64,000 nucleotides of DNA from Gemmatimonadota bacterium (lineage in GTDB: Bacteria; Gemmatimonadota; Gemmatimonadetes; Palauibacterales; Palauibacteraceae), in the NCBI GenBank assembly GCA_965116475.1, contig OZ220691.1, positions 2,976,001 through 3,040,000 of the forward strand, read 5' to 3'. The first letter of the stretch is position 1, and each line of letters starts with the position of its first letter. A model generated the notes under the pieces. The model made no database searches, was not told where the DNA came from, and was given only the letters and a program-made list of their open reading frames with translations. Below are positions 1 through 64,000 of this stretch, piece after piece. The position numbers and the translations under genes are program-made.

Positions 1-2
1 GG

Positions 3-200
3 ACGCCCGGGACCTTCGGCGACTGCCTTCAGGTGTATCTCGACAACGTCAACGTGAACAATCTTGCGCGTTCGCTCAACTCAATCGTGCTCCCGAGCGA
101 GGTGGCCGGCGTCGAGGTGTACCGCGCGCCCGCCGCGTTACCGACCGGGCTGATGCGGTTCCAGTCGAGGTGCAACCTCGTCCTGATCTGGACGCGGTAG
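3..200 (+). CDS. 3' end of a gene, TonB-receptor plug-like C-terminal domain (partial)
   Basis: Frame reads ...CLQVYLDNV...LPSEVAGVEVYRAPAALP...CNLVLIWTR*, which resembles a plug-domain signature; truncated by the window edge. Confidence 0.55.
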   Translation, partial: TPGTFGDCLQVYLDNVNVNNLARSLNSIVLPSEVAGVEVYRAPAALPTGLMRFQSRCNLVLIWTR

Positions 201-221
201 CCGGCCGGGCGGAACTGCTGG

Positions 222-1712
222 CTAGCGGTCGATGAACTCGGCGACGTGTGCGGGGGCGAGGCGCGCAGTGTGGCGGGAGACCGCAATCATGACGATCACG
301 TTCCCGACCATCCCGTAGATTCCCGGGTGGACGCCGGCGGTCGCGGCGGCTGAGACCAGGTCCAGCCGCAGCGCCAGATCGAGGAAGAACGCGATCGCGC
401 CGCCCGTCACGAGACCCCACAGCGCCCCCGCGCGCGTCACTCCGCGCCACAGGAAGGTCACGACCGTCAGCGGGAAGAGTTGCGCGATGAAGCCGTAGCT
501 GAGGAGCAGCAGCTCCACGAGGCTGAGTCCGGGGATCAGCGCGAGCCCGTAGCTGGCGGCGCCCACGAGGATCACCATGAGGCGAATCCAGCGCCGTTGC
601 GCTGCGTCGTCCAGCGCGCCCGGGCGCAGGTTGCCCCAGAAGTCGCGCACGGCCACGGACCCCGCCGCGTGCAGGAGCGCGTCCCCCGTCGACATCGAGG
701 CGGCGAGCGCCCCCGCGCAGAAGAGTCCCACGATGAGCGGCGGCAGCCCGATCTGGGCCGACGTCACGATGGTGGGCAGGATGGCGTCCGCCGGCTCGAC
801 GCCGGGGAAGGCGAGCACGCCCGAGAAACCGATGAAGAGGATCGGGACGAGGAAGAGCGCGAAGGTCGGATAGTAGACGACCGTCCGCTTGAGCGTGTCC
901 ACGTCGCGAGCCGTGTAAATCTTCATGAAATAGTGCGGCCACACGCTGAACCCGAAGGCGGAGATGGCGACCGAACTCGAATACGCGCCCCAGCTCCACG
1001 GCTGTCCGTCCGCGCCGAGTCCCGGCCCCCGCAGCATGTCCGGGAGCCCGGCGGCGATCGCGTCGAACATCGGACCCACGCCGCCGTGCAGCTTCGCCGG
1101 CAGGTAGAGGCCGAGCCCCCACGCGAGCACCATCATGAACATCCCCTGGAAGGTGTTCGTCCAGCCCACCCCCAGGACGCCGCTCCTGAAGACGTACACG
1201 AGCACGACCCCGTACGCGATCGCGGACCCGGCCCACTGCGGTACGCGCCCCTCCGTCACCACGTTGAAGACGTATCCCGCCCCCTTCATCTGAATCACCA
1301 GGTAGGGGACGAAGGCGAAGACGGAGAGGACCGCGAGGATGGCCGGGATCGCGCGGCTGTCGAACCGGTGCGCGAAGAGTTCCGCCTGCGTGACGTAGCC
1401 GAAGCGCCGGCCGAGCGCGGCGACGCGCGGACCGAAGAAGTACCAGGGGACGAGTCCGACGGACGCGTAGGCGAGGATGTAGAAGGCCGCCGCCCCGCGC
1501 GAATAGGCCCAGCCGGGCCCGCCAAGGAAGGCGAACGCGCTGAACACCGAGGCCCCCATGATGAAGTAGAGGACGAGGAAGTTCAGCGAGCGGTCGCCGG
1601 CGACGTAGCCCTCCGTGCTGTCGGAGGCGTGGCGGCCGGAGGCGAGCCCGATCGCGAGCGAGGCGAGCAGGTATCCGATCGTGACGAGGAAGACGATCAG
1701 CCAGGCCGGCAT
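222..1712 (-). CDS. Sodium:solute symporter family permease
   Basis: Many TM helices, GYVAGDRSL...ASVFSAFAFLGGPG and ALAASMSTGD motifs; start revised to the ATG at 1712 that overlaps the upstream stop (TGATG). Confidence 0.9.
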   Translation of the reverse strand: MPAWLIVFLVTIGYLLASLAIGLASGRHASDSTEGYVAGDRSLNFLVLYFIMGASVFSAFAFLGGPGWAYSRGAAAFYILAYASVGLVPWYFFGPRVAALGRRFGYVTQAELFAHRFDSRAIPAILAVLSVFAFVPYLVIQMKGAGYVFNVVTEGRVPQWAGSAIAYGVVLVYVFRSGVLGVGWTNTFQGMFMMVLAWGLGLYLPAKLHGGVGPMFDAIAAGLPDMLRGPGLGADGQPWSWGAYSSSVAISAFGFSVWPHYFMKIYTARDVDTLKRTVVYYPTFALFLVPILFIGFSGVLAFPGVEPADAILPTIVTSAQIGLPPLIVGLFCAGALAASMSTGDALLHAAGSVAVRDFWGNLRPGALDDAAQRRWIRLMVILVGAASYGLALIPGLSLVELLLLSYGFIAQLFPLTVVTFLWRGVTRAGALWGLVTGGAIAFFLDLALRLDLVSAAATAGVHPGIYGMVGNVIVMIAVSRHTARLAPAHVAEFIDR

Positions 1713-1978
1713 CAGCCGCCCGCACCGTTCGGGTCGCCGTCGACCGTCTCCCGCTTCCGTTCCCACCGGTAGTACCCGAAGAGAACGAAGAACGAGAAGA
1801 GGAGCCCGACGACGACGTAGAAGAGCGAGAACGGCATCGCGAGCACGCGGGGTTCGATGGTGGCGAACCGCGGATAGATGGGCCACACGAGCGCCGCAAA
1901 CAGCAGCACGTAGAAGACCGCGATCGCGATGGCGACGGGGTGGCGGTCGGGAGGCGTGGCGCGGCGTGGCTCGTCCAT
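1712..1978 (-). CDS. Small 2-TM symporter accessory protein (DUF3311-like)
   Basis: 88 aa with two hydrophobic helices and EPRVLAMPFSLFY; translationally coupled to the SSS gene. Confidence 0.75.
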   Translation of the reverse strand: MDEPRRATPPDRHPVAIAIAVFYVLLFAALVWPIYPRFATIEPRVLAMPFSLFYVVVGLLFSFFVLFGYYRWERKRETVDGDPNGAGG

Positions 1979-2060
1979 CGCCGCAAAAGGCCGGCTGTGT
2001 CGGACCCGGTCAAGGCTGAGGAACGGTTGAACGGCGGGGTCGATCGAGCGATCTTGCCGC

Positions 2061-3080
2061 ATGTTCGGCCTGAAACGAAGCCGCATGCGCTCGGCCGCCG
2101 CCTCCGGCCTGCTCGTCGCCTGCCACGCTCCGGCGTTTTCGGCGTGCGGCCCGGAAGGGGCTTCATCCGGCGCCGCCGAAGCCCCCGGCGACGGCGAGAC
2201 GTCCGTCGCGGATGCCGCGGCTGGAGGCGCCGATCTCTCCACCGGGACGCACGTTGTCCTGCTGGGGACGGGGACGCCCAATCCCGAACCGGAGGCATCG
2301 GGCGCCGCCACCGCGATCCTGGTGGACGGTCGCGCCTACATCGTGGACGCGGGCGTGGGCCTCGTGCGACGCGCCGCGGAGGCGGCCGATCGCTACGGCG
2401 CCGAGAGCCTCGGGGCGGCGCGGCTGGACATCGCCTTCCTCACCCATCTGCACAGCGACCACACGATCGGGCTGCCGGACCTGATCCACACGCCCTGGGT
2501 GGCCGAGCGGGAGGCGCCGCTGAAGCTGTTCGGCCCCGACGGGACGGTGGCGATGGCCGAGCACCTGACGGCCGCATGGGAGGCGGATATCGAGAACCGG
2601 CTCAGCGGTTCGCAGCCGGCGACGCCGGACGGGTGGCGCGTGGAGGCGGTCGACATCGACCCGGGAGTCATCTACGAAGACGACCGCGTCCGCGTGACCG
2701 CCTTCGCCGTCCCGCACACCGGCTGGTCGGAGGCGTACGGCTACCGGTTCGACGCTGCGGGGCGCTCGGTGGTCCTCTCCGGCGACACCGCGCCGACCGA
2801 GGCGATCGTCGAGATGTGCGGGGGGTGCGACGTGCTCGTGCACGAGGTGTACTCGGCGACGACGTTCCGCGACCGTCCGCCCGAATGGCAGTCGTATCAC
2901 GCCCAGGCCCACACGTCGACCGTCGAACTGGCGCGGCTTGCCGTGCGGGCACGCCCGGGGATCCTCGTCCTGCATCACCAGTTGGGCTGGGGAGCGACCC
3001 CTGAGGAGATGGTCGCGGAGATTCGCGCCGCCGGCTACGACGGACCGCTCGCATACGGCCGCGACCTGGACGTGTACTGA
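2061..3080 (+). CDS. Exported MBL-fold metallo-hydrolase (RNase Z/arylsulfatase-like)
   Basis: LLGTGTP, THLHSDH, SGDT and DVLVHE motifs; N-terminal signal-like segment; start uncertain. Confidence 0.85.
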   Translation: MFGLKRSRMRSAAASGLLVACHAPAFSACGPEGASSGAAEAPGDGETSVADAAAGGADLSTGTHVVLLGTGTPNPEPEASGAATAILVDGRAYIVDAGVGLVRRAAEAADRYGAESLGAARLDIAFLTHLHSDHTIGLPDLIHTPWVAEREAPLKLFGPDGTVAMAEHLTAAWEADIENRLSGSQPATPDGWRVEAVDIDPGVIYEDDRVRVTAFAVPHTGWSEAYGYRFDAAGRSVVLSGDTAPTEAIVEMCGGCDVLVHEVYSATTFRDRPPEWQSYHAQAHTSTVELARLAVRARPGILVLHHQLGWGATPEEMVAEIRAAGYDGPLAYGRDLDVY

Positions 3081-3086
3081 ACCGGG

Positions 3087-4820
3087 ATGTATGCGGGTCG
3101 CACGATCCGGACCCACGCCTCCCGCGCGGCGCTTGCCTCGGCGCTCGCGATCATCGCGCTCCCGGCGCAGCCGGTCGCCGCGGACCCGGCCCAATCCCGC
3201 GAGCCTCCCGCATCTCCTGACGCCGCCTCGGCGATGAAGATGGCGCGCGACGCTCAGCGCGCATTCGAGCACGTCCGGCGCCGCAACTTCCCGCGCGGTC
3301 CCCTGGTCAATCCGACATGTGGCGAGGGGATCGGGCGCTTCTGCCTCGTCGAAGGGTGGGACGACGACGATTGGGATCCGGTCCCCGAGGAGCCGGAGGT
3401 CGTTGAGGAGCGGCTCGCCTTGATCGCGGTCCTCGACAGCGCGGCCCGGGTCATTCCCGGCGACGAGTGGCTCACGGGGCAGCGCGTCGCCTACCGGCTG
3501 GAGGCCGGCCGCGCCGGCGAAGCGCTCGCGCTGCTGGAAGCCTGCCGCGCGGCGAGTGCGTGGTGTGCCGGGCTGGCCGGCTTCGTCCTTCAGGAGAGTG
3601 GTCGCTACGGAGAGGCGGAGGCGGCCTTCGAGCGCGCGCTCGACCGCATGACCGACGAAGAGCGCTGCGGCTGGACCGAACTTGGGCCCGTACTCGACCG
3701 CCGGACGCGCGGCCGCTACGAGCGCTTCGTCTGCGGAAGCTCGCCGCGGCGTGCCGTGGAGCGCTCGTTCTGGCACCTTTCCGACCCGCTCTGGCTCGTG
3801 CCCGGCATGGAGCGGCGCTCCGAGCACCTCGCCCGCCGCGTCCGCGCCGCGCTCCAGGCCGACGCCGCGAGCCCGTGGGGGATGCGGTGGGGCGACGATC
3901 TCACCGAGATCACGCTGCGCTTCGGCTGGCCCGCCGGCTGGGAGCGGGCGCGCCGCCGGTTCGTCGGCTCGCGTACGGATGAGATTGTGTGGTCGCACCG
4001 CCTGCCGGGGGCGCAGCGGTTCACCGTGTTGCAGTTCGGGTCTGCGGACGACGGGCCGCTCTGGGACCTGGATGAGCCGGAGGGCCGCACGAGCTGGGCG
4101 CCGGCCTTCGGCAAAATCGCGCAACTTCCTCACCAGGTGGCCGGCTTCCGGCGGGACGGCCGTCGGCGGATGGTCGCGGCGTTCACGTGGCCCGACTCCC
4201 TGCCGTCGTGCGATCTCAAGAGCGGACTTTTCCTCGCCGACGCCCACGGCGTGACGGCCTCGCACACCGCGCGGGGCGGCGGGCCGCTGGCGGTCGCGGA
4301 GCCCCGGGGACTCGCCCCCGCGACGCTCGTCGGCGTCGAAGCGCGCTGCGAAGAGGGACCCGGGGCCGCCCGCGCGCGGATGCCCATCGCCACGGGCCAT
4401 CCGCGGCTGTCCGATATCCTCTTGCTGGACGCCGGCGGCGCCTCGCCCCCCACGCTGTCGGAGGCGCTGGTCCGCGCGCGGGGCGACCGCACCGCCCGGG
4501 CGGGCGAGACCCTGGCCGTCTACTGGGAGTGGTACGGCTCCCCGGATGCCGCCGGCGCCCTCCAGGTCACCCTGTCGCTGGCGCGGGAGGGGAAGGGGTT
4601 CTGGCGCCGTGCGCTCGAATGGAGCGGCCTCGCCAGCGACGACACCGAACGGGCCGGCATCCGCTGGCTCGAGGGGACGGCGAATCCCGCGGCCGAGGGC
4701 CGCACCGTCGAACTGCGCCTCCCCATGCTCGACGAGGGGCGGTATCGCCTCACGCTCAAGGTCGTTTCCGCGACGGACGGAGCGGCCGAGTCCAGCACCG
4801 ACATCGAAATCAAGGAGTAG
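3087..4820 (+). CDS. Secreted TPR-like / GWxTD-like protein
   Basis: Signal peptide, helical TPR-like segment, FWHLSDPLWL...EHLARR...LRFGWP segment, beta-rich C-terminus; follows the upstream gene by 6 nt. Confidence 0.6.
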   Translation: MYAGRTIRTHASRAALASALAIIALPAQPVAADPAQSREPPASPDAASAMKMARDAQRAFEHVRRRNFPRGPLVNPTCGEGIGRFCLVEGWDDDDWDPVPEEPEVVEERLALIAVLDSAARVIPGDEWLTGQRVAYRLEAGRAGEALALLEACRAASAWCAGLAGFVLQESGRYGEAEAAFERALDRMTDEERCGWTELGPVLDRRTRGRYERFVCGSSPRRAVERSFWHLSDPLWLVPGMERRSEHLARRVRAALQADAASPWGMRWGDDLTEITLRFGWPAGWERARRRFVGSRTDEIVWSHRLPGAQRFTVLQFGSADDGPLWDLDEPEGRTSWAPAFGKIAQLPHQVAGFRRDGRRRMVAAFTWPDSLPSCDLKSGLFLADAHGVTASHTARGGGPLAVAEPRGLAPATLVGVEARCEEGPGAARARMPIATGHPRLSDILLLDAGGASPPTLSEALVRARGDRTARAGETLAVYWEWYGSPDAAGALQVTLSLAREGKGFWRRALEWSGLASDDTERAGIRWLEGTANPAAEGRTVELRLPMLDEGRYRLTLKVVSATDGAAESSTDIEIKE

Positions 4821-4827
4821 ACCCGTG

Positions 4828-5280
4828 ATGCATGCCAGGATCTTCCCGTCCGCCCCCCGCGGCTCCGTTCCCGCCGTCGTCGCCGTCATCGCCGTTCTCG
4901 CCGTCACCGTGACGGTCTCGGGGTGTGGCGAGGCCGGTGAACCGGCGGAACCGGTTGCCGAAGCTGCCACCACCGGGCGCACGCCTCAGTTCGAGAACGA
5001 GTACGTGCAGGTATGGAAGAGCGTGATCGCCCCGAACCAGCCGCTCGAGATGCACCGCCATGACAACCCCCGCGCCATCATCGCGCTCAAGGGCGGGACG
5101 CTCACCGTCGTCAGCGACGCCGGTGAACAGCGGGACATGACGTGGGAGACCGGCCGGGCCTACTGGCTCGACGCCGATCCTCCGGGAGAACTCCACGGAG
5201 ATGTGAACCAGGGGTCCGAGCCCGTCGAGGTCATCGTCGTGCAGTTGAAGGGGGTCGGCGGCGCCGCGGACACGCCGTGA
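4828..5280 (+). CDS. Cupin-domain lipoprotein
   Basis: Lipobox VSGC; FENEYVQVW..IAP..MHRH..LHGDVN..VIVVQLK cupin pattern; start revised to ATG 4828. Confidence 0.75.
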   Translation: MHARIFPSAPRGSVPAVVAVIAVLAVTVTVSGCGEAGEPAEPVAEAATTGRTPQFENEYVQVWKSVIAPNQPLEMHRHDNPRAIIALKGGTLTVVSDAGEQRDMTWETGRAYWLDADPPGELHGDVNQGSEPVEVIVVQLKGVGGAADTP

Positions 5281-5356
5281 CGGACCTGCCCCCAACGTGC
5301 ATATTCCGCCCCCGCGCGACGACCGCATCGACTCGCAGCCGACACCGGAGGCCCCC

Positions 5357-6181
5357 ATGAACCACCGCCCCCAACTCCCGCGACGCCTCGGCCCCGTTCT
5401 GGCCCTTGCCCTCGCCGCAGCCGCGGGCTGCGCGCCCGACGGTTCATCTCCCGCGGCCTCGACCGCGGCGCTCGAGCCCGATCAGGTTCTCGCCGATTCG
5501 CTCCTTGGCGCCTGGGTCGAGGCCGCGGGCGGGATGGAAGCCTGGCATGACATCGAGTCGGCGCGCTACACGATCACCACCGTGTGGTACGACTCCACGG
5601 GCGGAATCCGCCGCATGCGCCCCCGTCGCGTGGAATACCGGAAGGTGGACGGCGTCGAGCAGACCCGGATCGAGCGCCCCGAAGCCGAGGGCCTCTACGT
5701 CCAGACCTTCACGGGCTCCGACATGTGGGCCACGCTCAACGAGCGGCTGCTGGAGCCGGGAATCCGGGCCTGGGACGAGTCCGAGTATGTGGGCCGGGAT
5801 GTGGTCTACTGGTTCGGGCTCCCGTACAAGCTCTACGACCCCGGCGTGAACCGGGGGGCCGGACCCCGGGACGAGGGAGGATACGAGGTGCGCATCACCT
5901 TCGGCGATGGCGTGGGACTCCAGTCCGGCGACCGCTACTTCTACTACTTCCTGGACGACGATCCCTGGCCCGAGCAGGTCCATTACATCTCGCAGGGGAG
6001 AGGAGAGGAGAGCCGGGCCCGCATGTACTGGGATGGGTACCGCACGGTAGGAGACTTCACGTACGTCGTCTCGCGGCTCTACCGGGACACGGAGATGAAC
6101 CCGACCCGCGAACTCCGCCATGATGACGTCGAACTGAACCCGGTGCTGTCGGATTCCATCTTCCGCCGGCCGGGTTCGTGA
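5357..6181 (+). CDS. Hypothetical lipoprotein
   Basis: GGAGG RBS before ATG 5357; lipobox AAAGC; AGGMEAW and YWFGLPYKLYDPG segments; beta-rich. Confidence 0.7.
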   Translation: MNHRPQLPRRLGPVLALALAAAAGCAPDGSSPAASTAALEPDQVLADSLLGAWVEAAGGMEAWHDIESARYTITTVWYDSTGGIRRMRPRRVEYRKVDGVEQTRIERPEAEGLYVQTFTGSDMWATLNERLLEPGIRAWDESEYVGRDVVYWFGLPYKLYDPGVNRGAGPRDEGGYEVRITFGDGVGLQSGDRYFYYFLDDDPWPEQVHYISQGRGEESRARMYWDGYRTVGDFTYVVSRLYRDTEMNPTRELRHDDVELNPVLSDSIFRRPGS

Positions 6182-6846
6182 CATCCGCTCCCGTGGATCC
6201 GAGCCGGGCGGTCGAAGATTACCTGAAGGCCGTCTACAAGCTCCAGCAGGCCGGCGACCCTGTCTCCACGACGGCGCTGGCCGGGGAACTCGACCGCTCC
6301 GCGGCGTCCGTCACGAACATGGTCAAGAGCCTGGCGGCGCAGGGGCTCCTCCGGCATACCCCCTACCGGGGCGTGCTCCTCACGGCCGCCGGAGAGGCGG
6401 CGGCGCTACGGATCATCCGCAGGCATCGGGTGATCGAACTGTATCTGATCGAGAGGCTGGGCTTCTCCTGGGAGGATGTGCACGCAGAGGCCGAGCGGCT
6501 CGAGCACGCCGCCTCGGAAGCGCTCATCGACCGGATGGCGCAGGCGCTGGGGGAGCCGTCGATCGACCCCCATGGCAGCCCGATTCCGACGCGGGACGGC
6601 GAACTCGCGCAGACCGAGTGGATCCCCCTCGCGGAGTTGAAGGGAGGGCGCGGCGTCGTCCGCGAGGTCTCCGACCGGAGTCCGCGGACGCTGCGGGAAC
6701 TCGCCGCGCTGGGGCTCTTCCCGGGCACGCGCATACGGTGCCTGGGCGAGCGGGCGGGGGGCGCCGCCCGCCTCGAAGTGGACGACCGCTCTTTCGATGT
6801 CGAACCCGTCCTCGCGCGCGCCGTCTTCGTCGAACGCGAGCCCTAG
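6178..6846 (+). CDS. mntR: DtxR/MntR family metal-dependent regulator with FeoA-like C-terminus
   Basis: EDYLKAVY, RRHRVIELYL, EAERLEH and DPHGSPIP motifs. Confidence 0.9.
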   Translation: MTSAPVDPSRAVEDYLKAVYKLQQAGDPVSTTALAGELDRSAASVTNMVKSLAAQGLLRHTPYRGVLLTAAGEAAALRIIRRHRVIELYLIERLGFSWEDVHAEAERLEHAASEALIDRMAQALGEPSIDPHGSPIPTRDGELAQTEWIPLAELKGGRGVVREVSDRSPRTLRELAALGLFPGTRIRCLGERAGGAARLEVDDRSFDVEPVLARAVFVEREP

Positions 6847-6864
6847 GTCGAACGCGAGCCCTGG
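6829..6864. repeat. 18-bp tandem duplication at a convergent gene junction
   Basis: GTCGAACGCGAGCCCTAG followed directly by GTCGAACGCGAGCCCTGG. Confidence 0.85.
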
Positions 6865-7637
6865 CCCGCTCTTCCCAGCGGCTGGGGGTCCAGCAGGGCG
6901 GGGAGGACCGTGCCGGCCTCGCCGCGCAGTGCCGCCGCCGCGACCTCCGTGAGCGCGGTCCGCCGCACATTGATCTCCATGATGAGCCCGCCGGCTTCGC
7001 GCGTCGCGAGGGGAAGCGCGGCGGCGGGGTAGACGACGGCGCTCGTCCCGACGACGAGACACAGGTCTGCCCGCTCCGCCAGCCGGCGCGCGCGGTCCAG
7101 CAGTTCCGGGTCGAGCGTCTCCCCGAAGAGGACGACATCGGGTCGCCGCAGCCCCCCGCAGCCGGAACAGCGGGGGAGCGTCTCGCCGAGCGGCTCGGCG
7201 GGCCAGCGCGCCGCGCACGACTGGCAGCGGTCGCGCCCCACCGCGCCGTGAAGTTCGAGCGGCAGCGCCGCCTCCGCGGGATCCTCGCCCGCCTCTTCGA
7301 GCGCGGCGCGGGTGTGGAGGCCATCGACGTTCTGCGTCACGAGTCCGGCCTCCCCGCGCCGCAGGAAGAAGCGCGCCAGCGCCCGGTGCCCCTCGTTGGG
7401 CCGGCAGTCCGCGAGCGCCGAGCGCCGCCAGGCGTACCACTCGAGCACGGTCCGCGGATCGTGCTCGAGCGCTTCGGGCGTGGCGAGTTCCTCCGGGCGG
7501 TAGCTCTTCCACAGCCCGCCGGCGTCCCGGAACGTCGGCACGCCCGACTCGGCCGAAATCCCCGCTCCCGTCAGCGCGACCACGCGCCGGGCGTCCCGCA
7601 CGAGTCGGCGCGCCCGTCGCCATTGACCCTGTTCCAT
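6843..7637 (-). CDS. cobB: NAD-dependent protein deacylase (class III sirtuin)
   Basis: GAGISAESGVPTFR, YAWR (Tyr/Arg pair), TQNVDGLH, ELHG and two CxxC motifs; start revised to ATG 7637. Confidence 0.9.
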   Translation of the reverse strand: MEQGQWRRARRLVRDARRVVALTGAGISAESGVPTFRDAGGLWKSYRPEELATPEALEHDPRTVLEWYAWRRSALADCRPNEGHRALARFFLRRGEAGLVTQNVDGLHTRAALEEAGEDPAEAALPLELHGAVGRDRCQSCAARWPAEPLGETLPRCSGCGGLRRPDVVLFGETLDPELLDRARRLAERADLCLVVGTSAVVYPAAALPLATREAGGLIMEINVRRTALTEVAAAALRGEAGTVLPALLDPQPLGRAGQGSRST

Positions 7638-7746
7638 CGTCTCCCGATCTTGTGACCCCGACCTCAAACCCGGGCCCGCATGCCGCGCCCGAGCCCGCAG
7701 CGCCGCCCCGAAGGACGACGAACCGGACAACACGGACGATGAACGC

Positions 7747-7995
7747 GTGAGCATGAGAATCAAGGCCGAGGGAGACGTGTGGCGGGCGGAACTCGCCGAG
7801 GAAGCTGGAGAGCGCGTCGTCCTCTTCTTCTGCCAGAGCACCGACCAGCGCCCCTACCGGGTGGTTCGCCTGGACGCGGATCGGTCCGGCGGGAGTGAAG
7901 CCCTGGAGGAGATGTCCGAGGAGGAACTCCGGGATCTGTTCGAGGCCTCCCGTTCGATGGGGATCCCCCGCGACTATCCGACCTACAGTCGGTGA
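7747..7995 (+). CDS. Hypothetical protein (82 aa)
   Basis: Typical codon usage; GTGA overlap with the next gene. Confidence 0.65.
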   Translation: MSMRIKAEGDVWRAELAEEAGERVVLFFCQSTDQRPYRVVRLDADRSGGSEALEEMSEEELRDLFEASRSMGIPRDYPTYSR

Positions 7996-8879
7996 ACGTC
8001 CCCGTCGCCGGCCGGACGGTCCCCGGGCCCGGAACGGGTCCGTGCGTCGATTTGCACATGCACTCGACCGCCAGCGACGGGACAGTCCCCCCGGCCGACG
8101 TGGCCCGTGCCGTGGCCGACGCCGGCCTCGACGGATTCTCGCTGACGGACCATGACACGACGCAGGGCCTGGCCGAGGCGGAGACGGCGGCGCGAGCACT
8201 CGGTCTCCGCTTCCTGCCCGGGGCGGAGCTGTCCGCGAACGAACCCGGCCGGTCCGTGCACCTCCTCGCCTACGGGTTCGATGCGGCCGATCCCGACCTG
8301 CAGGCGTTCCTCGCCAGTTACCGCGAGGATCGGCTCCGGCGCGCACGCGAGATTGTCGAACGGCTGCAGGCCGCGGGCGCCCACGTGACCTGGGAGGACG
8401 TGGAACTCCAGGCGGGCGCAGCGGCCCCGACCCGAGCCCACGTCGGCCGGGCGGTCGTGGCCCGCGGCGCGGCCGCCGACATCAACGAGGCGTTCCGGCG
8501 CTACCTCTCGCGAGGACGTCCCGCGCACGTCGGCAAGGAACCTACGCCGCCGAAGGCCGTATTCGATTGCGTACACGCGGCGGGCGGCGTCGTCTGCCTC
8601 GCGCACCCGGGCAGGACGCACGGCGAGGACGATGTCCGCCGCTGGGCGAGCGAGGGTCTGGATGGCGTCGAGGTCGTCCACCCCGCGAATCCCCCGGCCG
8701 TGCAGAGCCGCATGAACGCCCTGGCCGGCGAACTCGGCCTGCTCCGCTGCGGCGGCTCGGATTGGCACGGGCCCGACGCGGGCCGAAGGGGGGTGCCCGG
8801 GTGGGCGCACGTGCCCATGCGGTGGCTGGATGAGCTGGCCCGCAGGTCGTGCCGGAAGGCGGACCGGCGGCCGGCCTGA
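7992..8879 (+). CDS. PHP-domain metal-dependent phosphoesterase (TrpH/YciV-like)
   Basis: DLHMHSTASDG, TDHDT, AHP and GGSDWHG motifs. Confidence 0.9.
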   Translation: MNVPVAGRTVPGPGTGPCVDLHMHSTASDGTVPPADVARAVADAGLDGFSLTDHDTTQGLAEAETAARALGLRFLPGAELSANEPGRSVHLLAYGFDAADPDLQAFLASYREDRLRRAREIVERLQAAGAHVTWEDVELQAGAAAPTRAHVGRAVVARGAAADINEAFRRYLSRGRPAHVGKEPTPPKAVFDCVHAAGGVVCLAHPGRTHGEDDVRRWASEGLDGVEVVHPANPPAVQSRMNALAGELGLLRCGGSDWHGPDAGRRGVPGWAHVPMRWLDELARRSCRKADRRPA

Positions 8880-8941
8880 GGCGCCGCCGCCGCGCTGCGC
8901 CGGTGAGACTCCCGCGCTGCGTTAGGGAGAAATGACGCAGC

Positions 8942-8964
8942 CGGTTATCTTGTCGGTTATCTTG
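8942..8964 (+). repeat. 11-bp direct repeat upstream of iscA
   Basis: CGGTTATCTTG-T-CGGTTATCTTG. Confidence 0.7.
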
Positions 8965-9046
8965 AGGGAGAAGAGCGGCGCCGGGAATCCGACGCGCCGG
9001 GTACCGAAGCGATGCCGGCAGATAGGCACATGCAGGCAAGGGCGGT

Positions 9047-9406
9047 ATGAGCGAAATAGCAGAGGCCACGCGGTCGGCCGAACCCATCGTCAATCTGACG
9101 CCCGAGGCGGCCGCCAAGGTCAGGGAGTTCCAGGCCGGGACGGACGCGGAAACGGTCCTGAGGGTGAGCGTGATTCCGGGCGGGTGTTCCGGTTTCGAAT
9201 ACGGGCTGGACGTGGACACGTCGGTGCGCGAGGACGATTTCACCTTCGAGTCGGAGGGGGTGCCCGTCGTCATCGATCCGTTCAGCGCGCAGTACCTGGC
9301 CGGACTCTCCATCGGATACCACAGTTCGTTTCAGGGCACGGGCTTCACGTTCGAGAATCCGAACGCGACCGGGAGTTGCGGCTGCGGGACCTCTTTCGCC
9401 GTCTAG
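9047..9406 (+). CDS. iscA: A-type Fe-S cluster carrier (IscA/ErpA/HesB family)
   Basis: GGCSGFEY and C-terminal CGCGTSF motifs. Confidence 0.9.
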   Translation: MSEIAEATRSAEPIVNLTPEAAAKVREFQAGTDAETVLRVSVIPGGCSGFEYGLDVDTSVREDDFTFESEGVPVVIDPFSAQYLAGLSIGYHSSFQGTGFTFENPNATGSCGCGTSFAV

Positions 9407-9469
9407 CGAACCGTGGCCCTGGAAGTCTCGTGCGGACGCCCGGGTCCGGGTCCGCGGGTGCGGGGCACG

Positions 9470-10087
9470 ATGCCGTTTCGCGTCGGATTGACCGGCACGG
9501 TGGCCGCCGGCAAGAGCACCGTGGCCCGCAGCCTGGCGGCACGGGGCGCCACGGTCATCGATTCCGACGAACTTGCGCGCGAGGTCGTGCGTCCGGGGTC
9601 CCCGGCACACGCCCGCGTCCGCGAGGCGTTCGGGAGCGGCGTCATCGGCCCCGACGGGGCCATCGACCGATCCGCCCTCCGGGACGCGGCCTTTGCCGAC
9701 GAACAGGCCCGCCAACGCCTCGAGGAGATCTCTCACGCCGGCATCCGTGAACTCCGGGCCCGCCGGATCGCCGAAGCGGCGGCGGCCGGCGCGCGCGTGG
9801 TCGTCGAGGAAATCCCCCTCCTGTTCGAGGTCGGCCTGGAAGACGACTACGACATGATCGTCGTCGTGGATGCGCCGCGAGAGGTGCGCGAGGCGCGGGC
9901 GCTGGCGTCCCGAGGATGGACCGCGGAGGACTTCGCCGCCATCGATGCCGCGCAGCTTGCGGCGTCGGAGAAGCGGCGCCGGGCCGACCGCGTGCTCGAC
10001 AACCGGAGCGATCCCGGCGCACTGGACACCGCGGCGGGCGGACTGTGGCGGGAGATCCTGCGGGCGGCCGGCGAGGGCGGGTCTTGA
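9470..10087 (+). CDS. coaE: Dephospho-CoA kinase
   Basis: VGLTGTVAAGKST, IDR..L and EIPLLFE motifs; start revised to ATG 9470. Confidence 0.92.
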   Translation: MPFRVGLTGTVAAGKSTVARSLAARGATVIDSDELAREVVRPGSPAHARVREAFGSGVIGPDGAIDRSALRDAAFADEQARQRLEEISHAGIRELRARRIAEAAAAGARVVVEEIPLLFEVGLEDDYDMIVVVDAPREVREARALASRGWTAEDFAAIDAAQLAASEKRRRADRVLDNRSDPGALDTAAGGLWREILRAAGEGGS

Positions 10088-10098
10088 CCGCATCCCCG

Positions 10099-11118
10099 AT
10101 GTCGCCGGCGCGTGCGAACGCGCTCGAAGCGATCCGGCGCCGCCTGCGCGACGCCACGTCCGTCGTCCTCACGACCCATGTGAACCCCGATGGCGATGGC
10201 ATCGGCAGCATGGTGGCGCTGGCATCCCGGCTGCTGCGCCACGGGGCCGAAGCCACGATCGTCACGCCGAGCCGGCCGCCGCCTTCGCTCCGATTCCTCC
10301 TCAGGGACATCCCGGCGCTCGTCGAGGAGGACCCGGCAGCCGCGGACCCGCTGAACGGGGCCGACACGCTCGCCATCCTCGACACCGCCGAACCGAAGCG
10401 TCTCGGCAGCCTGCCCGGGCATGCGGAGCGGACGGGAGGCGTCCTGATCGACCATCACCCGCCCGTGGGGTCTCCGCTCGTGACGCCGGCGATCCGCGAT
10501 CCCTCCGCCTGCGCGACGGGCGAACTGGTCTACGACCTGCTCTCCCTCGACGACGACGGGCTCACGCGAACGGAAGCGGAAGCCCTGTACACGGCGATCT
10601 CGACGGATACGGGGTCATTCCGTTTCTCGAACACCTCCCCCCGCGCGCACGCCATCGCGAGCGAGCTGCTGGCGACGGGGGTGGATACGGGTGCGCTCTT
10701 CCGTGAACTGTACGGCGTGTACAGCCGGGGGCGACTGGCCCTCATGCGGCTGGCCCTCGAGGGTCTGGAAGTCGATCCTCGCGCTCCCATCGCCTGGATC
10801 GCGCTCGATCGCCGGGCGCTCTCGAGGACCGGGGCGCGAAGCGAGGACATGGAAGGTCTGGTCGAGTTCCCGCGCCGGCTCGCGGGAATGGAGGTCGGGC
10901 TCCTCTTCCGCGGACTCGCGCGCAATCGGACGAAGGTGTCGCTGCGTTCGAACGGGGAGGTGGACGTGTCCGGCGTCGCGCAACTCCTCGGCGGCGGCGG
11001 ACACGCGAAGGCTTCCGGCGTCCTCATTGAACTCGACCTGGACGAGGCGGTGCGGGTCGTACTGGACGCGTTGCGGCCGCTCGCGGAAGCGGCCGTCGCC
11101 TCGAAGCGGGATCGGTAG
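10099..11118 (+). CDS. nrnA: DHH/DHHA1 phosphoesterase (NrnA-like oligoribonuclease/PAP phosphatase)
   Basis: THVNPDGDG, IDHH, TDTGSF, SLRS and GGGGH motifs; alternative TTG start at 10084. Confidence 0.88.
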   Translation: MSPARANALEAIRRRLRDATSVVLTTHVNPDGDGIGSMVALASRLLRHGAEATIVTPSRPPPSLRFLLRDIPALVEEDPAAADPLNGADTLAILDTAEPKRLGSLPGHAERTGGVLIDHHPPVGSPLVTPAIRDPSACATGELVYDLLSLDDDGLTRTEAEALYTAISTDTGSFRFSNTSPRAHAIASELLATGVDTGALFRELYGVYSRGRLALMRLALEGLEVDPRAPIAWIALDRRALSRTGARSEDMEGLVEFPRRLAGMEVGLLFRGLARNRTKVSLRSNGEVDVSGVAQLLGGGGHAKASGVLIELDLDEAVRVVLDALRPLAEAAVASKRDR

Positions 11119-11146
11119 CGACCGGCGCGCGGACGGGCACTTCGGA

Positions 11147-11176
11147 TTGCCTCCGTCCGGGAGTCCGGCGTATGTT
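11147..11176 (+). promoter_or_regulatory. sigma70-type promoter candidate
   Basis: TTGCCT-N18-TATGTT upstream of the 11243 gene. Confidence 0.5.
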
Positions 11177-11242
11177 GTGGGGGTGCCGTGCGTTCGGGGC
11201 TGCCGGTAGCGGGGCCCGGGGTGGGGATTCGGCGGGGAGGGT

Positions 11243-11695
11243 GTGATGGACGCGAAAGTCACCAGGGACATGCCGCACGCAGGGAACGGGGTCATGGAGG
11301 ATCCTGGTTCTCGCGCGGCCCGGCTCGGCGACCTCAGTCGGCGCATTCCTCCGCCCCGCATCGCGGATGTGTGGCTCTTTCCGCCGCTCCCCCAGGTCGA
11401 GGAATCTTCCGAGTTCTTCCTCTTCACGAGCATCCTCGAAGACGGCGGGCGCGCCCTCTACAGCGCCCGCATGGTGCCGGCCAACGGCACGCCCTCCCAC
11501 CAGGTGGTCGTGGAGCACGGGCGGGCGCCGGCGAACCGCGTGCCCGGCCTGGTGGCCGGATTGCAGCGGCGGCTTGGACAGCCCGCCGCCGTCCGTCACA
11601 TCCCGATCGAAGGTGACGGCGCGCGCTGGGAAGCCTTCCTGGAACAGTCACGGGAGGCGGATGCCTCCGTTGATCCCGCCGGACAGGGTCGTTAG
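11243..11695 (+). CDS. Hypothetical protein
   Basis: GGAGG RBS; globular-looking sequence; fills the gap between recognised genes. Confidence 0.65.
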   Translation: MMDAKVTRDMPHAGNGVMEDPGSRAARLGDLSRRIPPPRIADVWLFPPLPQVEESSEFFLFTSILEDGGRALYSARMVPANGTPSHQVVVEHGRAPANRVPGLVAGLQRRLGQPAAVRHIPIEGDGARWEAFLEQSREADASVDPAGQGR

Positions 11696-11765
11696 CTTCG
11701 GCGAACGCGAGGATCGGCCGCGATGGCCGAACGTTGGCCTTGTTCCCCGACAGTGTGATGGTTAA

Positions 11766-12212
11766 GTGAGTCCTCCCGAAACGCCACGCCGAGGCGTGTC
11801 CCGAGACGAGTTGCGTCGCGCCCTCGAGGCCGGTGGACACCGGTTTACGATCCAGCGCGCGGCCGTGTACCGCGTGCTCTCCGGCACGTCCTCGCATCCG
11901 ACGGCGGACGACGTTTTCACCTCGGTGCGCGAGCGGATTCCCGACATCAGCCTCGCCACGGTCTACAAGGCGCTCGAGGCCTTCGTGACCTGCGGGGTCG
12001 CGCGCAAGCTCTCGCTCGGCGTGGGTCCGGCGCGCTACGATGGCCGAACCGACGATCACGAACATATCCGCTGTCTCTCCTGCGACCGCGTTCAGGACAT
12101 CGAAGGCCTGCGGCCGCGCGACTGGATGGAGGGACTGGCCGAAATGACGCCGTTCAACGTCGTCGGCTACCGGCTCGAGCTGGAGGGCTACTGCCCCGAC
12201 TGCCTGCACTGA
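11766..12212 (+). CDS. Fur/PerR family transcriptional regulator
   Basis: RFTIQR, HPTADDV, ISLATVY, HEHIRCLSC and C-terminal GYCPDC motifs. Confidence 0.92.
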   Translation: MSPPETPRRGVSRDELRRALEAGGHRFTIQRAAVYRVLSGTSSHPTADDVFTSVRERIPDISLATVYKALEAFVTCGVARKLSLGVGPARYDGRTDDHEHIRCLSCDRVQDIEGLRPRDWMEGLAEMTPFNVVGYRLELEGYCPDCLH

Positions 12213-13153
12213 ACGGAGTCGATCCGCCCCGCCGTCTCGCGGAGCACGCCTGGACGGACCGCCACAACTTCCTCGATCTCCCGCCTGAATTGTGCCGCTG
12301 GGAGGCGGCGGGCGCCGTCATCCTCCCCATTCCCTACGAAGCGACTACAAGCTGGGGGACGGGTACGCGCGAGGGCCCGGCCGCGATCATCGAGGCGTCC
12401 CGTTACATCGAGTGGTATGACGAGGAACTGGACCGCGAGCCGTACGAAGTCGGCGTATGCACGCTCCCGTCCATCGACCTCGGCACGGCCGGCCCGGAGC
12501 CGGCGATCGCGAGGCTGCGGGCTCTGTACGTTGATCTGCTCGAGGCCGCCGGGAACCGGTTCATCATCGGACTGGGCGGGGAACATTCGATTTCCAGCGC
12601 TCCGGCCGCTGCGTGGGCGGACCGCCTCGACGGCGACGTCACGATTCTACAGTTCGACGCGCACACGGACCTGAGGGATCGCCACCACGACTCTCCGTGG
12701 AACCATGCCTGCGTCATGCGCCGGGCGCTCGAACACCGGTCGAGCGGAGCGAAGCGGGCGGCTGCGGCGGATATCGTAGCGGTCGGGATCCGCGCGCTCA
12801 CGCGGGAGGAGCGGGACGTGATCCGCGATCACCGGATCGAGGTCGTGTTCGCGCACGAGATGCGCCGGCCGGGCTGGGTCGAGCGGGCGGTGGAGGCGCT
12901 GGGGAAGAACGTCTACATCACGTTCGACGTGGACTTCTTCGATCCGTCGCTGATGCCGGCCACCGGCACGCCGGAACCCGGCGGCGGCACCTGGTGGGAC
13001 GCGCTGGATCTGCTCTCCCGGGTCTTCGCCGAGCGCAACGTCGTGGGCGCGGACATCGTGGAACTCGCCCCGCGGCGGGGCGAGGAGGCCTCGGCCTTCA
13101 CTGCGGCGAAGCTCGCCTACAAGATGATCGGGTTCTGGTCGGAGTACCGGTAA
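12209..13153 (+). CDS. speB: Agmatinase (ureohydrolase family)
   Basis: GGEHS, DAHTD, TFDVD and TGTPEPGG motifs; the frame stays open upstream of TTG 12290 through HNFLDL to a CTG overlapping the fur stop. Confidence 0.88.
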   Translation: MNGVDPPRRLAEHAWTDRHNFLDLPPELCRWEAAGAVILPIPYEATTSWGTGTREGPAAIIEASRYIEWYDEELDREPYEVGVCTLPSIDLGTAGPEPAIARLRALYVDLLEAAGNRFIIGLGGEHSISSAPAAAWADRLDGDVTILQFDAHTDLRDRHHDSPWNHACVMRRALEHRSSGAKRAAAADIVAVGIRALTREERDVIRDHRIEVVFAHEMRRPGWVERAVEALGKNVYITFDVDFFDPSLMPATGTPEPGGGTWWDALDLLSRVFAERNVVGADIVELAPRRGEEASAFTAAKLAYKMIGFWSEYR

Positions 13154-13177
13154 CCCCTGCCGGTAACGCCGCAGTGG

Positions 13178-14959
13178 TCAGGCGCTGGCGACGCGCCGCT
13201 GTTCGATGCGCTCGAGTTCCTCGGCCACGAGCTGGCGGCGCAGCAGGCGCGCGTAGACGCCATCGGCCGCGATCAGATCTTCATGTACGCCGCGTTCGAC
13301 GAGGCGTCCGTCTTCCAGGACGAGGATCATGTCGGCGGTGCGCACCGCCGACACGCGGTGAGAGACGATGATGGAGGTGCGCCCGGCCATGTATTCGCGC
13401 AGCGCCTCCAGGATCGCGGTTTCCGTCTCCGAATCCACGGCCGACAGGGCGTCGTCCAGGATGAGCAGCGGCGCGTCGCGGTGGACTGCCCGCGCCAGCG
13501 TGGCCCGCTGTTTCTGTCCGCCCGAGAGGTTGATCCCGCGCTCGCCCAGGCGCGTGTCGATCCCGTCCGGAAGGATGGCGAGCGTCTTCTCCAGCTGCGA
13601 AACGGCGAGCGCGCTGCGGAGTTCGTCCGAGACCGGCTCCCCCGCATCCTTCTCTCCGGGCACGAGTTCGATGTTCGTCCTCAGCCGCATGCTGAACAGG
13701 AACGGCTCCTGCGGGACGAATGCCATCGAGGCGCGCAGGGAACCCACGTCGAGTTCCCGGACATCCACGCCATCGAGGCGAATCGTCCCCGCCGTCACGT
13801 CGTAGAGACGGGGGATGAGCGCGGCCAGCGTGGATTTTCCGCTCGCGGTCGCGCCGACGATGGCGACCGTCTGCCCGGGTTCGATGCGGAAGGAGATGTC
13901 CCGCAGCACGTCGCGCTCCGTGCCCGGATAGCGGAAGGAGACGGCGTCGAACTCCAGCGCTCCCCGCACGGACGTCAGCGAGACCGGCGACTCCGGGTCC
14001 CGGACGGCGGGGACGATATCGAACAGTTCGTTGAGGCGGCCCATCGAGGCGGCCCCCCGCTGGAAGAGGTTCGTGACCCAGCCGAGGGCGATCATGGGCC
14101 ACATCAGCATCGTGAGGTAGAAGGAGAAGGCGACGAAATCGCCGAGCGTGATGGCGCCGCGGACGACCTGCCCGCCGCCGAACCAAAGGACGACGACCGC
14201 GCCGACGCCCGTGAAGAACATGAGCGACGGGTGGAACAGCCCCCACACGCGGGCGAGGGAGAGATTGCGCGACTTGTAGCCGCGGTTGAGGGTCTCGAAA
14301 CGTCGCGTTTGCGCCTCCTCGCGCACGTACGCCTTCACGATGCGGGTCCCGGCCAGATTTTCCTGGGCGAAGTTGGAGATCTCCGAGAACTGGGCCTGGA
14401 TTCTCTCGAAGCGTTCATGGATCTGTCGGCCGAAGACGAACACGATGGGGGGGAGGACGACCATCGGAATCATCGCCCACAGCGTGAGCATGGGATCGAT
14501 CCAGATCATGAGCCCGAGCGCCAGCGTCGCGACGGTGGCGGTATTCACCGCGTACATGATCGCGGGTCCGGCGACCATGCGGACCGCCTGGACGTCGTTC
14601 GTCGCCCGGCTCACGAGATCGCCGGTCCGCCAGGCGTCGAAGAACTGCGGCGGAAGCCGGAGCAGGTGCGCGAAGAGGGCGCTCCGGACATCGGTCTCCA
14701 TTCGGCGGCTCAGCCCGTTCAGGAGCTTCCGCATCCAGAATCTCGTCGCGCCGGCCACGACGGAGATCGCCGTGAGGACGAGGGCGTAGCGCAGGATGAG
14801 GTCGGCGCGGAGTTCCCTCTCCAGCGCGTCGATCGCCATCTTGAGCACCCACGGGCCCGCGACCGTGAACAGATTGCTCACGATCACGAGCGTGAGCCCG
14901 GCCGCGATTCCCACGCGGTACGGGCGGAAGTAGGGTAGCAGCGCTCTGAGCGATTTCAC
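13178..14959 (-). CDS. ABC exporter, fused permease and ATPase (MdlA-like)
   Basis: About six TM helices; Walker A GATASGKS, LSGGQKQR and ILDD motifs; GTG start with GGAG RBS. Confidence 0.92.
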   Translation of the reverse strand: MKSLRALLPYFRPYRVGIAAGLTLVIVSNLFTVAGPWVLKMAIDALERELRADLILRYALVLTAISVVAGATRFWMRKLLNGLSRRMETDVRSALFAHLLRLPPQFFDAWRTGDLVSRATNDVQAVRMVAGPAIMYAVNTATVATLALGLMIWIDPMLTLWAMIPMVVLPPIVFVFGRQIHERFERIQAQFSEISNFAQENLAGTRIVKAYVREEAQTRRFETLNRGYKSRNLSLARVWGLFHPSLMFFTGVGAVVVLWFGGGQVVRGAITLGDFVAFSFYLTMLMWPMIALGWVTNLFQRGAASMGRLNELFDIVPAVRDPESPVSLTSVRGALEFDAVSFRYPGTERDVLRDISFRIEPGQTVAIVGATASGKSTLAALIPRLYDVTAGTIRLDGVDVRELDVGSLRASMAFVPQEPFLFSMRLRTNIELVPGEKDAGEPVSDELRSALAVSQLEKTLAILPDGIDTRLGERGINLSGGQKQRATLARAVHRDAPLLILDDALSAVDSETETAILEALREYMAGRTSIIVSHRVSAVRTADMILVLEDGRLVERGVHEDLIAADGVYARLLRRQLVAEELERIEQRRVASA

Positions 14960-15010
14960 GATGTCTCCGCGTGGGGGCGCCGGGCGTTTATTCTGCGGGG
15001 GCGCCGTTCG

Positions 15011-15039
15011 AACGTATGTGCGGGTTGCAGGCCGTACAA
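15011..15039 (-). promoter_or_regulatory. sigma70-type promoter candidate for the ABC exporter
   Basis: TTGTAC-N17-TACGTT on the minus strand. Confidence 0.45.
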
Positions 15040-15069
15040 CGACACGATGGAAGGGATGGAAGGGACAGG

Positions 15070-15825
15070 ATGGAACGGACAACGTCAGCGAAGCTCGCCA
15101 CGCTCGCCGCGATAACCGCGATGGTCACGGGCTGTGCACCGGAGATCGGCCCCGGGGCGGAGGGAAGCGCGGATGCGAACGACTCAACGAACGACGCATC
15201 GGCGGAGAGTGCACCGCCCGCATCGCCCGTGCGGCGGATGCCGGCCGCGCCGGTGTCCGAGCCCGGCGGCGCACCTGAAATGACCTATACCATGGTGACG
15301 GTTCAGGCCGGCGCGGAACTCGAGGTCGAACTCCTCGATACGATCCGCACGAGCGACCTTCGGCCCGGGGACCCCGTTCAGTTCGGGGTGACGCGGCCGT
15401 TGATCGAGAACCACATGGTCCTGGTGCCGCTGAACTCGCTGATCAACGGCGAGATCACCGCGGTGGAGGCCGCGCCCGACGCGGGGGGCGTCACTGAAGC
15501 CGGCGGGGCCGGCGAACCGGCCATGGTGAAGGTCCACTTCGTCGATGTCTTCTTCAACGGAAGTGCCTGGCCCCTGTCGGCGTCGGTGGTGGGGGTCATG
15601 CCGGGGCCGGGAGGCGGACCGGCGGCCGGAGGGGCGGCGCGCGTGGATTTGGGCCGCGTCCTCGCCGGCGGCCGTCAAGGCGCCGTCGCGGGCGCCGCGG
15701 CAGGAGCCGCCACCGGTTCCGCGATCCTTCTCGCGGCCGACGGCGCCGGCCCGGCGCTCCCGGCCGGAACGATCCTCAGGCTGCGGCTCGATGAACCCCT
15801 GGTGTTCGGGCTTCCGAACAGTTGA
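15070..15825 (+). CDS. Hypothetical lipoprotein (beta-barrel plus glycine-zipper-like segment)
   Basis: Lipobox VTGC, low-complexity linker, GAVAGAAAGAATG, C-terminal LPAGTILRLRLDEPL. Confidence 0.7.
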   Translation: MERTTSAKLATLAAITAMVTGCAPEIGPGAEGSADANDSTNDASAESAPPASPVRRMPAAPVSEPGGAPEMTYTMVTVQAGAELEVELLDTIRTSDLRPGDPVQFGVTRPLIENHMVLVPLNSLINGEITAVEAAPDAGGVTEAGGAGEPAMVKVHFVDVFFNGSAWPLSASVVGVMPGPGGGPAAGGAARVDLGRVLAGGRQGAVAGAAAGAATGSAILLAADGAGPALPAGTILRLRLDEPLVFGLPNS

Positions 15826-15872
15826 GGTCCGAACAGCTGAGGATGGGAATCGATGCCGGCAGGCGCGCCGGA

Positions 15873-16604
15873 TCAGACACCGATCCTCGGACACTCGGGT
15901 TCGAGCGGACATTCCCCGCAGCGCGGGGCCCGGGCGAGGCAGAGCGAGCGGCCGAACGTGATGAGCAGCATGTGCATGCGGAAACGCTCGGAGGGTGGGA
16001 CAGTGCGCGAGAGGGCGGCGTAGGTCGCGTCGGCTGAAGCCCGCGGGGGGACCCACGCGAGGCGCCGCGCGATCCGGAGGACGTGCGTATCGACCGGGAG
16101 TACGGGTCGGCGGAGCGAGAAGCAGAGCACGCACGCGGCGGTCTTCACGCCGACTCCCCGGAAGGTCGTGAGGTAGGCGATCGCCTCCTCATCGCCCATC
16201 TCCTCGAGGTGATCGAGCGTGATGCGCCCCACCTCGGCGCGGAGCCGCTCGAGGGCGGCGTGGATGGCCGGCGCCTTCTGGTTCGCGAGGCCGGCGACGC
16301 GCACGGCGTCCTGGAGCTCGGCCGGCGTGGCCCGAAGCACGGATTCCCACGAGATCGGGCCGGGGCGAGACGCTCCGCCCGCCGTTTTCCCGGCTCCCCC
16401 GGCTTCTCCGGCCGGATACCGCGCCGCGAGCGTTCGCCAGGCGCGATCCCGGTTCTCGTCGGTCGTCGACTGGCTGAGGATGGTGAGGACGAGTTCGTCC
16501 AGAGGGGCGAGGCGAGGCTTGTCGGGGACCGCGAAGCGCTCGGACAGGCGCCCGAGGACGAGGTCGGTCCCCGGACTCCGCGTCGCCTGAGGGCTGGAAT
16601 TCAC
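15873..16604 (-). CDS. nth: Endonuclease III family HhH-GPD DNA glycosylase
   Basis: ILSQST, GVGVKTA, PVDTHV and C-x6-C-x2-C-x5-C Fe-S loop; GTG start at 16604. Confidence 0.88.
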   Translation of the reverse strand: MNSSPQATRSPGTDLVLGRLSERFAVPDKPRLAPLDELVLTILSQSTTDENRDRAWRTLAARYPAGEAGGAGKTAGGASRPGPISWESVLRATPAELQDAVRVAGLANQKAPAIHAALERLRAEVGRITLDHLEEMGDEEAIAYLTTFRGVGVKTAACVLCFSLRRPVLPVDTHVLRIARRLAWVPPRASADATYAALSRTVPPSERFRMHMLLITFGRSLCLARAPRCGECPLEPECPRIGV

Positions 16605-16749
16605 GTGTGGCGTCTCTCCCCTGCCGCGGACCGCCGGGACCGGCGCGACTCCCGCCCTCCGGGCGAACCTTCTACGTTTGCGCCTGCCGAATTTACCCGG
16701 AGGCCGCGAACTCCAGCAACGAGCCGCAGGGCTCGTGAGGACCTGACGC

Positions 16750-18192
16750 TTGGATCCCCGTCTGACCGAGGGCCGCAACCCTCGTACACGCGCCATCGAC
16801 CGCGCGGACAGCGCGACGATCGTCCGCATGATACAGGCGGAAGATCGCGCCGTGCCGGAGGCCGTCGCCGCGCAGGCGTCGGTGCTCGCACGCGTCATCG
16901 ATGATGTCGTGGAGCGCTTCCGTCGGGGCGGTCGTCTCGTCTACGTCGGTGCGGGGACGAGTGGCCGCCTGGGCGTGCTCGACGCGGCGGAGTGTCCGCC
17001 GACGTTCGGCGTAGCCCCGGACCTCGTGCAGGCGATCATTGCGGGGGGCTCCGGCGCGCTCGTGCGGAGCGCGGAGGGGGCGGAGGATTCCCGGAACGGG
17101 GGAGCCGAGGCGGTCCGGACGTTCGGCGTGTCGGCCGCGGACCTCGTGCTCGGGATCGCGACGTCGGGGACGACGCCGTACGTCCTCGGGGCGCTGGCGG
17201 AGGCGGCGTCGCGCGGCGCGGGAACCGCGTTTCTCGGCTGCACCGCACCGTCCTCGGAGGTCGCGGAACTCGCGGACCACCTCATCCTGCCGCTCGTCGG
17301 GCCCGAGGTCATCGCCGGTTCGACGCGCATGAAGGCGGGGACGGCGACCAAGCTTGTGCTCAACACGATCACCACGGGAGCGATGATCCGCAGCGGCCGC
17401 GTGTTCGAGAACCTCATGGTCGACCTGCGGGCGCGATCGGCGAAACTCGTCGACCGCGGGCTCCGCATTTTCGTTGCGCTCACGGGGACATCGCGCGAGG
17501 AGGCGCGCCGCGCGCTGATCCGCACCGGCGGCGCGGTGAAGACGGCGCTTGCGATGCACGCGCTGGGCGTCGACCGCGCCCTGGCCGAGCGATACCTCGA
17601 CTGCGCGGACGGCTTCCTGGGCCTCGCGGTCGAGCGCTTCGGCGGCGCGGAGCGTCCGTGTTACGGCGGCTACCCGGCGGCGCCGGGCCGGCCAGACGGC
17701 GCGGCGCTGCTCGCGCGGCTGGGCGCCGCGCCGGCGCGGCTCGCCGCCGCGCGCGCGGCGGGCGCCGCGGCCGAGGCGGAGGGGCAGCGCATCGCGGCGC
17801 GCGGAGCCGCGTGGACGCCGGGCCAGCACGCCGCGCACCTGGCGGACTTCGAGCGGAGCGCCGTGCGGCCGCGAGTCGAGCGGTGGCTCGCGGCCGCCGA
17901 CTCGAAAGGGTCCCTCCCCACGTTCGACGACTGGACCGCGAACGCCCGCGCGCCCGCCCGCGGCTTCGAGACCGGAGTGGCCGGTTTCTCCGCGGAAAGG
18001 GCGGTCACGGTGGCGGCGGTGGCCGATGGTCCGGAGCCGGTCGCGGCGGCCCTCTCCCGCTGCGCACGCATCGGCTCCGAGACGTTGACGCTGTATCAGT
18101 TTCTGCGGGGCGTCGCGCAGCACGATGCCGCGCACGAGATGAGGTTGCAGGAGCGCGTGCACCCGGCACTGCTGGCCGAGGCGGACCGGTGA
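16750..18192 (+). CDS. murQ: N-acetylmuramic acid 6-phosphate etherase with C-terminal DinB-like domain
   Basis: GAGTSGRLGVLDAAECPPTFG and GPEVIAGSTRMKAGTA motifs; about 180 extra C-terminal residues. Confidence 0.92.
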   Translation: MDPRLTEGRNPRTRAIDRADSATIVRMIQAEDRAVPEAVAAQASVLARVIDDVVERFRRGGRLVYVGAGTSGRLGVLDAAECPPTFGVAPDLVQAIIAGGSGALVRSAEGAEDSRNGGAEAVRTFGVSAADLVLGIATSGTTPYVLGALAEAASRGAGTAFLGCTAPSSEVAELADHLILPLVGPEVIAGSTRMKAGTATKLVLNTITTGAMIRSGRVFENLMVDLRARSAKLVDRGLRIFVALTGTSREEARRALIRTGGAVKTALAMHALGVDRALAERYLDCADGFLGLAVERFGGAERPCYGGYPAAPGRPDGAALLARLGAAPARLAAARAAGAAAEAEGQRIAARGAAWTPGQHAAHLADFERSAVRPRVERWLAAADSKGSLPTFDDWTANARAPARGFETGVAGFSAERAVTVAAVADGPEPVAAALSRCARIGSETLTLYQFLRGVAQHDAAHEMRLQERVHPALLAEADR

Positions 18193-19316
18193 CCCTCTGG
18201 ATCGGCGTGATGTCGGGCACTTCGCTGGACGGCATCGATGTCGCCGTCGTCGAGACGGCGGGAGACCGCGAGCGGCCGGCGGACTGGCGCGTCGTCGCCT
18301 TCGAGACGGAGAGCTACGACCGCGCCGTGCGCGGACGGATCGCCGGCGCCATCACCTCGGGGAGCGCCGCGGCGATCTGCGCGCTCGACTTCGAGCTGGG
18401 CGAGCGGATCGGTGCAGCCGTGAACCGGACGCTGGCTTCCGCCTCGCTCCGGCCGGCCGATGTCGAAGCCATCGGCAGCCACGGCCAGACCGTATGGCAC
18501 GAGCCGCCCGCGGGCGCCCGGGGAGGGTCGACGCTGCAACTCGGCCAGGCCGCGGTCATCGCCGAGCGCACCTCGTGCGCGGTGGTGTCGGACTTCCGCG
18601 TGCGGGACATGGCGGCGGGCGGGGAAGGCGCGCCCCTCACGGCCTATACCGACTTGCTCCTCTTCCGCGCACCGGAATCGCGCGCGATTCAGAACATCGG
18701 CGGCATCAGCAACGTGACGGCGCTCCCCGCCGAAACCAGCGGGGCGACGCCGCAGGCCTACGATACCGGTCCCGGGGTCGTGCTCATCGATGGGGCGGTC
18801 GAGTGCCTTACGGAAGGGCGATCGCGCTTCGACCGCGACGGAGGGATGGCGCGGCGCGGGGCGGTGAGCGAAGACGCGCTCTCCGATTGGCTGAGCGATC
18901 CCTTCTTCCGCCAGCCCCCGCCCCGGTCGACGGGACGCGAGCGCTTCTCGCGGGACCGGCTGCTGGAATGGCTGCGGCGCCACGCCACGCTTTCGCCCGA
19001 AGACACGATCGCCACCCTGACGGAACTCACCGCGCGCACGATCGCGGACGCCTATCGATGGATCGAAGAGCGGCCTGCGGCGTGCTATCTCGGCGGCGGC
19101 GGAGCCCGGAACCCGGTGCTCGCAGCGCGAATCGAGCAGCTGCTGGATCCGATGCCCGTCCGCGACCTGTCCGCCCTCGGCCTCGACGCGGATGCGCGCG
19201 AGGCCGTGGCCTTCGCGCTCCTGGCGAGACAGCATGTGCTCGGGTATCCCGCCAACGCGCCGTGGGCCACGGGGGCGAGCGGTCCCCGCCTGCTCGGAGT
19301 GCGGACCGCCGCGTGA
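18189..19316 (+). CDS. anmK: Anhydro-N-acetylmuramic acid kinase
   Basis: IGVMSGTSLDGID, GSHGQT, NIGGISN, DTGPG and STGRE motifs; GTGA overlap. Confidence 0.95.
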   Translation: MTLWIGVMSGTSLDGIDVAVVETAGDRERPADWRVVAFETESYDRAVRGRIAGAITSGSAAAICALDFELGERIGAAVNRTLASASLRPADVEAIGSHGQTVWHEPPAGARGGSTLQLGQAAVIAERTSCAVVSDFRVRDMAAGGEGAPLTAYTDLLLFRAPESRAIQNIGGISNVTALPAETSGATPQAYDTGPGVVLIDGAVECLTEGRSRFDRDGGMARRGAVSEDALSDWLSDPFFRQPPPRSTGRERFSRDRLLEWLRRHATLSPEDTIATLTELTARTIADAYRWIEERPAACYLGGGGARNPVLAARIEQLLDPMPVRDLSALGLDADAREAVAFALLARQHVLGYPANAPWATGASGPRLLGVRTAA

Positions 19317-20773
19317 CCCGGTCCGACGTGGACCCCGCCCGGGTCGTCATCGAGGCGCTCCGGCTCGACCGCTGGTCTCCGGCTGAAGTGGAGAGGCGTG
19401 CGGACCGGGCGCTCGCCCTCGGCGTGGGGGGGTTCATCCTGTTCGGCGGCGAAGCGGAACGCGTCGGTCGTCTGGTCGAACGGATCCGCGACGACGCGGC
19501 GTGGCCGCTCTGGATCGGGGCGGACCTCGAACGGGGCGCGGGTCAGCAGATCCGGGGCCTGATCGAGTTGCCCCCGCCCGCCGCGCTCGCGGCCCGCCCG
19601 CGTCCCGATGCCGCCGTCGTGGCGGCGGGTCGCGTCACCGCCCGGGAAGCGCTCTCCATCGGGATCAACTGGGTGATCGCGCCGGTGCTGGATCTGGATG
19701 CGGAACCTGACAATCCGATCATCGCCACGCGCAGTTTCGGCGCGGACCCGCGGCGGGTCGCGGAACTGGGCGGCCGCTGGATCGACGCCTGCCAGTCCGC
19801 CGGCGCCGCGGCGTGCGCGAAGCACTTTCCGGGTCACGGCAGGACGACGGAGGATTCGCATATCGGACTCCCCTCCATCGACGCCCCGGCCGGGCTTCTG
19901 GAGGAGGATCTCGCGCCTTTCGCGGCGGCGGCGGACCGGGTCGCCAGCGTGATGGTGGCGCACGTCGCGTATCCGGCACTCGGCGGCGAGCGGGCGGCGA
20001 CGGTGGAGCCGAATATCGTCTCGGGGCTCCTTCGCGGACGGCTGGGCTTCGAAGGGGTCGTGACCACGGACGCCATGATCATGGGCGGCGCCGGCCCCGA
20101 CGATGCAGGCGCCGCCGTCGAGGCGGTCGCCGCGGGGTGCGATCTCATCTGCTATCCCGGCGATGCCGGCGCGACGGTCGCGGCGCTGGCGCGGGCCGCC
20201 GAAGACCCGCGCTTCGCCGCCAAGCTGGAGGAGGCCTCGATCCGGTCGGCCCGCAACTGCCCGTCCTCCGCGCGGGCATCGCGGCCGGAGTTCGAGTCGG
20301 TCGCCTTCGCGCGCGATACGATCGCGGGCGATCCGGAGATCCTGCGCGGCTGGACGCCGCGGGCACCGACGCGGGTCGTCGGCGTGTCGGACGACCCGGA
20401 TGTCGGGCCCCCGGCCGGCCGCGCCGGAGCGTTGGGCACGATCGTCGCCGACGACTTGCGCGCGGCCGGCTGGCGGGTCACGGACAGCCCCGACGCCGGA
20501 CAGTGCATCGTCGTGCTCGCCGCGACGCCGCGCGGCTGGAAGGGCCGGGGTGCGCCCGCGGCCGAGGTCGTCGAGCGGACGCGCGCCCTCGTCCACTCCG
20601 CCCGCCGCGGTCTCGTCGTACTGCTCGGCCACCGCCGCTGGCTCGAGGTGCTCGGCGTCCCCGGCATCTGCGCGTGGTCCACCGAGACCGTGATGGAACG
20701 GGCCGCCGCGGACTGGCTGCGCGTCGCAGCCGGCGCGGCGGCGGGAACAGGGCCCGCCGGGGTGGACCGCTGA
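19313..20773 (+). CDS. nagZ: GH3 beta-N-acetylhexosaminidase
   Basis: ADLERG, RSFG, KHFPGHG..DSH and TTDAM motifs; GTGA overlap. Confidence 0.88.
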   Translation: MTRSDVDPARVVIEALRLDRWSPAEVERRADRALALGVGGFILFGGEAERVGRLVERIRDDAAWPLWIGADLERGAGQQIRGLIELPPPAALAARPRPDAAVVAAGRVTAREALSIGINWVIAPVLDLDAEPDNPIIATRSFGADPRRVAELGGRWIDACQSAGAAACAKHFPGHGRTTEDSHIGLPSIDAPAGLLEEDLAPFAAAADRVASVMVAHVAYPALGGERAATVEPNIVSGLLRGRLGFEGVVTTDAMIMGGAGPDDAGAAVEAVAAGCDLICYPGDAGATVAALARAAEDPRFAAKLEEASIRSARNCPSSARASRPEFESVAFARDTIAGDPEILRGWTPRAPTRVVGVSDDPDVGPPAGRAGALGTIVADDLRAAGWRVTDSPDAGQCIVVLAATPRGWKGRGAPAAEVVERTRALVHSARRGLVVLLGHRRWLEVLGVPGICAWSTETVMERAAADWLRVAAGAAAGTGPAGVDR

Positions 20774-22533
20774 GTCCGGTCGACTGGTGGATCGTCGCGA
20801 TCTATCTCGCCCTCACGTTCGGTGTCGGCCTGTGGCTCTCGCGCCGGGCCCGCGGGAGCATCGTCGACTTCTTCGTCGGCGGGCGCGCACTGCCGTGGTG
20901 GCTCGCGGGCACGTCGATGGCCGCGACCACGTTCTCGGTGGATACGCCGCTCTATGTCTCGGCCCTCATCGCGCGCCGGGGCATCGCCGGCAACTGGGAA
21001 TGGTGGTCCTTCGGCCTCTCCCACCTCCTTCTCATCTACCTCTTCGCGCGTCTGTGGCGCCGCGCCGGAATCGTCACGGACGTGGAACTGACGGAACTTC
21101 GCTACGGCGGCCGCCCCGCCGCCGTCCTGCGGGCCACGCGCGCCTTCCTGTTCGCGGTTCCGATCAACTGCATCTCGATCGGCTTCGTGATGCTGGCCAT
21201 GCGCAAGGTCGTCGAGGCTCTCGGGCTCCTCCCGGACCTGTCCGGCTGGATGCCGGGAGACGAGCGCCTGTGGGCCGTCGTGGCCCTCTCCATCTTCGTG
21301 CTCGCCTACGCGAGCATCGCCGGGCTGTGGGGTGTCGTCGCGACGGACTTCTTCCAGTTCTTTCTCGCGCTCTTCGGAGCCATTCTCGTGGCCGCCTTCG
21401 CCCTGGCGGAAATCGGGGGGATCGCGGAACTCAAGGCGCAACTCGCGGCGGCGGGGCGGAGCGATGCCCTGGGGATGGTCCCCCGGCCGGGCTCCGAAGC
21501 CCTCCCGTTCGGCACCTTCCTCGCCTACCTCGGCATACAGTGGTGGGCCTTCCGCCGGTCCGACGGCGGGGGCGAGTTCGTGCAGCGCCTCCTCGCCTGC
21601 CGCACCGAAGCGGACGCGGAGCGCGCTGCCTGGTGGTTCGTGTGGCTTCACTACGTCGTCCGCGCGTGGCCCTGGGTGCTCGTCGGACTCGTGGCCGTCG
21701 TCGTCTTCCCGGATCTGGCCGATCCCGATCTGGGGTACCCGATGCTGATGCTGCGCTACCTTCCCGCCGGCCTCCTGGGACTCGTCGTCGCATCGTTCTT
21801 CGCCGCCTTCATGTCGACCGTGTCGACGCAGATCAACTGGGGCGCGAGCTATCTCGTGAACGACCTCTACGCCCGCTTCGTCGACCCGGACGCCTCGTCC
21901 GCGCGACTCGTCCTGCTGGGCCGGCTCGCTTCGGTCTGCATCGTTGCGGCCGCGACGGCGGCGGCGTTCTTCGCCAATGACATCGGGGCGCTGTTTCGTT
22001 TCATGATCGCCATCGGCACGGGGCCGGGGGCCGTGCTCATCCTGCGCTGGTTCTGGTGGCGGGTGAACGCCTGGGCTGAACTCGCCTCCATGCTTGCCGG
22101 CTTCGCCATCGCGCTCTGCTCCTATCTCCCGGCCTTCGGTGCGATGGAGTTCGGGACGCGGCTCGCGCTCACCGCCTTCGGTTCGGCGGCGGTCTGGCTT
22201 CCCGTGATGTGGTTCACGCGCCCGGAGGACGAGGCGACGCTGCTGGCGTTCTATCGACGGGTGCGGCCCGCCGGGCCGGGCTGGCGCGCGGTCCGCGAGC
22301 GCGCGGGTGTTTCTCCCGACTTCCCCCTCCGCGAAGCGCTCCTGCGGACGGCGGGGGCGACGCTGCTCCTGTTCGGGGCGATGTTCGCCCTCGGAGGCAT
22401 GCTGCTGCTCGAGCCGCGAACCGCCACCCTTTCCGCCGCCGTGGCCGTTCTGGGCGGCGCCGGGCTCTGGATCCTGCGTCGCTCCTCTCCCCGGAGAAGC
22501 CCCCGGAAAGCGCTTCACCGCTCTCGGCGCTGA
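20770..22533 (+). CDS. Sodium:solute symporter family protein
   Basis: FFVGGRALPWW.AGTSMAATTFSVDTPL and AAFMSTVSTQINWGASY motifs; many TMs; CTG start inferred from the CTGA overlap. Confidence 0.88.
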   Translation: MSPVDWWIVAIYLALTFGVGLWLSRRARGSIVDFFVGGRALPWWLAGTSMAATTFSVDTPLYVSALIARRGIAGNWEWWSFGLSHLLLIYLFARLWRRAGIVTDVELTELRYGGRPAAVLRATRAFLFAVPINCISIGFVMLAMRKVVEALGLLPDLSGWMPGDERLWAVVALSIFVLAYASIAGLWGVVATDFFQFFLALFGAILVAAFALAEIGGIAELKAQLAAAGRSDALGMVPRPGSEALPFGTFLAYLGIQWWAFRRSDGGGEFVQRLLACRTEADAERAAWWFVWLHYVVRAWPWVLVGLVAVVVFPDLADPDLGYPMLMLRYLPAGLLGLVVASFFAAFMSTVSTQINWGASYLVNDLYARFVDPDASSARLVLLGRLASVCIVAAATAAAFFANDIGALFRFMIAIGTGPGAVLILRWFWWRVNAWAELASMLAGFAIALCSYLPAFGAMEFGTRLALTAFGSAAVWLPVMWFTRPEDEATLLAFYRRVRPAGPGWRAVRERAGVSPDFPLREALLRTAGATLLLFGAMFALGGMLLLEPRTATLSAAVAVLGGAGLWILRRSSPRRSPRKALHRSRR

Positions 22534-22585
22534 CGCGGGGTTTTGCCACGGGGCGCCGGCACCCCTTCCGCCGCGGTTTCCCGGC

Positions 22586-22614
22586 TTGACCACAACATAT
22601 GGTGTAGTTATCAT
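22586..22614 (+). promoter_or_regulatory. sigma70 promoter of nrdJ
   Basis: TTGACC-N17-TATCAT in an AT-rich patch. Confidence 0.75.
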
Positions 22615-22637
22615 TTGAAGGCCACTACATATAGCGG
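22590..22637 (+). promoter_or_regulatory. Tandem NrdR boxes
   Basis: CCACAACATATGGTGT (22590-22605) and CCACTACATATAGCGG (22622-22637), 32 bp apart, match acaCwAtATaTwGtg and lie upstream of an RNR gene. Confidence 0.85.
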
Positions 22638-22641
22638 TACG

Positions 22642-22708
22642 TGTGGAAAAAACACGGATTTTGTGTGGAAAAGCTGTGGAGTCGTGGAAAACCGCCCGAC
22701 GATCCACA
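22642..22708. promoter_or_regulatory. Cluster of DnaA-box-like 9-mers
   Basis: TGTGGAAAA (reverse complement TTTTCCACA) at 22642 and 22664; CGTGGAAAA at 22683; CGATCCACA at 22700. Confidence 0.6.
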
Positions 22709-22816
22709 GCGATCGCATTCGGAGAACCAGAACGATGGGCGCGGGGTAACGTCGATCTCCGCGCCCGTCAGGCTTCCCGGCCTAGGCCGGCATTCGACTC
22801 GCGCGGTCGTCGGGTC

Positions 22817-22836
22817 CCGGCCGAAGCCGGTTTTTT
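22817..22836 (+). terminator. Intrinsic terminator-like hairpin inside the nrdJ leader
   Basis: CCGGC-CGAA-GCCGG followed by TTTTTT. Confidence 0.55.
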
Positions 22837-22890
22837 CCGCGGATTGACCTGATTTGTGGACGGTCGAGAACAGGAAGGCGGGGGGCGGCA

Positions 22891-25530
22891 ATGAATCCAC
22901 CGGATGTGGCGGTGCGGGAGGGCGCGGCGACCAGCGCCCCGGTGCGGGGTGAGATGCGGATGGGCTCCAATGCCAGGCCGGCCGACCTCGCCGAGCCGGG
23001 ACTTGCCGAGAACGCGCGGACGGTGCTGGCGCGCCGGTATCTGAAGAAGAACGATCGCGGCGAGCCGATCGAGGGGCCGCGCGACCTCTTCTGGCGCGTG
23101 GCCGATGTCGTCGCGTCGCAGGATGGCCGCTACGGAGCGACGGACGAGGCGGTCCTCGAGCGCACGGAGCGCTTCTATCACCTGATGGCCGACGGCATCT
23201 TCGAGCCGAACAGCCCCACGCTCATGAACGCCGGGCGCCCGCTCGGGCAGCTCTCCGCGTGTTTCGTGCTTCCCGTACCGGACAGCCTCGACGGCATCTA
23301 CGAGACGCTGCGGGACATGGCCCTCATCCATCAGAGCGGGGGCGGCACCGGGTTCGGCTTCAGTCGCCTCCGTCCGTCCGGTGACGTCGTCAAGTCGACG
23401 ATGGGCGTCGCGAGCGGCCCGGTCAGTTTCATGGAGGTCTATGACGCCTCGACCGAGGCCGTGAAGCAGGGCGGCACGCGGCGGGGCGCGAACATGGGCA
23501 TCCTGCGCGTCGATCATCCGGACATCCGCCATTTCATCGAGTGCAAGGCGGACAAGAACCGGATCACGAACTTCAACATCTCGGTCGGTGTCACCGACGC
23601 CTTCATGGCGGCGGTCCGGACGGGCTCGGACTACGATCTCATCAGCCCGCGGACCGGCGATGTCGTGGATCAGTTGAACGCCGGAGAGGTGTTTTCGAGC
23701 ATCGTCTCCAGCGCGTGGCGGAACGGCGAGCCGGGGGTCTTCTTCATCGACGAGGCGAACCGCTACAACCCGGTCCCGCACCTCGGCGGCTACGAAGCCA
23801 CGAACCCGTGCGGCGAACAGCCGCTGCTCGCCTACGATGTATGCAATCTCGGCTCGATCAACGTCGGCTACTTCGTCGACGATCAGGGTCGGATCGACTG
23901 GGACGGGCTCGGCGGGGCCGTCCACGAATCGACCCGTTTCCTCGACAACGTCATCGACGCCAACCGCTACCCGCTTCCGAAGATCGAAGATCTTTCCCAG
24001 CGGATCCGCCGCGTCGGTCTCGGGGTCATGGGCTGGGCCGACATGCTCGTAAGGATCGGCGAACCCTACGGTTCCGAGCGCGCGGTCGAACTCGCGCGCG
24101 AGTTGATGGAGTTCGTCGACGAGGAATCCAAGGTCGAGTCCGAACGGCTGGCCGCCGAGCGCGGCGTCTTTCCCGAGTGGGAGCGATCGATCTGGGGTCC
24201 CGACGAGACCTGCGCCCGGGACGCCGACGGCAATCGGATCCGCCCCGAACGCAGGCTCCGCAACTGCAACCTGACAACGGTCGCCCCCACGGGGACCATT
24301 TCGATCATTGCGGGGTGTTCAAGCGGGATCGAACCACTGTTCGCGGTCGCATTCATGAGGAATCAGGCAGGCGTACTGATGCCGGATGTGAATCCGGACT
24401 TCGTGCGCCGTGCGAAGGAAGGGGGTTGGTACTCGGAGGAGCTGATGCAGCGCATCGCCGACGAGGGCCACATCCACTTCGATGAAGTGCCGGGGGATGT
24501 CCAGGGGATCTTCGTCACGGCGCACGATGTTCCGCCCGAGCAGCACATTCGCATGCAGGCCGCATTTCAGGCGCATTGCGACTCCGCCATCTCGAAGACG
24601 TGCAATTTTGCGACGACCGCCACGGAGGAGGACGTGCGCAAGATCTACGAGATGGCGTACGAGCTGCGGTGCAAGGGGGTTACCGTCTACCGCGACGGGT
24701 CGCGCGACGAGCAGGTGCTGTCGGCGGGCAGGACGGCGAAGGATGTGCAGCGCCAGACGAGCGAGAGCGGTTCGGCCGTGGCCGCGGACGGCGTCCAGCT
24801 CGAAGCCGTCGATGTGGATCCGGAACTCGCCGGAGATCTCGCGGACACGCTGACCCGGCTCGCCGCCGCGGAGGCGCAGAACAGCGAACTGCAGGCGCAC
24901 AACCGGAAGCTCGAGAATGCCGTCGAGCAGAAGCAGCGGCGGATCACCGAACTCGAAGGTTCCAGGATGCGCCGCGTCGAGAGGCGGCAACGGCCTGCCG
25001 TCCTGCGGGGTCACACCCGGCAGATCGAATCGCCGCTGGGTACGATGTACGTGACGATCAACGAGGACGATCAGGGGCGTCCGTTCGAGGTCTTCGTCGC
25101 CCTCGGCAAGACGGGAGGGGCGGCGATGGCGGATGCCGAAGCCATCGGACGGCTGTGCTCGCTCGCCCTGCGTTCGGGAATCACGTTGCGCGATGTACAC
25201 AAGCAGCTGCGCGGGATCTCTTCCGACCGGGCCGTCGGACTCGGGGCGAGCAAGGTGCTCTCCGGCCCCGACGCGATCGCTCAGGTCATCGAACGCTACC
25301 TGGAGGAGAAGGAAGGGATTCAGCAGACGCTGCCCATCGAGGACGTGGAGACCGCCCGGAGAAAGAACACCAATGGGGGCGCCCGGTCGGCGCAACGCCC
25401 CGTGATCGAGCGGTACCAGGAGTCGGCGGCCCGGCTCTTCCTCGGAGCGTGCTCGGAGTGCGGCAGCAGCCTCGCTTTTGAGGAAGGCTGCGCGAAGTGC
25501 TACGCTTGCGGCTACAGCGAGTGCGGCTGA
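22891..25530 (+). CDS. nrdJ: Adenosylcobalamin-dependent (class II) ribonucleotide reductase
   Basis: [34 protein letters not shown]-terminal TSCPD-like domain and Cys-rich tail; no intein seen; start may be ATG 22953. Confidence 0.93.
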
Positions 25531-25563
25531 CGCCAGAGGTTCGCCCGCGGCAGTAGATTCGGG

Positions 25564-26829
25564 TTGGATCGGCGCCTGGCCATCCGCGCACCGAACCGCC
25601 GGGGGAAGCCCTTGAACACTCCGTCTTCTTCGCGTCGCTCGACGATCTCCGTCGACATCGGCGGCGTCCGGGTGGGCAGCGCCCATCCCATCGTCGTCCA
25701 GTCGATGACGAACACCGATACGGCGGATGTGGCGGCCACCGCGGACCAGGTCCGGGCACTCCACGAGGCGGGCTCGGAAATCGTCCGCATTACCGTGAAT
25801 ACGCCGGGGGCCGCCCGGGCGGTGCCGCGGATCGCGGAACATCTGTCCAGGCAGGGCATCGAAGTGCCGCTCGTCGGCGACTTCCATTTCAACGGGCACA
25901 TTCTGCTGCCCGGCCATCCCGATTGCGCCGCCGCTCTCGCCAAGTTTCGCATCAACCCGGGCAACGTCGGCCGAAAGCGGCGCGATGAGCAGTTCGCGAC
26001 GATCGTCCGCTGCGCGATCGAGCACGACAAGCCCGTCCGCATCGGGGTCAACTGGGGCTCGCTCGACCAGATGCTGCTGACCCGGCTCATGGATGAGAAC
26101 GCGCGTCGCGCGGAACCGCTGGATGCGCACCGGGTCACCCTCGACGCGATCGTGGAGAGTGCGCTCGCCTCGGCCGAAGCCGCGGAAGGCCTGGGTCTCG
26201 GGGCCGACCGCATCGTGCTTAGCGCGAAGGTGTCGCGCGTGCCGGACCTGGTGACCGTGTACCGCGAACTCGCGTCCCGCTGCGAATACCCGCTGCACCT
26301 CGGCCTCACGGAAGCGGGGATGGGGCGGAAGGGCACCGTCGCGTCCTCGGCCGCCCTCGCCATCCTGCTCTCCGAGGGGATCGGCGATACGATCCGTGTG
26401 TCGTTAACGCCCGAACCCGGCGCCGACCGGACCGAGGAGGTCCGGATCGCGCAGCAACTGCTGCAGTCGCTCGAGTTGAGGAGTTTCAAGCCCCAGGTGA
26501 CGGCGTGCCCCGGCTGCGGACGGACGACGAGCACCTTCTTCCAGCAGTTGGCGCTCGATGTCGAAAGCCATATCGCCGATCGTCTGGCGGCCTGGCGGGA
26601 GCGCTATCCCGGCGTCGAGGATCTCTCCGTGGCCGTGATGGGGTGCGTGGTCAACGGGCCCGGCGAGTCGAAGCATGCGGACCTCGGCATCTCGCTGCCG
26701 GGGGTGGCCGAGGCGCCGACCGCGCCCGTCTACGTCGATGGCAAGCACCACTCGACGCTGCGCGGGGATGGGATCGTGGAGGAGTTCCTGCAGATTCTCG
26801 ACGGGTACGTCGAACGCCGCTTTTCCTGA
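25564..26829 (+). CDS. ispG: (E)-4-hydroxy-3-methylbut-2-enyl-diphosphate synthase
   Basis: [37 protein letters not shown] and [10 protein letters not shown] motifs; start uncertain (TTG 25612 possible). Confidence 0.95.
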
Positions 26830-26868
26830 AGGCTGCGGGCAGGTCGCCCGCTGACGGCGGGTGTCAGG

Positions 26869-27069
26869 CTAGCGGCGGGCCTTCTGGCGACGACGCCGAC
26901 GACGCCGACGGCGTTCCGCCGCTTTCATCTTGCGACGCCGCGCCTCGCTCGGCTTCTCGTAGAACCGGTGCTTCTTGATATCCCGGAAGATCCCGGCTCG
27001 CTGAACCTTGCGGCGGAACTTCCGCAGCGCGCGATCGAGTTCTTCGTTGTCGCGTAACGTGTACTGCAA
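26869..27069 (-). CDS. rpsU: 30S ribosomal protein S21
   Basis: ALRKFRRK and FYEKPSE motifs; GGAGG RBS before the TTG start. Confidence 0.93.
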   Translation of the reverse strand: MQYTLRDNEELDRALRKFRRKVQRAGIFRDIKKHRFYEKPSEARRRKMKAAERRRRRRRRRQKARR

Positions 27070-27108
27070 GTGTAAGCCTCCTGGCAGGGCAACTCTGACG
27101 GCCTGCGA

Positions 27109-27138
27109 AGTTTAGCCGCCCGCGCGGCGGCCCGTCAA
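27109..27138 (-). promoter_or_regulatory. sigma70 promoter candidate for rpsU
   Basis: TTGACG-N18-TAAACT on the minus strand. Confidence 0.6.
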
Positions 27139-27234
27139 ATATCCCGGCTGTCCCGCCCGGGCCCGCCCGCGGCCCGATCTTCGCACCGGTGGTGTCCAGG
27201 CGGCCGCACCCGCCGCGGAGATGGGGCGGGACGT

Positions 27235-27264
27235 TTGCATCGATGGCATGTTCAAGCCTATAGT
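27235..27264 (+). promoter_or_regulatory. sigma70 promoter candidate for the 27387 gene and pyk
   Basis: TTGCAT-N18-TATAGT. Confidence 0.55.
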
Positions 27265-27280
27265 AGGTTCTGGAAGCCCG

Positions 27281-27347
27281 AGGACCGTGCGGCTGGGATG
27301 AAGGGGAATCGTGGAGATTGTCCGACCTTCCGGCGGCACGGTCTTTT
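27281..27347 (+). ncRNA. Candidate structured leader RNA (long stem-loop ending in a short U-run)
   Basis: AGGACCGTGC pairs with GCACGGTCTT, enclosing nested GCTG/CGGC, GAAGG/CCTTC, GGA/TCC and AATC/GATT pairings. Confidence 0.4.
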
Positions 27348-27386
27348 GCGTCTCTGGCTGCTACGTAAGACGTAAGGAGGCTGAAC

Positions 27387-27716
27387 ATGGCAGGTCTCGT
27401 CGCCATCTCATCCGACGGCACCCTCGAAGTTGAAGGTCACGCCTATCTGATCCCCGCCGAGTTCTCCGCCCGCGAAGTCTACAGTTACCGCCGCCTCATG
27501 GAGCCGATACCGGACATCCCCGGCGGAACGAGCCTCAACCCGGAACAGCGCCGCCGCCAGCGCGCTTACTTTCTCCGCCGTGCCGCCGCCTGTATCATCC
27601 CGGGCTTGCAGGTGAAATCCCTCGAGGGGCTTCCACTCGGCCAGCTGCAGCACATGCACGAGTGGATCGTAGCCCACCGACCCGATCTCTCGGAGGCCAG
27701 CCGGCTGCCTGGATAG
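27387..27716 (+). CDS. Hypothetical protein (109 aa)
   Basis: Strong TAAGGAGG RBS before the ATG. Confidence 0.75.
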   Translation: MAGLVAISSDGTLEVEGHAYLIPAEFSAREVYSYRRLMEPIPDIPGGTSLNPEQRRRQRAYFLRRAAACIIPGLQVKSLEGLPLGQLQHMHEWIVAHRPDLSEASRLPG

Positions 27717-27749
27717 GAACCGTGGCCTCCCACGCCGCTTGGGCCACGG

Positions 27750-29198
27750 ATGAGCGCAGGTTTCCGCAGAGCGAAGATCGTCAGCACGATCGGACCCGCC
27801 TCCTGGGATCCGGACGTGCTCCACGACCTGATTGAGGCCGGCACCGACGCAGCCCGCATCAACTTCACGCATACCCCCACGGATCGCGCGGCCGGCCTGG
27901 TCCGGAGAATCTCCGACATGGCACGCGATGTCGGCCGGCCGGTGGCGATCATCGGAGACCTGGGCGGACCGAAGATCCGGGTCGGCGATCTGCCCGGCGA
28001 CCAGCTCGATATCGAGCCCGAAGGCACGTACTGGTTCTTTCCCGAGGGCGAAGACGCTCCCGCCGGGAGCGCTCCGCACCGACGGATTCCCACCACCTAT
28101 CCGGAGCTGGCCGAGGAGGTCGCGCCCGGCAACCGGATTCTGCTCGACGATGGCCACTTCGAGTTCGCGGTCCGGGAAGTCTCCGATGACCCGCCGTGGG
28201 TCTCGGCCGTGGCGTTCAGTGCCGGGGTTCTCAAGTCGCAGAAGGGGATCAACCTCCCGGGCGTGCGGGTCGGGGCGCCGGCGCTGACCGAGAAGGACAT
28301 CGCGGACATCGAGTTCTCCGTCGAACAGGTCATCGACTACCTGGCGCTGAGCTTCGTACGGCAGCCGTCCGACCTCGAAACGACCCGCCAGAAGATGGAC
28401 CGGGGGTGCCTGCTCATCGCGAAGATCGAGAAGTCGCAGGCGCTGGAGAACCTCGGGGAGATCCTGCCTCTGAGCGACGCCGTCATGGTCGCGCGGGGCG
28501 ACCTCGGGGTGGAGCTGCCGTACGAGGAAGTGCCGATGATCCAGAAGCGGATCATTGGCCTGGCGCAGGAACGCGCGCGGCCGGTGATCACCGCGACGCA
28601 GATGCTGGAGTCGATGATCGAGAGCCCGCAGCCTACGCGGGCGGAGGTGTCGGACGTCGCGAACGCACTCCTCGACGGCACCGACGCGGTGATGTTATCG
28701 GCCGAGACCGCCGCGGGCGGGTATCCGGTACAGGCCGTCCTCACGATGGACCGGATCATCCGTCGTATCGAGCACGAGCGGCTGGGACGGACCGGGCGGG
28801 CGGGCAAACAGGTGGAGGGTTTCTCGAAGATCCAGCAGACCACGTCGGGAGCGATCGCGGCGTCGTCGCTCATCGCGGTCGAGCGCGTCGGCGCGCCGTT
28901 CATCGTGACGTTCACGCAGAGCGGCTATACGGCCCGCATCGTGTCGGCGCAGCGTCCCTCCGTCCCGATCCTGGCGATCACGGACCAGTGGCGGACGTAC
29001 AACCAGCTGGCGCTCGTGTGGGGCGTGCAGCCGATCCTGTTCCACGGCGGCATCAGCTATTCGAGCATGCTCGACAAGGCCCGGGATGTGGCGCTCGAAC
29101 TGGGCATGGGCGAGGCAGGGCAGCGTTTCGTGGTGACGGCCGGAGTCCCCTTCCACGTCCCCGGCACGACCAACATGATGCGCGTCGAAGAGTTGTGA
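27750..29198 (+). CDS. pyk: Pyruvate kinase
   Basis: KIVSTIGPAS, IAKIEK, MVARGDLGVE, TATQMLESM and DGTDAVMLSAET motifs. Confidence 0.97.
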   Translation: MSAGFRRAKIVSTIGPASWDPDVLHDLIEAGTDAARINFTHTPTDRAAGLVRRISDMARDVGRPVAIIGDLGGPKIRVGDLPGDQLDIEPEGTYWFFPEGEDAPAGSAPHRRIPTTYPELAEEVAPGNRILLDDGHFEFAVREVSDDPPWVSAVAFSAGVLKSQKGINLPGVRVGAPALTEKDIADIEFSVEQVIDYLALSFVRQPSDLETTRQKMDRGCLLIAKIEKSQALENLGEILPLSDAVMVARGDLGVELPYEEVPMIQKRIIGLAQERARPVITATQMLESMIESPQPTRAEVSDVANALLDGTDAVMLSAETAAGGYPVQAVLTMDRIIRRIEHERLGRTGRAGKQVEGFSKIQQTTSGAIAASSLIAVERVGAPFIVTFTQSGYTARIVSAQRPSVPILAITDQWRTYNQLALVWGVQPILFHGGISYSSMLDKARDVALELGMGEAGQRFVVTAGVPFHVPGTTNMMRVEEL

Positions 29199-29228
29199 TC
29201 CGACTCTTCCGCCACTGACGCCCGGCCC

Positions 29229-30002
29229 GTGAGAGTCCGTTTTCTCGGCACCGGCACTTCCTTCGGGGTTCCGGTGCTCGGCTGCGACTGCGCGACCTGC
29301 CGCTCGCCGGACCCCAGGGACCGGCGCACGCGTCACGGACTCCTCATCGAGACCGGCGGGACCCGTCTCCTGGTGGACACGCCGCCGGAACTTCGGCTTC
29401 AACTGCTGCGGGCCGGCGTCGAGCGGCTGGACGCCGTCTTTCTGTCGCACGAGCACGCGGACCATACGCACGGCATCGACGACCTCCGGGTCTTCTCGAT
29501 GCGGCAGGGCCGGCCCCTCCCCCTGTACGTGGCGCGCGAGTTCGATGCCGGGATCCGGAGGCGCTTCTCCTATATCTGGGGCGACGCCCGTCCCCAGCCG
29601 GGGTCCGCGGTGCCCCGACTCGATCTGACGCTCTTCGACGACCGCGACGTCATCGAGCCCGGCGGGCTCGCGCTGCGGGTCGTTGCGCTCCCGCACGGAG
29701 CGTACCGCAGCTACGGGTTCCGCTTCGGCGGTCTCGGGGTCCTGATCGACGCGAAGTCCGTGCCCGAGGACGCGATCGACGTGTTCGCGGGTGTCGACGT
29801 CCTCATCACGAACGCGCTCTGGTTCGGCGACCCGCACCCCGGACACTTCTCGATGGAGGAGGCCGTGGCGACGGCACGCCGACTCGGGGCGGGACGCACC
29901 TACATCACGCACATCGCGCACCGAACGAGACACGAGGAAATCGAGCGACGGCTCCCGGCAGGCGTGTCCCCCGCGTACGACGGACTGGTGGTGGAGCTGT
30001 GA
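29229..30002 (+). CDS. MBL-fold metallo-hydrolase (PhnP-like phosphodiesterase)
   Basis: [30 protein letters not shown] and AYDG motifs. Confidence 0.88.
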
Positions 30003-31813
30003 CCGCGGCCCCGGGCACGGAGCGCATCCGGAACTTCTCCATCATCGCGCACATCGATCACGGGAAGTCGACGCTGGCCGACCGATTGCTCGAGCGTACC
30101 GGCGCGGTGGACGAGCGCCGGATGCGGAAGCAGGTGCTCGACTCGATGGAACTCGAGCGGGAACGCGGAATCACGATCAAGCTCAACGCGATTCGCATGG
30201 CCTACGGCTACCGGGACGGCGCCGAGTATCAGCTCAACCTCATCGACACCCCGGGGCACGTCGACTTCGCCTACGAAGTGAGCCGCAGTCTCGCCGCGTG
30301 CGAGGGGGCCCTCCTCGTCGTCGACGCCACGCAGGGCATCGAGGCGCAGACGCTCGCGAACCTCTTCCTCGCCCTGGAGGCGGACCTCGAGGTCGTCCCC
30401 GTCGTCAACAAGATCGATCTCCCGGCGGCCGACCCGGAACGCGTGGCGGCGGAGATATCGGAGTTGCTCGGTGTGGATCCCGCCTCGACGATCCATACCT
30501 CCGCCAAGGAAGGGGTGGGGGTCGACGCGGTTCTCGACGCCATCGTCGAGCGCGTCCCGGCCCCGCGCGGCGACCCCGAGGCGCCGCTGCGGGCGCTGAT
30601 CTTCGACTCGCAGTACGACCGCTACCGCGGAGCGATGCCCATGCTGCGCGTCGTGGACGGCGAACTGCGCGAAGGCATGCGCATCGGATTCGGGCGCCAC
30701 GAAGCGGTGTACGAGGTCGACGAGGTCGGCTTCATGCGTCTCGGCTTCGAGCGCACCGGCGCCCTCCGTTGCGGGGAGGTCGGGTACCTCACGGCCCAGA
30801 TCAAGAAGGTGGGCCATACGCGCGTCGGCGATACGGTGCTGGACGCGGGTGACCGCGCCGCGGAGGTCCTCCCCGGCTACCGGGAAGCGAAGCCGATGGT
30901 CTTCGCCGGCCTCTATCCGACGGACTCCGACCAGTTCGAGGAACTCCGCGAGGCGCTCGAGAAGCTCCAGTTGAACGACGCCAGCCTCCACTACGAGCCG
31001 GAGACATCGGGCGCGCTCGGCTTCGGGTTCCGGTGCGGCTTCCTGGGGCTCCTCCACCTGGAGATCGTACAGGAGAGACTGGACCGCGAGTTCGGCGTCG
31101 ACCTCATCACGACGCTGCCCAGCGTGGAGTACCAGGTGACGCTCACGAACGACGACGAGATCCAGCTCGAAAACCCGTCGAAGATGCCGGACCGCGTCCA
31201 TATCAGCGAAGTGCGGGAGCCCTTCGTCCGGGTTCGCGTCGTGTCGCCGGCCGACTACATCGGCGCGATCCAGAAGATCTGCCACGACCGGCGCGGGAAG
31301 TACGTCGACCTCCAGTACCTGGATCCCACCCGGGTCGAGATCTCGTATTCGATGCCCCTCGGCGAGATCGTGCTCGATTTCTACGATAAGCTGAAGTCCG
31401 TCTCTCGCGGGTACGCTTCGCTCGACTACGAAGTGACGGGCCACGAGCGTTCGGATCTGGTGAAGCTGGATATCCTCCTCAACGGGGCGGCCGTGGACGC
31501 GCTGAGCGTCATCGTGCACCGGAGCCGGGCCTACGACTTCGGGCAGAAGATGGCCCGCAAGCTCAAGGAACTCATCCCCCGGCAACTGTTCGACGTGGCG
31601 ATCCAGGCCGCGATCGGGCGGGACGTGATCGCGAGGACCACGGTGAAGGCGCTGCGCAAGAACGTGACCGCCAAGTGCTACGGAGGCGACATCACGAGAA
31701 AGCGAAAGCTGCTCGAGAAGCAGAGGGAGGGGAAGCGGCGCATGAAGCAGGTCGGAAGCGTCGAGATCCCCCAGGAGGCCTTTCTCGCCGTCCTGCAGGT
31801 CGAAAACGACTAG
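29999..31813 (+). CDS. lepA: Elongation factor 4
   Basis: [28 protein letters not shown] and [17 protein letters not shown] motifs. Confidence 0.98.
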
Positions 31814-31822
31814 TGTTATGAT
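31814..31822 (+). promoter_or_regulatory. Extended -10 promoter candidate for the ROK-kinase operon
   Basis: TGtTATGAT immediately after the lepA stop. Confidence 0.45.
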
Positions 31823-31863
31823 GCTCCGAGGCGCGGTCGGCGGCGCGTAGTTCCACCAGCGAG

Positions 31864-32871
31864 ATGCGGGTAGGGGATGTGAGCGGAAGAAAGCACATCA
31901 TCGGTGTCGATCTGGGGGGGACCACGATCAACGTCGGCGCCGTCCCGGTGGACGGCGGCACCGTGCTCGGCATGCGTACCCTGCCCACGGATGCCCACAT
32001 CGGCGCAAAATTCGTCGTGGACCGGATCGTGTCGATGATTCGCGAAGTGGCCCGCGATGCCGCGCGCGAGGGCGGATTCGGGGAGGACGCGATCGTGGGG
32101 GTCGGGATGGGGGCGCCCGGGCCGCTGGACCGCGAGACGGGCACGGTGATCGAGACGCCGAACCTCGGGTGGCGGAACTTCCCGCTGCGCGACCTGATCG
32201 CGAAGGGGACGGGACTCGACGCCGAACTCGACAACGACGCGAACGCCGCCACGCTCGGGGAGTGGTGGCGGGGCGCGGGGCGCGGGGTCGACAACCTCGT
32301 GGGCATCACTCTGGGGACGGGGATCGGGGGCGGCATCGTACTCGACGGCGAACTCTACCACGGGGCCTCGGATGCGGCCGCGGAGATCGGACACATGACG
32401 ATCGACTCCACGGGGCGGAAGTGCGCGTGCGGCAGCTACGGTTGCCTCGAAGCCTACGCTTCGGGGCCCGCGATCGCGGCCCGCGCGGTGGAAGGACTGG
32501 AGGCGGGTGCCGAGAGCATGCTCCTGGACCTGGTGGACGGCGACCTGCGGGCGGTTACGGCCGAAGCGGTATCCGATGCCATCGTAGCGGGCGACCAGTA
32601 TGCCGCCGACGTGATGCGGGAGACGGCGGGGTATCTCGGGACCGGCCTCGCGAACCTCATCAACATTCTCAACCCGGAGATGATCGTGGTTTCCGGGGGC
32701 GTGACGCGCGCGGGCAAGCACCTCTTCGATCCCCTGCGCCGCGAGGTCAGGAAGCGGGCGCTGCAGCCGGCGGCCGAGGCGTGCCGGATCGTGCGCACCG
32801 AACTCGGTGGCCTGGCGGGCGTCATCGGCGCCGCCGCCGTGTTCCGCGTCGCGCGGCTCGGACCCCTCTGA
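31864..32871 (+). CDS. ROK family sugar kinase (glucokinase-like)
   Basis: GVDLGGT, NDANAA, GTGIGGG and EIGH..CACG..GCLE motifs; start may be GTG 31879. Confidence 0.92.
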   Translation: MRVGDVSGRKHIIGVDLGGTTINVGAVPVDGGTVLGMRTLPTDAHIGAKFVVDRIVSMIREVARDAAREGGFGEDAIVGVGMGAPGPLDRETGTVIETPNLGWRNFPLRDLIAKGTGLDAELDNDANAATLGEWWRGAGRGVDNLVGITLGTGIGGGIVLDGELYHGASDAAAEIGHMTIDSTGRKCACGSYGCLEAYASGPAIAARAVEGLEAGAESMLLDLVDGDLRAVTAEAVSDAIVAGDQYAADVMRETAGYLGTGLANLINILNPEMIVVSGGVTRAGKHLFDPLRREVRKRALQPAAEACRIVRTELGGLAGVIGAAAVFRVARLGPL

Positions 32872-32878
32872 GCGCCGA

Positions 32879-33904
32879 ATGCCGCGGCTCGGCGTCGTAG
32901 GGACGATGGTGTGGGATACGATCCGCGCACGGGACGTCGGCCGGGACGGTCCGGTCGAGGAATGGGGAGGGATCGCCTACGCGCTGGCCGCGGCCGACGC
33001 CGCCGCGGCAGCTGCCGGGGAAGGCTGGACCCTGTTTCCGATTCTCAAGGTCGGGAAGGACATGCGAGAGGCGGCGGACCTCTTCCTCGGGGGGCTCGCA
33101 CGCGTCGATTCCTTTGACGGCGTGTGGACCGTGGCGGAACCGAACAACCGGGTCGAACTCATCTACCTGGACGACGCGCGGCGCTCCGAGAAGCTCACCG
33201 GCGGCGTGCCGGGCTGGACCCGCGACGAACTCGTGCCCCTCGCACGCTCGTGCGACGCGATCTACGTGAACTTCATCGCGGGTTGGGAGGTCGACCTCCC
33301 GGCCGCCGCGGCCCTGCGGACGGCGGCGGAGGGTCCGGTCTACGCGGATCTGCACTCGTTGATGCTCGGCGTGGGGGTGGACGGGGTGCGCTCGCCGCGT
33401 CCGCTCGAAGACTGGCGCGCCTGGCTCTCCTGTTTCGATGTCGTGCAACTGAACGAGGAGGAACTCGGCACGCTGGCGGCGGGCTGGGAAGATCCCTGGG
33501 CGCTTGCCGCGGACGTCGTGGGTCCGGTCACGCGCGGCCTCCTCGTCACGCTCGGCGAGCGCGGCGCCGCCTGGGTCGCGACCCGCAGCTTCTGGGAGGC
33601 GCCGACGGAGCCGCGCCCGCCGCCCGGCGCCGTGGCGCCCGCGGAAGCGCTCGTGAGCGGAAAGGTGGAGCCCGAGGTCCGGGTGTCGGGGGGTGACCCG
33701 ACCGGCTGCGGCGACGTGTGGGGGGCGACGTGCTTCGTGACGATGCTGAGCGGCGAGGATCTCGAGTCGTCCGTCCGGGCGGCGACGCGGGCCGCGCAAC
33801 GGAACGCCGGATTCCGCGGCGCATCCGGGCTCGGCGAATACCTGCGCTCCGAGACCGGCGTCCTCACGGGCGGGGCGGGGAGCCGGGAGCGGGGGTCGAC
33901 GTGA
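32879..33904 (+). CDS. PfkB family carbohydrate kinase
   Basis: LNEEE, VTLGERG and DPTGCGD signature; ATG at 32879. Confidence 0.8.
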   Translation: MPRLGVVGTMVWDTIRARDVGRDGPVEEWGGIAYALAAADAAAAAAGEGWTLFPILKVGKDMREAADLFLGGLARVDSFDGVWTVAEPNNRVELIYLDDARRSEKLTGGVPGWTRDELVPLARSCDAIYVNFIAGWEVDLPAAAALRTAAEGPVYADLHSLMLGVGVDGVRSPRPLEDWRAWLSCFDVVQLNEEELGTLAAGWEDPWALAADVVGPVTRGLLVTLGERGAAWVATRSFWEAPTEPRPPPGAVAPAEALVSGKVEPEVRVSGGDPTGCGDVWGATCFVTMLSGEDLESSVRAATRAAQRNAGFRGASGLGEYLRSETGVLTGGAGSRERGST

Positions 33905-34803
33905 GCCGGGTCGTCCGCGTCCCCGAACGTCTGGACGAGTCGTCCTTCGAGACGCTGGTCCGGCGCATCCGCTCGGAAGGCAACCCGAAGGCGCGTCTCC
34001 TGCTCGATGCCCGCTCCGTCGGCTGGGTGTCGCCGTACGGGCTCATCGGCCTCCTGGCGGTCGGTCAGGAGGCGCGCCTGCGCACGGGGCTGCCTCCGCT
34101 GATCGAGCCTCCGCGGGACTCCGAGGTCCGCTCCTACATCAACCGCATGCGCTTCTGGCCCGCCGCCGCCCAGGTGTTCGACCTGAAGCGGCTGCCGAAG
34201 CCGTCGCTCGAGATCTCCGACGCCCTCATCGAAGTCACGACGATCCGCTCCCACGAGGATGTCCATTCCGTCGTGGAGGGCGTGCGGGACCGGGCCCAGC
34301 GCATCCTGCACGACCGGCTCGGCTACCCCCGGCCGGCCGTGATCCACTTCTCCGTCATGCTGTCGGAAGTGTGCCAGAACATCCTCGAACACGCCGATTC
34401 GATCGGCTGGGTGTGTGCGCAGCGGTACAGGTGGCAGCGGCGTCTCGGCCGCGATGTCGTCGTGCTCGCCGTGATGGACGTGGGCGTCGGCTTCGAGGGC
34501 TCCCTGGGCGCCGAGCATGCGCGCCGCTACGGAGAGCGATGGTCCGCGGCCGCGGCGCTGAAGGCGGCCTTTCTGCACGGGGAGTCGCGCTTCCCGGATC
34601 CCGGTCGCGGCCAGGGCCTGCAGGCGATCCGAAGCCAGATCATCAAGTGGAACGGCGCCATCCGCATCCGGAGCGGCGATGCGAGTATCGCCAGGGTGGC
34701 CGACTGGGACGAAGGCGAGCCGCTCAGCACGGACCTGCCGCGTTTTCCCGGCGCTCAGGTGCTGATCGTCCTGCCCGAGCGGGTCGAGGGAGAAAGGACG
34801 TGA
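33901..34803 (+). CDS. STAS-like plus GHKL/HATPase protein (anti-sigma-type Ser kinase-like)
   Basis: N-terminal LLLDARSVGWVSPYGL; N-box EVCQNILEHA, G1 DVGVG and G2 GRGQGL; GTGA overlap. Confidence 0.8.
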   Translation: MSRVVRVPERLDESSFETLVRRIRSEGNPKARLLLDARSVGWVSPYGLIGLLAVGQEARLRTGLPPLIEPPRDSEVRSYINRMRFWPAAAQVFDLKRLPKPSLEISDALIEVTTIRSHEDVHSVVEGVRDRAQRILHDRLGYPRPAVIHFSVMLSEVCQNILEHADSIGWVCAQRYRWQRRLGRDVVVLAVMDVGVGFEGSLGAEHARRYGERWSAAAALKAAFLHGESRFPDPGRGQGLQAIRSQIIKWNGAIRIRSGDASIARVADWDEGEPLSTDLPRFPGAQVLIVLPERVEGERT

Positions 34804-34807
34804 TCGG

Positions 34808-35383
34808 GTGAGGCCGGCGGTCGCCCACACGACGCTGTTCAGCTACCTCGTGACGCGTCCCACCGGCCGGACGGTGCGGGCGACGGTCGAACGCCAGATC
34901 GCCGACGCGGGGTGCACCGTTCTTGCGGTACTCGACCTGCGCCACGTCCCCGTGATCGACTTTTCCTGCGCGGACGAGATCGTCGCGAAGCTCGTCCTGC
35001 TCGCGTCCGATGCCTCTGCGCGCCGGTCGTTCATCCTCTTCCGCGGGATCGCGGAGCACCACTTCGGACCCATCGACTCGGTTCTCCGGCACCGGGGGCT
35101 TGCGGCCGCGGCCGAGAGTGCCGACGGGGAACCGTTGCTGATGGGCGTGCTCGATGCCGGCGCCACCGCGGTGTGGCGCGAGGTCTGGAGTCTGGGCCGC
35201 ACGGGAGCGTCCCCGCTCGCCGACCGGCTCGAACTTCCCCTCGACCTGGTACGCGGGCTGCTCGATGACCTTGTCGCCAGAGCGCTCGTGATCCGGGACG
35301 GCGAGCGTTACGTCTCGCTTCGTCACGCCCTGCTCGATGCGGAGCCGCCATCTCCTCCTCGCACGGACGACCCGCACCCATGA
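34808..35383 (+). CDS. STAS-like (DUF4325-like) plus winged-HTH protein
   Basis: LVTRPTG, VLDLRHVPVIDFSCADEIV and C-terminal LADRLELPLDLVRGLLDDLVARALVIRDG. Confidence 0.75.
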   Translation: MRPAVAHTTLFSYLVTRPTGRTVRATVERQIADAGCTVLAVLDLRHVPVIDFSCADEIVAKLVLLASDASARRSFILFRGIAEHHFGPIDSVLRHRGLAAAAESADGEPLLMGVLDAGATAVWREVWSLGRTGASPLADRLELPLDLVRGLLDDLVARALVIRDGERYVSLRHALLDAEPPSPPRTDDPHP

Positions 35384-37779
35384 GCCTTCGGCGCCGCGCC
35401 GGTGTCGTGCTGGCGGCCGGCCTCGTGATCGTGGGGGCCCTCACGACGTTTGCGTGGTTCCACCTCCAGCGATCCATGCAGGCGAGATCCGGCCGGCATG
35501 TCCTCCCGGGTCTGGCGGCACCCGCCGCGGTCACATTCGACGAGTGGGCGATTCCCTCCATCTCCGCCGGCACCGAACTCGACGTCCTGCGCGTTCAGGG
35601 GTTCGTACACGCCTCCGACCGGTTGTGGCAGATGGAGCTCTTCCAGCGGGTCGCGCGCGGACGCCTGGCCGAACTCTTCGGTCCGGCCGCCCTCGACGCG
35701 GACCGTCTCATGCGTACCCTGGACCTCTGGTCGGCGGCGGGCCGTGAACTCGACGCCATGGCGGAGACGGAGCGGGCCCTCCTCGAGGCGTACGCGGAGG
35801 GCGTCAACGCCCGCATCGCGAGCTGGCGTGGCCCCCGGCCCCCCGAGTTCCTCATCCTCGGCATCGAACCGCAGCCCTGGAGTCCGCAGGCGTCCCTTTC
35901 GATCGGGCGCATCATGTCGCTGGATCTCTCCGACTGGCGGGAGGAACTCGACCGGATGACCGCGCTCGCGACGCTCGACGCGGATCACCGGCGGGCGCTC
36001 GGGGCCGGATACCCGGCCTGGGGGCCCACCATCCTCCAGGACACGCTTCCCTCCGGCACGCCGCCGCCGCGCCTCGCCTCGGCGGAGACTCCGATTCTTC
36101 CGGATCCGAGCGTCGCGGTTTCGTCTCCCGACCCTCTGATCCAACTCTCCCGCTTCGGCTTCCACGCCTCGAACTCCTGGGCGCTGGCGGGATCGCGCAC
36201 GGCGGACGGCGCCCCGCTGCTCGCCAACGACATGCACCTCGCCCTCCGGGCGCCCTCCACCTGGTACCTGAACTCCCTCGCGGCCGAGGATTCGGACCTG
36301 GCCGTCGCGGGCCTCTCGATCCCGGGCACCCCCGGCGTCATCGTCGGACTCAACCGGGATGTCGCATGGTCGTTCACGAACGCGATGGTGGACGACGCGG
36401 ACTTCGTCGTGGAAGGCATCAACCTCGACGGGTCGATGTATCGCGACTCCGGCGACTGGCGGCCCTTCGAGACCCGGACGGAGGAGATCCGCGTACGGGG
36501 GCGCGGCGAGCCGGAAAGCTGGGTCGTACGTTCGACCGCGCGCGGCCCGGTGATCACGGACGTCGTGCCGGCGGGAGGACTCACGCTGTCGCTGCTGTGG
36601 ACGGGACTCGAACCCGGGGGCCCCTTCGCGGCGCTCCTCGAGATGAACCGTGCCTCCGACGCGGACGCGTTCGTGGCCGCGGTCGCGGGTTTTCGTTCGC
36701 CTCACCAGAACGTGATCTACGCGGCGTCGAGCGGAGAGATCGGCTACCGCATGGCGGGGTCCGTGCCCCTGCGCCCGCCTGGGGAGGGTGCCTCCCCGAT
36801 CTCCTTCGAGCGCCTGCCCGCCGGCTGGCCGGGCTTCTGGCCGCCGGAAGCGATGCCCGTGCTGCGAGATCCGGAGCGGGGGTATCTCGTCAGCGCGAAC
36901 AACCTCCAGGCGTGGCCCCTGTTCGGACGAATAGGCGTCTACTATCCGCCGCCGTTCCGGGCGCGGCGCATCGATGACCTCGTGTCTCGCGCATCGGGCT
37001 GGACGGTGGAGGACATGCGCAGGACGCAACTGGACAGCCACAGCCTCTGGGCCGAGCGCTACCGGCCGCGCGCCGTCCGCGCCGCCCGCCGGGCGGGCCT
37101 CGATTCACTCGGGCTCGTGTTCGAGCGCTGGGACCTGCGTACCGAAACGGAGTCTCGGGGCGCCGTGCCCTTCTTCACCTGGCTCTACCGCCTTCGCGAA
37201 CTCATCGTCGCCGACGAGTACGATGACGGCGACGGGTGGTTCCCGGATCTCGCCTTCATGGAGATCGTCGAAACCGGCGACAGCGCCTGGATCGACGATG
37301 CGCGCACGCCGGAAGTCGAGCGCCTCGAGGCGCTGGAAGAAGAGGCGGCTCGCACTGCGGCGACCGTGGCGGGACGTTCGTGGGGAGAGGTCCATCGCGA
37401 ACGGTCGGCTCACCCGCTCGGAACCGTGGCGTGGCTCGACCGCCTGTTCGGTTTCCACGTCGGGCCCTATCCGTCGCGGGGCGGCCCCCACACGGTTCGC
37501 CCCGACGCTCCGTCGCTGAGATCGCGCCTCGACTCCACCGCGTGGAAGTTCCCCGTCGTGAGCGAATACGGCCCCAGCGCGAGATTCATTGCCCGCGCCG
37601 CGCCGGCCAACATGACGGGCTATTTCCTGCTGCCCACCGGCCAGGCCGGGAACCCGCTCGATCCGCACTATCGGGACATGGGCGCCGTGTGGACCGGGAG
37701 TCCGCTCATCGAACTCCGCCCGGGCCGGCCGTCCGCCACGGCGGAAGGCGAACTCCTTTTTCGGCCTGGCTCTCGTTGA
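35380..37779 (+). CDS. Penicillin acylase family Ntn-hydrolase
   Basis: N-terminal TM helix; QGFVHASDRLWQM, SNSWAL..LLANDMHL and PTGQAGNP..PHY motifs. Confidence 0.92.
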   Translation: MSLRRRAGVVLAAGLVIVGALTTFAWFHLQRSMQARSGRHVLPGLAAPAAVTFDEWAIPSISAGTELDVLRVQGFVHASDRLWQMELFQRVARGRLAELFGPAALDADRLMRTLDLWSAAGRELDAMAETERALLEAYAEGVNARIASWRGPRPPEFLILGIEPQPWSPQASLSIGRIMSLDLSDWREELDRMTALATLDADHRRALGAGYPAWGPTILQDTLPSGTPPPRLASAETPILPDPSVAVSSPDPLIQLSRFGFHASNSWALAGSRTADGAPLLANDMHLALRAPSTWYLNSLAAEDSDLAVAGLSIPGTPGVIVGLNRDVAWSFTNAMVDDADFVVEGINLDGSMYRDSGDWRPFETRTEEIRVRGRGEPESWVVRSTARGPVITDVVPAGGLTLSLLWTGLEPGGPFAALLEMNRASDADAFVAAVAGFRSPHQNVIYAASSGEIGYRMAGSVPLRPPGEGASPISFERLPAGWPGFWPPEAMPVLRDPERGYLVSANNLQAWPLFGRIGVYYPPPFRARRIDDLVSRASGWTVEDMRRTQLDSHSLWAERYRPRAVRAARRAGLDSLGLVFERWDLRTETESRGAVPFFTWLYRLRELIVADEYDDGDGWFPDLAFMEIVETGDSAWIDDARTPEVERLEALEEEAARTAATVAGRSWGEVHRERSAHPLGTVAWLDRLFGFHVGPYPSRGGPHTVRPDAPSLRSRLDSTAWKFPVVSEYGPSARFIARAAPANMTGYFLLPTGQAGNPLDPHYRDMGAVWTGSPLIELRPGRPSATAEGELLFRPGSR

Positions 37780-37886
37780 CCGCCGGACGGTGGAATCCTA
37801 CCTTCCTCAAGCCCTCCGGAACGTCGACTTCGGGGTATCCGCGGGGCACGAAACGCTCCGCTGACCCGCGCCAGGATCCAGACGAT

Positions 37887-38138
37887 TTGAGCACCGCCAC
37901 CGTTGAGAATGCGCTCGACGAGATCGAGAGAGCCCTCGACGACATCCGTCCCGCGGTGCGTTCGGATGGCGGCGACATTCAGCTCGTTTCGTTCGACGCG
38001 GAGAGCGGCCGCGTTGCCGTCCGGCTGGTAGGGGCCTGCTACGACTGTCCCATGTCGACCGCCACGCTTCGTGCCGGGATCGAACAGCATCTCTGCCATG
38101 CGCTCCGCACGGTCCATTCCGTCGAGGCCGTCGCGTAG
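37887..38138 (+). CDS. NifU/NfuA C-terminal domain Fe-S carrier
   Basis: IRPAVRSDGGDI..GACYDCPMS..TL; TTG start inferred. Confidence 0.88.
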   Translation: MSTATVENALDEIERALDDIRPAVRSDGGDIQLVSFDAESGRVAVRLVGACYDCPMSTATLRAGIEQHLCHALRTVHSVEAVA

Positions 38139-38152
38139 TCGAGCGCCAACCC

Positions 38153-39070
38153 GTGTCCGACACACCGACCCGCGGCCCACGGCCGCTTCCGATCATGGAC
38201 CCCGCGCCCCAGCGTTCCGGGCCGCCGCCAAGGGGGGACGACAGGGACGCGGCGAGACGCCACCCCTCGCAGGCGCCACCCATGCCGGGCGTGGGTCGCG
38301 TCGTCGCCGTGAGTTCGGGCAAGGGCGGCGTCGGGAAATCCACGATCTCGACGAATCTTGCCTCGACCTGGAGCCGCCAGGGCCATCGCGTCGGACTGCT
38401 CGATGCCGATATCTACGGCCCGGACATCCCGACGATGTTCGGTATCCAGGAGAAGCCCCGGATCGACCGCGAAGAGGTCGTGCCCCTGGAGGCGCACGGG
38501 GTGAAGCTCATGAGCATCGGCTTCCTCATCGAGGAGGACGCGCCGGCGATCTGGCGCGGACCCATCATCATGGGCGTCATCCGCCAGTTCATCCAGCAGG
38601 TCGCCTGGGGCGAACTCGACTACCTCGTGATCGATCTGCCGCCGGGGACGGGCGACGCGCAGTTGTCGCTGTGTCAACTCGTGCGCGTGGACGGAGCGGT
38701 CATGGTGACCACGCCCCAGGACGTGGCGGTCGGTGGCGTGCTGCGCGGGATCCGGATGTTCGAGAAGCTCGAGGTGCCGGTCCTGGGCATCGTCGAGAAC
38801 ATGCGCGGCTTCGCGTGTCCCGGGTGTGGCGATACGCACGACATCTTCGGCGCGGGCGGCGGAGAGCGGCTCGCCGGCTCGATCGACGTGCCCTTCCTGG
38901 GCGCCGTGCCGCTCGGCGTGGCGGTTCGCGAGGAGAGCGATCGAGGCGTCCCGACGGCGATCGGAAGACCGGACGCACCGGAAGCCCGGGCCTTCGCTCG
39001 CATCGCGTCCGCGGCCGTCAGCCGACTGGAGGCCGTGGAGGCCTCACGGGAGGAATCAGCGGGCGGCTAG
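38153..39070 (+). CDS. mrp: Mrp/NBP35 (ApbC) Fe-S carrier ATPase
   Basis: SGKGGVGKST, DADIYGP, WRGP, DLPPGTGD and ENM..CPGC motifs. Confidence 0.93.
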   Translation: MSDTPTRGPRPLPIMDPAPQRSGPPPRGDDRDAARRHPSQAPPMPGVGRVVAVSSGKGGVGKSTISTNLASTWSRQGHRVGLLDADIYGPDIPTMFGIQEKPRIDREEVVPLEAHGVKLMSIGFLIEEDAPAIWRGPIIMGVIRQFIQQVAWGELDYLVIDLPPGTGDAQLSLCQLVRVDGAVMVTTPQDVAVGGVLRGIRMFEKLEVPVLGIVENMRGFACPGCGDTHDIFGAGGGERLAGSIDVPFLGAVPLGVAVREESDRGVPTAIGRPDAPEARAFARIASAAVSRLEAVEASREESAGG

Positions 39071-39073
39071 CTG

Positions 39074-39997
39074 CTAGTAGCCGTGCTCCACGGTGACGGA
39101 ACCGAGTCCGGCGACCAGCGCGACCTCCAGCCGCACGCGTGCCGTCTCCCAATTGGGACTGAGCCAGTAGTCTCCCACCTGCTCGAAGTTCGCCGCGCTC
39201 AGGGAGGCGAGTCCGCTGCGCCGCACCCGGACGCCGACATGCTCAGGAACCCGCATCAGGAGTTCGCCCAGCCCCATCCTGATCTCGGCCTCGGCGCTCG
39301 ATCGCCAGGATCCCGAGAAGTCCAGGACGACGTCGCCCACGAACCCGTAGAACTCCAGGCGCCGGAAGCGGGCGTTGCCGAGATTCTCGGCCGCGAAGGC
39401 CGCAGCGCCCGACTTGATGGACAGCAACTCCATCGGCGCGCGGTTCTCGCGGGCGAAACCGACCTCCACGTCGCCGGCGCCGGTGAGGAGTTCAAGCCTG
39501 GTTAGGCGGGCGTCGCCGAGGTTGAGACGCGCTCGTCCGGCACCGATCCCCAGGCGCAGATCCGTGGGCACCGAGGGGTTCAGGGACAGATCCAGCCTCC
39601 CGGACGCGTCCGCATCGCGGGGGAGGTCGTCGAGTTCGATCTCCATGTCGCCCCACCGCCCCTGGTCGGCATCGCGCCGGTCCTCCGGTGACGAGGAAGT
39701 AGTGAGCCGCAGGTGCCCCGTTCGACCCGCGCGACGCCATTCGCGATGGGGCAGGGAACGTTCGGCGTCGTAGCGGAGCCGCACGTCGTAGAGCAGTTGT
39801 GTCTCCGAGGCGGACACGTCGAGCCGCCCGCCTCCGTACATGAGTTCGATTTCCAGCGCTCCCACGTCGCCGACCTGGCGCGCCGAGCGGAAGTCCCGCC
39901 ACTCCTGCGCCGCGGCCGGCGCCATCCCCGCGCCGAGCAACAGCGAAACAAGCGCGACCGGCAGCGTCCGCGCGGCAGCTATCCGGGCATCAGGCAT
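39074..39997 (-). CDS. Secreted beta-solenoid protein (LiaF/DUF2154 toast-rack-like)
   Basis: Signal peptide and repeated beta strands (GIGAGRARLNL, GAGDVEV, GLGELLM, GLGSVTV). Confidence 0.7.
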   Translation of the reverse strand: MPDARIAAARTLPVALVSLLLGAGMAPAAAQEWRDFRSARQVGDVGALEIELMYGGGRLDVSASETQLLYDVRLRYDAERSLPHREWRRAGRTGHLRLTTSSSPEDRRDADQGRWGDMEIELDDLPRDADASGRLDLSLNPSVPTDLRLGIGAGRARLNLGDARLTRLELLTGAGDVEVGFARENRAPMELLSIKSGAAAFAAENLGNARFRRLEFYGFVGDVVLDFSGSWRSSAEAEIRMGLGELLMRVPEHVGVRVRRSGLASLSAANFEQVGDYWLSPNWETARVRLEVALVAGLGSVTVEHGY

Positions 39998-41588
39998 CGT
40001 CGGCGGGAGCCGCGGGCGGATCGGGTTCGGCCCCCGGCGACGGGCTCTCGCCGGCGACGTTGTCCGCCGACCAGTCGATCACGACGCTGCGTCCGCCGGC
40101 CCGCGTGAGCAGGACGCCTCCGAAGCCGGCCGTGACGACGATCCATGTGCCGACGCCGGCCACGAAGAGGATCAGGCCGCGTACGAAGTCCGCCGCGCCG
40201 CCGAACACCCAGAGGGCGGCGCCCGCGGCGAAGGGGAGCATCAGAAGCGCGAGTCCGCTGACGACGTAGTAGTAGGAGTTCGAGCGGCGGAGTCGCTCCA
40301 GCCATTCGGAGCGGAAGCGGCGTCGGGCGAAGATCTCGCCGCCGGCGTGCGCCGCCGCGAGATACCCAACGACCTGGGCGAACGCTACGGCGGGAATGAG
40401 GAAGAGTGCGACCGGGATAGTGAGGACCAGCACGGTGAGGACAAGAACCAAGGGAAGGAACAGCACCTCCGCGGCGAGGCCCATCGCAAACGAGCGGGCG
40501 AACTCCAGCCGCACCGTATCCGAGACGGTCTCCAGTCGGCGGCGCCCGAAATACACGAGCAGCAAGCCAAGTGCGGCGAGAACCATGAACGCGCACCCCG
40601 CGGCGATTACGCCCTCGGCAGCGCGCCCGAAGTTGCGCAGGAGACGCGACGCCAGACCCGGCTGTGCCGGCCGCATCTGCACCGGAACGTCGAACGACTC
40701 GACCCGCCGAACGGAGGGAGCTTCCGTCGCCGCGCGCGTGGGAGAGGCCGGAGCCAGCCGAATGTCGGAGAGGATCTCCCCTTCGACCCGCGACGCTTCT
40801 TCGCCGACGTCGACCTCGCCTCCCACCTGAAGCACATCGCCTCGCACCCGCGCGCCGCCGCCCAGCACCAGCGCGCCATCCAGCACGAGGACATCGCCCT
40901 CGACGCTGCCCGCGAGGCTCAGCGTGCCGTCGAGAATGGCGACATCTCCCGGGACCGTTGCCTCGGCGAGAACCTCGTAGTCGCCGTGGACGATCATGGC
41001 CAGCCGGTCCTCGATGAGTTCGCCCGAGTCGCCGAGCCGGCCGAGCGCGTCGCGCAGGCGATCCAGTTCGCTGGTGACGTCGAAGCCAAGTCCGCCGGGG
41101 ACGATCTGCATGGGTCCGGGCTGCCCGGGGATCCCCGGCGCCGTTTCGCCCGCGGGGAGGGCGGGCGCCGCTCCGGCCGCCGCCGGCACGGCGAGCCCGA
41201 GAATCGCGTCGAGCCGACCGGCAAGCGCCCGGGCCGCATCCCGGTCGACAGCCTCCTCCGACGCACCCCACTCCTCCAGGGCCTGCCGGAATTCGATGAG
41301 GCCGCTTCGCACCGCGGAAGCATCCTCCCCGGCGTGTTCGCGAAGGAAATCGCGCCAGGCGCTCTCCAGGTCTCCGCGCGCCGCGAAGGATCCGATCCCG
41401 ATTCCGTCCACTTCGACGGTCTCGCCCTCGAAACGAAGTCGATGCTCGGTCCCGCCCTCGAGTTCGAACCACAACTCCGCCCGTCCGCCGGCCGAGAGCG
41501 TGATCGCGGCGTCGGCGATGCCGATCTCCTGCGCGTCGACGGGAGGCGTGACCGCGAGACAGGCCAGGAACGCCAGCGCCCGCCTCAT
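39990..41588 (-). CDS. Membrane protein with bactofilin-like beta-helix repeats
   Basis: Signal peptide, V.GDV repeats, several C-terminal TM helices; ATGA overlap. Confidence 0.75.
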   Translation of the reverse strand: MRRALAFLACLAVTPPVDAQEIGIADAAITLSAGGRAELWFELEGGTEHRLRFEGETVEVDGIGIGSFAARGDLESAWRDFLREHAGEDASAVRSGLIEFRQALEEWGASEEAVDRDAARALAGRLDAILGLAVPAAAGAAPALPAGETAPGIPGQPGPMQIVPGGLGFDVTSELDRLRDALGRLGDSGELIEDRLAMIVHGDYEVLAEATVPGDVAILDGTLSLAGSVEGDVLVLDGALVLGGGARVRGDVLQVGGEVDVGEEASRVEGEILSDIRLAPASPTRAATEAPSVRRVESFDVPVQMRPAQPGLASRLLRNFGRAAEGVIAAGCAFMVLAALGLLLVYFGRRRLETVSDTVRLEFARSFAMGLAAEVLFLPLVLVLTVLVLTIPVALFLIPAVAFAQVVGYLAAAHAGGEIFARRRFRSEWLERLRRSNSYYYVVSGLALLMLPFAAGAALWVFGGAADFVRGLILFVAGVGTWIVVTAGFGGVLLTRAGGRSVVIDWSADNVAGESPSPGAEPDPPAAPADDA

Positions 41589-42376
41589 GCGGCCCTCTCG
41601 ATGCGAACGCGCTGTGGGAGCGGCTGCCGGAACAGCCTGGCCATGAACCAGAGAGAGGCGAGTCCGACAAGACTGGACAGCGCCAGGCTGCCGAGCGCGG
41701 CGGCGGGGCTGATCCGCTCGACGATCGACCCGCCCGCGTCCACCAGTCCGAGACGGTACGCCAAGCGGCCGGCCGCGAGCATGGTGTCGACAAGAACGGT
41801 TCGTGCGCCGCTGAAGGCGACGGTGAGGAGCTGCCCGGGCGCCACGCCCTGAGCGCCGAACAGCCAGGCCGCGGCGCCTCCCGACACGGTCAGCATGGCC
41901 GCGCCCGCCGTGGCCAGCGCCGCCCGGCGCCGCCGCGCGAAGCGCAGGAGGCGTTCGGGCCACGGGACCGGCAATCGCACGCGGGCCATCACCGCCGAGG
42001 CGAACGCCGGGGCGGGAGACCAGGTGCGGAGCCTCGAGAGCGCGCGGTCGAGCGCCGGATGAGGCAGGTCGACCCGCGCCAGGACGTCGCTTGCGAAGGA
42101 AGGCGCGGGGGACCACCCGGGCAGCTCCGCCAACCGTTGATCGAGCGCGGCGCCTGCGACGTCGACCCGCCGTGCGACGCCCGCCGCAAACCCGTCGGAC
42201 GGCCGATGCGGGGCCAGGCCCTCGAGAAACGCGACGACGTCGCGCAGCGCCTCCACTTCCTTCCGGCAACGGGCGCACGCGGCCAGGTGGTCGGCTGTCG
42301 TCCCGCGCGCGGGCGACGCCGACCTCCGGCTGGCGAATCGCTCGATTTCCTCAGGCGTAAGATGCGGCAAGTTCAC
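41585..42376 (-). CDS. Zinc-binding anti-sigma factor (ZAS/zf-HC2)
   Basis: HL...HLAACARC (H-x3-C-x2-C), TM helices, position downstream of an ECF sigma; GTG start. Confidence 0.8.
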   Translation of the reverse strand: MNLPHLTPEEIERFASRRSASPARGTTADHLAACARCRKEVEALRDVVAFLEGLAPHRPSDGFAAGVARRVDVAGAALDQRLAELPGWSPAPSFASDVLARVDLPHPALDRALSRLRTWSPAPAFASAVMARVRLPVPWPERLLRFARRRRAALATAGAAMLTVSGGAAAWLFGAQGVAPGQLLTVAFSGARTVLVDTMLAAGRLAYRLGLVDAGGSIVERISPAAALGSLALSSLVGLASLWFMARLFRQPLPQRVRIERAA

Positions 42377-42429
42377 TCCTGTTCTCCCTGGAGGCGCCGG
42401 CAACCCTCGGCAAATGCGGCCGCGGGCTG

Positions 42430-43023
42430 CTACGGCTCCGTCAGATGTACGAGAGCGGCCTTCAATTCGTTTCTCGCCCGGTGGATGTAGGTCTTCACCG
42501 TCCCGAGCGGGATCTCCATCACCTGCGCGATCTCGTCGTACGCGTACCCCTCGATGTGCCGCAGAAGGATCGCGGTTCGGTATTCGGGTCGGAGTTGTCC
42601 GATGGCCGCTTCGATCTCGGATCCGAGTTCGCGGGCCTCGAGGAGTTCATCGGGTCGTTCGTCACCGGAGACCAGCGTGATTTCCGTCGCGGCCTGGCGG
42701 TCCGGGGTCACGGCGTCCGGCGCCCCGTGCATGGAAACGACATCGAGTTCCTTCTTGCGCAGGTGATCTATCGTCAGGTTGTAGCCGATCTTGAAGAGCC
42801 AGGAGGAAAATTTGTAGGAGGGATCGTACCGGCGGAGATTGTTCAGCGTGCGGACGAACGTTTCCTGGGCGAGGTCCTCCGCGAGTTCACGATCCCGCAC
42901 CATCCGGAAGATGAGAGAGAAGACCGGACGCTCGAACCGGAGCACGATCTCGCGTGCGGCCCGTTCGTCGCCGTGGAGGCACATCTCCACCAGCGTCTGC
43001 TCGCTGTGATCCGAGTAGCTCAC
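42430..43023 (-). CDS. ECF RNA polymerase sigma factor (SigW/RpoE-like)
   Basis: AEDLAQETF, FSSWLFKI..N..IDHLRK and YDEIA..GTVKTYIHRAR motifs; GTG start at 43023. Confidence 0.93.
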   Translation of the reverse strand: MSYSDHSEQTLVEMCLHGDERAAREIVLRFERPVFSLIFRMVRDRELAEDLAQETFVRTLNNLRRYDPSYKFSSWLFKIGYNLTIDHLRKKELDVVSMHGAPDAVTPDRQAATEITLVSGDERPDELLEARELGSEIEAAIGQLRPEYRTAILLRHIEGYAYDEIAQVMEIPLGTVKTYIHRARNELKAALVHLTEP

Positions 43024-43076
43024 TCGATCCTGCCCCTCCGGGTGGCGACGGCGGGCCGGCGGCGGCCGGGTCGCCA

Positions 43077-43101
43077 TGACCGACGCTGCACGCCGGGTTC
43101 C
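43077..43101 (-). promoter_or_regulatory. ECF-type autoregulatory promoter candidate
   Basis: GGAAC-N16-GTCA upstream of the sigma gene. Confidence 0.55.
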
Positions 43102-43186
43102 GGCCCACCCTACACGGCTCCGCGACCAATATGCGCGCCGAAGGCCGTCATCGGCATGCGCCGGCCCTGCTCCGGAGCGAACGACG

Positions 43187-44062
43187 CTAGCTCTGGCAGT
43201 CGGCACAGAAGAACGAACTCCGTCCGGCCTGCACGATCCGGCGGATTGGTCGGGCGCAGGCGGGGCAGGCGACTCCTTCGCGCTGGTAGACGTGCAGCCG
43301 CGTCTGAAAGGAGCCCGAACGGCCGTTGACGGCCCGATAGTCCCGCAGCGTTGTTCCCGCGCTCCGGAGCGCCTCGCGCAGGACCGCCCGCACCGCCCGA
43401 TGCAGTCGGCGCACCTCCGCCGCGCCGAGCGAACCGGCCGGCCGGCGCGGGTCGATCCTCGCGCGGTACAACGCCTCGCTCGCGTAGATGTTCCCCACAC
43501 CCGCGACGCGCCGCTGGTCCAGCAGGGCGTTCTTGATCGGCGCCCGCAGCGGCGCGACGATGCGAGCCAGACGGGCGGCGGTGAACGTTCGGCCGAGGGG
43601 CTCCGGTCCGAGCGCGGCCTCCCGGGTCTTCCACGCCTCGGGCGTCAGCAGGTCGAAGCCGCCGAGGCGGCGGACATCGTCGTAGAAGAGCGTCCGGCCA
43701 TCGTCGAGTTCGAAGTCGAGACCCGGATGCCTGAACTCCGCCGACTGCGGGCGTTGCGGGGCGAGCGCGAACCGGCCCGTCATGCGGACCTGCACGCGCA
43801 TCAACAGCTCTACAGGGGCGTCGCTGGGGACGTCGCTCGGAGCGTCGATGCCGTCCGCCGCGTGGAGCGGGAAGAGCAGGTACTTGGCGCGGCGGTCCGC
43901 GTCTCCGAAGGTGCGCCCGAGCACGGCGCGGGAAAACGACCGCGCCGAAAGCCCTCCGAGGATCAGGTCGTCGTGATGGACGCGGGTGCGGCGGATCCGT
44001 CGGCCCCGGAGGAGCGGGGCGAGGTCCCGCCGCATCGTCTCGACCTCCGGAAGCTCCGGCAC
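43187..44062 (-). CDS. mutM: Formamidopyrimidine-DNA glycosylase
   Basis: N-terminal PELPEVE, RRAKY, GVGNIYASE and C-terminal zinc finger. Confidence 0.95.
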   Translation of the reverse strand: MPELPEVETMRRDLAPLLRGRRIRRTRVHHDDLILGGLSARSFSRAVLGRTFGDADRRAKYLLFPLHAADGIDAPSDVPSDAPVELLMRVQVRMTGRFALAPQRPQSAEFRHPGLDFELDDGRTLFYDDVRRLGGFDLLTPEAWKTREAALGPEPLGRTFTAARLARIVAPLRAPIKNALLDQRRVAGVGNIYASEALYRARIDPRRPAGSLGAAEVRRLHRAVRAVLREALRSAGTTLRDYRAVNGRSGSFQTRLHVYQREGVACPACARPIRRIVQAGRSSFFCADCQS

Positions 44063-44063
44063 G

Positions 44064-45392
44064 TCAACCCTGGCGTCGTGTCCCTGAGGGGTGGATGCGC
44101 GCCGACTCGTCCGGTGCGAGGCGGCCGGGATCGAGTTCGTGCCAGCCGATGTCGGATCGGGAATGAGCGCCATCGAATCGAATCCGGGCCGCGGCTTCAC
44201 GGCTTCGCCGTGCGGCCTCCTCGAGCGTCCCGCCGAACCCCGTGATGCCGAGTACACGCCCTCCCGCCGTGACCAGCCGCCCCTGCTCCATCGCGGTCCC
44301 GGCGTGAAACACCCTCACCTCGGCGGGGTCGAAGGCGGGAATCTCGATCCGCCGCCCCGAATCCGAGCTCTCGGGATACCCCGCGCTCGCCATCACCGTG
44401 ACGAGCGCGTGTCCGGGAGCCGCTGCGGGGCGCCAGCCGGCGAGCGAGTCGCCGTGCGCGACCCGCAGCATCGGTTCGAGCAGGTTCGAACTCGTGAGCG
44501 GGAGTACGACCTGCGTCTCCGGATCTCCCATCCGACAGTTGAACTCGACGACGCGCGGCCCCGTGGCGGTCAGCATGAGCCCCGCGTACAGGAAGCCTCG
44601 GTAGGGGGCGCCGGACTCCGCCATCGCGTCGAGCACGGGTTGCGCAATGTCGCGCCGCACTTCGTCGATGAAGTCCGGGTCCGCCGGCGCCGCCGGAGAG
44701 TAGGCCCCCATGCCGCCGGTGTTCAGGCCGCGGTCTCGTTCCCCGACCCGCTTGTAATCCCGGGATGTGAGCAGCGGGACGGCGCGTTCCCCGTCCGCCA
44801 GGAAAAACACGGACAGCTCCACGCCGCGCATGAACTCCTCGATCACGACCCGGCCGCCCGCGTCCCCGAACTTTCGGTCGACCATCATCTCCTCGACCGC
44901 CGTGCGGGCTTCGCCCCGCGTTCGGCAGACGATGGCGCCCTTGCCGGCCGCCAGACCGGAGGCCTTTACGACGAGGGGTTCCTCGTGGCCCGCGACATAA
45001 TCCAGCGCCGCCGCGGCGTCGTCGAAGGTCTCGTGATCCGCCGTCGGAACGCCGCAGTCGCGCAGCAGGCGTTTCGCGAACGCCTTGGAAGCCTCGAGGC
45101 GGGCTCCCGCCCGGTCGGGCCCGAAGACGGGCAGCCCGGCCTCGGCGAAGCGGTCGGCGATGCCCGCCGCGAGCGGCGCTTCGGGGCCAACGACGGTGAG
45201 GTCGATGCGCCGCGCCGCCGCGAAGTCGAGCAGGCCTGGGATATCCCCGGCCTGGATATCGACGAGTTCCGCCGTGCCGAGCATGCCCGGGTTCCCCGGG
45301 GCCGCGTAGATGGTGGCATCCGGCGCGTCGCGGCGGAGGCAGTCCGCGAAGGCGTGCTCCCGGCCGCCGCTTCCGATGATGAGGAGGTTCAC
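44064..45392 (-). CDS. purD: Phosphoribosylamine-glycine ligase
   Basis: IGSGGREHA, VGPEAPL, GLAAGKG, NTGGMG and EFNCRMGDPE motifs. Confidence 0.96.
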   Translation of the reverse strand: MNLLIIGSGGREHAFADCLRRDAPDATIYAAPGNPGMLGTAELVDIQAGDIPGLLDFAAARRIDLTVVGPEAPLAAGIADRFAEAGLPVFGPDRAGARLEASKAFAKRLLRDCGVPTADHETFDDAAAALDYVAGHEEPLVVKASGLAAGKGAIVCRTRGEARTAVEEMMVDRKFGDAGGRVVIEEFMRGVELSVFFLADGERAVPLLTSRDYKRVGERDRGLNTGGMGAYSPAAPADPDFIDEVRRDIAQPVLDAMAESGAPYRGFLYAGLMLTATGPRVVEFNCRMGDPETQVVLPLTSSNLLEPMLRVAHGDSLAGWRPAAAPGHALVTVMASAGYPESSDSGRRIEIPAFDPAEVRVFHAGTAMEQGRLVTAGGRVLGITGFGGTLEEAARRSREAAARIRFDGAHSRSDIGWHELDPGRLAPDESARIHPSGTRRQG

Positions 45393-45394
45393 AG

Positions 45395-46384
45395 CTAGTC
45401 GTCCGCGCGTCCCCGGAAGGCGCCGGTCAGCCGGTCCCGCAATCGATCCACCGCGGCATCGACCTCGTCGAAGAGTTCGCGCGCGCCGTCCTGATAGCCC
45501 TTCGCCGCCTCGCGAAGATCCTCGCGGTACGGACGGTCGTCCTTCTCATCCCGGTGCTGGTACTCGCCCGCCAGGATGCGGTCGTACTCGCCGCTCTCGA
45601 TCCAGTCGCGCAGTTCGGCCACGCGGATGACGGCGAACGGGTGGGTCTGGCCGAGCACGTTGAGCACCTTGTAGACGGCGTCGAGGAGGTCGCCGCCCGC
45701 CCTGTATTCGTCGGACTGCGCGATGAACTCGTCGAGGTCGAGAGAGACGCCCCGCCCACCGCCCGCGAGCTGCATCAGCGCGGACATCGCGACCTGCGGA
45801 TTCTGCACCGCGAGGAGCCCGGCGCGGTCCGATGAGAGTTCGCTCTTCCGGTACCACTCCATGAGGCCCATGTAGATCGGCAGAAGCGCAAGGCCGGCGA
45901 ACGTATAGCGGAGAGCGACCAGGTTGAGAACCAGGATCAGCATGGTCCGGTAGAGCACGTGCCCGGATACGATGTGTCCGACTTCGTGGCCGAGGACAGC
46001 CTCGACCTCGTCCTCCGACAGGATCTCGAGCATCGAGGAGTTGAGGACGATGAACGGCTCGCCGAACCCCACCGCTCCCGCGTTCACCAGGTGCGTCTGC
46101 GAGATGTAGCATTCCGGCGGCTTCTCCACGTCGAGTACCTCGCACACACGCGCCAGGCGCGCGTGAACCCATGCGTATTGCCGCTCGGACGTACGCACGG
46201 CGTTGGCCTTGAAGGCGAGCCGGATCGCGCGCTCGCCGAACAGAGCGAAGATCTTGCGCAAAAGGAGATCGAACCCCGGGATCTTGCGCAGCGTATTCAG
46301 CGCCGCCCGGTCCGCCGGGTGTTCCCACGAGATCGCGGCGATCTGCGTGAGGATCCGCCTCTGGTGTTCGTCGCCTGCCGCCAT
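45395..46384 (-). CDS. M48 family zinc metallopeptidase
   Basis: WEHPAD, HEVGH, ELSSDRAG and THP motifs. Confidence 0.88.
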   Translation of the reverse strand: MAAGDEHQRRILTQIAAISWEHPADRAALNTLRKIPGFDLLLRKIFALFGERAIRLAFKANAVRTSERQYAWVHARLARVCEVLDVEKPPECYISQTHLVNAGAVGFGEPFIVLNSSMLEILSEDEVEAVLGHEVGHIVSGHVLYRTMLILVLNLVALRYTFAGLALLPIYMGLMEWYRKSELSSDRAGLLAVQNPQVAMSALMQLAGGGRGVSLDLDEFIAQSDEYRAGGDLLDAVYKVLNVLGQTHPFAVIRVAELRDWIESGEYDRILAGEYQHRDEKDDRPYREDLREAAKGYQDGARELFDEVDAAVDRLRDRLTGAFRGRADD

Positions 46385-46516
46385 CTATCACCCCCCTTGC
46401 GCGTCAATCGCGCTCGTGTGAGCCGGCCGATTCGCGGGGCCGGCTTCCGCGCTCCCGGCTCTACGTCCGGCCCCGATCCCCTGTTTCAACCGTCCGGACG
46501 GCCGCACCCCCGCCGC

Positions 46517-47677
46517 TCAGAGACGGGAAAGAGCCCGCTCGATGTCCTCCGAGAGATCGTCGCCATCCTCCACGCCCACCGACAGTCGTACGAGTCCCGG
46601 TCCCAGTCCGATCTCCCGCTTCTTTTCGTCGGGTACCGAAGCGTGGGTCATCGAAGAGGGAACGCATACCAGGCTTTCGACCCCGCCGAGACTCTCGGCC
46701 AGCTGGAACACCCGTGTGAGTCCGGCGAAGCGGTTGGCCCGTTCCTCCGTACCCAGATCGAAGCTCACCATGGAGCCGAAGTCGCGCATCTGGCGCTTGG
46801 CCAGTGCATGTTGCGGATGGCTCCGGAGGCCGGGATAGCGAACGGATTCGACTTCATCGTGGCCCCGCAGCACGTCGACGACCTGCCGCGCGTTCCGGCA
46901 GTGGGCCGGCATGCGCAGATGCAGCGTCTTCGTGCCTCGGAGGACGAGCCAGCAGTCGAAGGGACCCGGCACGGCCCCGCTCGTCTTCTGCTGAAAGTGG
47001 AACCCTTCGGCGAGTTCGCCGGAACTCGTGAGCAGGGCGCCGCCGATCATGTCGCTGTGGCCGTTGAGGAACTTCGTCGTCGAGTGCATTACGACATCCG
47101 CGCCATCGTCGAGCGGGCGCTGGAGGAAAGGCGTCGCGAACGTGTTGTCGACGGACAATACGGCTCCCGCATCGTGCGCGATCGCGGCGCAGGCCGCGAT
47201 ATCCGTGATCGTCATCGTCGGGTTGCTCGGCGTTTCGACGTGGATGAGGCGCGTCTCCGGGCGGATCGCGGCGCGAACCTGATCGAGATCTCCCGTGTTC
47301 ACGAAATCGAAGCCGACCCCGAAACGCTCCCACACGTGGCGCAGCATGCGGTCGACGCCCCCGTAGACGTCCGCGCCGCAGATGAGGTGGTCGCCCGCGT
47401 TGAGCACCGTCTTGACGATCGCCTCCGTCGCGGCGAGACCCGAAGAGAACGCCGCACCGTGCCGCCCGTTCTCGAGCGCGGCGAGGTTTTCCTGGAGAGC
47501 TTCGCGCGTGGGGTTCCTGACCCGCGCGTAGTCGTAGCCTTCGCGCGGCGCGCCGACGGCGTCCTGAACGTAGGTCGATGTCTGGAAGATCGGCGTCATG
47601 ATCGCCCCGGTCACGGGATCGGGGCGCTGCCCGGCGTGGATGGCCCGGGTTCCGAACCGTTGGGCGGCTGGGTCCAC
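46517..47677 (-). CDS. Cystathionine gamma-synthase/lyase (PLP-dependent)
   Basis: TRAIHAGQ, ETPSNP, DNTF, HSTTKFLNGHSD and AESLGGVESL motifs; GTG start with GGAG RBS. Confidence 0.92.
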   Translation of the reverse strand: MDPAAQRFGTRAIHAGQRPDPVTGAIMTPIFQTSTYVQDAVGAPREGYDYARVRNPTREALQENLAALENGRHGAAFSSGLAATEAIVKTVLNAGDHLICGADVYGGVDRMLRHVWERFGVGFDFVNTGDLDQVRAAIRPETRLIHVETPSNPTMTITDIAACAAIAHDAGAVLSVDNTFATPFLQRPLDDGADVVMHSTTKFLNGHSDMIGGALLTSSGELAEGFHFQQKTSGAVPGPFDCWLVLRGTKTLHLRMPAHCRNARQVVDVLRGHDEVESVRYPGLRSHPQHALAKRQMRDFGSMVSFDLGTEERANRFAGLTRVFQLAESLGGVESLVCVPSSMTHASVPDEKKREIGLGPGLVRLSVGVEDGDDLSEDIERALSRL

Positions 47678-47838
47678 GTCTTCATCTCCGGCTCGGGTAG
47701 AGGCAGACGACGCGTGACACGACGCATCGCGGGTCGAGTCCGCAAGGTATTCCCGCCGTGCGGGGAGGGCGACCGGAGCCGTCGCCGCAAGCCGCGCGGA
47801 CGACCAACCCTTAAGATCCCGCGTCCATCTCACCGTCG

Positions 47839-49227
47839 GTGGAGAACAGCGTGTCAAGGTCACTCATCGTTTCTGCTTCGGGCATCCGTGGAATCGTCGG
47901 GCGCGGGCTCACGCCCGACGTCGCGGCCCGCTACGGCGCCGCCTTCGCCGTCCGCCTCGCCGCAGCGGCCTCCGGTGGCGGGCATGTCCTGATCGGCCGC
48001 GACAGCCGCGTCTCCGGGCCCGCGCTGCTCGACGCCGTGTCGGCGGGGGTCCGGGCCGCCGGGCTGGACGTGTGCGACCTCGGGATCGTGGCGACGCCCA
48101 CGGGGCTCCTCGCCGTGGCGGAGGACGAGGCCGCGATCGGCGGACTCCTCGTGACCGCCTCCCACAACCCGGCGCCGTGGAACGGGCTCAAGCTCGTGGC
48201 GCGCGAGGGGCGGTTTCTCTCGGCGGCCGCCGGGCGGGACGTCCAGCGAGCTTTCGAGGGAGAGATCGAGTACGTGGAGTCGTCGCGCACGGGAGCCAGA
48301 AGCGCGCGGGAAGGCGCCGGCCGCGCTCACATCGAGCGGATTCTGTCGCTGCCGATCATCGACCCCGAACTCATCGCGTCAAAGGGGTTCCACGTCGCGC
48401 TCGACTGCGTGCGCGGCGCCGGAGGGCCGATCATGCTGCCGCTGCTGGAGCGCCTCGGCTGCCGGGTGAGCGGGCTCGATCTCGAGCCCGACGGCCGTTT
48501 TCCGCGTCCTCCCGAGCCTCTGGTCGAGAACCTCGGGAAGCTCTCCGCCCGCGTCACGGAGGTGTGCGCGGACATCGGTTTCGCCGTGGACCCCGATGTC
48601 GACCGCCTTGCCCTCGTGGACGAGAACGGGCGCCCCGTGGGCGAGGACTGGACCCTCGCGCTGGCCGTCGAACTCGTCGCGGCCCGCGAGCCCGCGCCCG
48701 TCGTTACCAACCTCTCCGCGAGCCGCCTGATTCAGGACGCGGCGGATCGCACCGGCGTACCGCTGATCCGCACACCGGTGGCGGAGGCCAACGTCGTCGC
48801 CCGCATGCTCGAAGCGGGGAGTTCGATCGGGGGAGAGGGGAACGGCGGCGTCATCTATGGAGGACTGCACCTCACGCGCGACGCACCGCTGGCCGCCGCT
48901 CTGATTCTGCAGTTCCTCGCGGAGAGCGGTTCCACCCTCGGCGCCGCGGTCGACGAGCGACCTTCGTACCGGATCGTGAAACGGACGATCTCGCGCGAAG
49001 GACTGGGCATCGAGGAGGCGCTCGCCGCGGTCGCCGCCGCGGCCCCGTCCGGAGCGGTGGTGGACCGGCAGGACGGAGTCCGGCTCGAGTGGCCGGATGG
49101 GTCGTGGATTCACGCCAGACCGTCCGGGACCGAGCCGATCTTCCGCATCATGGCGGAGGCGACCCGCGAGGCACTGGCGCACGAGCGGGCCGACTGGGTC
49201 AACGCCCTGGTGCGGCGCGCGGTCTGA
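47839..49227 (+). CDS. glmM: Phosphoglucosamine mutase / phosphohexomutase
   Basis: SGIRG, TASHNP, DPDVDR and RPSGTEP motifs; adjacent to glmS; start may be GTG 47851. Confidence 0.85.
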   Translation: MENSVSRSLIVSASGIRGIVGRGLTPDVAARYGAAFAVRLAAAASGGGHVLIGRDSRVSGPALLDAVSAGVRAAGLDVCDLGIVATPTGLLAVAEDEAAIGGLLVTASHNPAPWNGLKLVAREGRFLSAAAGRDVQRAFEGEIEYVESSRTGARSAREGAGRAHIERILSLPIIDPELIASKGFHVALDCVRGAGGPIMLPLLERLGCRVSGLDLEPDGRFPRPPEPLVENLGKLSARVTEVCADIGFAVDPDVDRLALVDENGRPVGEDWTLALAVELVAAREPAPVVTNLSASRLIQDAADRTGVPLIRTPVAEANVVARMLEAGSSIGGEGNGGVIYGGLHLTRDAPLAAALILQFLAESGSTLGAAVDERPSYRIVKRTISREGLGIEEALAAVAAAAPSGAVVDRQDGVRLEWPDGSWIHARPSGTEPIFRIMAEATREALAHERADWVNALVRRAV

Positions 49228-49235
49228 GCGGCGAG

Positions 49236-51092
49236 ATGTGCGGGATCGTCGGTTACGTCGGGGCGGAGGAGGCGGCCCCCCTCCTGCTCAACGGGCTCCG
49301 CCGCCTCGAATACCGCGGGTACGACTCCGCAGGCCTCGCCGTACATACCGGTTCGGGGCTCGATCTCCGCAAGTGCGCGGGCCGCGTTGACGACCTGGCG
49401 GACCGGATCGCCGAGGCGCCGCTTTCCGGAACGGCGGGCATCGCTCACACGCGCTGGGCGACGCACGGCGCACCCACCCCCGCCAATGCCCACCCCCTGA
49501 CGGACTGCCGCGGCGAGGTGGCGCTGGTCCACAACGGCGTGATCGAGAACTGCGACGCGCTGCGAACGAAGCTCTCCGAACTCGGTCACCGCTTCACGTC
49601 GGAGACCGACACCGAGGTCGTCGCCCACCTGGTCGAGGAAGCGTTCGACGGGAACCTCGAGCGCGCCGTCGCCGCCTCGCTGACGCAGGTGGAAGGCACG
49701 CTGGGGCTTGCCGCCATGAGCGTGCACGACCCGGCGCGGATCGTCGTGGCGCGCCGCGGCGCGCCCCTGCTGCTCGGGATCGGAGGCGCGGACGACGAAG
49801 CGATCTGGGTGGCTTCGGATGTGGCGGCGGTTCTCGAGCACACCCGCGACATCGTGTACCTGGAAGACGACGAAATGGCCGTCCTCACCTCTTCGGGGCA
49901 CCGCACCGTCGACCTCGGGCGAGACCGCGGCCATGTCGGATGGGAGCCCGTCCCGAAGGAAATCCGCCGCGTCGACTGGGATCTGGAGAAGATCGAAAAG
50001 GCGGGATATCCCCACTTCATGCTCCGCGAGATTCACGAACAGCCGCACACCGTGCGCGATGCGATGCGGGGCCGGCTGCTGGCGGAGGAGGGTACGGCGC
50101 GGCTCGGCGGACTCGACGAGTTTCGCCCGGAGATCAACGCGGCCGAGCGCATCGTCCTCACGGGGTGCGGGACGAGCTGGCATGCGGCGCTCGTCGGAGA
50201 ATACCTCATCGAGGCCCTCGCGCGCCTTCCCGTCGAGGTGGAGTACGCCTCCGAGTTCCGCTACCGGGAGCCGATCCTCGCGCCGGGGACGCTGGTGGGG
50301 GGCATCTCCCAGTCCGGGGAGACCGCGGACACGCTCGCCGCCGTGCGCGAAGCCGGCCGGCTCGGGGCGCCCACCTTCGGGGTCGTCAACGTGGTGGGCT
50401 CGACGATCGCACGGGAGACGCGCGCCGGAATCTACACCCACGCCGGCCCGGAGATCGGCGTCGCGTCCACGAAGGCCTTCGTCGCGCAGGTCGTTTCACT
50501 CGCGCTCCTCGGCCTCATGATCGCAAGGCGGCGCGGGATGGGTCGCGAGGAGGGCCGCGCCTTCGTGCGCGCCCTCGACGGACTTCCCGCTCTCATCGAA
50601 GAGGTCCTGGCAACGGAGGACCACATCCGGCAGGTGGCGAAGGAGTTCGCTCCCGCGCGCAACTTCCTCTACCTGGGGCGGGGCCCGAACTTTCCGATCG
50701 CCCTCGAGGGGGCGCTCAAGCTGAAGGAGATCTCCTACATCCACGCCGAGGGGTACCCGGCAGCCGAGATGAAGCACGGCCCGATCGCGCTCATCGACGA
50801 AGACATGCCCGTCGTCTTCATGGCTCCGCGAGGCGCCGTCTACTCGAAGGTGCTCGTGAACATCGAGGAGGTCAAAACGCGTGGCGGCCGCGTGATCGCC
50901 CTCGTGAACCGCCGGGAAACCGAGCTCGCCCGGAAGGTGGATCACCTGATTCCGGTGCCCGCGACGCTGCCTCTCCTGCAACCGATCGTCAACGTCGTTC
51001 CGCTACAGCTTCTCGCCTACCATATCGCCGTCCTGCGGGGCTGCGACGTGGACCGTCCGCGGAACCTCGCGAAGACCGTGACCGTCGAATAG
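49236..51092 (+). CDS. glmS: Glutamine-fructose-6-phosphate aminotransferase
   Basis: MCGIVG, EYRGYDSAG, HTRWATHG and PRNLAKTVTVE motifs. Confidence 0.97.
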   Translation: MCGIVGYVGAEEAAPLLLNGLRRLEYRGYDSAGLAVHTGSGLDLRKCAGRVDDLADRIAEAPLSGTAGIAHTRWATHGAPTPANAHPLTDCRGEVALVHNGVIENCDALRTKLSELGHRFTSETDTEVVAHLVEEAFDGNLERAVAASLTQVEGTLGLAAMSVHDPARIVVARRGAPLLLGIGGADDEAIWVASDVAAVLEHTRDIVYLEDDEMAVLTSSGHRTVDLGRDRGHVGWEPVPKEIRRVDWDLEKIEKAGYPHFMLREIHEQPHTVRDAMRGRLLAEEGTARLGGLDEFRPEINAAERIVLTGCGTSWHAALVGEYLIEALARLPVEVEYASEFRYREPILAPGTLVGGISQSGETADTLAAVREAGRLGAPTFGVVNVVGSTIARETRAGIYTHAGPEIGVASTKAFVAQVVSLALLGLMIARRRGMGREEGRAFVRALDGLPALIEEVLATEDHIRQVAKEFAPARNFLYLGRGPNFPIALEGALKLKEISYIHAEGYPAAEMKHGPIALIDEDMPVVFMAPRGAVYSKVLVNIEEVKTRGGRVIALVNRRETELARKVDHLIPVPATLPLLQPIVNVVPLQLLAYHIAVLRGCDVDRPRNLAKTVTVE

Positions 51093-51246
51093 TCTCCCGC
51101 ACGCGGGGGGCGCCCCCGCACGGAGCAAAGGGGTTACAGGGGGAAAGAGCCGGTGGTATGTTTTGGGCGACGCGTCCGCCGACGGGCCGTACCCATCGCG
51201 CCGCCGGCCGGGTCGCGCGGTCCACCGGGTCCGGGATTGGAAGGGG

Positions 51247-51720
51247 ATGCCGAGCGCCTACCTCCAGGGGATGAAGGAACAGGTCGCACGCTACGCAGGC
51301 ACGCTGCGTGACGTCGTCATCCTCGCGCCCGTCTACGGTTTGCTGATGTTCACCCTCATGAAGGATCCGCGCCTGACCCGGCAGCAGCGGATTCTGGTGG
51401 ATGCGGCCATCGCCTACCTCGTCAGTCCGGATGACGTGATCCCGGAAGATGAGGTCGGGCCGTACGGTTTTCTGGATGATGTTTTCTGCTGTGCGTATGT
51501 GACGCACCGGATCGGAGAGGAGCTTGGCTGGGATGTGGTGGAGGAGCACTGGACCGGTGAGCGCTCGGCGCTCGAGGTTTCGAACAATCTGCTCGCCCGC
51601 GAGCGGGAACTGCTCGGCGGGGCGGGTGACGACGTTCTCGAATTCGCGGGGCTCCTCGACCGGCGGTCGGACGCTGAAGCGGAACGCCCCCAACTCGTCC
51701 TCACGGCAGCCGGCCCCTAG
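51247..51720 (+). CDS. YkvA/DUF1232 family protein
   Basis: AIAYLVSPDDVIPE..GPYGFLDD; ATG 51247 preferred because TGgTATGTT at 51154-51162 looks like the -10 element. Confidence 0.8.
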   Translation: MPSAYLQGMKEQVARYAGTLRDVVILAPVYGLLMFTLMKDPRLTRQQRILVDAAIAYLVSPDDVIPEDEVGPYGFLDDVFCCAYVTHRIGEELGWDVVEEHWTGERSALEVSNNLLARERELLGGAGDDVLEFAGLLDRRSDAEAERPQLVLTAAGP

Positions 51721-51769
51721 CAGTCCACGGGTCGCCGGCAGCCGGCCGCGGATCGCCGCGGTCCTGGTC

Positions 51770-52393
51770 GTGCTCGCCGGGTTCGTCGGCGCGGAGTCGG
51801 TCGATGCCCAGTATCGCCTGACCGCCCCTTCGGGCAGTTTCGTGGAGTTCGAGGCCGATCTCCTCCTCCGCTTCCGCGACCGTTCCGACTCCCTCATGAC
51901 CGATCTCGTGGAAGATCCCTTCGTGCTCTACTTCCCGTCCTTCGGGCGGGATCTTGACGAGTCCGAGGCGCGGGACGCGTGGCCATGGAATGCGGTCGAG
52001 GTGGTGACGGACTCGAGCGCCGCGCTCGTGATGCCGGGAAACCTGAGGGAGGCCGGGCGGGCGTACGAGAGCTACGCGGTCCTCCGCATGCACGCCGTCC
52101 GCCAGGATCCCGACGTGGCCTGCGAAGTGCTCGTCTCACGGGAAGTCGAGGCCGTCGACGGCTTCGTCGACGGGTGGATCGTGGCGCGACTCCTCTTCGG
52201 CGGGCCCGCGTACGAGCCGCTCGACGAACTCGCCTTCGCGCGCGAGGCCGGCGTCCTCGCCGGACTCATCCTCGACCGCTCGGACCGCCAGCTGGGCGGT
52301 TGTCTGCAGGTCTCCCGCGAACGTCGCGCGGAGGACATCGCCGCGTACCGCGTCTGGCGAACGGAACGCTATCTCCCCCCGGGCGGGCGATGA
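51770..52393 (+). CDS. Hypothetical exported protein (start uncertain)
   Basis: Signal-like VLVVLAGFVGAESVDAQ; ATGA overlap with cysS. Confidence 0.6.
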   Translation: MLAGFVGAESVDAQYRLTAPSGSFVEFEADLLLRFRDRSDSLMTDLVEDPFVLYFPSFGRDLDESEARDAWPWNAVEVVTDSSAALVMPGNLREAGRAYESYAVLRMHAVRQDPDVACEVLVSREVEAVDGFVDGWIVARLLFGGPAYEPLDELAFAREAGVLAGLILDRSDRQLGGCLQVSRERRAEDIAAYRVWRTERYLPPGGR

Positions 52394-53865
52394 GTCTCCG
52401 ACTCTACGACTCCCTTACGCGCCGGCTCCGCCCGTTCGAGCCCGTCGAACCGGGCCGGGTGCGCATGTACAACTGCGGACCCACGGTGTACGACCGCGCG
52501 CATGTCGGGAACTTCCGCGCCTTTATTTGGGAAGACCTGCTTCGCCGCTACCTCCGGTTCAAGGGGTACGACGTCTGCCAGGTCATGAACCTGACCGATG
52601 TCGATGATCGGACGATCGCGGCGGCCACCGACCGGGGCGTCCCGCTGGCCGAGGTCACAGATCCCGTGATCGGGATGTTCCTCGAGGACTGGGAGACGCT
52701 GGGACTCGAGGAGCCCGAGCATCGGCCGCGGGCGACCCACTTCGTCGAGGGGATGATCCGGCTGATCGAAGTCCTCGCCGAGCGAGGATTGACGTACGAG
52801 AGCGATGGTTCAGTGTACTTCGCGATCGGGCGTTCCCCCGGGTACGGACGGCTGGCCGGGATCGACTCCGGGGGCCTCACGGCGACCGGCAGGGCCCAGG
52901 GGGATGAGGAGTACGACAAGGATGATCCGAGAGATTTCGTCCTCTGGAAGGGCGGCGACCGCGGCGCGGATGGCTCCGTGGCCGTGTGGGATTCTCCGTG
53001 GGGACCCGGCCGGCCGGGCTGGCACCTCGAGTGCTCGGCGATGGCGATGCACCACCTGGGCGAAACGCTGGACATCCATACCGGAGGGGTCGACAACCTC
53101 TTCCCGCATCACACCAACGAGATCGCCCAGTCGGAAGGGGTGACGGGGAAGAAGTTCTCGGAGTTCTGGCTTCACGCCGAGCACCTTCTGGTGGAAGGCC
53201 GGAAGATGTCGAAGTCGCTCGGCAACTGCTTCACGATCCCGGAACTGGTCGAACGCGGACACGCGCCATCGGCGATCCGGTACCTGCTGCTCAGCGGACA
53301 CTATCGGACCCAGCTGAATTTCACGTTCGACGGCCTGGAGGCGGCGGCCAAGGCCGTGACCCGCCTGCACGAGTTCAGGAACCGCGCGCGCGACGCCGGC
53401 GAGGCCGAGATTGACGCATCGACGGACGTCGGCGAGGTGGCGGCCCGAGCGCTCGCCGCGTTCGAAGCGGCGATGGACGACGACCTGAACGTGAGCGAAG
53501 CGCTCTCCGCGGTGTTCGGGCTCGTCCGGGAGGTGAATCAGCTGCTCGACGCCGCCCATCCCCGGGCCCCGTCGGGCACCGGGGCCGCGCTCGCCGCGCT
53601 CGACGCCTTCGACCGCGTCTTCGGGGTGCTGGCCGTACGGGACCGCGAGTCATCCGGTGGCGATGACGAGTTCGTCGCGTGGGCCACGGCCCGCGTGGAC
53701 GAACGCGAGCGAGCGCGGGCGAACCGGGACTTCGCGCGCGCCGATGCGATTCGCGCCGAACTCGAGGCCCGCGGCGCGATCGTGGAGGATCTCGCGGAGT
53801 CCACCCGCCTTCGCGTGGATGGGCGCACGATCCAGGTGCCGCGTCCCCTCCGGACGGCAGGATGA
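52390..53865 (+). CDS. cysS: Cysteine-tRNA ligase
   Basis: CGPTVY..AHVGN, DFVLWK, GRPGWHLECS and KMSKS motifs. Confidence 0.97.
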   Translation: MSLRLYDSLTRRLRPFEPVEPGRVRMYNCGPTVYDRAHVGNFRAFIWEDLLRRYLRFKGYDVCQVMNLTDVDDRTIAAATDRGVPLAEVTDPVIGMFLEDWETLGLEEPEHRPRATHFVEGMIRLIEVLAERGLTYESDGSVYFAIGRSPGYGRLAGIDSGGLTATGRAQGDEEYDKDDPRDFVLWKGGDRGADGSVAVWDSPWGPGRPGWHLECSAMAMHHLGETLDIHTGGVDNLFPHHTNEIAQSEGVTGKKFSEFWLHAEHLLVEGRKMSKSLGNCFTIPELVERGHAPSAIRYLLLSGHYRTQLNFTFDGLEAAAKAVTRLHEFRNRARDAGEAEIDASTDVGEVAARALAAFEAAMDDDLNVSEALSAVFGLVREVNQLLDAAHPRAPSGTGAALAALDAFDRVFGVLAVRDRESSGGDDEFVAWATARVDERERARANRDFARADAIRAELEARGAIVEDLAESTRLRVDGRTIQVPRPLRTAG

Positions 53866-53914
53866 GGCGATGGACGCCCGCGAAGGGCGGTCGAATCGGG
53901 CGTCGGAAAACACC

Positions 53915-53944
53915 TTGACGGTCCGCCACGCATGCCCCTATGTT
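53915..53944 (+). promoter_or_regulatory. sigma70 promoter of the tRNA-tuf operon
   Basis: TTGACG-N18-TATGTT. Confidence 0.6.
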
Positions 53945-53968
53945 AGAAGACTGTTGTGCGGAAGGGTC

Positions 53969-54041
53969 GCTGGCGTAGCTCAACCGGTAGAGCGTCGGAT
54001 TTGTAATCCGGAGGTTGTGGGTTCGAGCCCCACCGCCAGCT
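53969..54041 (+). tRNA. tRNA-Thr(TGT)
   Basis: GCTGGCG/CGCCAGC acceptor stem, anticodon loop TT-TGT-AA, GGTTCGAG T-loop; CCA not encoded. Confidence 0.95.
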
Positions 54042-54125
54042 CGGTCGAGTCGGACGAACAGCCGCCCCGAAGCGGCGAACCCTGGAACTCATCGATCGGG
54101 CGTCGATCGGGCGCCAGGTACCGGC

Positions 54126-54208
54126 GGTGGGGTACCGAAGCGGCCAAACGGGGCAGACTGTAAATCTGCTGGCTTATGCCTTCGGAGGTTCGAATCCTCC
54201 CCCCACCA
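54126..54208 (+). tRNA. tRNA-Tyr(GTA)
   Basis: GGTGGGG/CCCCACC acceptor stem, CT-GTA-AA loop, long variable arm, GGTTCGAATCC. Confidence 0.95.
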
Positions 54209-54319
54209 CCTTCACGAGACCACTGACGAAACAAGGGCGTAGCCCGCGCGCGAGCAGGAGGAGCGTCCGTCGCGGGACCGTTCCGCCGAACCCGCAGTCC
54301 GAGAGGAGAACGAGGGGCG

Positions 54320-55513
<1,194 letters not shown>

Positions 55514-55522
55514 GGAACACAA

Positions 55523-55672
55523 ATGAGGGTTCGGATTACGCTCGAATGCACGGAGTGTAAAGAGCGCAACTATTCGACGACGAAGAATCGTCGGACCCAT
55601 CCGCAGCGGGCCGAGCAGAAGAAGTACTGTCGCCGCTGTAACGGACATAAAATGCACAAGGAAACACGGTAA
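55523..55672 (+). CDS. rpmG: 50S ribosomal protein L33 (Zn-binding form; missing from the ORF track)
   Basis: [22 protein letters not shown]...[16 protein letters not shown]. Confidence 0.95.
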
Positions 55673-55681
55673 GGGGTTCGA

Positions 55682-55888
55682 TTGGCCGGCATCGTCAGAA
55701 GAACTCAGGAATTCGCCGAACAGGTACAGGTCGAGATGCGTCGGGTCACGTGGCCCGACAAGGATCAGTTGCGCGGTGCAACGATCGGCATCCTGATCTT
55801 CGTTTTCATCATGGCCATCGTCATCGGAGCAATGGATTCGGTCTTCGCGGCGTCGGTGCGGTTCATCGTCAGGTCGTTCGGTGGTTGA
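55682..55888 (+). CDS. secE: Preprotein translocase SecE
   Basis: EMRRVTWP plus one TM helix; conserved position. Confidence 0.93.
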   Translation: MAGIVRRTQEFAEQVQVEMRRVTWPDKDQLRGATIGILIFVFIMAIVIGAMDSVFAASVRFIVRSFGG

Positions 55889-56462
55889 GTCCGCGGGCGC
55901 GGGAGCCGCGCAGACCGGCCTTCCCGGGGACGCGCCGCGCTGGTACGCGCTGCAGACGTACTCGGGCCACGAGAAGAAGGTGAAGACCCTGCTCGAGCAG
56001 AAGATCCAGGAGTACGGGGATGAACCTCCGATCCGGGAGGTCATCGTCCCCACGCAGGAAGTCGTCGAGATCAAGGGAGGGAAGCGCGTCAAGTCGACGA
56101 AGCGGCTCTACCCGGGCTACGTGCTCATTCAGATGCTGCTGGACCAGAACACGATGTACGTCGTCAACAACGTACCCGGCGTCATCAAGTTCGTGGGAAG
56201 CGGGAAGGACCCACAGCCGCTCAAGACCGAGGAGATGAACAAGATCCTCGGCATCGCGGATGAACTCGAGCAGGCGGGTCCCGAGACGGAGATCCCCTTC
56301 CGGCCGGGCCAGGTCGTCGAAGTCATGGAGGGACCGTTCAGCGATTTCAGCGGAACGGTGGAAGAAGTGTTTGCGGAGAAGGGCAAGGTGCGCGTGCAGG
56401 TGAGCCTGTTCGGGCGCCCGACCTCGGTTGAACTGGACTACACGCAGCTGCAGGGGTTCTGA
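55881..56462 (+). CDS. nusG: Transcription factor NusG
   Basis: [17 protein letters not shown] and [11 protein letters not shown] motifs. Confidence 0.97.
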
Positions 56463-56893
56463 TGCCGCCGAAGAAACAGGTTACCGGATTCATCAAGCTG
56501 CAGATTCCGGGGGGGCAGGCGAATCCGGCCCCGCCGGTGGGTCCGGCACTGGGCCAGCACGGCCTCAACATCATGGATTTCTGCAAGACGTTCAACGCGC
56601 AGACGCAGCAGGAAGCCGGCACGATCATCCCGGTCGAGATCACGGTCTACAAGGACCGGACGTTCAGCTTCATCACCAAGACGCCACCGGCGGTGGAGCT
56701 GCTCAAGAAGGAACTCGGTCTCGAGTCGGGTTCTCCGGTCCCCAATCGGGAGAAGGTCGGCAAGGTCACGGACGACCAGCTGCGCAGAATCGCCAGGATC
56801 AAGATGAAGGATCTCAACGCGGCCGATGAAGAGGCCGCGATGCGGATGATCGCGGGCACCGCACGATCCATGGGGATCGAGCGGGCCGACTGA
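56462..56893 (+). CDS. rplK: 50S ribosomal protein L11
   Basis: [15 protein letters not shown] motif. Confidence 0.98.
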
Positions 56894-56912
56894 TCGGGAG
56901 AGATCGGGAGAC

Positions 56913-57602
56913 ATGCCGAAACGCGGCAAGAAATACCGCTCCGCCGGAGAGGCCGCTCCGGCGAACGGCGCCCTCGCGCCTCGCGAGGCGCTTGAGTGCG
57001 TGAAGAAAACGGCGTTCGCGAACTTCGACGAGACGGTCGAGGCCTCAGTACGCCTCGGCGTGGACCCGCGCAAGGCGGACCAGATCGTGCGCGGCACGGT
57101 CATCCTGCCCGCGGGTACGGGCCGCAGGGTGCGGGTGCTCGCTCTCGTCAAGGCGGACCGGGCGGCCGAGGCGAAGGAAGCCGGCGCGGACTACGTGGGA
57201 ACCGAGTACATCGAGCAGATTCAGGAGGGGTGGCTCGATTTCGACGTCGCGATCGCGACGCCGGATCTCATGAAGGATGTGGCCCGACTGGGCAGGATCC
57301 TCGGCCCGCGCGGCCTCATGCCCACGCCAAAGGCCGGCACGGTCACCATGGACGTGGGTCGGGCCGTTCGCGAATCGAAGGCGGGCAAGATCGAATTCCG
57401 GGTGGACCGGACCGGCAACGTGCATGCGCCGATCGGAAAGGTGAGCTTCGAACTCGACAGGTTGAACGAGAATTTCGAAGCGCTTATGGACGAGATCGTG
57501 CGGTTGAAGCCCGCCGCGGCAAAGGGCCGGTATGTGAAGAGCGTGACCGTGACCAGCACGATGGGTCTCGGCGTTTCCGTGGACGAGGACCTGTACCGAT
57601 AG
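56913..57602 (+). CDS. rplA: 50S ribosomal protein L1
   Basis: FDETVE..LGVDPR and LGPRGLMP motifs. Confidence 0.98.
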
Positions 57603-57606
57603 ATCC

Positions 57607-58131
57607 ATGAGACTCGAAGAAAAGCAGCGCGTCACGCAGGAACTCACTGCGCAGATCGAAGAGAGCGGGACGATTTACCTGACCGACTTCACGGGGTTGA
57701 ACGTGAAGGCGATCACGGATTTCCGCACGCGGCTCCGAGACGAGGGCCTGAGTTATCGGGTCGTGAAGAACACCCTCATGAAGCGGGCGCTCGAGGATCT
57801 GGACCTCCCGGATCTGAGCGCCCATCTCGAGGGTCCGACAGGGCTCATCCTCAGCGACGCCGACCCCGTCACGCCGGCCAGAGTGCTGAAGGACTTCGCG
57901 AAAGCGAACGAGGACCGGCCGGTGGTGAAGGTTGGCGTCATCAATCGGGTAGAAACGTCGCCGGAGGAAGTGAGGCGCATCGCCGACCTTCCGTCGCGGG
58001 AGGTTCTGCTCGGCAGCATCGCGGGCGGGCTCACGGCGAGCGTCGGCGGCATCGCCGGCGCGCTGAATGCGCTCCTCCGCGACATCGCAGACGTGATCGA
58101 ACAGGTCGGAAGGAAGAACGAGTCCGCCTGA
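57607..58131 (+). CDS. rplJ: 50S ribosomal protein L10
   Basis: VVKNTL and LPSREVLL motifs. Confidence 0.96.
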
Positions 58132-58196
58132 GTGGGACGCATGCCCGTGACGTGCGGACATGCGGAACGGATACAGGATCCAGGGAACGGAAGAAC

Positions 58197-58571
58197 ATGT
58201 CCAAAATCGACGATCTTCTGCAGCAGATCGGCTCGCTGACGGTGCTCGAAGCCGCCGAGTTGAAAGACAAAATGGAGGAAACCTTCGGCGTGTCGGCCTC
58301 CGCGCCGGTCGCCGTCGCCGCCGCTCCCGGTGGCGGAGGTGACGCCGCCGAGGAGGAGCAGACGGAGTTCGACGTCCTCCTCACGGCGGTGGGCAGCAAG
58401 AAGATCCAGGTGATCAAGGTCGTGCGCGAAGTGACGAGCCTGGGTCTCAAGGAGGCGAAGGCCGTCGTCGACAACGCCCCCGGACCCGTGAAGGAAGGCG
58501 TGTCCAAGGAGGAGGCGGAGGAGATCAAGGCCAAGCTCGAAGAGCAGGGCGCCACGGCGGATCTCAAGTAG
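58197..58571 (+). CDS. rplL: 50S ribosomal protein L7/L12
   Basis: [24 protein letters not shown]; start revised to ATG 58197. Confidence 0.97.
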
Positions 58572-58764
58572 CCGCGCTGAAGAGCGTGGCACGCCCCGGC
58601 GTCGATCATCCGATCGGCTCCGGACTGCGGAGGGACCGCAGCCGGACCGATGACGCGGGGGTCCGACTTCACACCGTGCACGAACCGGCGCGACCGCTTG
58701 CGGGCGCTGCCCGGTATTTCCGCATCTCCCATGTACTCGCGGGGTTCCCCGCGGGAGGTACGAT

Positions 58765-61700
58765 TTGACGGTCAACGGCAGACCCGCGGTCTCGTTCGAC
58801 AAGCTCGCCCGCCCGATGCACATGCCGCATTTTCTGGATGTGCAGCGCGAGGCGTTCGAGCGTCTGCTGCAATCGAAGACGAAGGAAGAGCAACGCCGGG
58901 ACCTCGGTCTCGAGAGGGTTTTCCGGGAGATCTTCCCCATTACGGACGTCAACGAGAACTTCTCGCTGGAGTTCGTCAGCTACTCGCTCGGAGAGCCGAA
59001 GTACGAGGTCGAGGAGTGCATCGAGCGCGACATGACCTACTCCGCCCCGCTGAAGGCGCGGCTCCGGCTGGTCATCTTCGAGACGGTGGGGAAGGACGAC
59101 GAGAAGCGTCCGGGCGATATCCTGGAGAAGGAAGTCTATCTCGGGGATCTGCCGCTCCTGACGGAGCAGGGAACGTTCGTCGTGAACGGGGCGGAGCGGG
59201 TCATCGTGAGCCAGCTTCACCGTTCCCCCGGCGTCGTGTTCGAGGAGACGCTGCACCCCAACGGCACGCGTCTCTTCTCGTCCCGGATCATCCCGTTCCG
59301 CGGGTCGTGGGTCGAGTTCACCCTCGACATCCACGACGTGATCCACGTCCACATAGACAAGAAGAAGAAATTCCCCGCCACCGCTCTGCTGAGGGCGTTC
59401 GGCTACGGGCGGGACGTGGACATCCTCGAGTGCTTCTGCCGACGCCGGCACGTCCCGATCGACACGGACGATGACGAGGAGTCGTCGACGCACCGCGAGG
59501 TAACGGGCACGCTGGTGGCCCGGAGCATCGCGAACCCCGACTTCGAAGAGGATCCCGAGGCGCTGGAACTGCACGGCTACGAGCCCGTGCCGGACGCCCC
59601 GCACTGGCTGGCGAACGATCTTCCGGGCGCGGATGGCGGGGAGCCGGTGGCGGCCCTCGGCGACCGGCTCGACGCGGAGCTGGTGCAGCGCATCCTGGAC
59701 CGCGAGGTCGCGAGCGTCGAGGTGTTCGAAGAGGAAGATGCCTTCATCGTGCGCCGCGGGGAGATGTTGAGCGAAGAAGCCCTCGAGCGCCTCGTGCGCG
59801 CGGGTGTTTCGGAGGTCGAGGTGTATTCGAGCGCGACCTTCGTCCCGCTGCGCGGGACCTACGAGGATCTCGCGATGCGCCGCGACTGGAGTTCGAGTCC
59901 GCAGCTCGCCGCCGATGTCGTCGACGAGGACACAGGAGAAGTCCTGGCCGAGAAGGGGGCGCGCTTCGATTCGAGCCTGTTCGCGAAGCTCAAGGGAGAG
60001 AAGGCTCGCGAAGCCCTGGTGTTCACGGGCGGTCCCCGCGGTGAGTCGCCGTTGCTGCGCAACACGCTCGCGAAGGATCCGACCGCGAGCGAGGCGGCCG
60101 CGCTGCACTCCATCTATTCTCTCGTCCGGCCCGGCGAAGCGCCGAACCTGGCGACGGCCCGGGGCGCGCTCGATCGCCTCTTCTTCAACCCCAAGCGCTA
60201 CGACCTGGGTCGGGTGGGACGACACAAGATCAACCACCGGCTCAAGGACGTATATCGGCTGCTCGGCCTCGAGATCCCCGCGGGCGATCTCGTGGTGCTG
60301 GACCCATCCGACTTCGTGGCGATCATCCGCTACCTGGTCGAACTGCACGAGGGCCGCGGTTACACGGACGACATCGATCATCTCGGGAACCGCCGCGTGC
60401 GGTCCATCGGAGAACTCATCGCGAACCAGTTTTCCGTCGGGCTGTCGCGTATGGCCCGCCTGGTCCGCGAGCGGATGTCGATCAACAGCGATCCCGAGAA
60501 GATCTCGATCGACGACCTCGTGAACGCGCGTACGGTGAGCGCCGTCATCCAGGCTTTCTTCGGGAGCTCGCAGCTCAGCCAGTTCATGGACCAGACGAAC
60601 CCGCTCTCGGAACTCACGCACAAGCGACGCCTCAGCGCGCTCGGTCCGGGCGGGCTGACGCGGGAGCGTGCCGGCTTCGAAGTGCGGGACGTACACTACT
60701 CGCACTACGGGCGCATGTGTCCCATCGAGACGCCGGAAGGCCCGAACATCGGGCTCATCACTTCCGTGACCACGTACTCCCGCCTGAACGAACTGGGCTT
60801 CCTCGAGACCCCCTACCGCAGGGTGGTCAACGAACGGGTCTCCCAGGATGAAATCGTCTGGCTCTCGGCGAGCGAAGAGGAGGAATACGCGGTCGCGCAG
60901 GCGAACGCCGAGCTGAACCCCGATGGGACGTTCGCCCGCTCGCTCGTCCTCTGCCGGCGGCGCGACGACTACCCGCTGCTGCCGCCCGAGGAGATCGACT
61001 TCATGGACGTCGCGCCCGACCAGCTCGTGGCCGTGTCGCCGGCGCTCATTCCGTTCCTCGAGCACGATGACGCGAACCGGGCGCTGATGGGATCGAACAT
61101 GCAGCGGCAGGCCGTGCCGCTTCTCTTCCCGGAGCGTCCGCTCGTGGGCACGGGTCTGGAGGGCAAGGTGGCCCGGGACTCCGGCGCGGTCGTGCTTGCC
61201 CGCCGAGCCGGGACGGTGACGCGGGTCACGGCGGACGAGGTAGAGGTCGACACCGGCAAGCCCCGGCGGGCGGCCGGCGAGATCCCCCTCGCCCGGCTCA
61301 CCCAGTACGACTCCTATCGACTGAGGAAGTTCTGGCGTACGAATCAGGACACGGCGATCAACCAGAGGCCGATCGTCCGGGTCGGCGACCGCGTGGAAGC
61401 GGGCGACGTGATCGGCGACGGAGCCGGCACGGATGGCGGCTCCCTCGCGCTCGGACGTAACGCGCTCGTCGCTTTCATGCCCTGGTTCGGACACAATTTC
61501 GAGGACGCCATCGTGATCAGCGAGAAGCTGGTCAAGGGCGACGTCTACACATCGGTCCACATCCAGGAGCTCGAACTCCACGTCCGCGACACGAAACGCG
61601 GGATGGAGGAGATCACGCGCGAGATCCCCAACGTGGCCGAGGAAGCGCTCGTCGACCTCGATGATCGCGGGATCGTCCGCATCGGCGCGGCGGTCCGCTC

Positions 61701-63360
61701 GGGGGACATCCTCGTCGGGAAGATCACGCCGAAGGGGGAGACCGAGCTTTCGCCCGAGGAGAAGCTGCTGACGGCGATCTTCGGGGAGAAGGCGAAGGAT
61801 GTGAAGGACAGTTCGCTCCGCGTCCCTCCCGGCGTCGAGGGGACCGTGATCGACGTCAAGATATTCTCGAGGCGAATCGACGACCCGCTGCTGGAACGGG
61901 AGCACGGCGAGCGCATCGCCGAACTGCGCGAGAGCGAGCGCGAGGAAATCGCACGGGTGATGGAAGCCCGCGATGAAGAGATCCTCGAATTGCTTCAGGG
62001 GGAGACGGTGGTTCTGTGCCTCGGCCGGGGCTCCCTCGAACCGCTGTTCGCCGAGGGCACGAAGCTGACGAAGACGAAGCTCCGGAGCATCGACCTGGGA
62101 GAGATCGACCTTTCGACGCTGAAGGTGAAGACGGAGAAGTCGAACGACCTGATCCGCCGTGTGGAGGCCGAGGCCCGCACGCGGGTGGAACGGATACGCG
62201 AGCGTACGGAAGAGGGGATCGACAAGATCTTCCAGCCCGACGAGTTGTCCCCGGGCGTCGTCCAGCTCGTGAAGGTCTACCTCGCGGAGAAGCGAAAGAT
62301 CTCGGTGGGAGACAAGATGGCCGGCCGGCACGGGAACAAGGGCATCATCGCCCGCGTGGTTCCCGAAGAGGACATGCCGGTCCTGCCCGACGGACAGTCC
62401 GTAGAAATCGTACTCAACCCGCTCGGCGTACCGAGCCGGATGAACGTCGGACAGATCCTCGAGACCACGCTGGGCTGGGCGGCCCGGGCGCTCGGCTTCG
62501 AGGCGAATACGCCCGTCTTCCAGGGAGCGACGGAGCATGAGATCGGCGCGCTGCTGAAAATCGGGGGCGCCTACTGGGCGGCTCGTACGCTCGGATCGGA
62601 CGTGGCACCGCCCGAACTGTCCTACGAGACGATTCAGACGCTCGTCAGCGAGATCCAGGCCCGGGAGGGAGACGATCGAGCTTCGGATCCGGCCAGCCTC
62701 GGACGCACGCTCGACGCCTATCTCGAGGGAGGAGGCGAACTCGCCTCGTACCTGCGGAGTCTGGCCTCCTTCGTCCTCCGGGTCGTGCGCGATGTTTCGG
62801 GCGCGACGACGGCGGCGAAGCTGCGGTCCGAGGGTTGGCCGCAGACCGCTCAGCTCTCGGGGCAGCGCAGGATCACGTCGGGAGTGGACGCGGCCGTCGT
62901 CGAGCTCATGGAGCGCGCGGGGCTGCGTTCGAACGGCAAGATGAGGCTGCGCGACGGCCGCACGGGCGAAGAGTTCGTAGCGGATATCGCGGTCGGCGAG
63001 ATCTACATGATGAAGCTCTCGCACCTCGTCGACGACAAGATCCATGCGCGCTCCATCGGTCCGTACAGCCTCGTCACCCAGCAGCCGCTGGCCGGCAAGG
63101 CGCAGTTCGGAGGGCAGCGCTTCGGCGAGATGGAGGTGTGGGCGCTGGAAGCCTACGGCGCGGCCCACACGCTGCAGGAGATGCTGACGGTCAAGTCGGA
63201 TGACGTGACGGGACGGAGCCGGGTGTACGAGGCGATCGTGAAGGGCGACAACCTGCCCAAGCCGGGGGTGCCCGAGAGCTTCAACGTGCTCGTCAAGGAA
63301 CTGCAGGCGCTGGGGCTCAGCGTGACGCTCGGCGGCGACGAGTCGGAGCCGCTGTTCTAG
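58765..63360 (+). CDS. rpoB: RNA polymerase beta subunit
   Basis: SQLSQFMDQTN, GDKMAGRHGNKG and GGQRFGEME motifs; TTG start after GGAGGT. Confidence 0.99.
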   Translation: MTVNGRPAVSFDKLARPMHMPHFLDVQREAFERLLQSKTKEEQRRDLGLERVFREIFPITDVNENFSLEFVSYSLGEPKYEVEECIERDMTYSAPLKARLRLVIFETVGKDDEKRPGDILEKEVYLGDLPLLTEQGTFVVNGAERVIVSQLHRSPGVVFEETLHPNGTRLFSSRIIPFRGSWVEFTLDIHDVIHVHIDKKKKFPATALLRAFGYGRDVDILECFCRRRHVPIDTDDDEESSTHREVTGTLVARSIANPDFEEDPEALELHGYEPVPDAPHWLANDLPGADGGEPVAALGDRLDAELVQRILDREVASVEVFEEEDAFIVRRGEMLSEEALERLVRAGVSEVEVYSSATFVPLRGTYEDLAMRRDWSSSPQLAADVVDEDTGEVLAEKGARFDSSLFAKLKGEKAREALVFTGGPRGESPLLRNTLAKDPTASEAAALHSIYSLVRPGEAPNLATARGALDRLFFNPKRYDLGRVGRHKINHRLKDVYRLLGLEIPAGDLVVLDPSDFVAIIRYLVELHEGRGYTDDIDHLGNRRVRSIGELIANQFSVGLSRMARLVRERMSINSDPEKISIDDLVNARTVSAVIQAFFGSSQLSQFMDQTNPLSELTHKRRLSALGPGGLTRERAGFEVRDVHYSHYGRMCPIETPEGPNIGLITSVTTYSRLNELGFLETPYRRVVNERVSQDEIVWLSASEEEEYAVAQANAELNPDGTFARSLVLCRRRDDYPLLPPEEIDFMDVAPDQLVAVSPALIPFLEHDDANRALMGSNMQRQAVPLLFPERPLVGTGLEGKVARDSGAVVLARRAGTVTRVTADEVEVDTGKPRRAAGEIPLARLTQYDSYRLRKFWRTNQDTAINQRPIVRVGDRVEAGDVIGDGAGTDGGSLALGRNALVAFMPWFGHNFEDAIVISEKLVKGDVYTSVHIQELELHVRDTKRGMEEITREIPNVAEEALVDLDDRGIVRIGAAVRSGDILVGKITPKGETELSPEEKLLTAIFGEKAKDVKDSSLRVPPGVEGTVIDVKIFSRRIDDPLLEREHGERIAELRESEREEIARVMEARDEEILELLQGETVVLCLGRGSLEPLFAEGTKLTKTKLRSIDLGEIDLSTLKVKTEKSNDLIRRVEAEARTRVERIRERTEEGIDKIFQPDELSPGVVQLVKVYLAEKRKISVGDKMAGRHGNKGIIARVVPEEDMPVLPDGQSVEIVLNPLGVPSRMNVGQILETTLGWAARALGFEANTPVFQGATEHEIGALLKIGGAYWAARTLGSDVAPPELSYETIQTLVSEIQAREGDDRASDPASLGRTLDAYLEGGGELASYLRSLASFVLRVVRDVSGATTAAKLRSEGWPQTAQLSGQRRITSGVDAAVVELMERAGLRSNGKMRLRDGRTGEEFVADIAVGEIYMMKLSHLVDDKIHARSIGPYSLVTQQPLAGKAQFGGQRFGEMEVWALEAYGAAHTLQEMLTVKSDDVTGRSRVYEAIVKGDNLPKPGVPESFNVLVKELQALGLSVTLGGDESEPLF

Positions 63361-63379
63361 CGAATCAAGAGGGTGACAG

Positions 63380-64000
63380 ATGATCGATTTTCCGCGAAAT
63401 CGCAGTGCCGGTTCGTCCGAGTTCGACTGGATCCAGATCAAGCTCGCCTCCCCCGAGGAGATCCGTTCCTGGAGTCACGGAGAGGTCACGAAGCCGGAGA
63501 CGATCAACTACCGGTCGTTCAAGCCGGAGCGCGACGGCCTCTTCTGCGAGCGCATTTTCGGGCCGGTCAAGGACTGGGAGTGCCACTGCGGGAAGTTCAA
63601 GCGGATCCGGTACCGCGGCCACATATGCGACAAGTGCGGGGTCGAGGTTACGCTCTCCAAGGTTCGGCGGGAGCGGATGGGGCACATCGAACTCGCGGTG
63701 CCCGTGGCCCATATCTGGTTCTTCAAGACCCTGCCATCCCAGATGGGCTACCTGCTCGGGATGAAGCTGCGGGATCTCGAGAAGGTCATCTACTACGCCG
63801 CGCACGTCGTCACCGAGCCCGGCCGGCAGGATGTCGAGTTCAAGCAGGTGCTGGAAGAGGATGAGTACTGGGATCTGACAGACAAGGCGCGCGAAGAGGG
63901 GGACACCCATTTCCGCGCCGAAATCGGGGCGGAAGGGATCCGGACGCTGCTCGGACAGCTGGACATCGACGAGCTCGCCGAGCAGCTGCGCTACGAGGTC
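63380..64000 (+). CDS. rpoC: RNA polymerase beta' subunit (5' part, truncated by the window)
   Basis: MIDFPRN...[46 protein letters not shown]. Confidence 0.98.

Follow-up and report, generated by a model that had tools for sequence, protein, structure and literature searches.

A conserved fusion of MurQ, a MurNAc-6-phosphate etherase, with a DinB/YfiT-type domain in an order of Gemmatimonadota, and its possible function as a thiol transferase

The stretch of Gemmatimonadota DNA analysed here (the window; 64,000 nucleotides) carries a gene in which MurQ is joined to a YfiT-like domain (16750..18192, + strand). This gene is a single ORF of 480 aa with a TTG start and a TGA stop, and the same frame is found in relatives. 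Because an in-frame TGA at 16744–16746 closes the frame upstream, position 16750 is the only possible start; a Shine-Dalgarno-like GAGGA (16737..16741, + strand), read from the sequence, lies 8 nt before it. The MurQ (MurNAc-6-phosphate etherase) module occupies 16750..17631 (+ strand; residues 1–294) and is followed by a junction segment (17632..17700, + strand; residues 295–317), which bears the conserved motif Y305-x2-Y308-P309-x2-P312. The remaining part is a DinB/YfiT-type four-helix bundle (17695..18165, + strand), whose helices (residues 316–344, 357–380, 406–425, and 448–467) and hairpin (438–447) were located with predicted models, Pfam, and VIA-align. Beyond MurQ, the frame runs for about 185 further residues, and its stop codon TGA (18190–18192) overlaps the GTG start of anmK at 18189, giving GTGA. 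The original prediction had described a MurQ core ending near residue 300, about 180 aa more in the same frame, and a GTGA overlap with anmK; the single 480-aa ORF confirms this description, and the strings quoted in it, WTPGQHAAHLADFE and TLYQFLRGVAQHDAAH, are present in the translation.

Three further genes complete the cluster on the same strand: anmK, encoding anhydro-MurNAc kinase (18189..19316, + strand; Pfam AnmK, 330.5 bits); a gene for a NagZ-like GH3 glycosidase (19313..20773, + strand, the exact start being approximate; Pfam Glyco_hydro_3, 190.5 bits); and, last, a gene of the sodium:solute symporter family (20803..22533, + strand, with its start upstream of 20803; Pfam SSF, 111.8 bits). 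In 38 of 38 related loci, anmK follows the fusion gene and the GH3 gene stands third, and the symporter gene comes next in every related locus that reaches that far. No RNA data set was listed as containing the stretch.

The N-terminal module matches the MurQ profile TIGR00274 with 341.2 bits (cut-off 302), residues 5–294 corresponding to profile positions 2–290 of 291, and NF003915 with 365.7 bits; the NCBIfam span of MurQ covers residues 4–295. The closest solved MurQ is 4s12 (298 aa; E = 1.7e-75), whose chain residues 10–296 align to fusion residues 5–292. Solved MurQs have 298–306 aa, which agrees with the canonical length of about 300 aa given at the outset. The motifs AAECPPTFG (E81) and AEGAED (E109, E112, and D113) show no variation across the 17 fused proteins of alignment A3, and these four residues are aligned with identical residues in 4s12. 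The glutamates in the ECPPTFG and EGAED motifs reportedly have a catalytic acid/base role, and the MurQ reaction is said to pass through an enal intermediate. Between fused and plain MurQ cores one systematic difference was found, namely A189 in the fused forms and T in the plain ones; this is too little to read, and the core appears to have been barely remodelled in the fused forms.

The occurrence of the fusion bears on whether it is genuine. Both of the families searched in one Gemmatimonadota order have it; the record titles of this order name Candidatus Palauibacter and relatives, uncultured and marine. MurQ is fused in all 20 genomes of the genus that hold MurQ. All nine sister-family loci that could be read show the fusion as well, and so do 38 of 38 loci taken from named records; 38 related loci were collected with alignment A1 as the query. 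The frame of about 480 aa is uninterrupted in 19 of the 21 genus loci, the window's included; of the other two, an in-frame TAG interrupts the one and a contig end truncates the other. Frameshifted or scrambled tails occur in P0030, P0031, and P0087, all from metagenome assemblies. The tail of the window used alone as a query gave no match in 16 sister-family genomes, a result set aside as a miss in sensitivity, since these genomes carry a fused and very diverged tail. Among the MurQ matches listed for other Gemmatimonadota families, all stop at the core, and ten such plain MurQs that were read out have 299–307 aa.

An artefact, whether through loss of a stop codon, misassembly of a stretch of 84% G+C, or the read-through of a non-coding spacer, has to be weighed against these observations. 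The G+C content does reach 0.84 at 17600–17899, and chance long frames arise in such DNA, as seen in a 489-aa ORF on the opposite strand. However, dozens of assemblies made independently, single-contig genomes among them, have the same frame, its dN/dS is well under 1, and the tail folds confidently in prediction and matches a known family. Moreover, contigs of four public runs, some from other studies, cover the junction between MurQ and the tail without frame-breaking indels, any indels being in frame: run X1, possibly the source sample, tiles 17300–18400 with 0 differences, and run X2, from another study, spans 17300–17685 with 8 differences and 0 gaps. The artefact reading is thus refuted, its likelihood being practically nil, and it is virtually certain that the fusion is real and conserved. 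Its presence in two families and dozens of assemblies likewise disposes of a one-off loss of a stop codon, which the original prediction had named as a possible objection. The same prediction knew of no description of this fusion, and our literature search for a MurQ-DinB/YfiT fusion also found none.

With regard to the identity of the tail, Pfam DinB_2 (PF12867) was matched by the tail alone with 25.6 bits, just above the gathering cut-off of 24.8; the genome scan gave 26.8 bits, and the whole-protein scan gave 20.8 bits, under the cut-off. The Pfam support is marginal, and at E ≤ 1 the tail matched no NCBIfam family. The tail profile A2 matches BH0186 (2rd9) with E = 7.4e-10 and YfiT (1rxq) with E = 5.9e-9, nearly the whole domain being covered. 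The A1 tail profile finds 241 proteins at E ≤ 1e-3 among 1.84 billion representatives; a scan of 12 of these matches, other than fused forms or fragments of them, showed each to be a Pfam DinB_2 protein. The reciprocal profile search from the tail reaches DinB_2 proteins with E down to 1.6e-16. The predicted tail (pLDDT 80.1, pTM 0.80) has four long helices, in keeping with the up-down-down-up bundle of some 150–180 residues that marks the superfamily, and VIA-align places DinB/YfiT-superfamily chains throughout ranks 1–23, with YfiT 1rxq at Z 15.1 (rmsd 3.3 over 149 residues) and 2rd9 at Z 12.8. Foldseek likewise has 2rd9 and 1rxq as its top matches (probability 1.00, E of 7e-3 to 2e-2), and a search of the ESM Atlas with residues 300–480, to be taken as a lead, returned DinB_2 clusters only (0.86–0.87). 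These results make it highly probable that the tail is a DinB/YfiT-type domain.

The conserved residues of the tail fit this assignment. In a profile alignment to 1rxq, with positions counted by hand, H363, H458, and H462 align with H67, H160, and H164, the metal ligands of YfiT. The codon of H363, the first member of the triad, is CAC at 17836..17838 (+ strand), and the other two lie in H458-D459-A-A-H462 (18121..18135, + strand); the layout is accordingly one His on helix 2 and an HxxxH on helix 4. H363 is invariant in alignments A2 and A3, and all three His are invariant in the 18 tails of A2, which come from two families, though these tails are only 19–28% identical to that of the window. 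Invariant as well are R375, R417, and W355, aligned with R78, R122, and W59 of YfiT, and also D459 and Q450, at the same low identity. In the junction, Y305 and Y308 are invariant in A1, and in A2 and A3 the conservation of Y308 and P312 reaches at least 90%. In YfiT, H67 is a metal ligand according to PMC5815605, which also describes the three His as the only fully conserved residues in B. subtilis BstA-H and reports that EDTA abolishes activity. Judged from the alignments, the tail retains three putative metal-binding histidines. The DinB/YfiT-like tail with an H...HxxxH triad proposed beforehand is therefore borne out by the agreement of profile matches, predicted fold, and invariant His.

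The gene neighbourhood provides a clue to how the domain may have been acquired. In plain-MurQ loci, anmK directly follows murQ in nine of ten cases, so the domain looks inserted. No match to the A2 profile, that is, no separate tail-like gene, was found within about 3 kb of murQ in the ten plain-MurQ loci from other families, and none was found in the four genus genomes that lack murQ. Whether the fusion arose once or twice was also considered. Each family's tail HMM scores some unfused DinB proteins above the tails of the other family. In a quick unconstrained tree of 105 domains, the two fused groups stayed apart, the unfused rows of this tree being a biased set picked by one family's type of profile, and with the same biased set a constrained tree joining both groups was better by 13.5 log-likelihood units (p-AU 0.684). 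A single origin is therefore not rejected by this test, and the fusion may have arisen once.

One reading of this neighbourhood is that the tail is an active bacillithiol transferase of general detoxification, unrelated to MurQ chemistry, and that the fusion is neutral, a DinB gene having been inserted between murQ and anmK with the loss of its own start. Besides the inserted appearance of the domain, the genome has eight other DinB_2 matches above the cut-off, such genes thus being plentiful, and DinB_2 is joined to many unrelated partners (tRNA_edit, SnoaL, JAB, and HAD). However, the fusion has been retained in two families, and none of the loci read shows the two parts separated again; the models predict a specific interface between the domains, and junction residues are conserved; and in the genus genomes without murQ no tail-like gene was found either. 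We regard a neutral fusion as unlikely.

For 12 pairs, dN/dS was 0.19–0.40 in the tail and 0.10–0.16 in the core, values that place the tail under purifying selection. In lineage L068/G426 (P0028, 7 member sequences), an in-frame deletion leaves only tail residues 134–187, with HD changed to HG, while MurQ and the operon are intact. Since most of the module has been deleted there while MurQ and the operon remain, the tail is dispensable in this lineage; this loss and the evolution of the tail at 2–3 times the rate of the core count against an essential role.

The position of the tail relative to MurQ was modelled. The full-length fusion model reached pLDDT 84.5 and pTM 0.82, and a complex prediction of residues 1–296 against 297–480 gave a score of 0.72, the best control giving 0.00. 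Of 157 solved complexes, 116 attain that mark, as do 2 of 215 mismatched pairs, counts that are only rough here, where our own alignment was used. At least 84% of the contacts are shared between runs, and the partner pLDDT is at least 80. In the predicted interface, helix 4 lies with its outer face on the C-terminal helical part of MurQ, as do the C-terminal segment of the tail and the conserved YxxYP junction, and MurQ residue 285 contacts junction residues 306–308; the triad residues are absent from the interface residues. The models predict that the tail sits fixed on the C-terminal helices of MurQ and is not loosely tethered to it.

Such firm predicted docking would suit a tail that has ceased to be an enzyme and has a structural or regulatory role, one that stabilises MurQ or its dimer, or tunes MurQ by the metal or redox state, with the triad holding a structural or sensing metal. 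The dN/dS of the tail above that of the core, the lineage that retains MurQ without most of the domain, and the core that seems barely remodelled, A189/T being its sole systematic difference, are also in line with this explanation. On the other hand, the invariance of R375, R417, and W355, which are shared with YfiT, and of D459 and Q450 in tails of 19–28% identity is a pattern more typical of an active site, and each of the eight family members tested from B. subtilis was an active transferase (PMC5815605). We therefore consider a purely structural or regulatory tail to be fairly unlikely. That the tail is a catalytically active thiol transferase seems about evenly balanced between true and false.

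The thiol-transferase idea gains context from the nearest solved relatives, YfiT (BstA) and BH0186, and from the bacillithiol genes of this bacterium. The genome encodes BshA (528.7 bits), BshB1 (207.4 bits), and BshC (319.5 bits), each above its cut-off, and searches of it for GshB and Glu_cys_ligase, of glutathione synthesis, found neither. The low-molecular-weight thiol of the bacterium is most likely bacillithiol. Within the order, 114 of 121 genomes gave a BshC match, and in the phylum BshC exceeds its cut-off in 81 of 101 genomes. Since the bacillithiol genes are phylum-wide and MurQ is plain in most other Gemmatimonadota, the thiol context does not explain why the fusion is found in this order only.

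We propose the following scheme, in which the metal binding, the thiol use, and the substrate of the tail are those that we infer. The N-terminal module would act as an ordinary MurNAc-6-phosphate etherase, converting MurNAc-6P into GlcNAc-6P and D-lactate. The C-terminal module, as a YfiT/BstA-like member of the DinB (S-transferase-like) superfamily, would be a metal-dependent bacillithiol transferase, and its target electrophile would arise in or beside the MurQ reaction. The most plausible target would be the 2,3-unsaturated sugar phosphate, either the open-chain enal or the ring form, 6P-chromogen I. The tail may thereby serve as a safety valve within the enzyme itself, or it may open a side branch in the recycling of the cell wall. 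A released, harmful electrophile has a precedent, because the MurQ-related NagS dehydrates GlcNAc-6P to 6P-chromogen I and thereby initiates a toxicity pathway (PMC12680351). We put forward the whole reading, a metal-dependent bacillithiol transferase acting on an electrophile from MurQ chemistry, as a tentative one with the balance somewhat against it; action of the tail on a MurQ-derived electrophile is itself rather doubtful. The narrower version, in which the tail adds bacillithiol to the 2,3-unsaturated aldehyde of MurQ, the conjugate being a pathway intermediate or the addition a physically coupled quench of a toxic by-product, is unlikely.

The tail could instead be a thiol-independent, metal-dependent hydrolase or isomerase of amino-sugar metabolism, for example, a GlcNAc-6P deacetylase replacing NagA. 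NagA (TIGR00221) was not found above the cut-off in the genome (best 33.6 bits against 225.65), and the titles of the YfiT and BH0186 depositions call them putative metal-dependent hydrolases. However, NagA is above the cut-off in only 2 of 401 phylum genomes and is equally missing in plain-MurQ families; a replacement would be expected to show NagA with plain MurQ and none with fused MurQ, and this complementary distribution was not seen. In addition, those members of the fold that are characterised, among the VIA-align matches and in PMC5815605, act as thiol transferases or thiol-dependent isomerases or form sulfoxide synthase domains, and none is a hydrolase. This alternative is thus improbable.

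The natural substrates of DinB/YfiT-type thiol transferases are unknown, and the conserved fusion points to work with MurNAc-6P cleavage in at least one bacterial order. If the tentative transferase reading is true, cell-wall recycling has a reactive by-product that needs management, which would tie it to the toxic sugar phosphate of the Streptomyces MurQ relative. Addition of bacillithiol to the enal, if true, would for the first time link a low-molecular-weight thiol to peptidoglycan recycling through a direct enzymatic step, and it would give the first natural substrate for a YfiT-type transferase. If the thiol link fails, the case is still a lineage-specific domain gain in widespread uncultured marine and sponge-associated bacteria.

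Among known systems, NagS, the GlcNAc-6P dehydratase of Streptomyces, resembles the proposed scheme in that MurQ-type chemistry can release a 2,3-unsaturated sugar phosphate of a toxic pathway (PMC12680351); it differs in belonging to a separate clade of single-domain SIS enzymes, which is confined to Streptomycetaceae and has no known thiol step. The sulfoxide and selenoxide synthases EgtB, OvsA, and SenA and the mycothiol-dependent maleylpyruvate isomerase match the fold of the tail with Z 7.3–9.7. They offer a precedent for a DinB-type domain within a larger enzyme, where it helps to bind the metal and the thiol or selenol substrate, but in these enzymes the DinB domain forms the N-terminal part, with FGE-like or other domains attached to it, and none is combined with a SIS-domain sugar-phosphate enzyme. 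BH0186 of Bacillus halodurans (2rd9), a YfiT-like putative metal-dependent hydrolase, is the best sequence match among solved structures and has the HD..H motif of helix 4 in common with the tail, whereas it is free-standing and uncharacterised. YfiT, which is the bacillithiol S-transferase BstA of Bacillus subtilis (1rxq), shares with the tail the four-helix bundle (Z 15.1), a profile match over YfiT residues 15–171 of 178, the triad with R78, R122, and W59, and the bacillithiol context given by the pathway genes in this genome. YfiT is, however, a free-standing protein of 178 aa, its identity to the tail is only about 17–19%, and its S161 corresponds to D459 of the tail. Finally, the fusion resembles known MurQ in its full-length profile match above the curated cut-off, in the retained ECPPTFG and EGAED motifs, and, in the manner of cell-wall recycling clusters, in having anmK and a GH3 gene as neighbours; it differs from the solved and the plain Gemmatimonadota enzymes in having about 185 residues more, which form a second domain.

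The MurQ-tail fusion is encoded on the plus strand at 16750-18192 (480 aa in the ORF listing). Since an in-frame TGA at 16744-16746 closes the frame, the TTG at 16750 is its sole possible start, and a GAGGA lies 8 nt 5' of this codon. MurQ (MurNAc-6P etherase) is complete within residues 4-295 (NCBIfam TIGR00274, 341.2 bits against a cut-off of 302 bits; NF003915, 365.7 bits), and 4s12, the closest solved MurQ (298 aa), aligns with residues 5-292. Past this core the frame runs on for about 185 residues to the TGA at 18190-18192, which overlaps the GTG start at 18189 of anmK (Pfam AnmK, 330.5 bits), directly 3' of the fusion. Downstream of anmK are a GH3 glycosidase gene (190.5 bits) and a sodium:solute symporter gene (20803-22533; 111.8 bits), which closes the cluster; an HhH-GPD repair gene lies upstream of the fusion on the opposite strand. 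The original prediction, a MurQ core extended in frame up to a GTGA overlap with anmK, was correct in all checkable details. The symporter is a candidate importer of MurNAc-type sugars; among close genus relatives it is much more conserved than the cluster enzymes (97-99% vs 82-94% identity), and its identity is 76-86% even among distant family members.

The tail was matched by Pfam DinB_2 (gathering cut-off, 24.8 bits) at 25.6 bits when searched alone and at 20.8 bits within the whole protein; no NCBIfam family matched it. A profile of 14 tails picked out 241 proteins at E <= 1e-3 from 1.84 billion representatives, and all 12 matches scanned outside the fused forms and their fragments carried Pfam DinB_2, either single, in tandem or joined to other domains. 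A profile built from the tails of two families matched BH0186 (2rd9; E 7.4e-10), YfiT (1rxq; E 5.9e-9, residues 15-171 of 178) and TTHA0303 (E 5e-5). AlphaFold folds the tail into four long helices plus one small hairpin (pLDDT 80.1, pTM 0.80), and the top Foldseek matches of this model were 2rd9 and YfiT (probability 1.00, E 7e-3 to 2e-2, TM 0.53-0.66). When the model was compared with 48,161 chains by VIA-align, YfiT gave Z 15.1 (rmsd 3.3, 149 residues), a value that by the program's own guidance only slightly exceeds the chance level for helical bundles, and 2rd9 gave Z 12.8. Ranks 1-23 were without exception DinB/YfiT-superfamily chains, including mycothiol S-transferase, mycothiol-dependent maleylpyruvate isomerase, S. 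aureus BstA and EgtB/OvsA/SenA domains. The Pfam and fold searches proposed for residues of about 300-480 thus point to a DinB-type tail, an identity carried by the sequence matches and the run of family members, not by Z alone. Among unfused proteins, those closest to both tail types (P0044-P0047, P0094; 310-330 aa) have two tandem DinB_2 domains, and one of them also has a tRNA-editing domain.

The G+C content is 0.84 at 17600-17899, and chance long ORFs are plentiful in such DNA, one of 489 aa lying on the opposite strand. Several ORFs of 130-770 aa share this DNA with the fusion gene, in different frames or on the opposite strand (16693-18162, minus strand, and others); these are a chance product of DNA of about 75-84% G+C, and some metagenome proteins (P0030, P0031) terminate in such an alternative frame. 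The tail itself was found in 20 of the 24 other genus genomes by the tail search, and the four without it also lack MurQ. A single unbroken frame of 477-481 aa was read in 19 of the 21 genus loci translated, including that of the window; of the other two, one (G013) ends at a contig edge and one (G010) has an in-frame TAG in the MurQ part. This TAG, at residue 282 of the fusion (L013, G010:C1:2297000-2302000), occurs in an otherwise intact fusion in a single-contig genome, and could mark a pseudogene, reflect a sequencing error or be a genuine split. The dN/dS values (Nei-Gojobori, 12 pairs) were 0.19-0.40 for the tail vs 0.10-0.16 for the core; the tail is under purifying selection, weaker than that on the core. 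Support across the junction, which had been suggested as a check, was obtained from public sequencing runs: contigs of X1, possibly the source sample, tile 17300-18400 with zero differences, and one X2 contig, which comes from a different study, crosses the junction over 17300-17685 with 8 substitutions and no gap. Contigs of relatives in X4 and X5 have only frame-keeping indels (+1/-1; -2/-1). A one-off stop-codon loss or an assembly error is contradicted by the unbroken frames and the low dN/dS, and the idea that the fusion is an artefact can practically be dismissed.

A search for the same architecture elsewhere, also proposed earlier, placed it in two families of one order, Palauibacterales (this name and that of the family Palauibacteraceae are from PMC10469786). 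When 185,579 species genomes were scanned by pattern, 38 fusion loci came up, whose titles name Gemmatimonadota, Gemmatimonadales, Candidatus Palauibacter or 'uncultured bacterium' and no others. A profile of full-length fused proteins detected MurQ in 374 of the 401 Gemmatimonadota genomes searched, and 25 matches covered the whole profile: 23 in the family of the window, counting its own genome, and 2 of 2 in the sister family. In one genus genome (G426) the match was restricted to positions 1-333. All of the 124 other-family matches listed end by profile position 351, mostly at 292-303, and 234 further matches have lower scores than these. No genome of the other families had an E better than 1.2e-152, whereas fused genes had 5.1e-181 or stronger. 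The plain-MurQ set includes four unpublished genomes (G217, G193, G134, G096), and no claim depends on these alone. The ten plain MurQ genes read encode 299-307 aa. A tail-only search of 16 sister-family genomes gave 0/16; these were missed matches, because the MurQ core search met frames open for about 480-650 aa in these genomes, and 9 of the 10 sister-family loci read are fused, coding for 472-479 aa with a tail that has diverged strongly; the remaining locus is masked. Residue 189 (about 17314-17316, within the conserved GPE..(A/T)GSTRMKAGT stretch) is the sole core position separating fused MurQ (A, n=17) from plain MurQ (T, n=10).

The gene order murQ-tail, anmK, GH3 was found in 38/38 loci, with the symporter next wherever the locus extends that far, and the full tail in 36/38. 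Since anmK directly follows murQ in 9 of 10 plain-murQ loci, and no tail-like ORF was found within about 3 kb of plain murQ in these 10 loci, the tail appears to have been inserted between these two genes in an ancestor of the order. The insertion may have happened once or more than once. With the tail HMM of either family, the other family's tails rank below certain unfused tandem DinB proteins, and a free quick tree did not join the two groups; a tree constrained to join them was 13.5 log-likelihood units better and was not rejected (p-AU 0.684).

The tail is partly optional. In one Palauibacter lineage (P0028, 7 member sequences; L068/G426, match at 4025-4195), an in-frame deletion has removed about 120 residues, leaving tail residues 134-187 with an HD to HG change, and MurQ, anmK, GH3 and the symporter are intact. 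Frameshifted tails (P0030, P0031) and a scrambled one (P0087) were also found, which may be real or assembly errors. No MurQ was found in five genus genomes that are 85-96% complete (G014, G015, G021, G024, G328). The tail search included four of these and gave no tail in them either; some species seem to have lost the whole module together.

Counted by hand along the HMMER alignment of the tails to YfiT, H363, H458 and H462 correspond to YfiT H67, H160 and H164, and R375, R417 and W355 to R78, R122 and W59. According to PMC5815605, the three histidines are the sole fully conserved residues of the eight B. subtilis enzymes BstA-H, all of which are bacillithiol transferases, with activity abolished by EDTA. 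Among 18 tails from two families, which are only 19-28% identical to that of the window, the invariant residues are W355, H363, L364, R375, R417, G442, Q450, H458, D459 and H462. The H...HxxxH motif noticed at the outset is thus retained, and the invariant columns have the pattern expected of a retained active site. The tail could instead be a structural or regulatory domain, which we regard as rather doubtful. The full-length model (pLDDT 84.5, pTM 0.82) has a pTM that is high for two freely moving domains. When folded as separate chains, MurQ and the tail gave a score of 0.72 (runs 0.72, 0.75, 0.58; best control 0.00). Of 157 solved complexes, 116 score as high, against 2 of 215 mismatched pairs; these counts are only rough here, our own alignment having been used. 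At least 84% of the contacts were common to the runs, with a partner pLDDT of at least 80. The predicted interface comprises 58-59, 227-235, 253-262 and 272-285 of MurQ (its C-terminal helical part) and 302-308 (the conserved YxxYP junction), 314-319, 346-351 and 453-475 (helix 4, on one face, and the C-terminal segment) of the tail; the triad residues are absent from it. These predictions support a fixed arrangement of the two domains, from which communication between the active sites does not follow.

By the mechanism reportedly described by Hadi and colleagues in 2008, MurQ first eliminates lactate, leaving an alpha,beta-unsaturated aldehyde, and then adds water to it. Its overall reaction converts MurNAc-6P into GlcNAc-6P and D-lactate (PMC6262408), and 6P-chromogen I, a dehydrated product released by the MurQ-related NagS, starts a toxicity pathway (PMC12680351). 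The tail may tentatively be regarded as a docked, metal-dependent bacillithiol transferase that would capture an electrophile of this kind. The genome of the window encodes BshA (528.7 bits), BshB1 (207.4) and BshC (319.5), each above its curated cut-off, and GshB and Glu_cys_ligase were not found in it; therefore, bacillithiol is the likely co-substrate if the tail is a transferase. BshC was found in 114 of the 121 genomes examined from the order (73/73 high-quality ones) and, above cut-off, in 81 of 101 phylum genomes sampled (a tally including the unpublished G096 and G134), and Gemmatimonadetes are among the predicted bacillithiol makers in PMC6282198. Such phylum-wide genes leave the restriction of the fusion to one order unexplained. 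A transferase whose substrate is unrelated to MurQ seems unlikely. A thiol-independent hydrolase or isomerase is quite improbable, and its version in which the tail replaces NagA fails the phyletic test: NagA (TIGR00221) is above cut-off in only 2 of 401 phylum genomes, with plain and fused MurQ alike. One family (f10), which is without MurQ, has only weaker NagA-like matches. The genomes with NagA above cut-off (2/401) are far fewer than those with MurQ (374/401), whose product is GlcNAc-6P.

The MurQ-DinB architecture was not found in the literature searched, and subscription journals or domain-architecture databases might mention it; the one paper found for MurQ together with DinB is unrelated, and a term search of PMC10469786, on Palauibacterales, gave no mention of MurQ, peptidoglycan, DinB or bacillithiol. 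Named public records label the fused proteins plainly as MurNAc-6P etherase. The fusion is clade-limited and partly dispensable, and the function of its tail is putative. Both modules are known families, and their fusion is a clean pointer to what a YfiT-type transferase may naturally act on.
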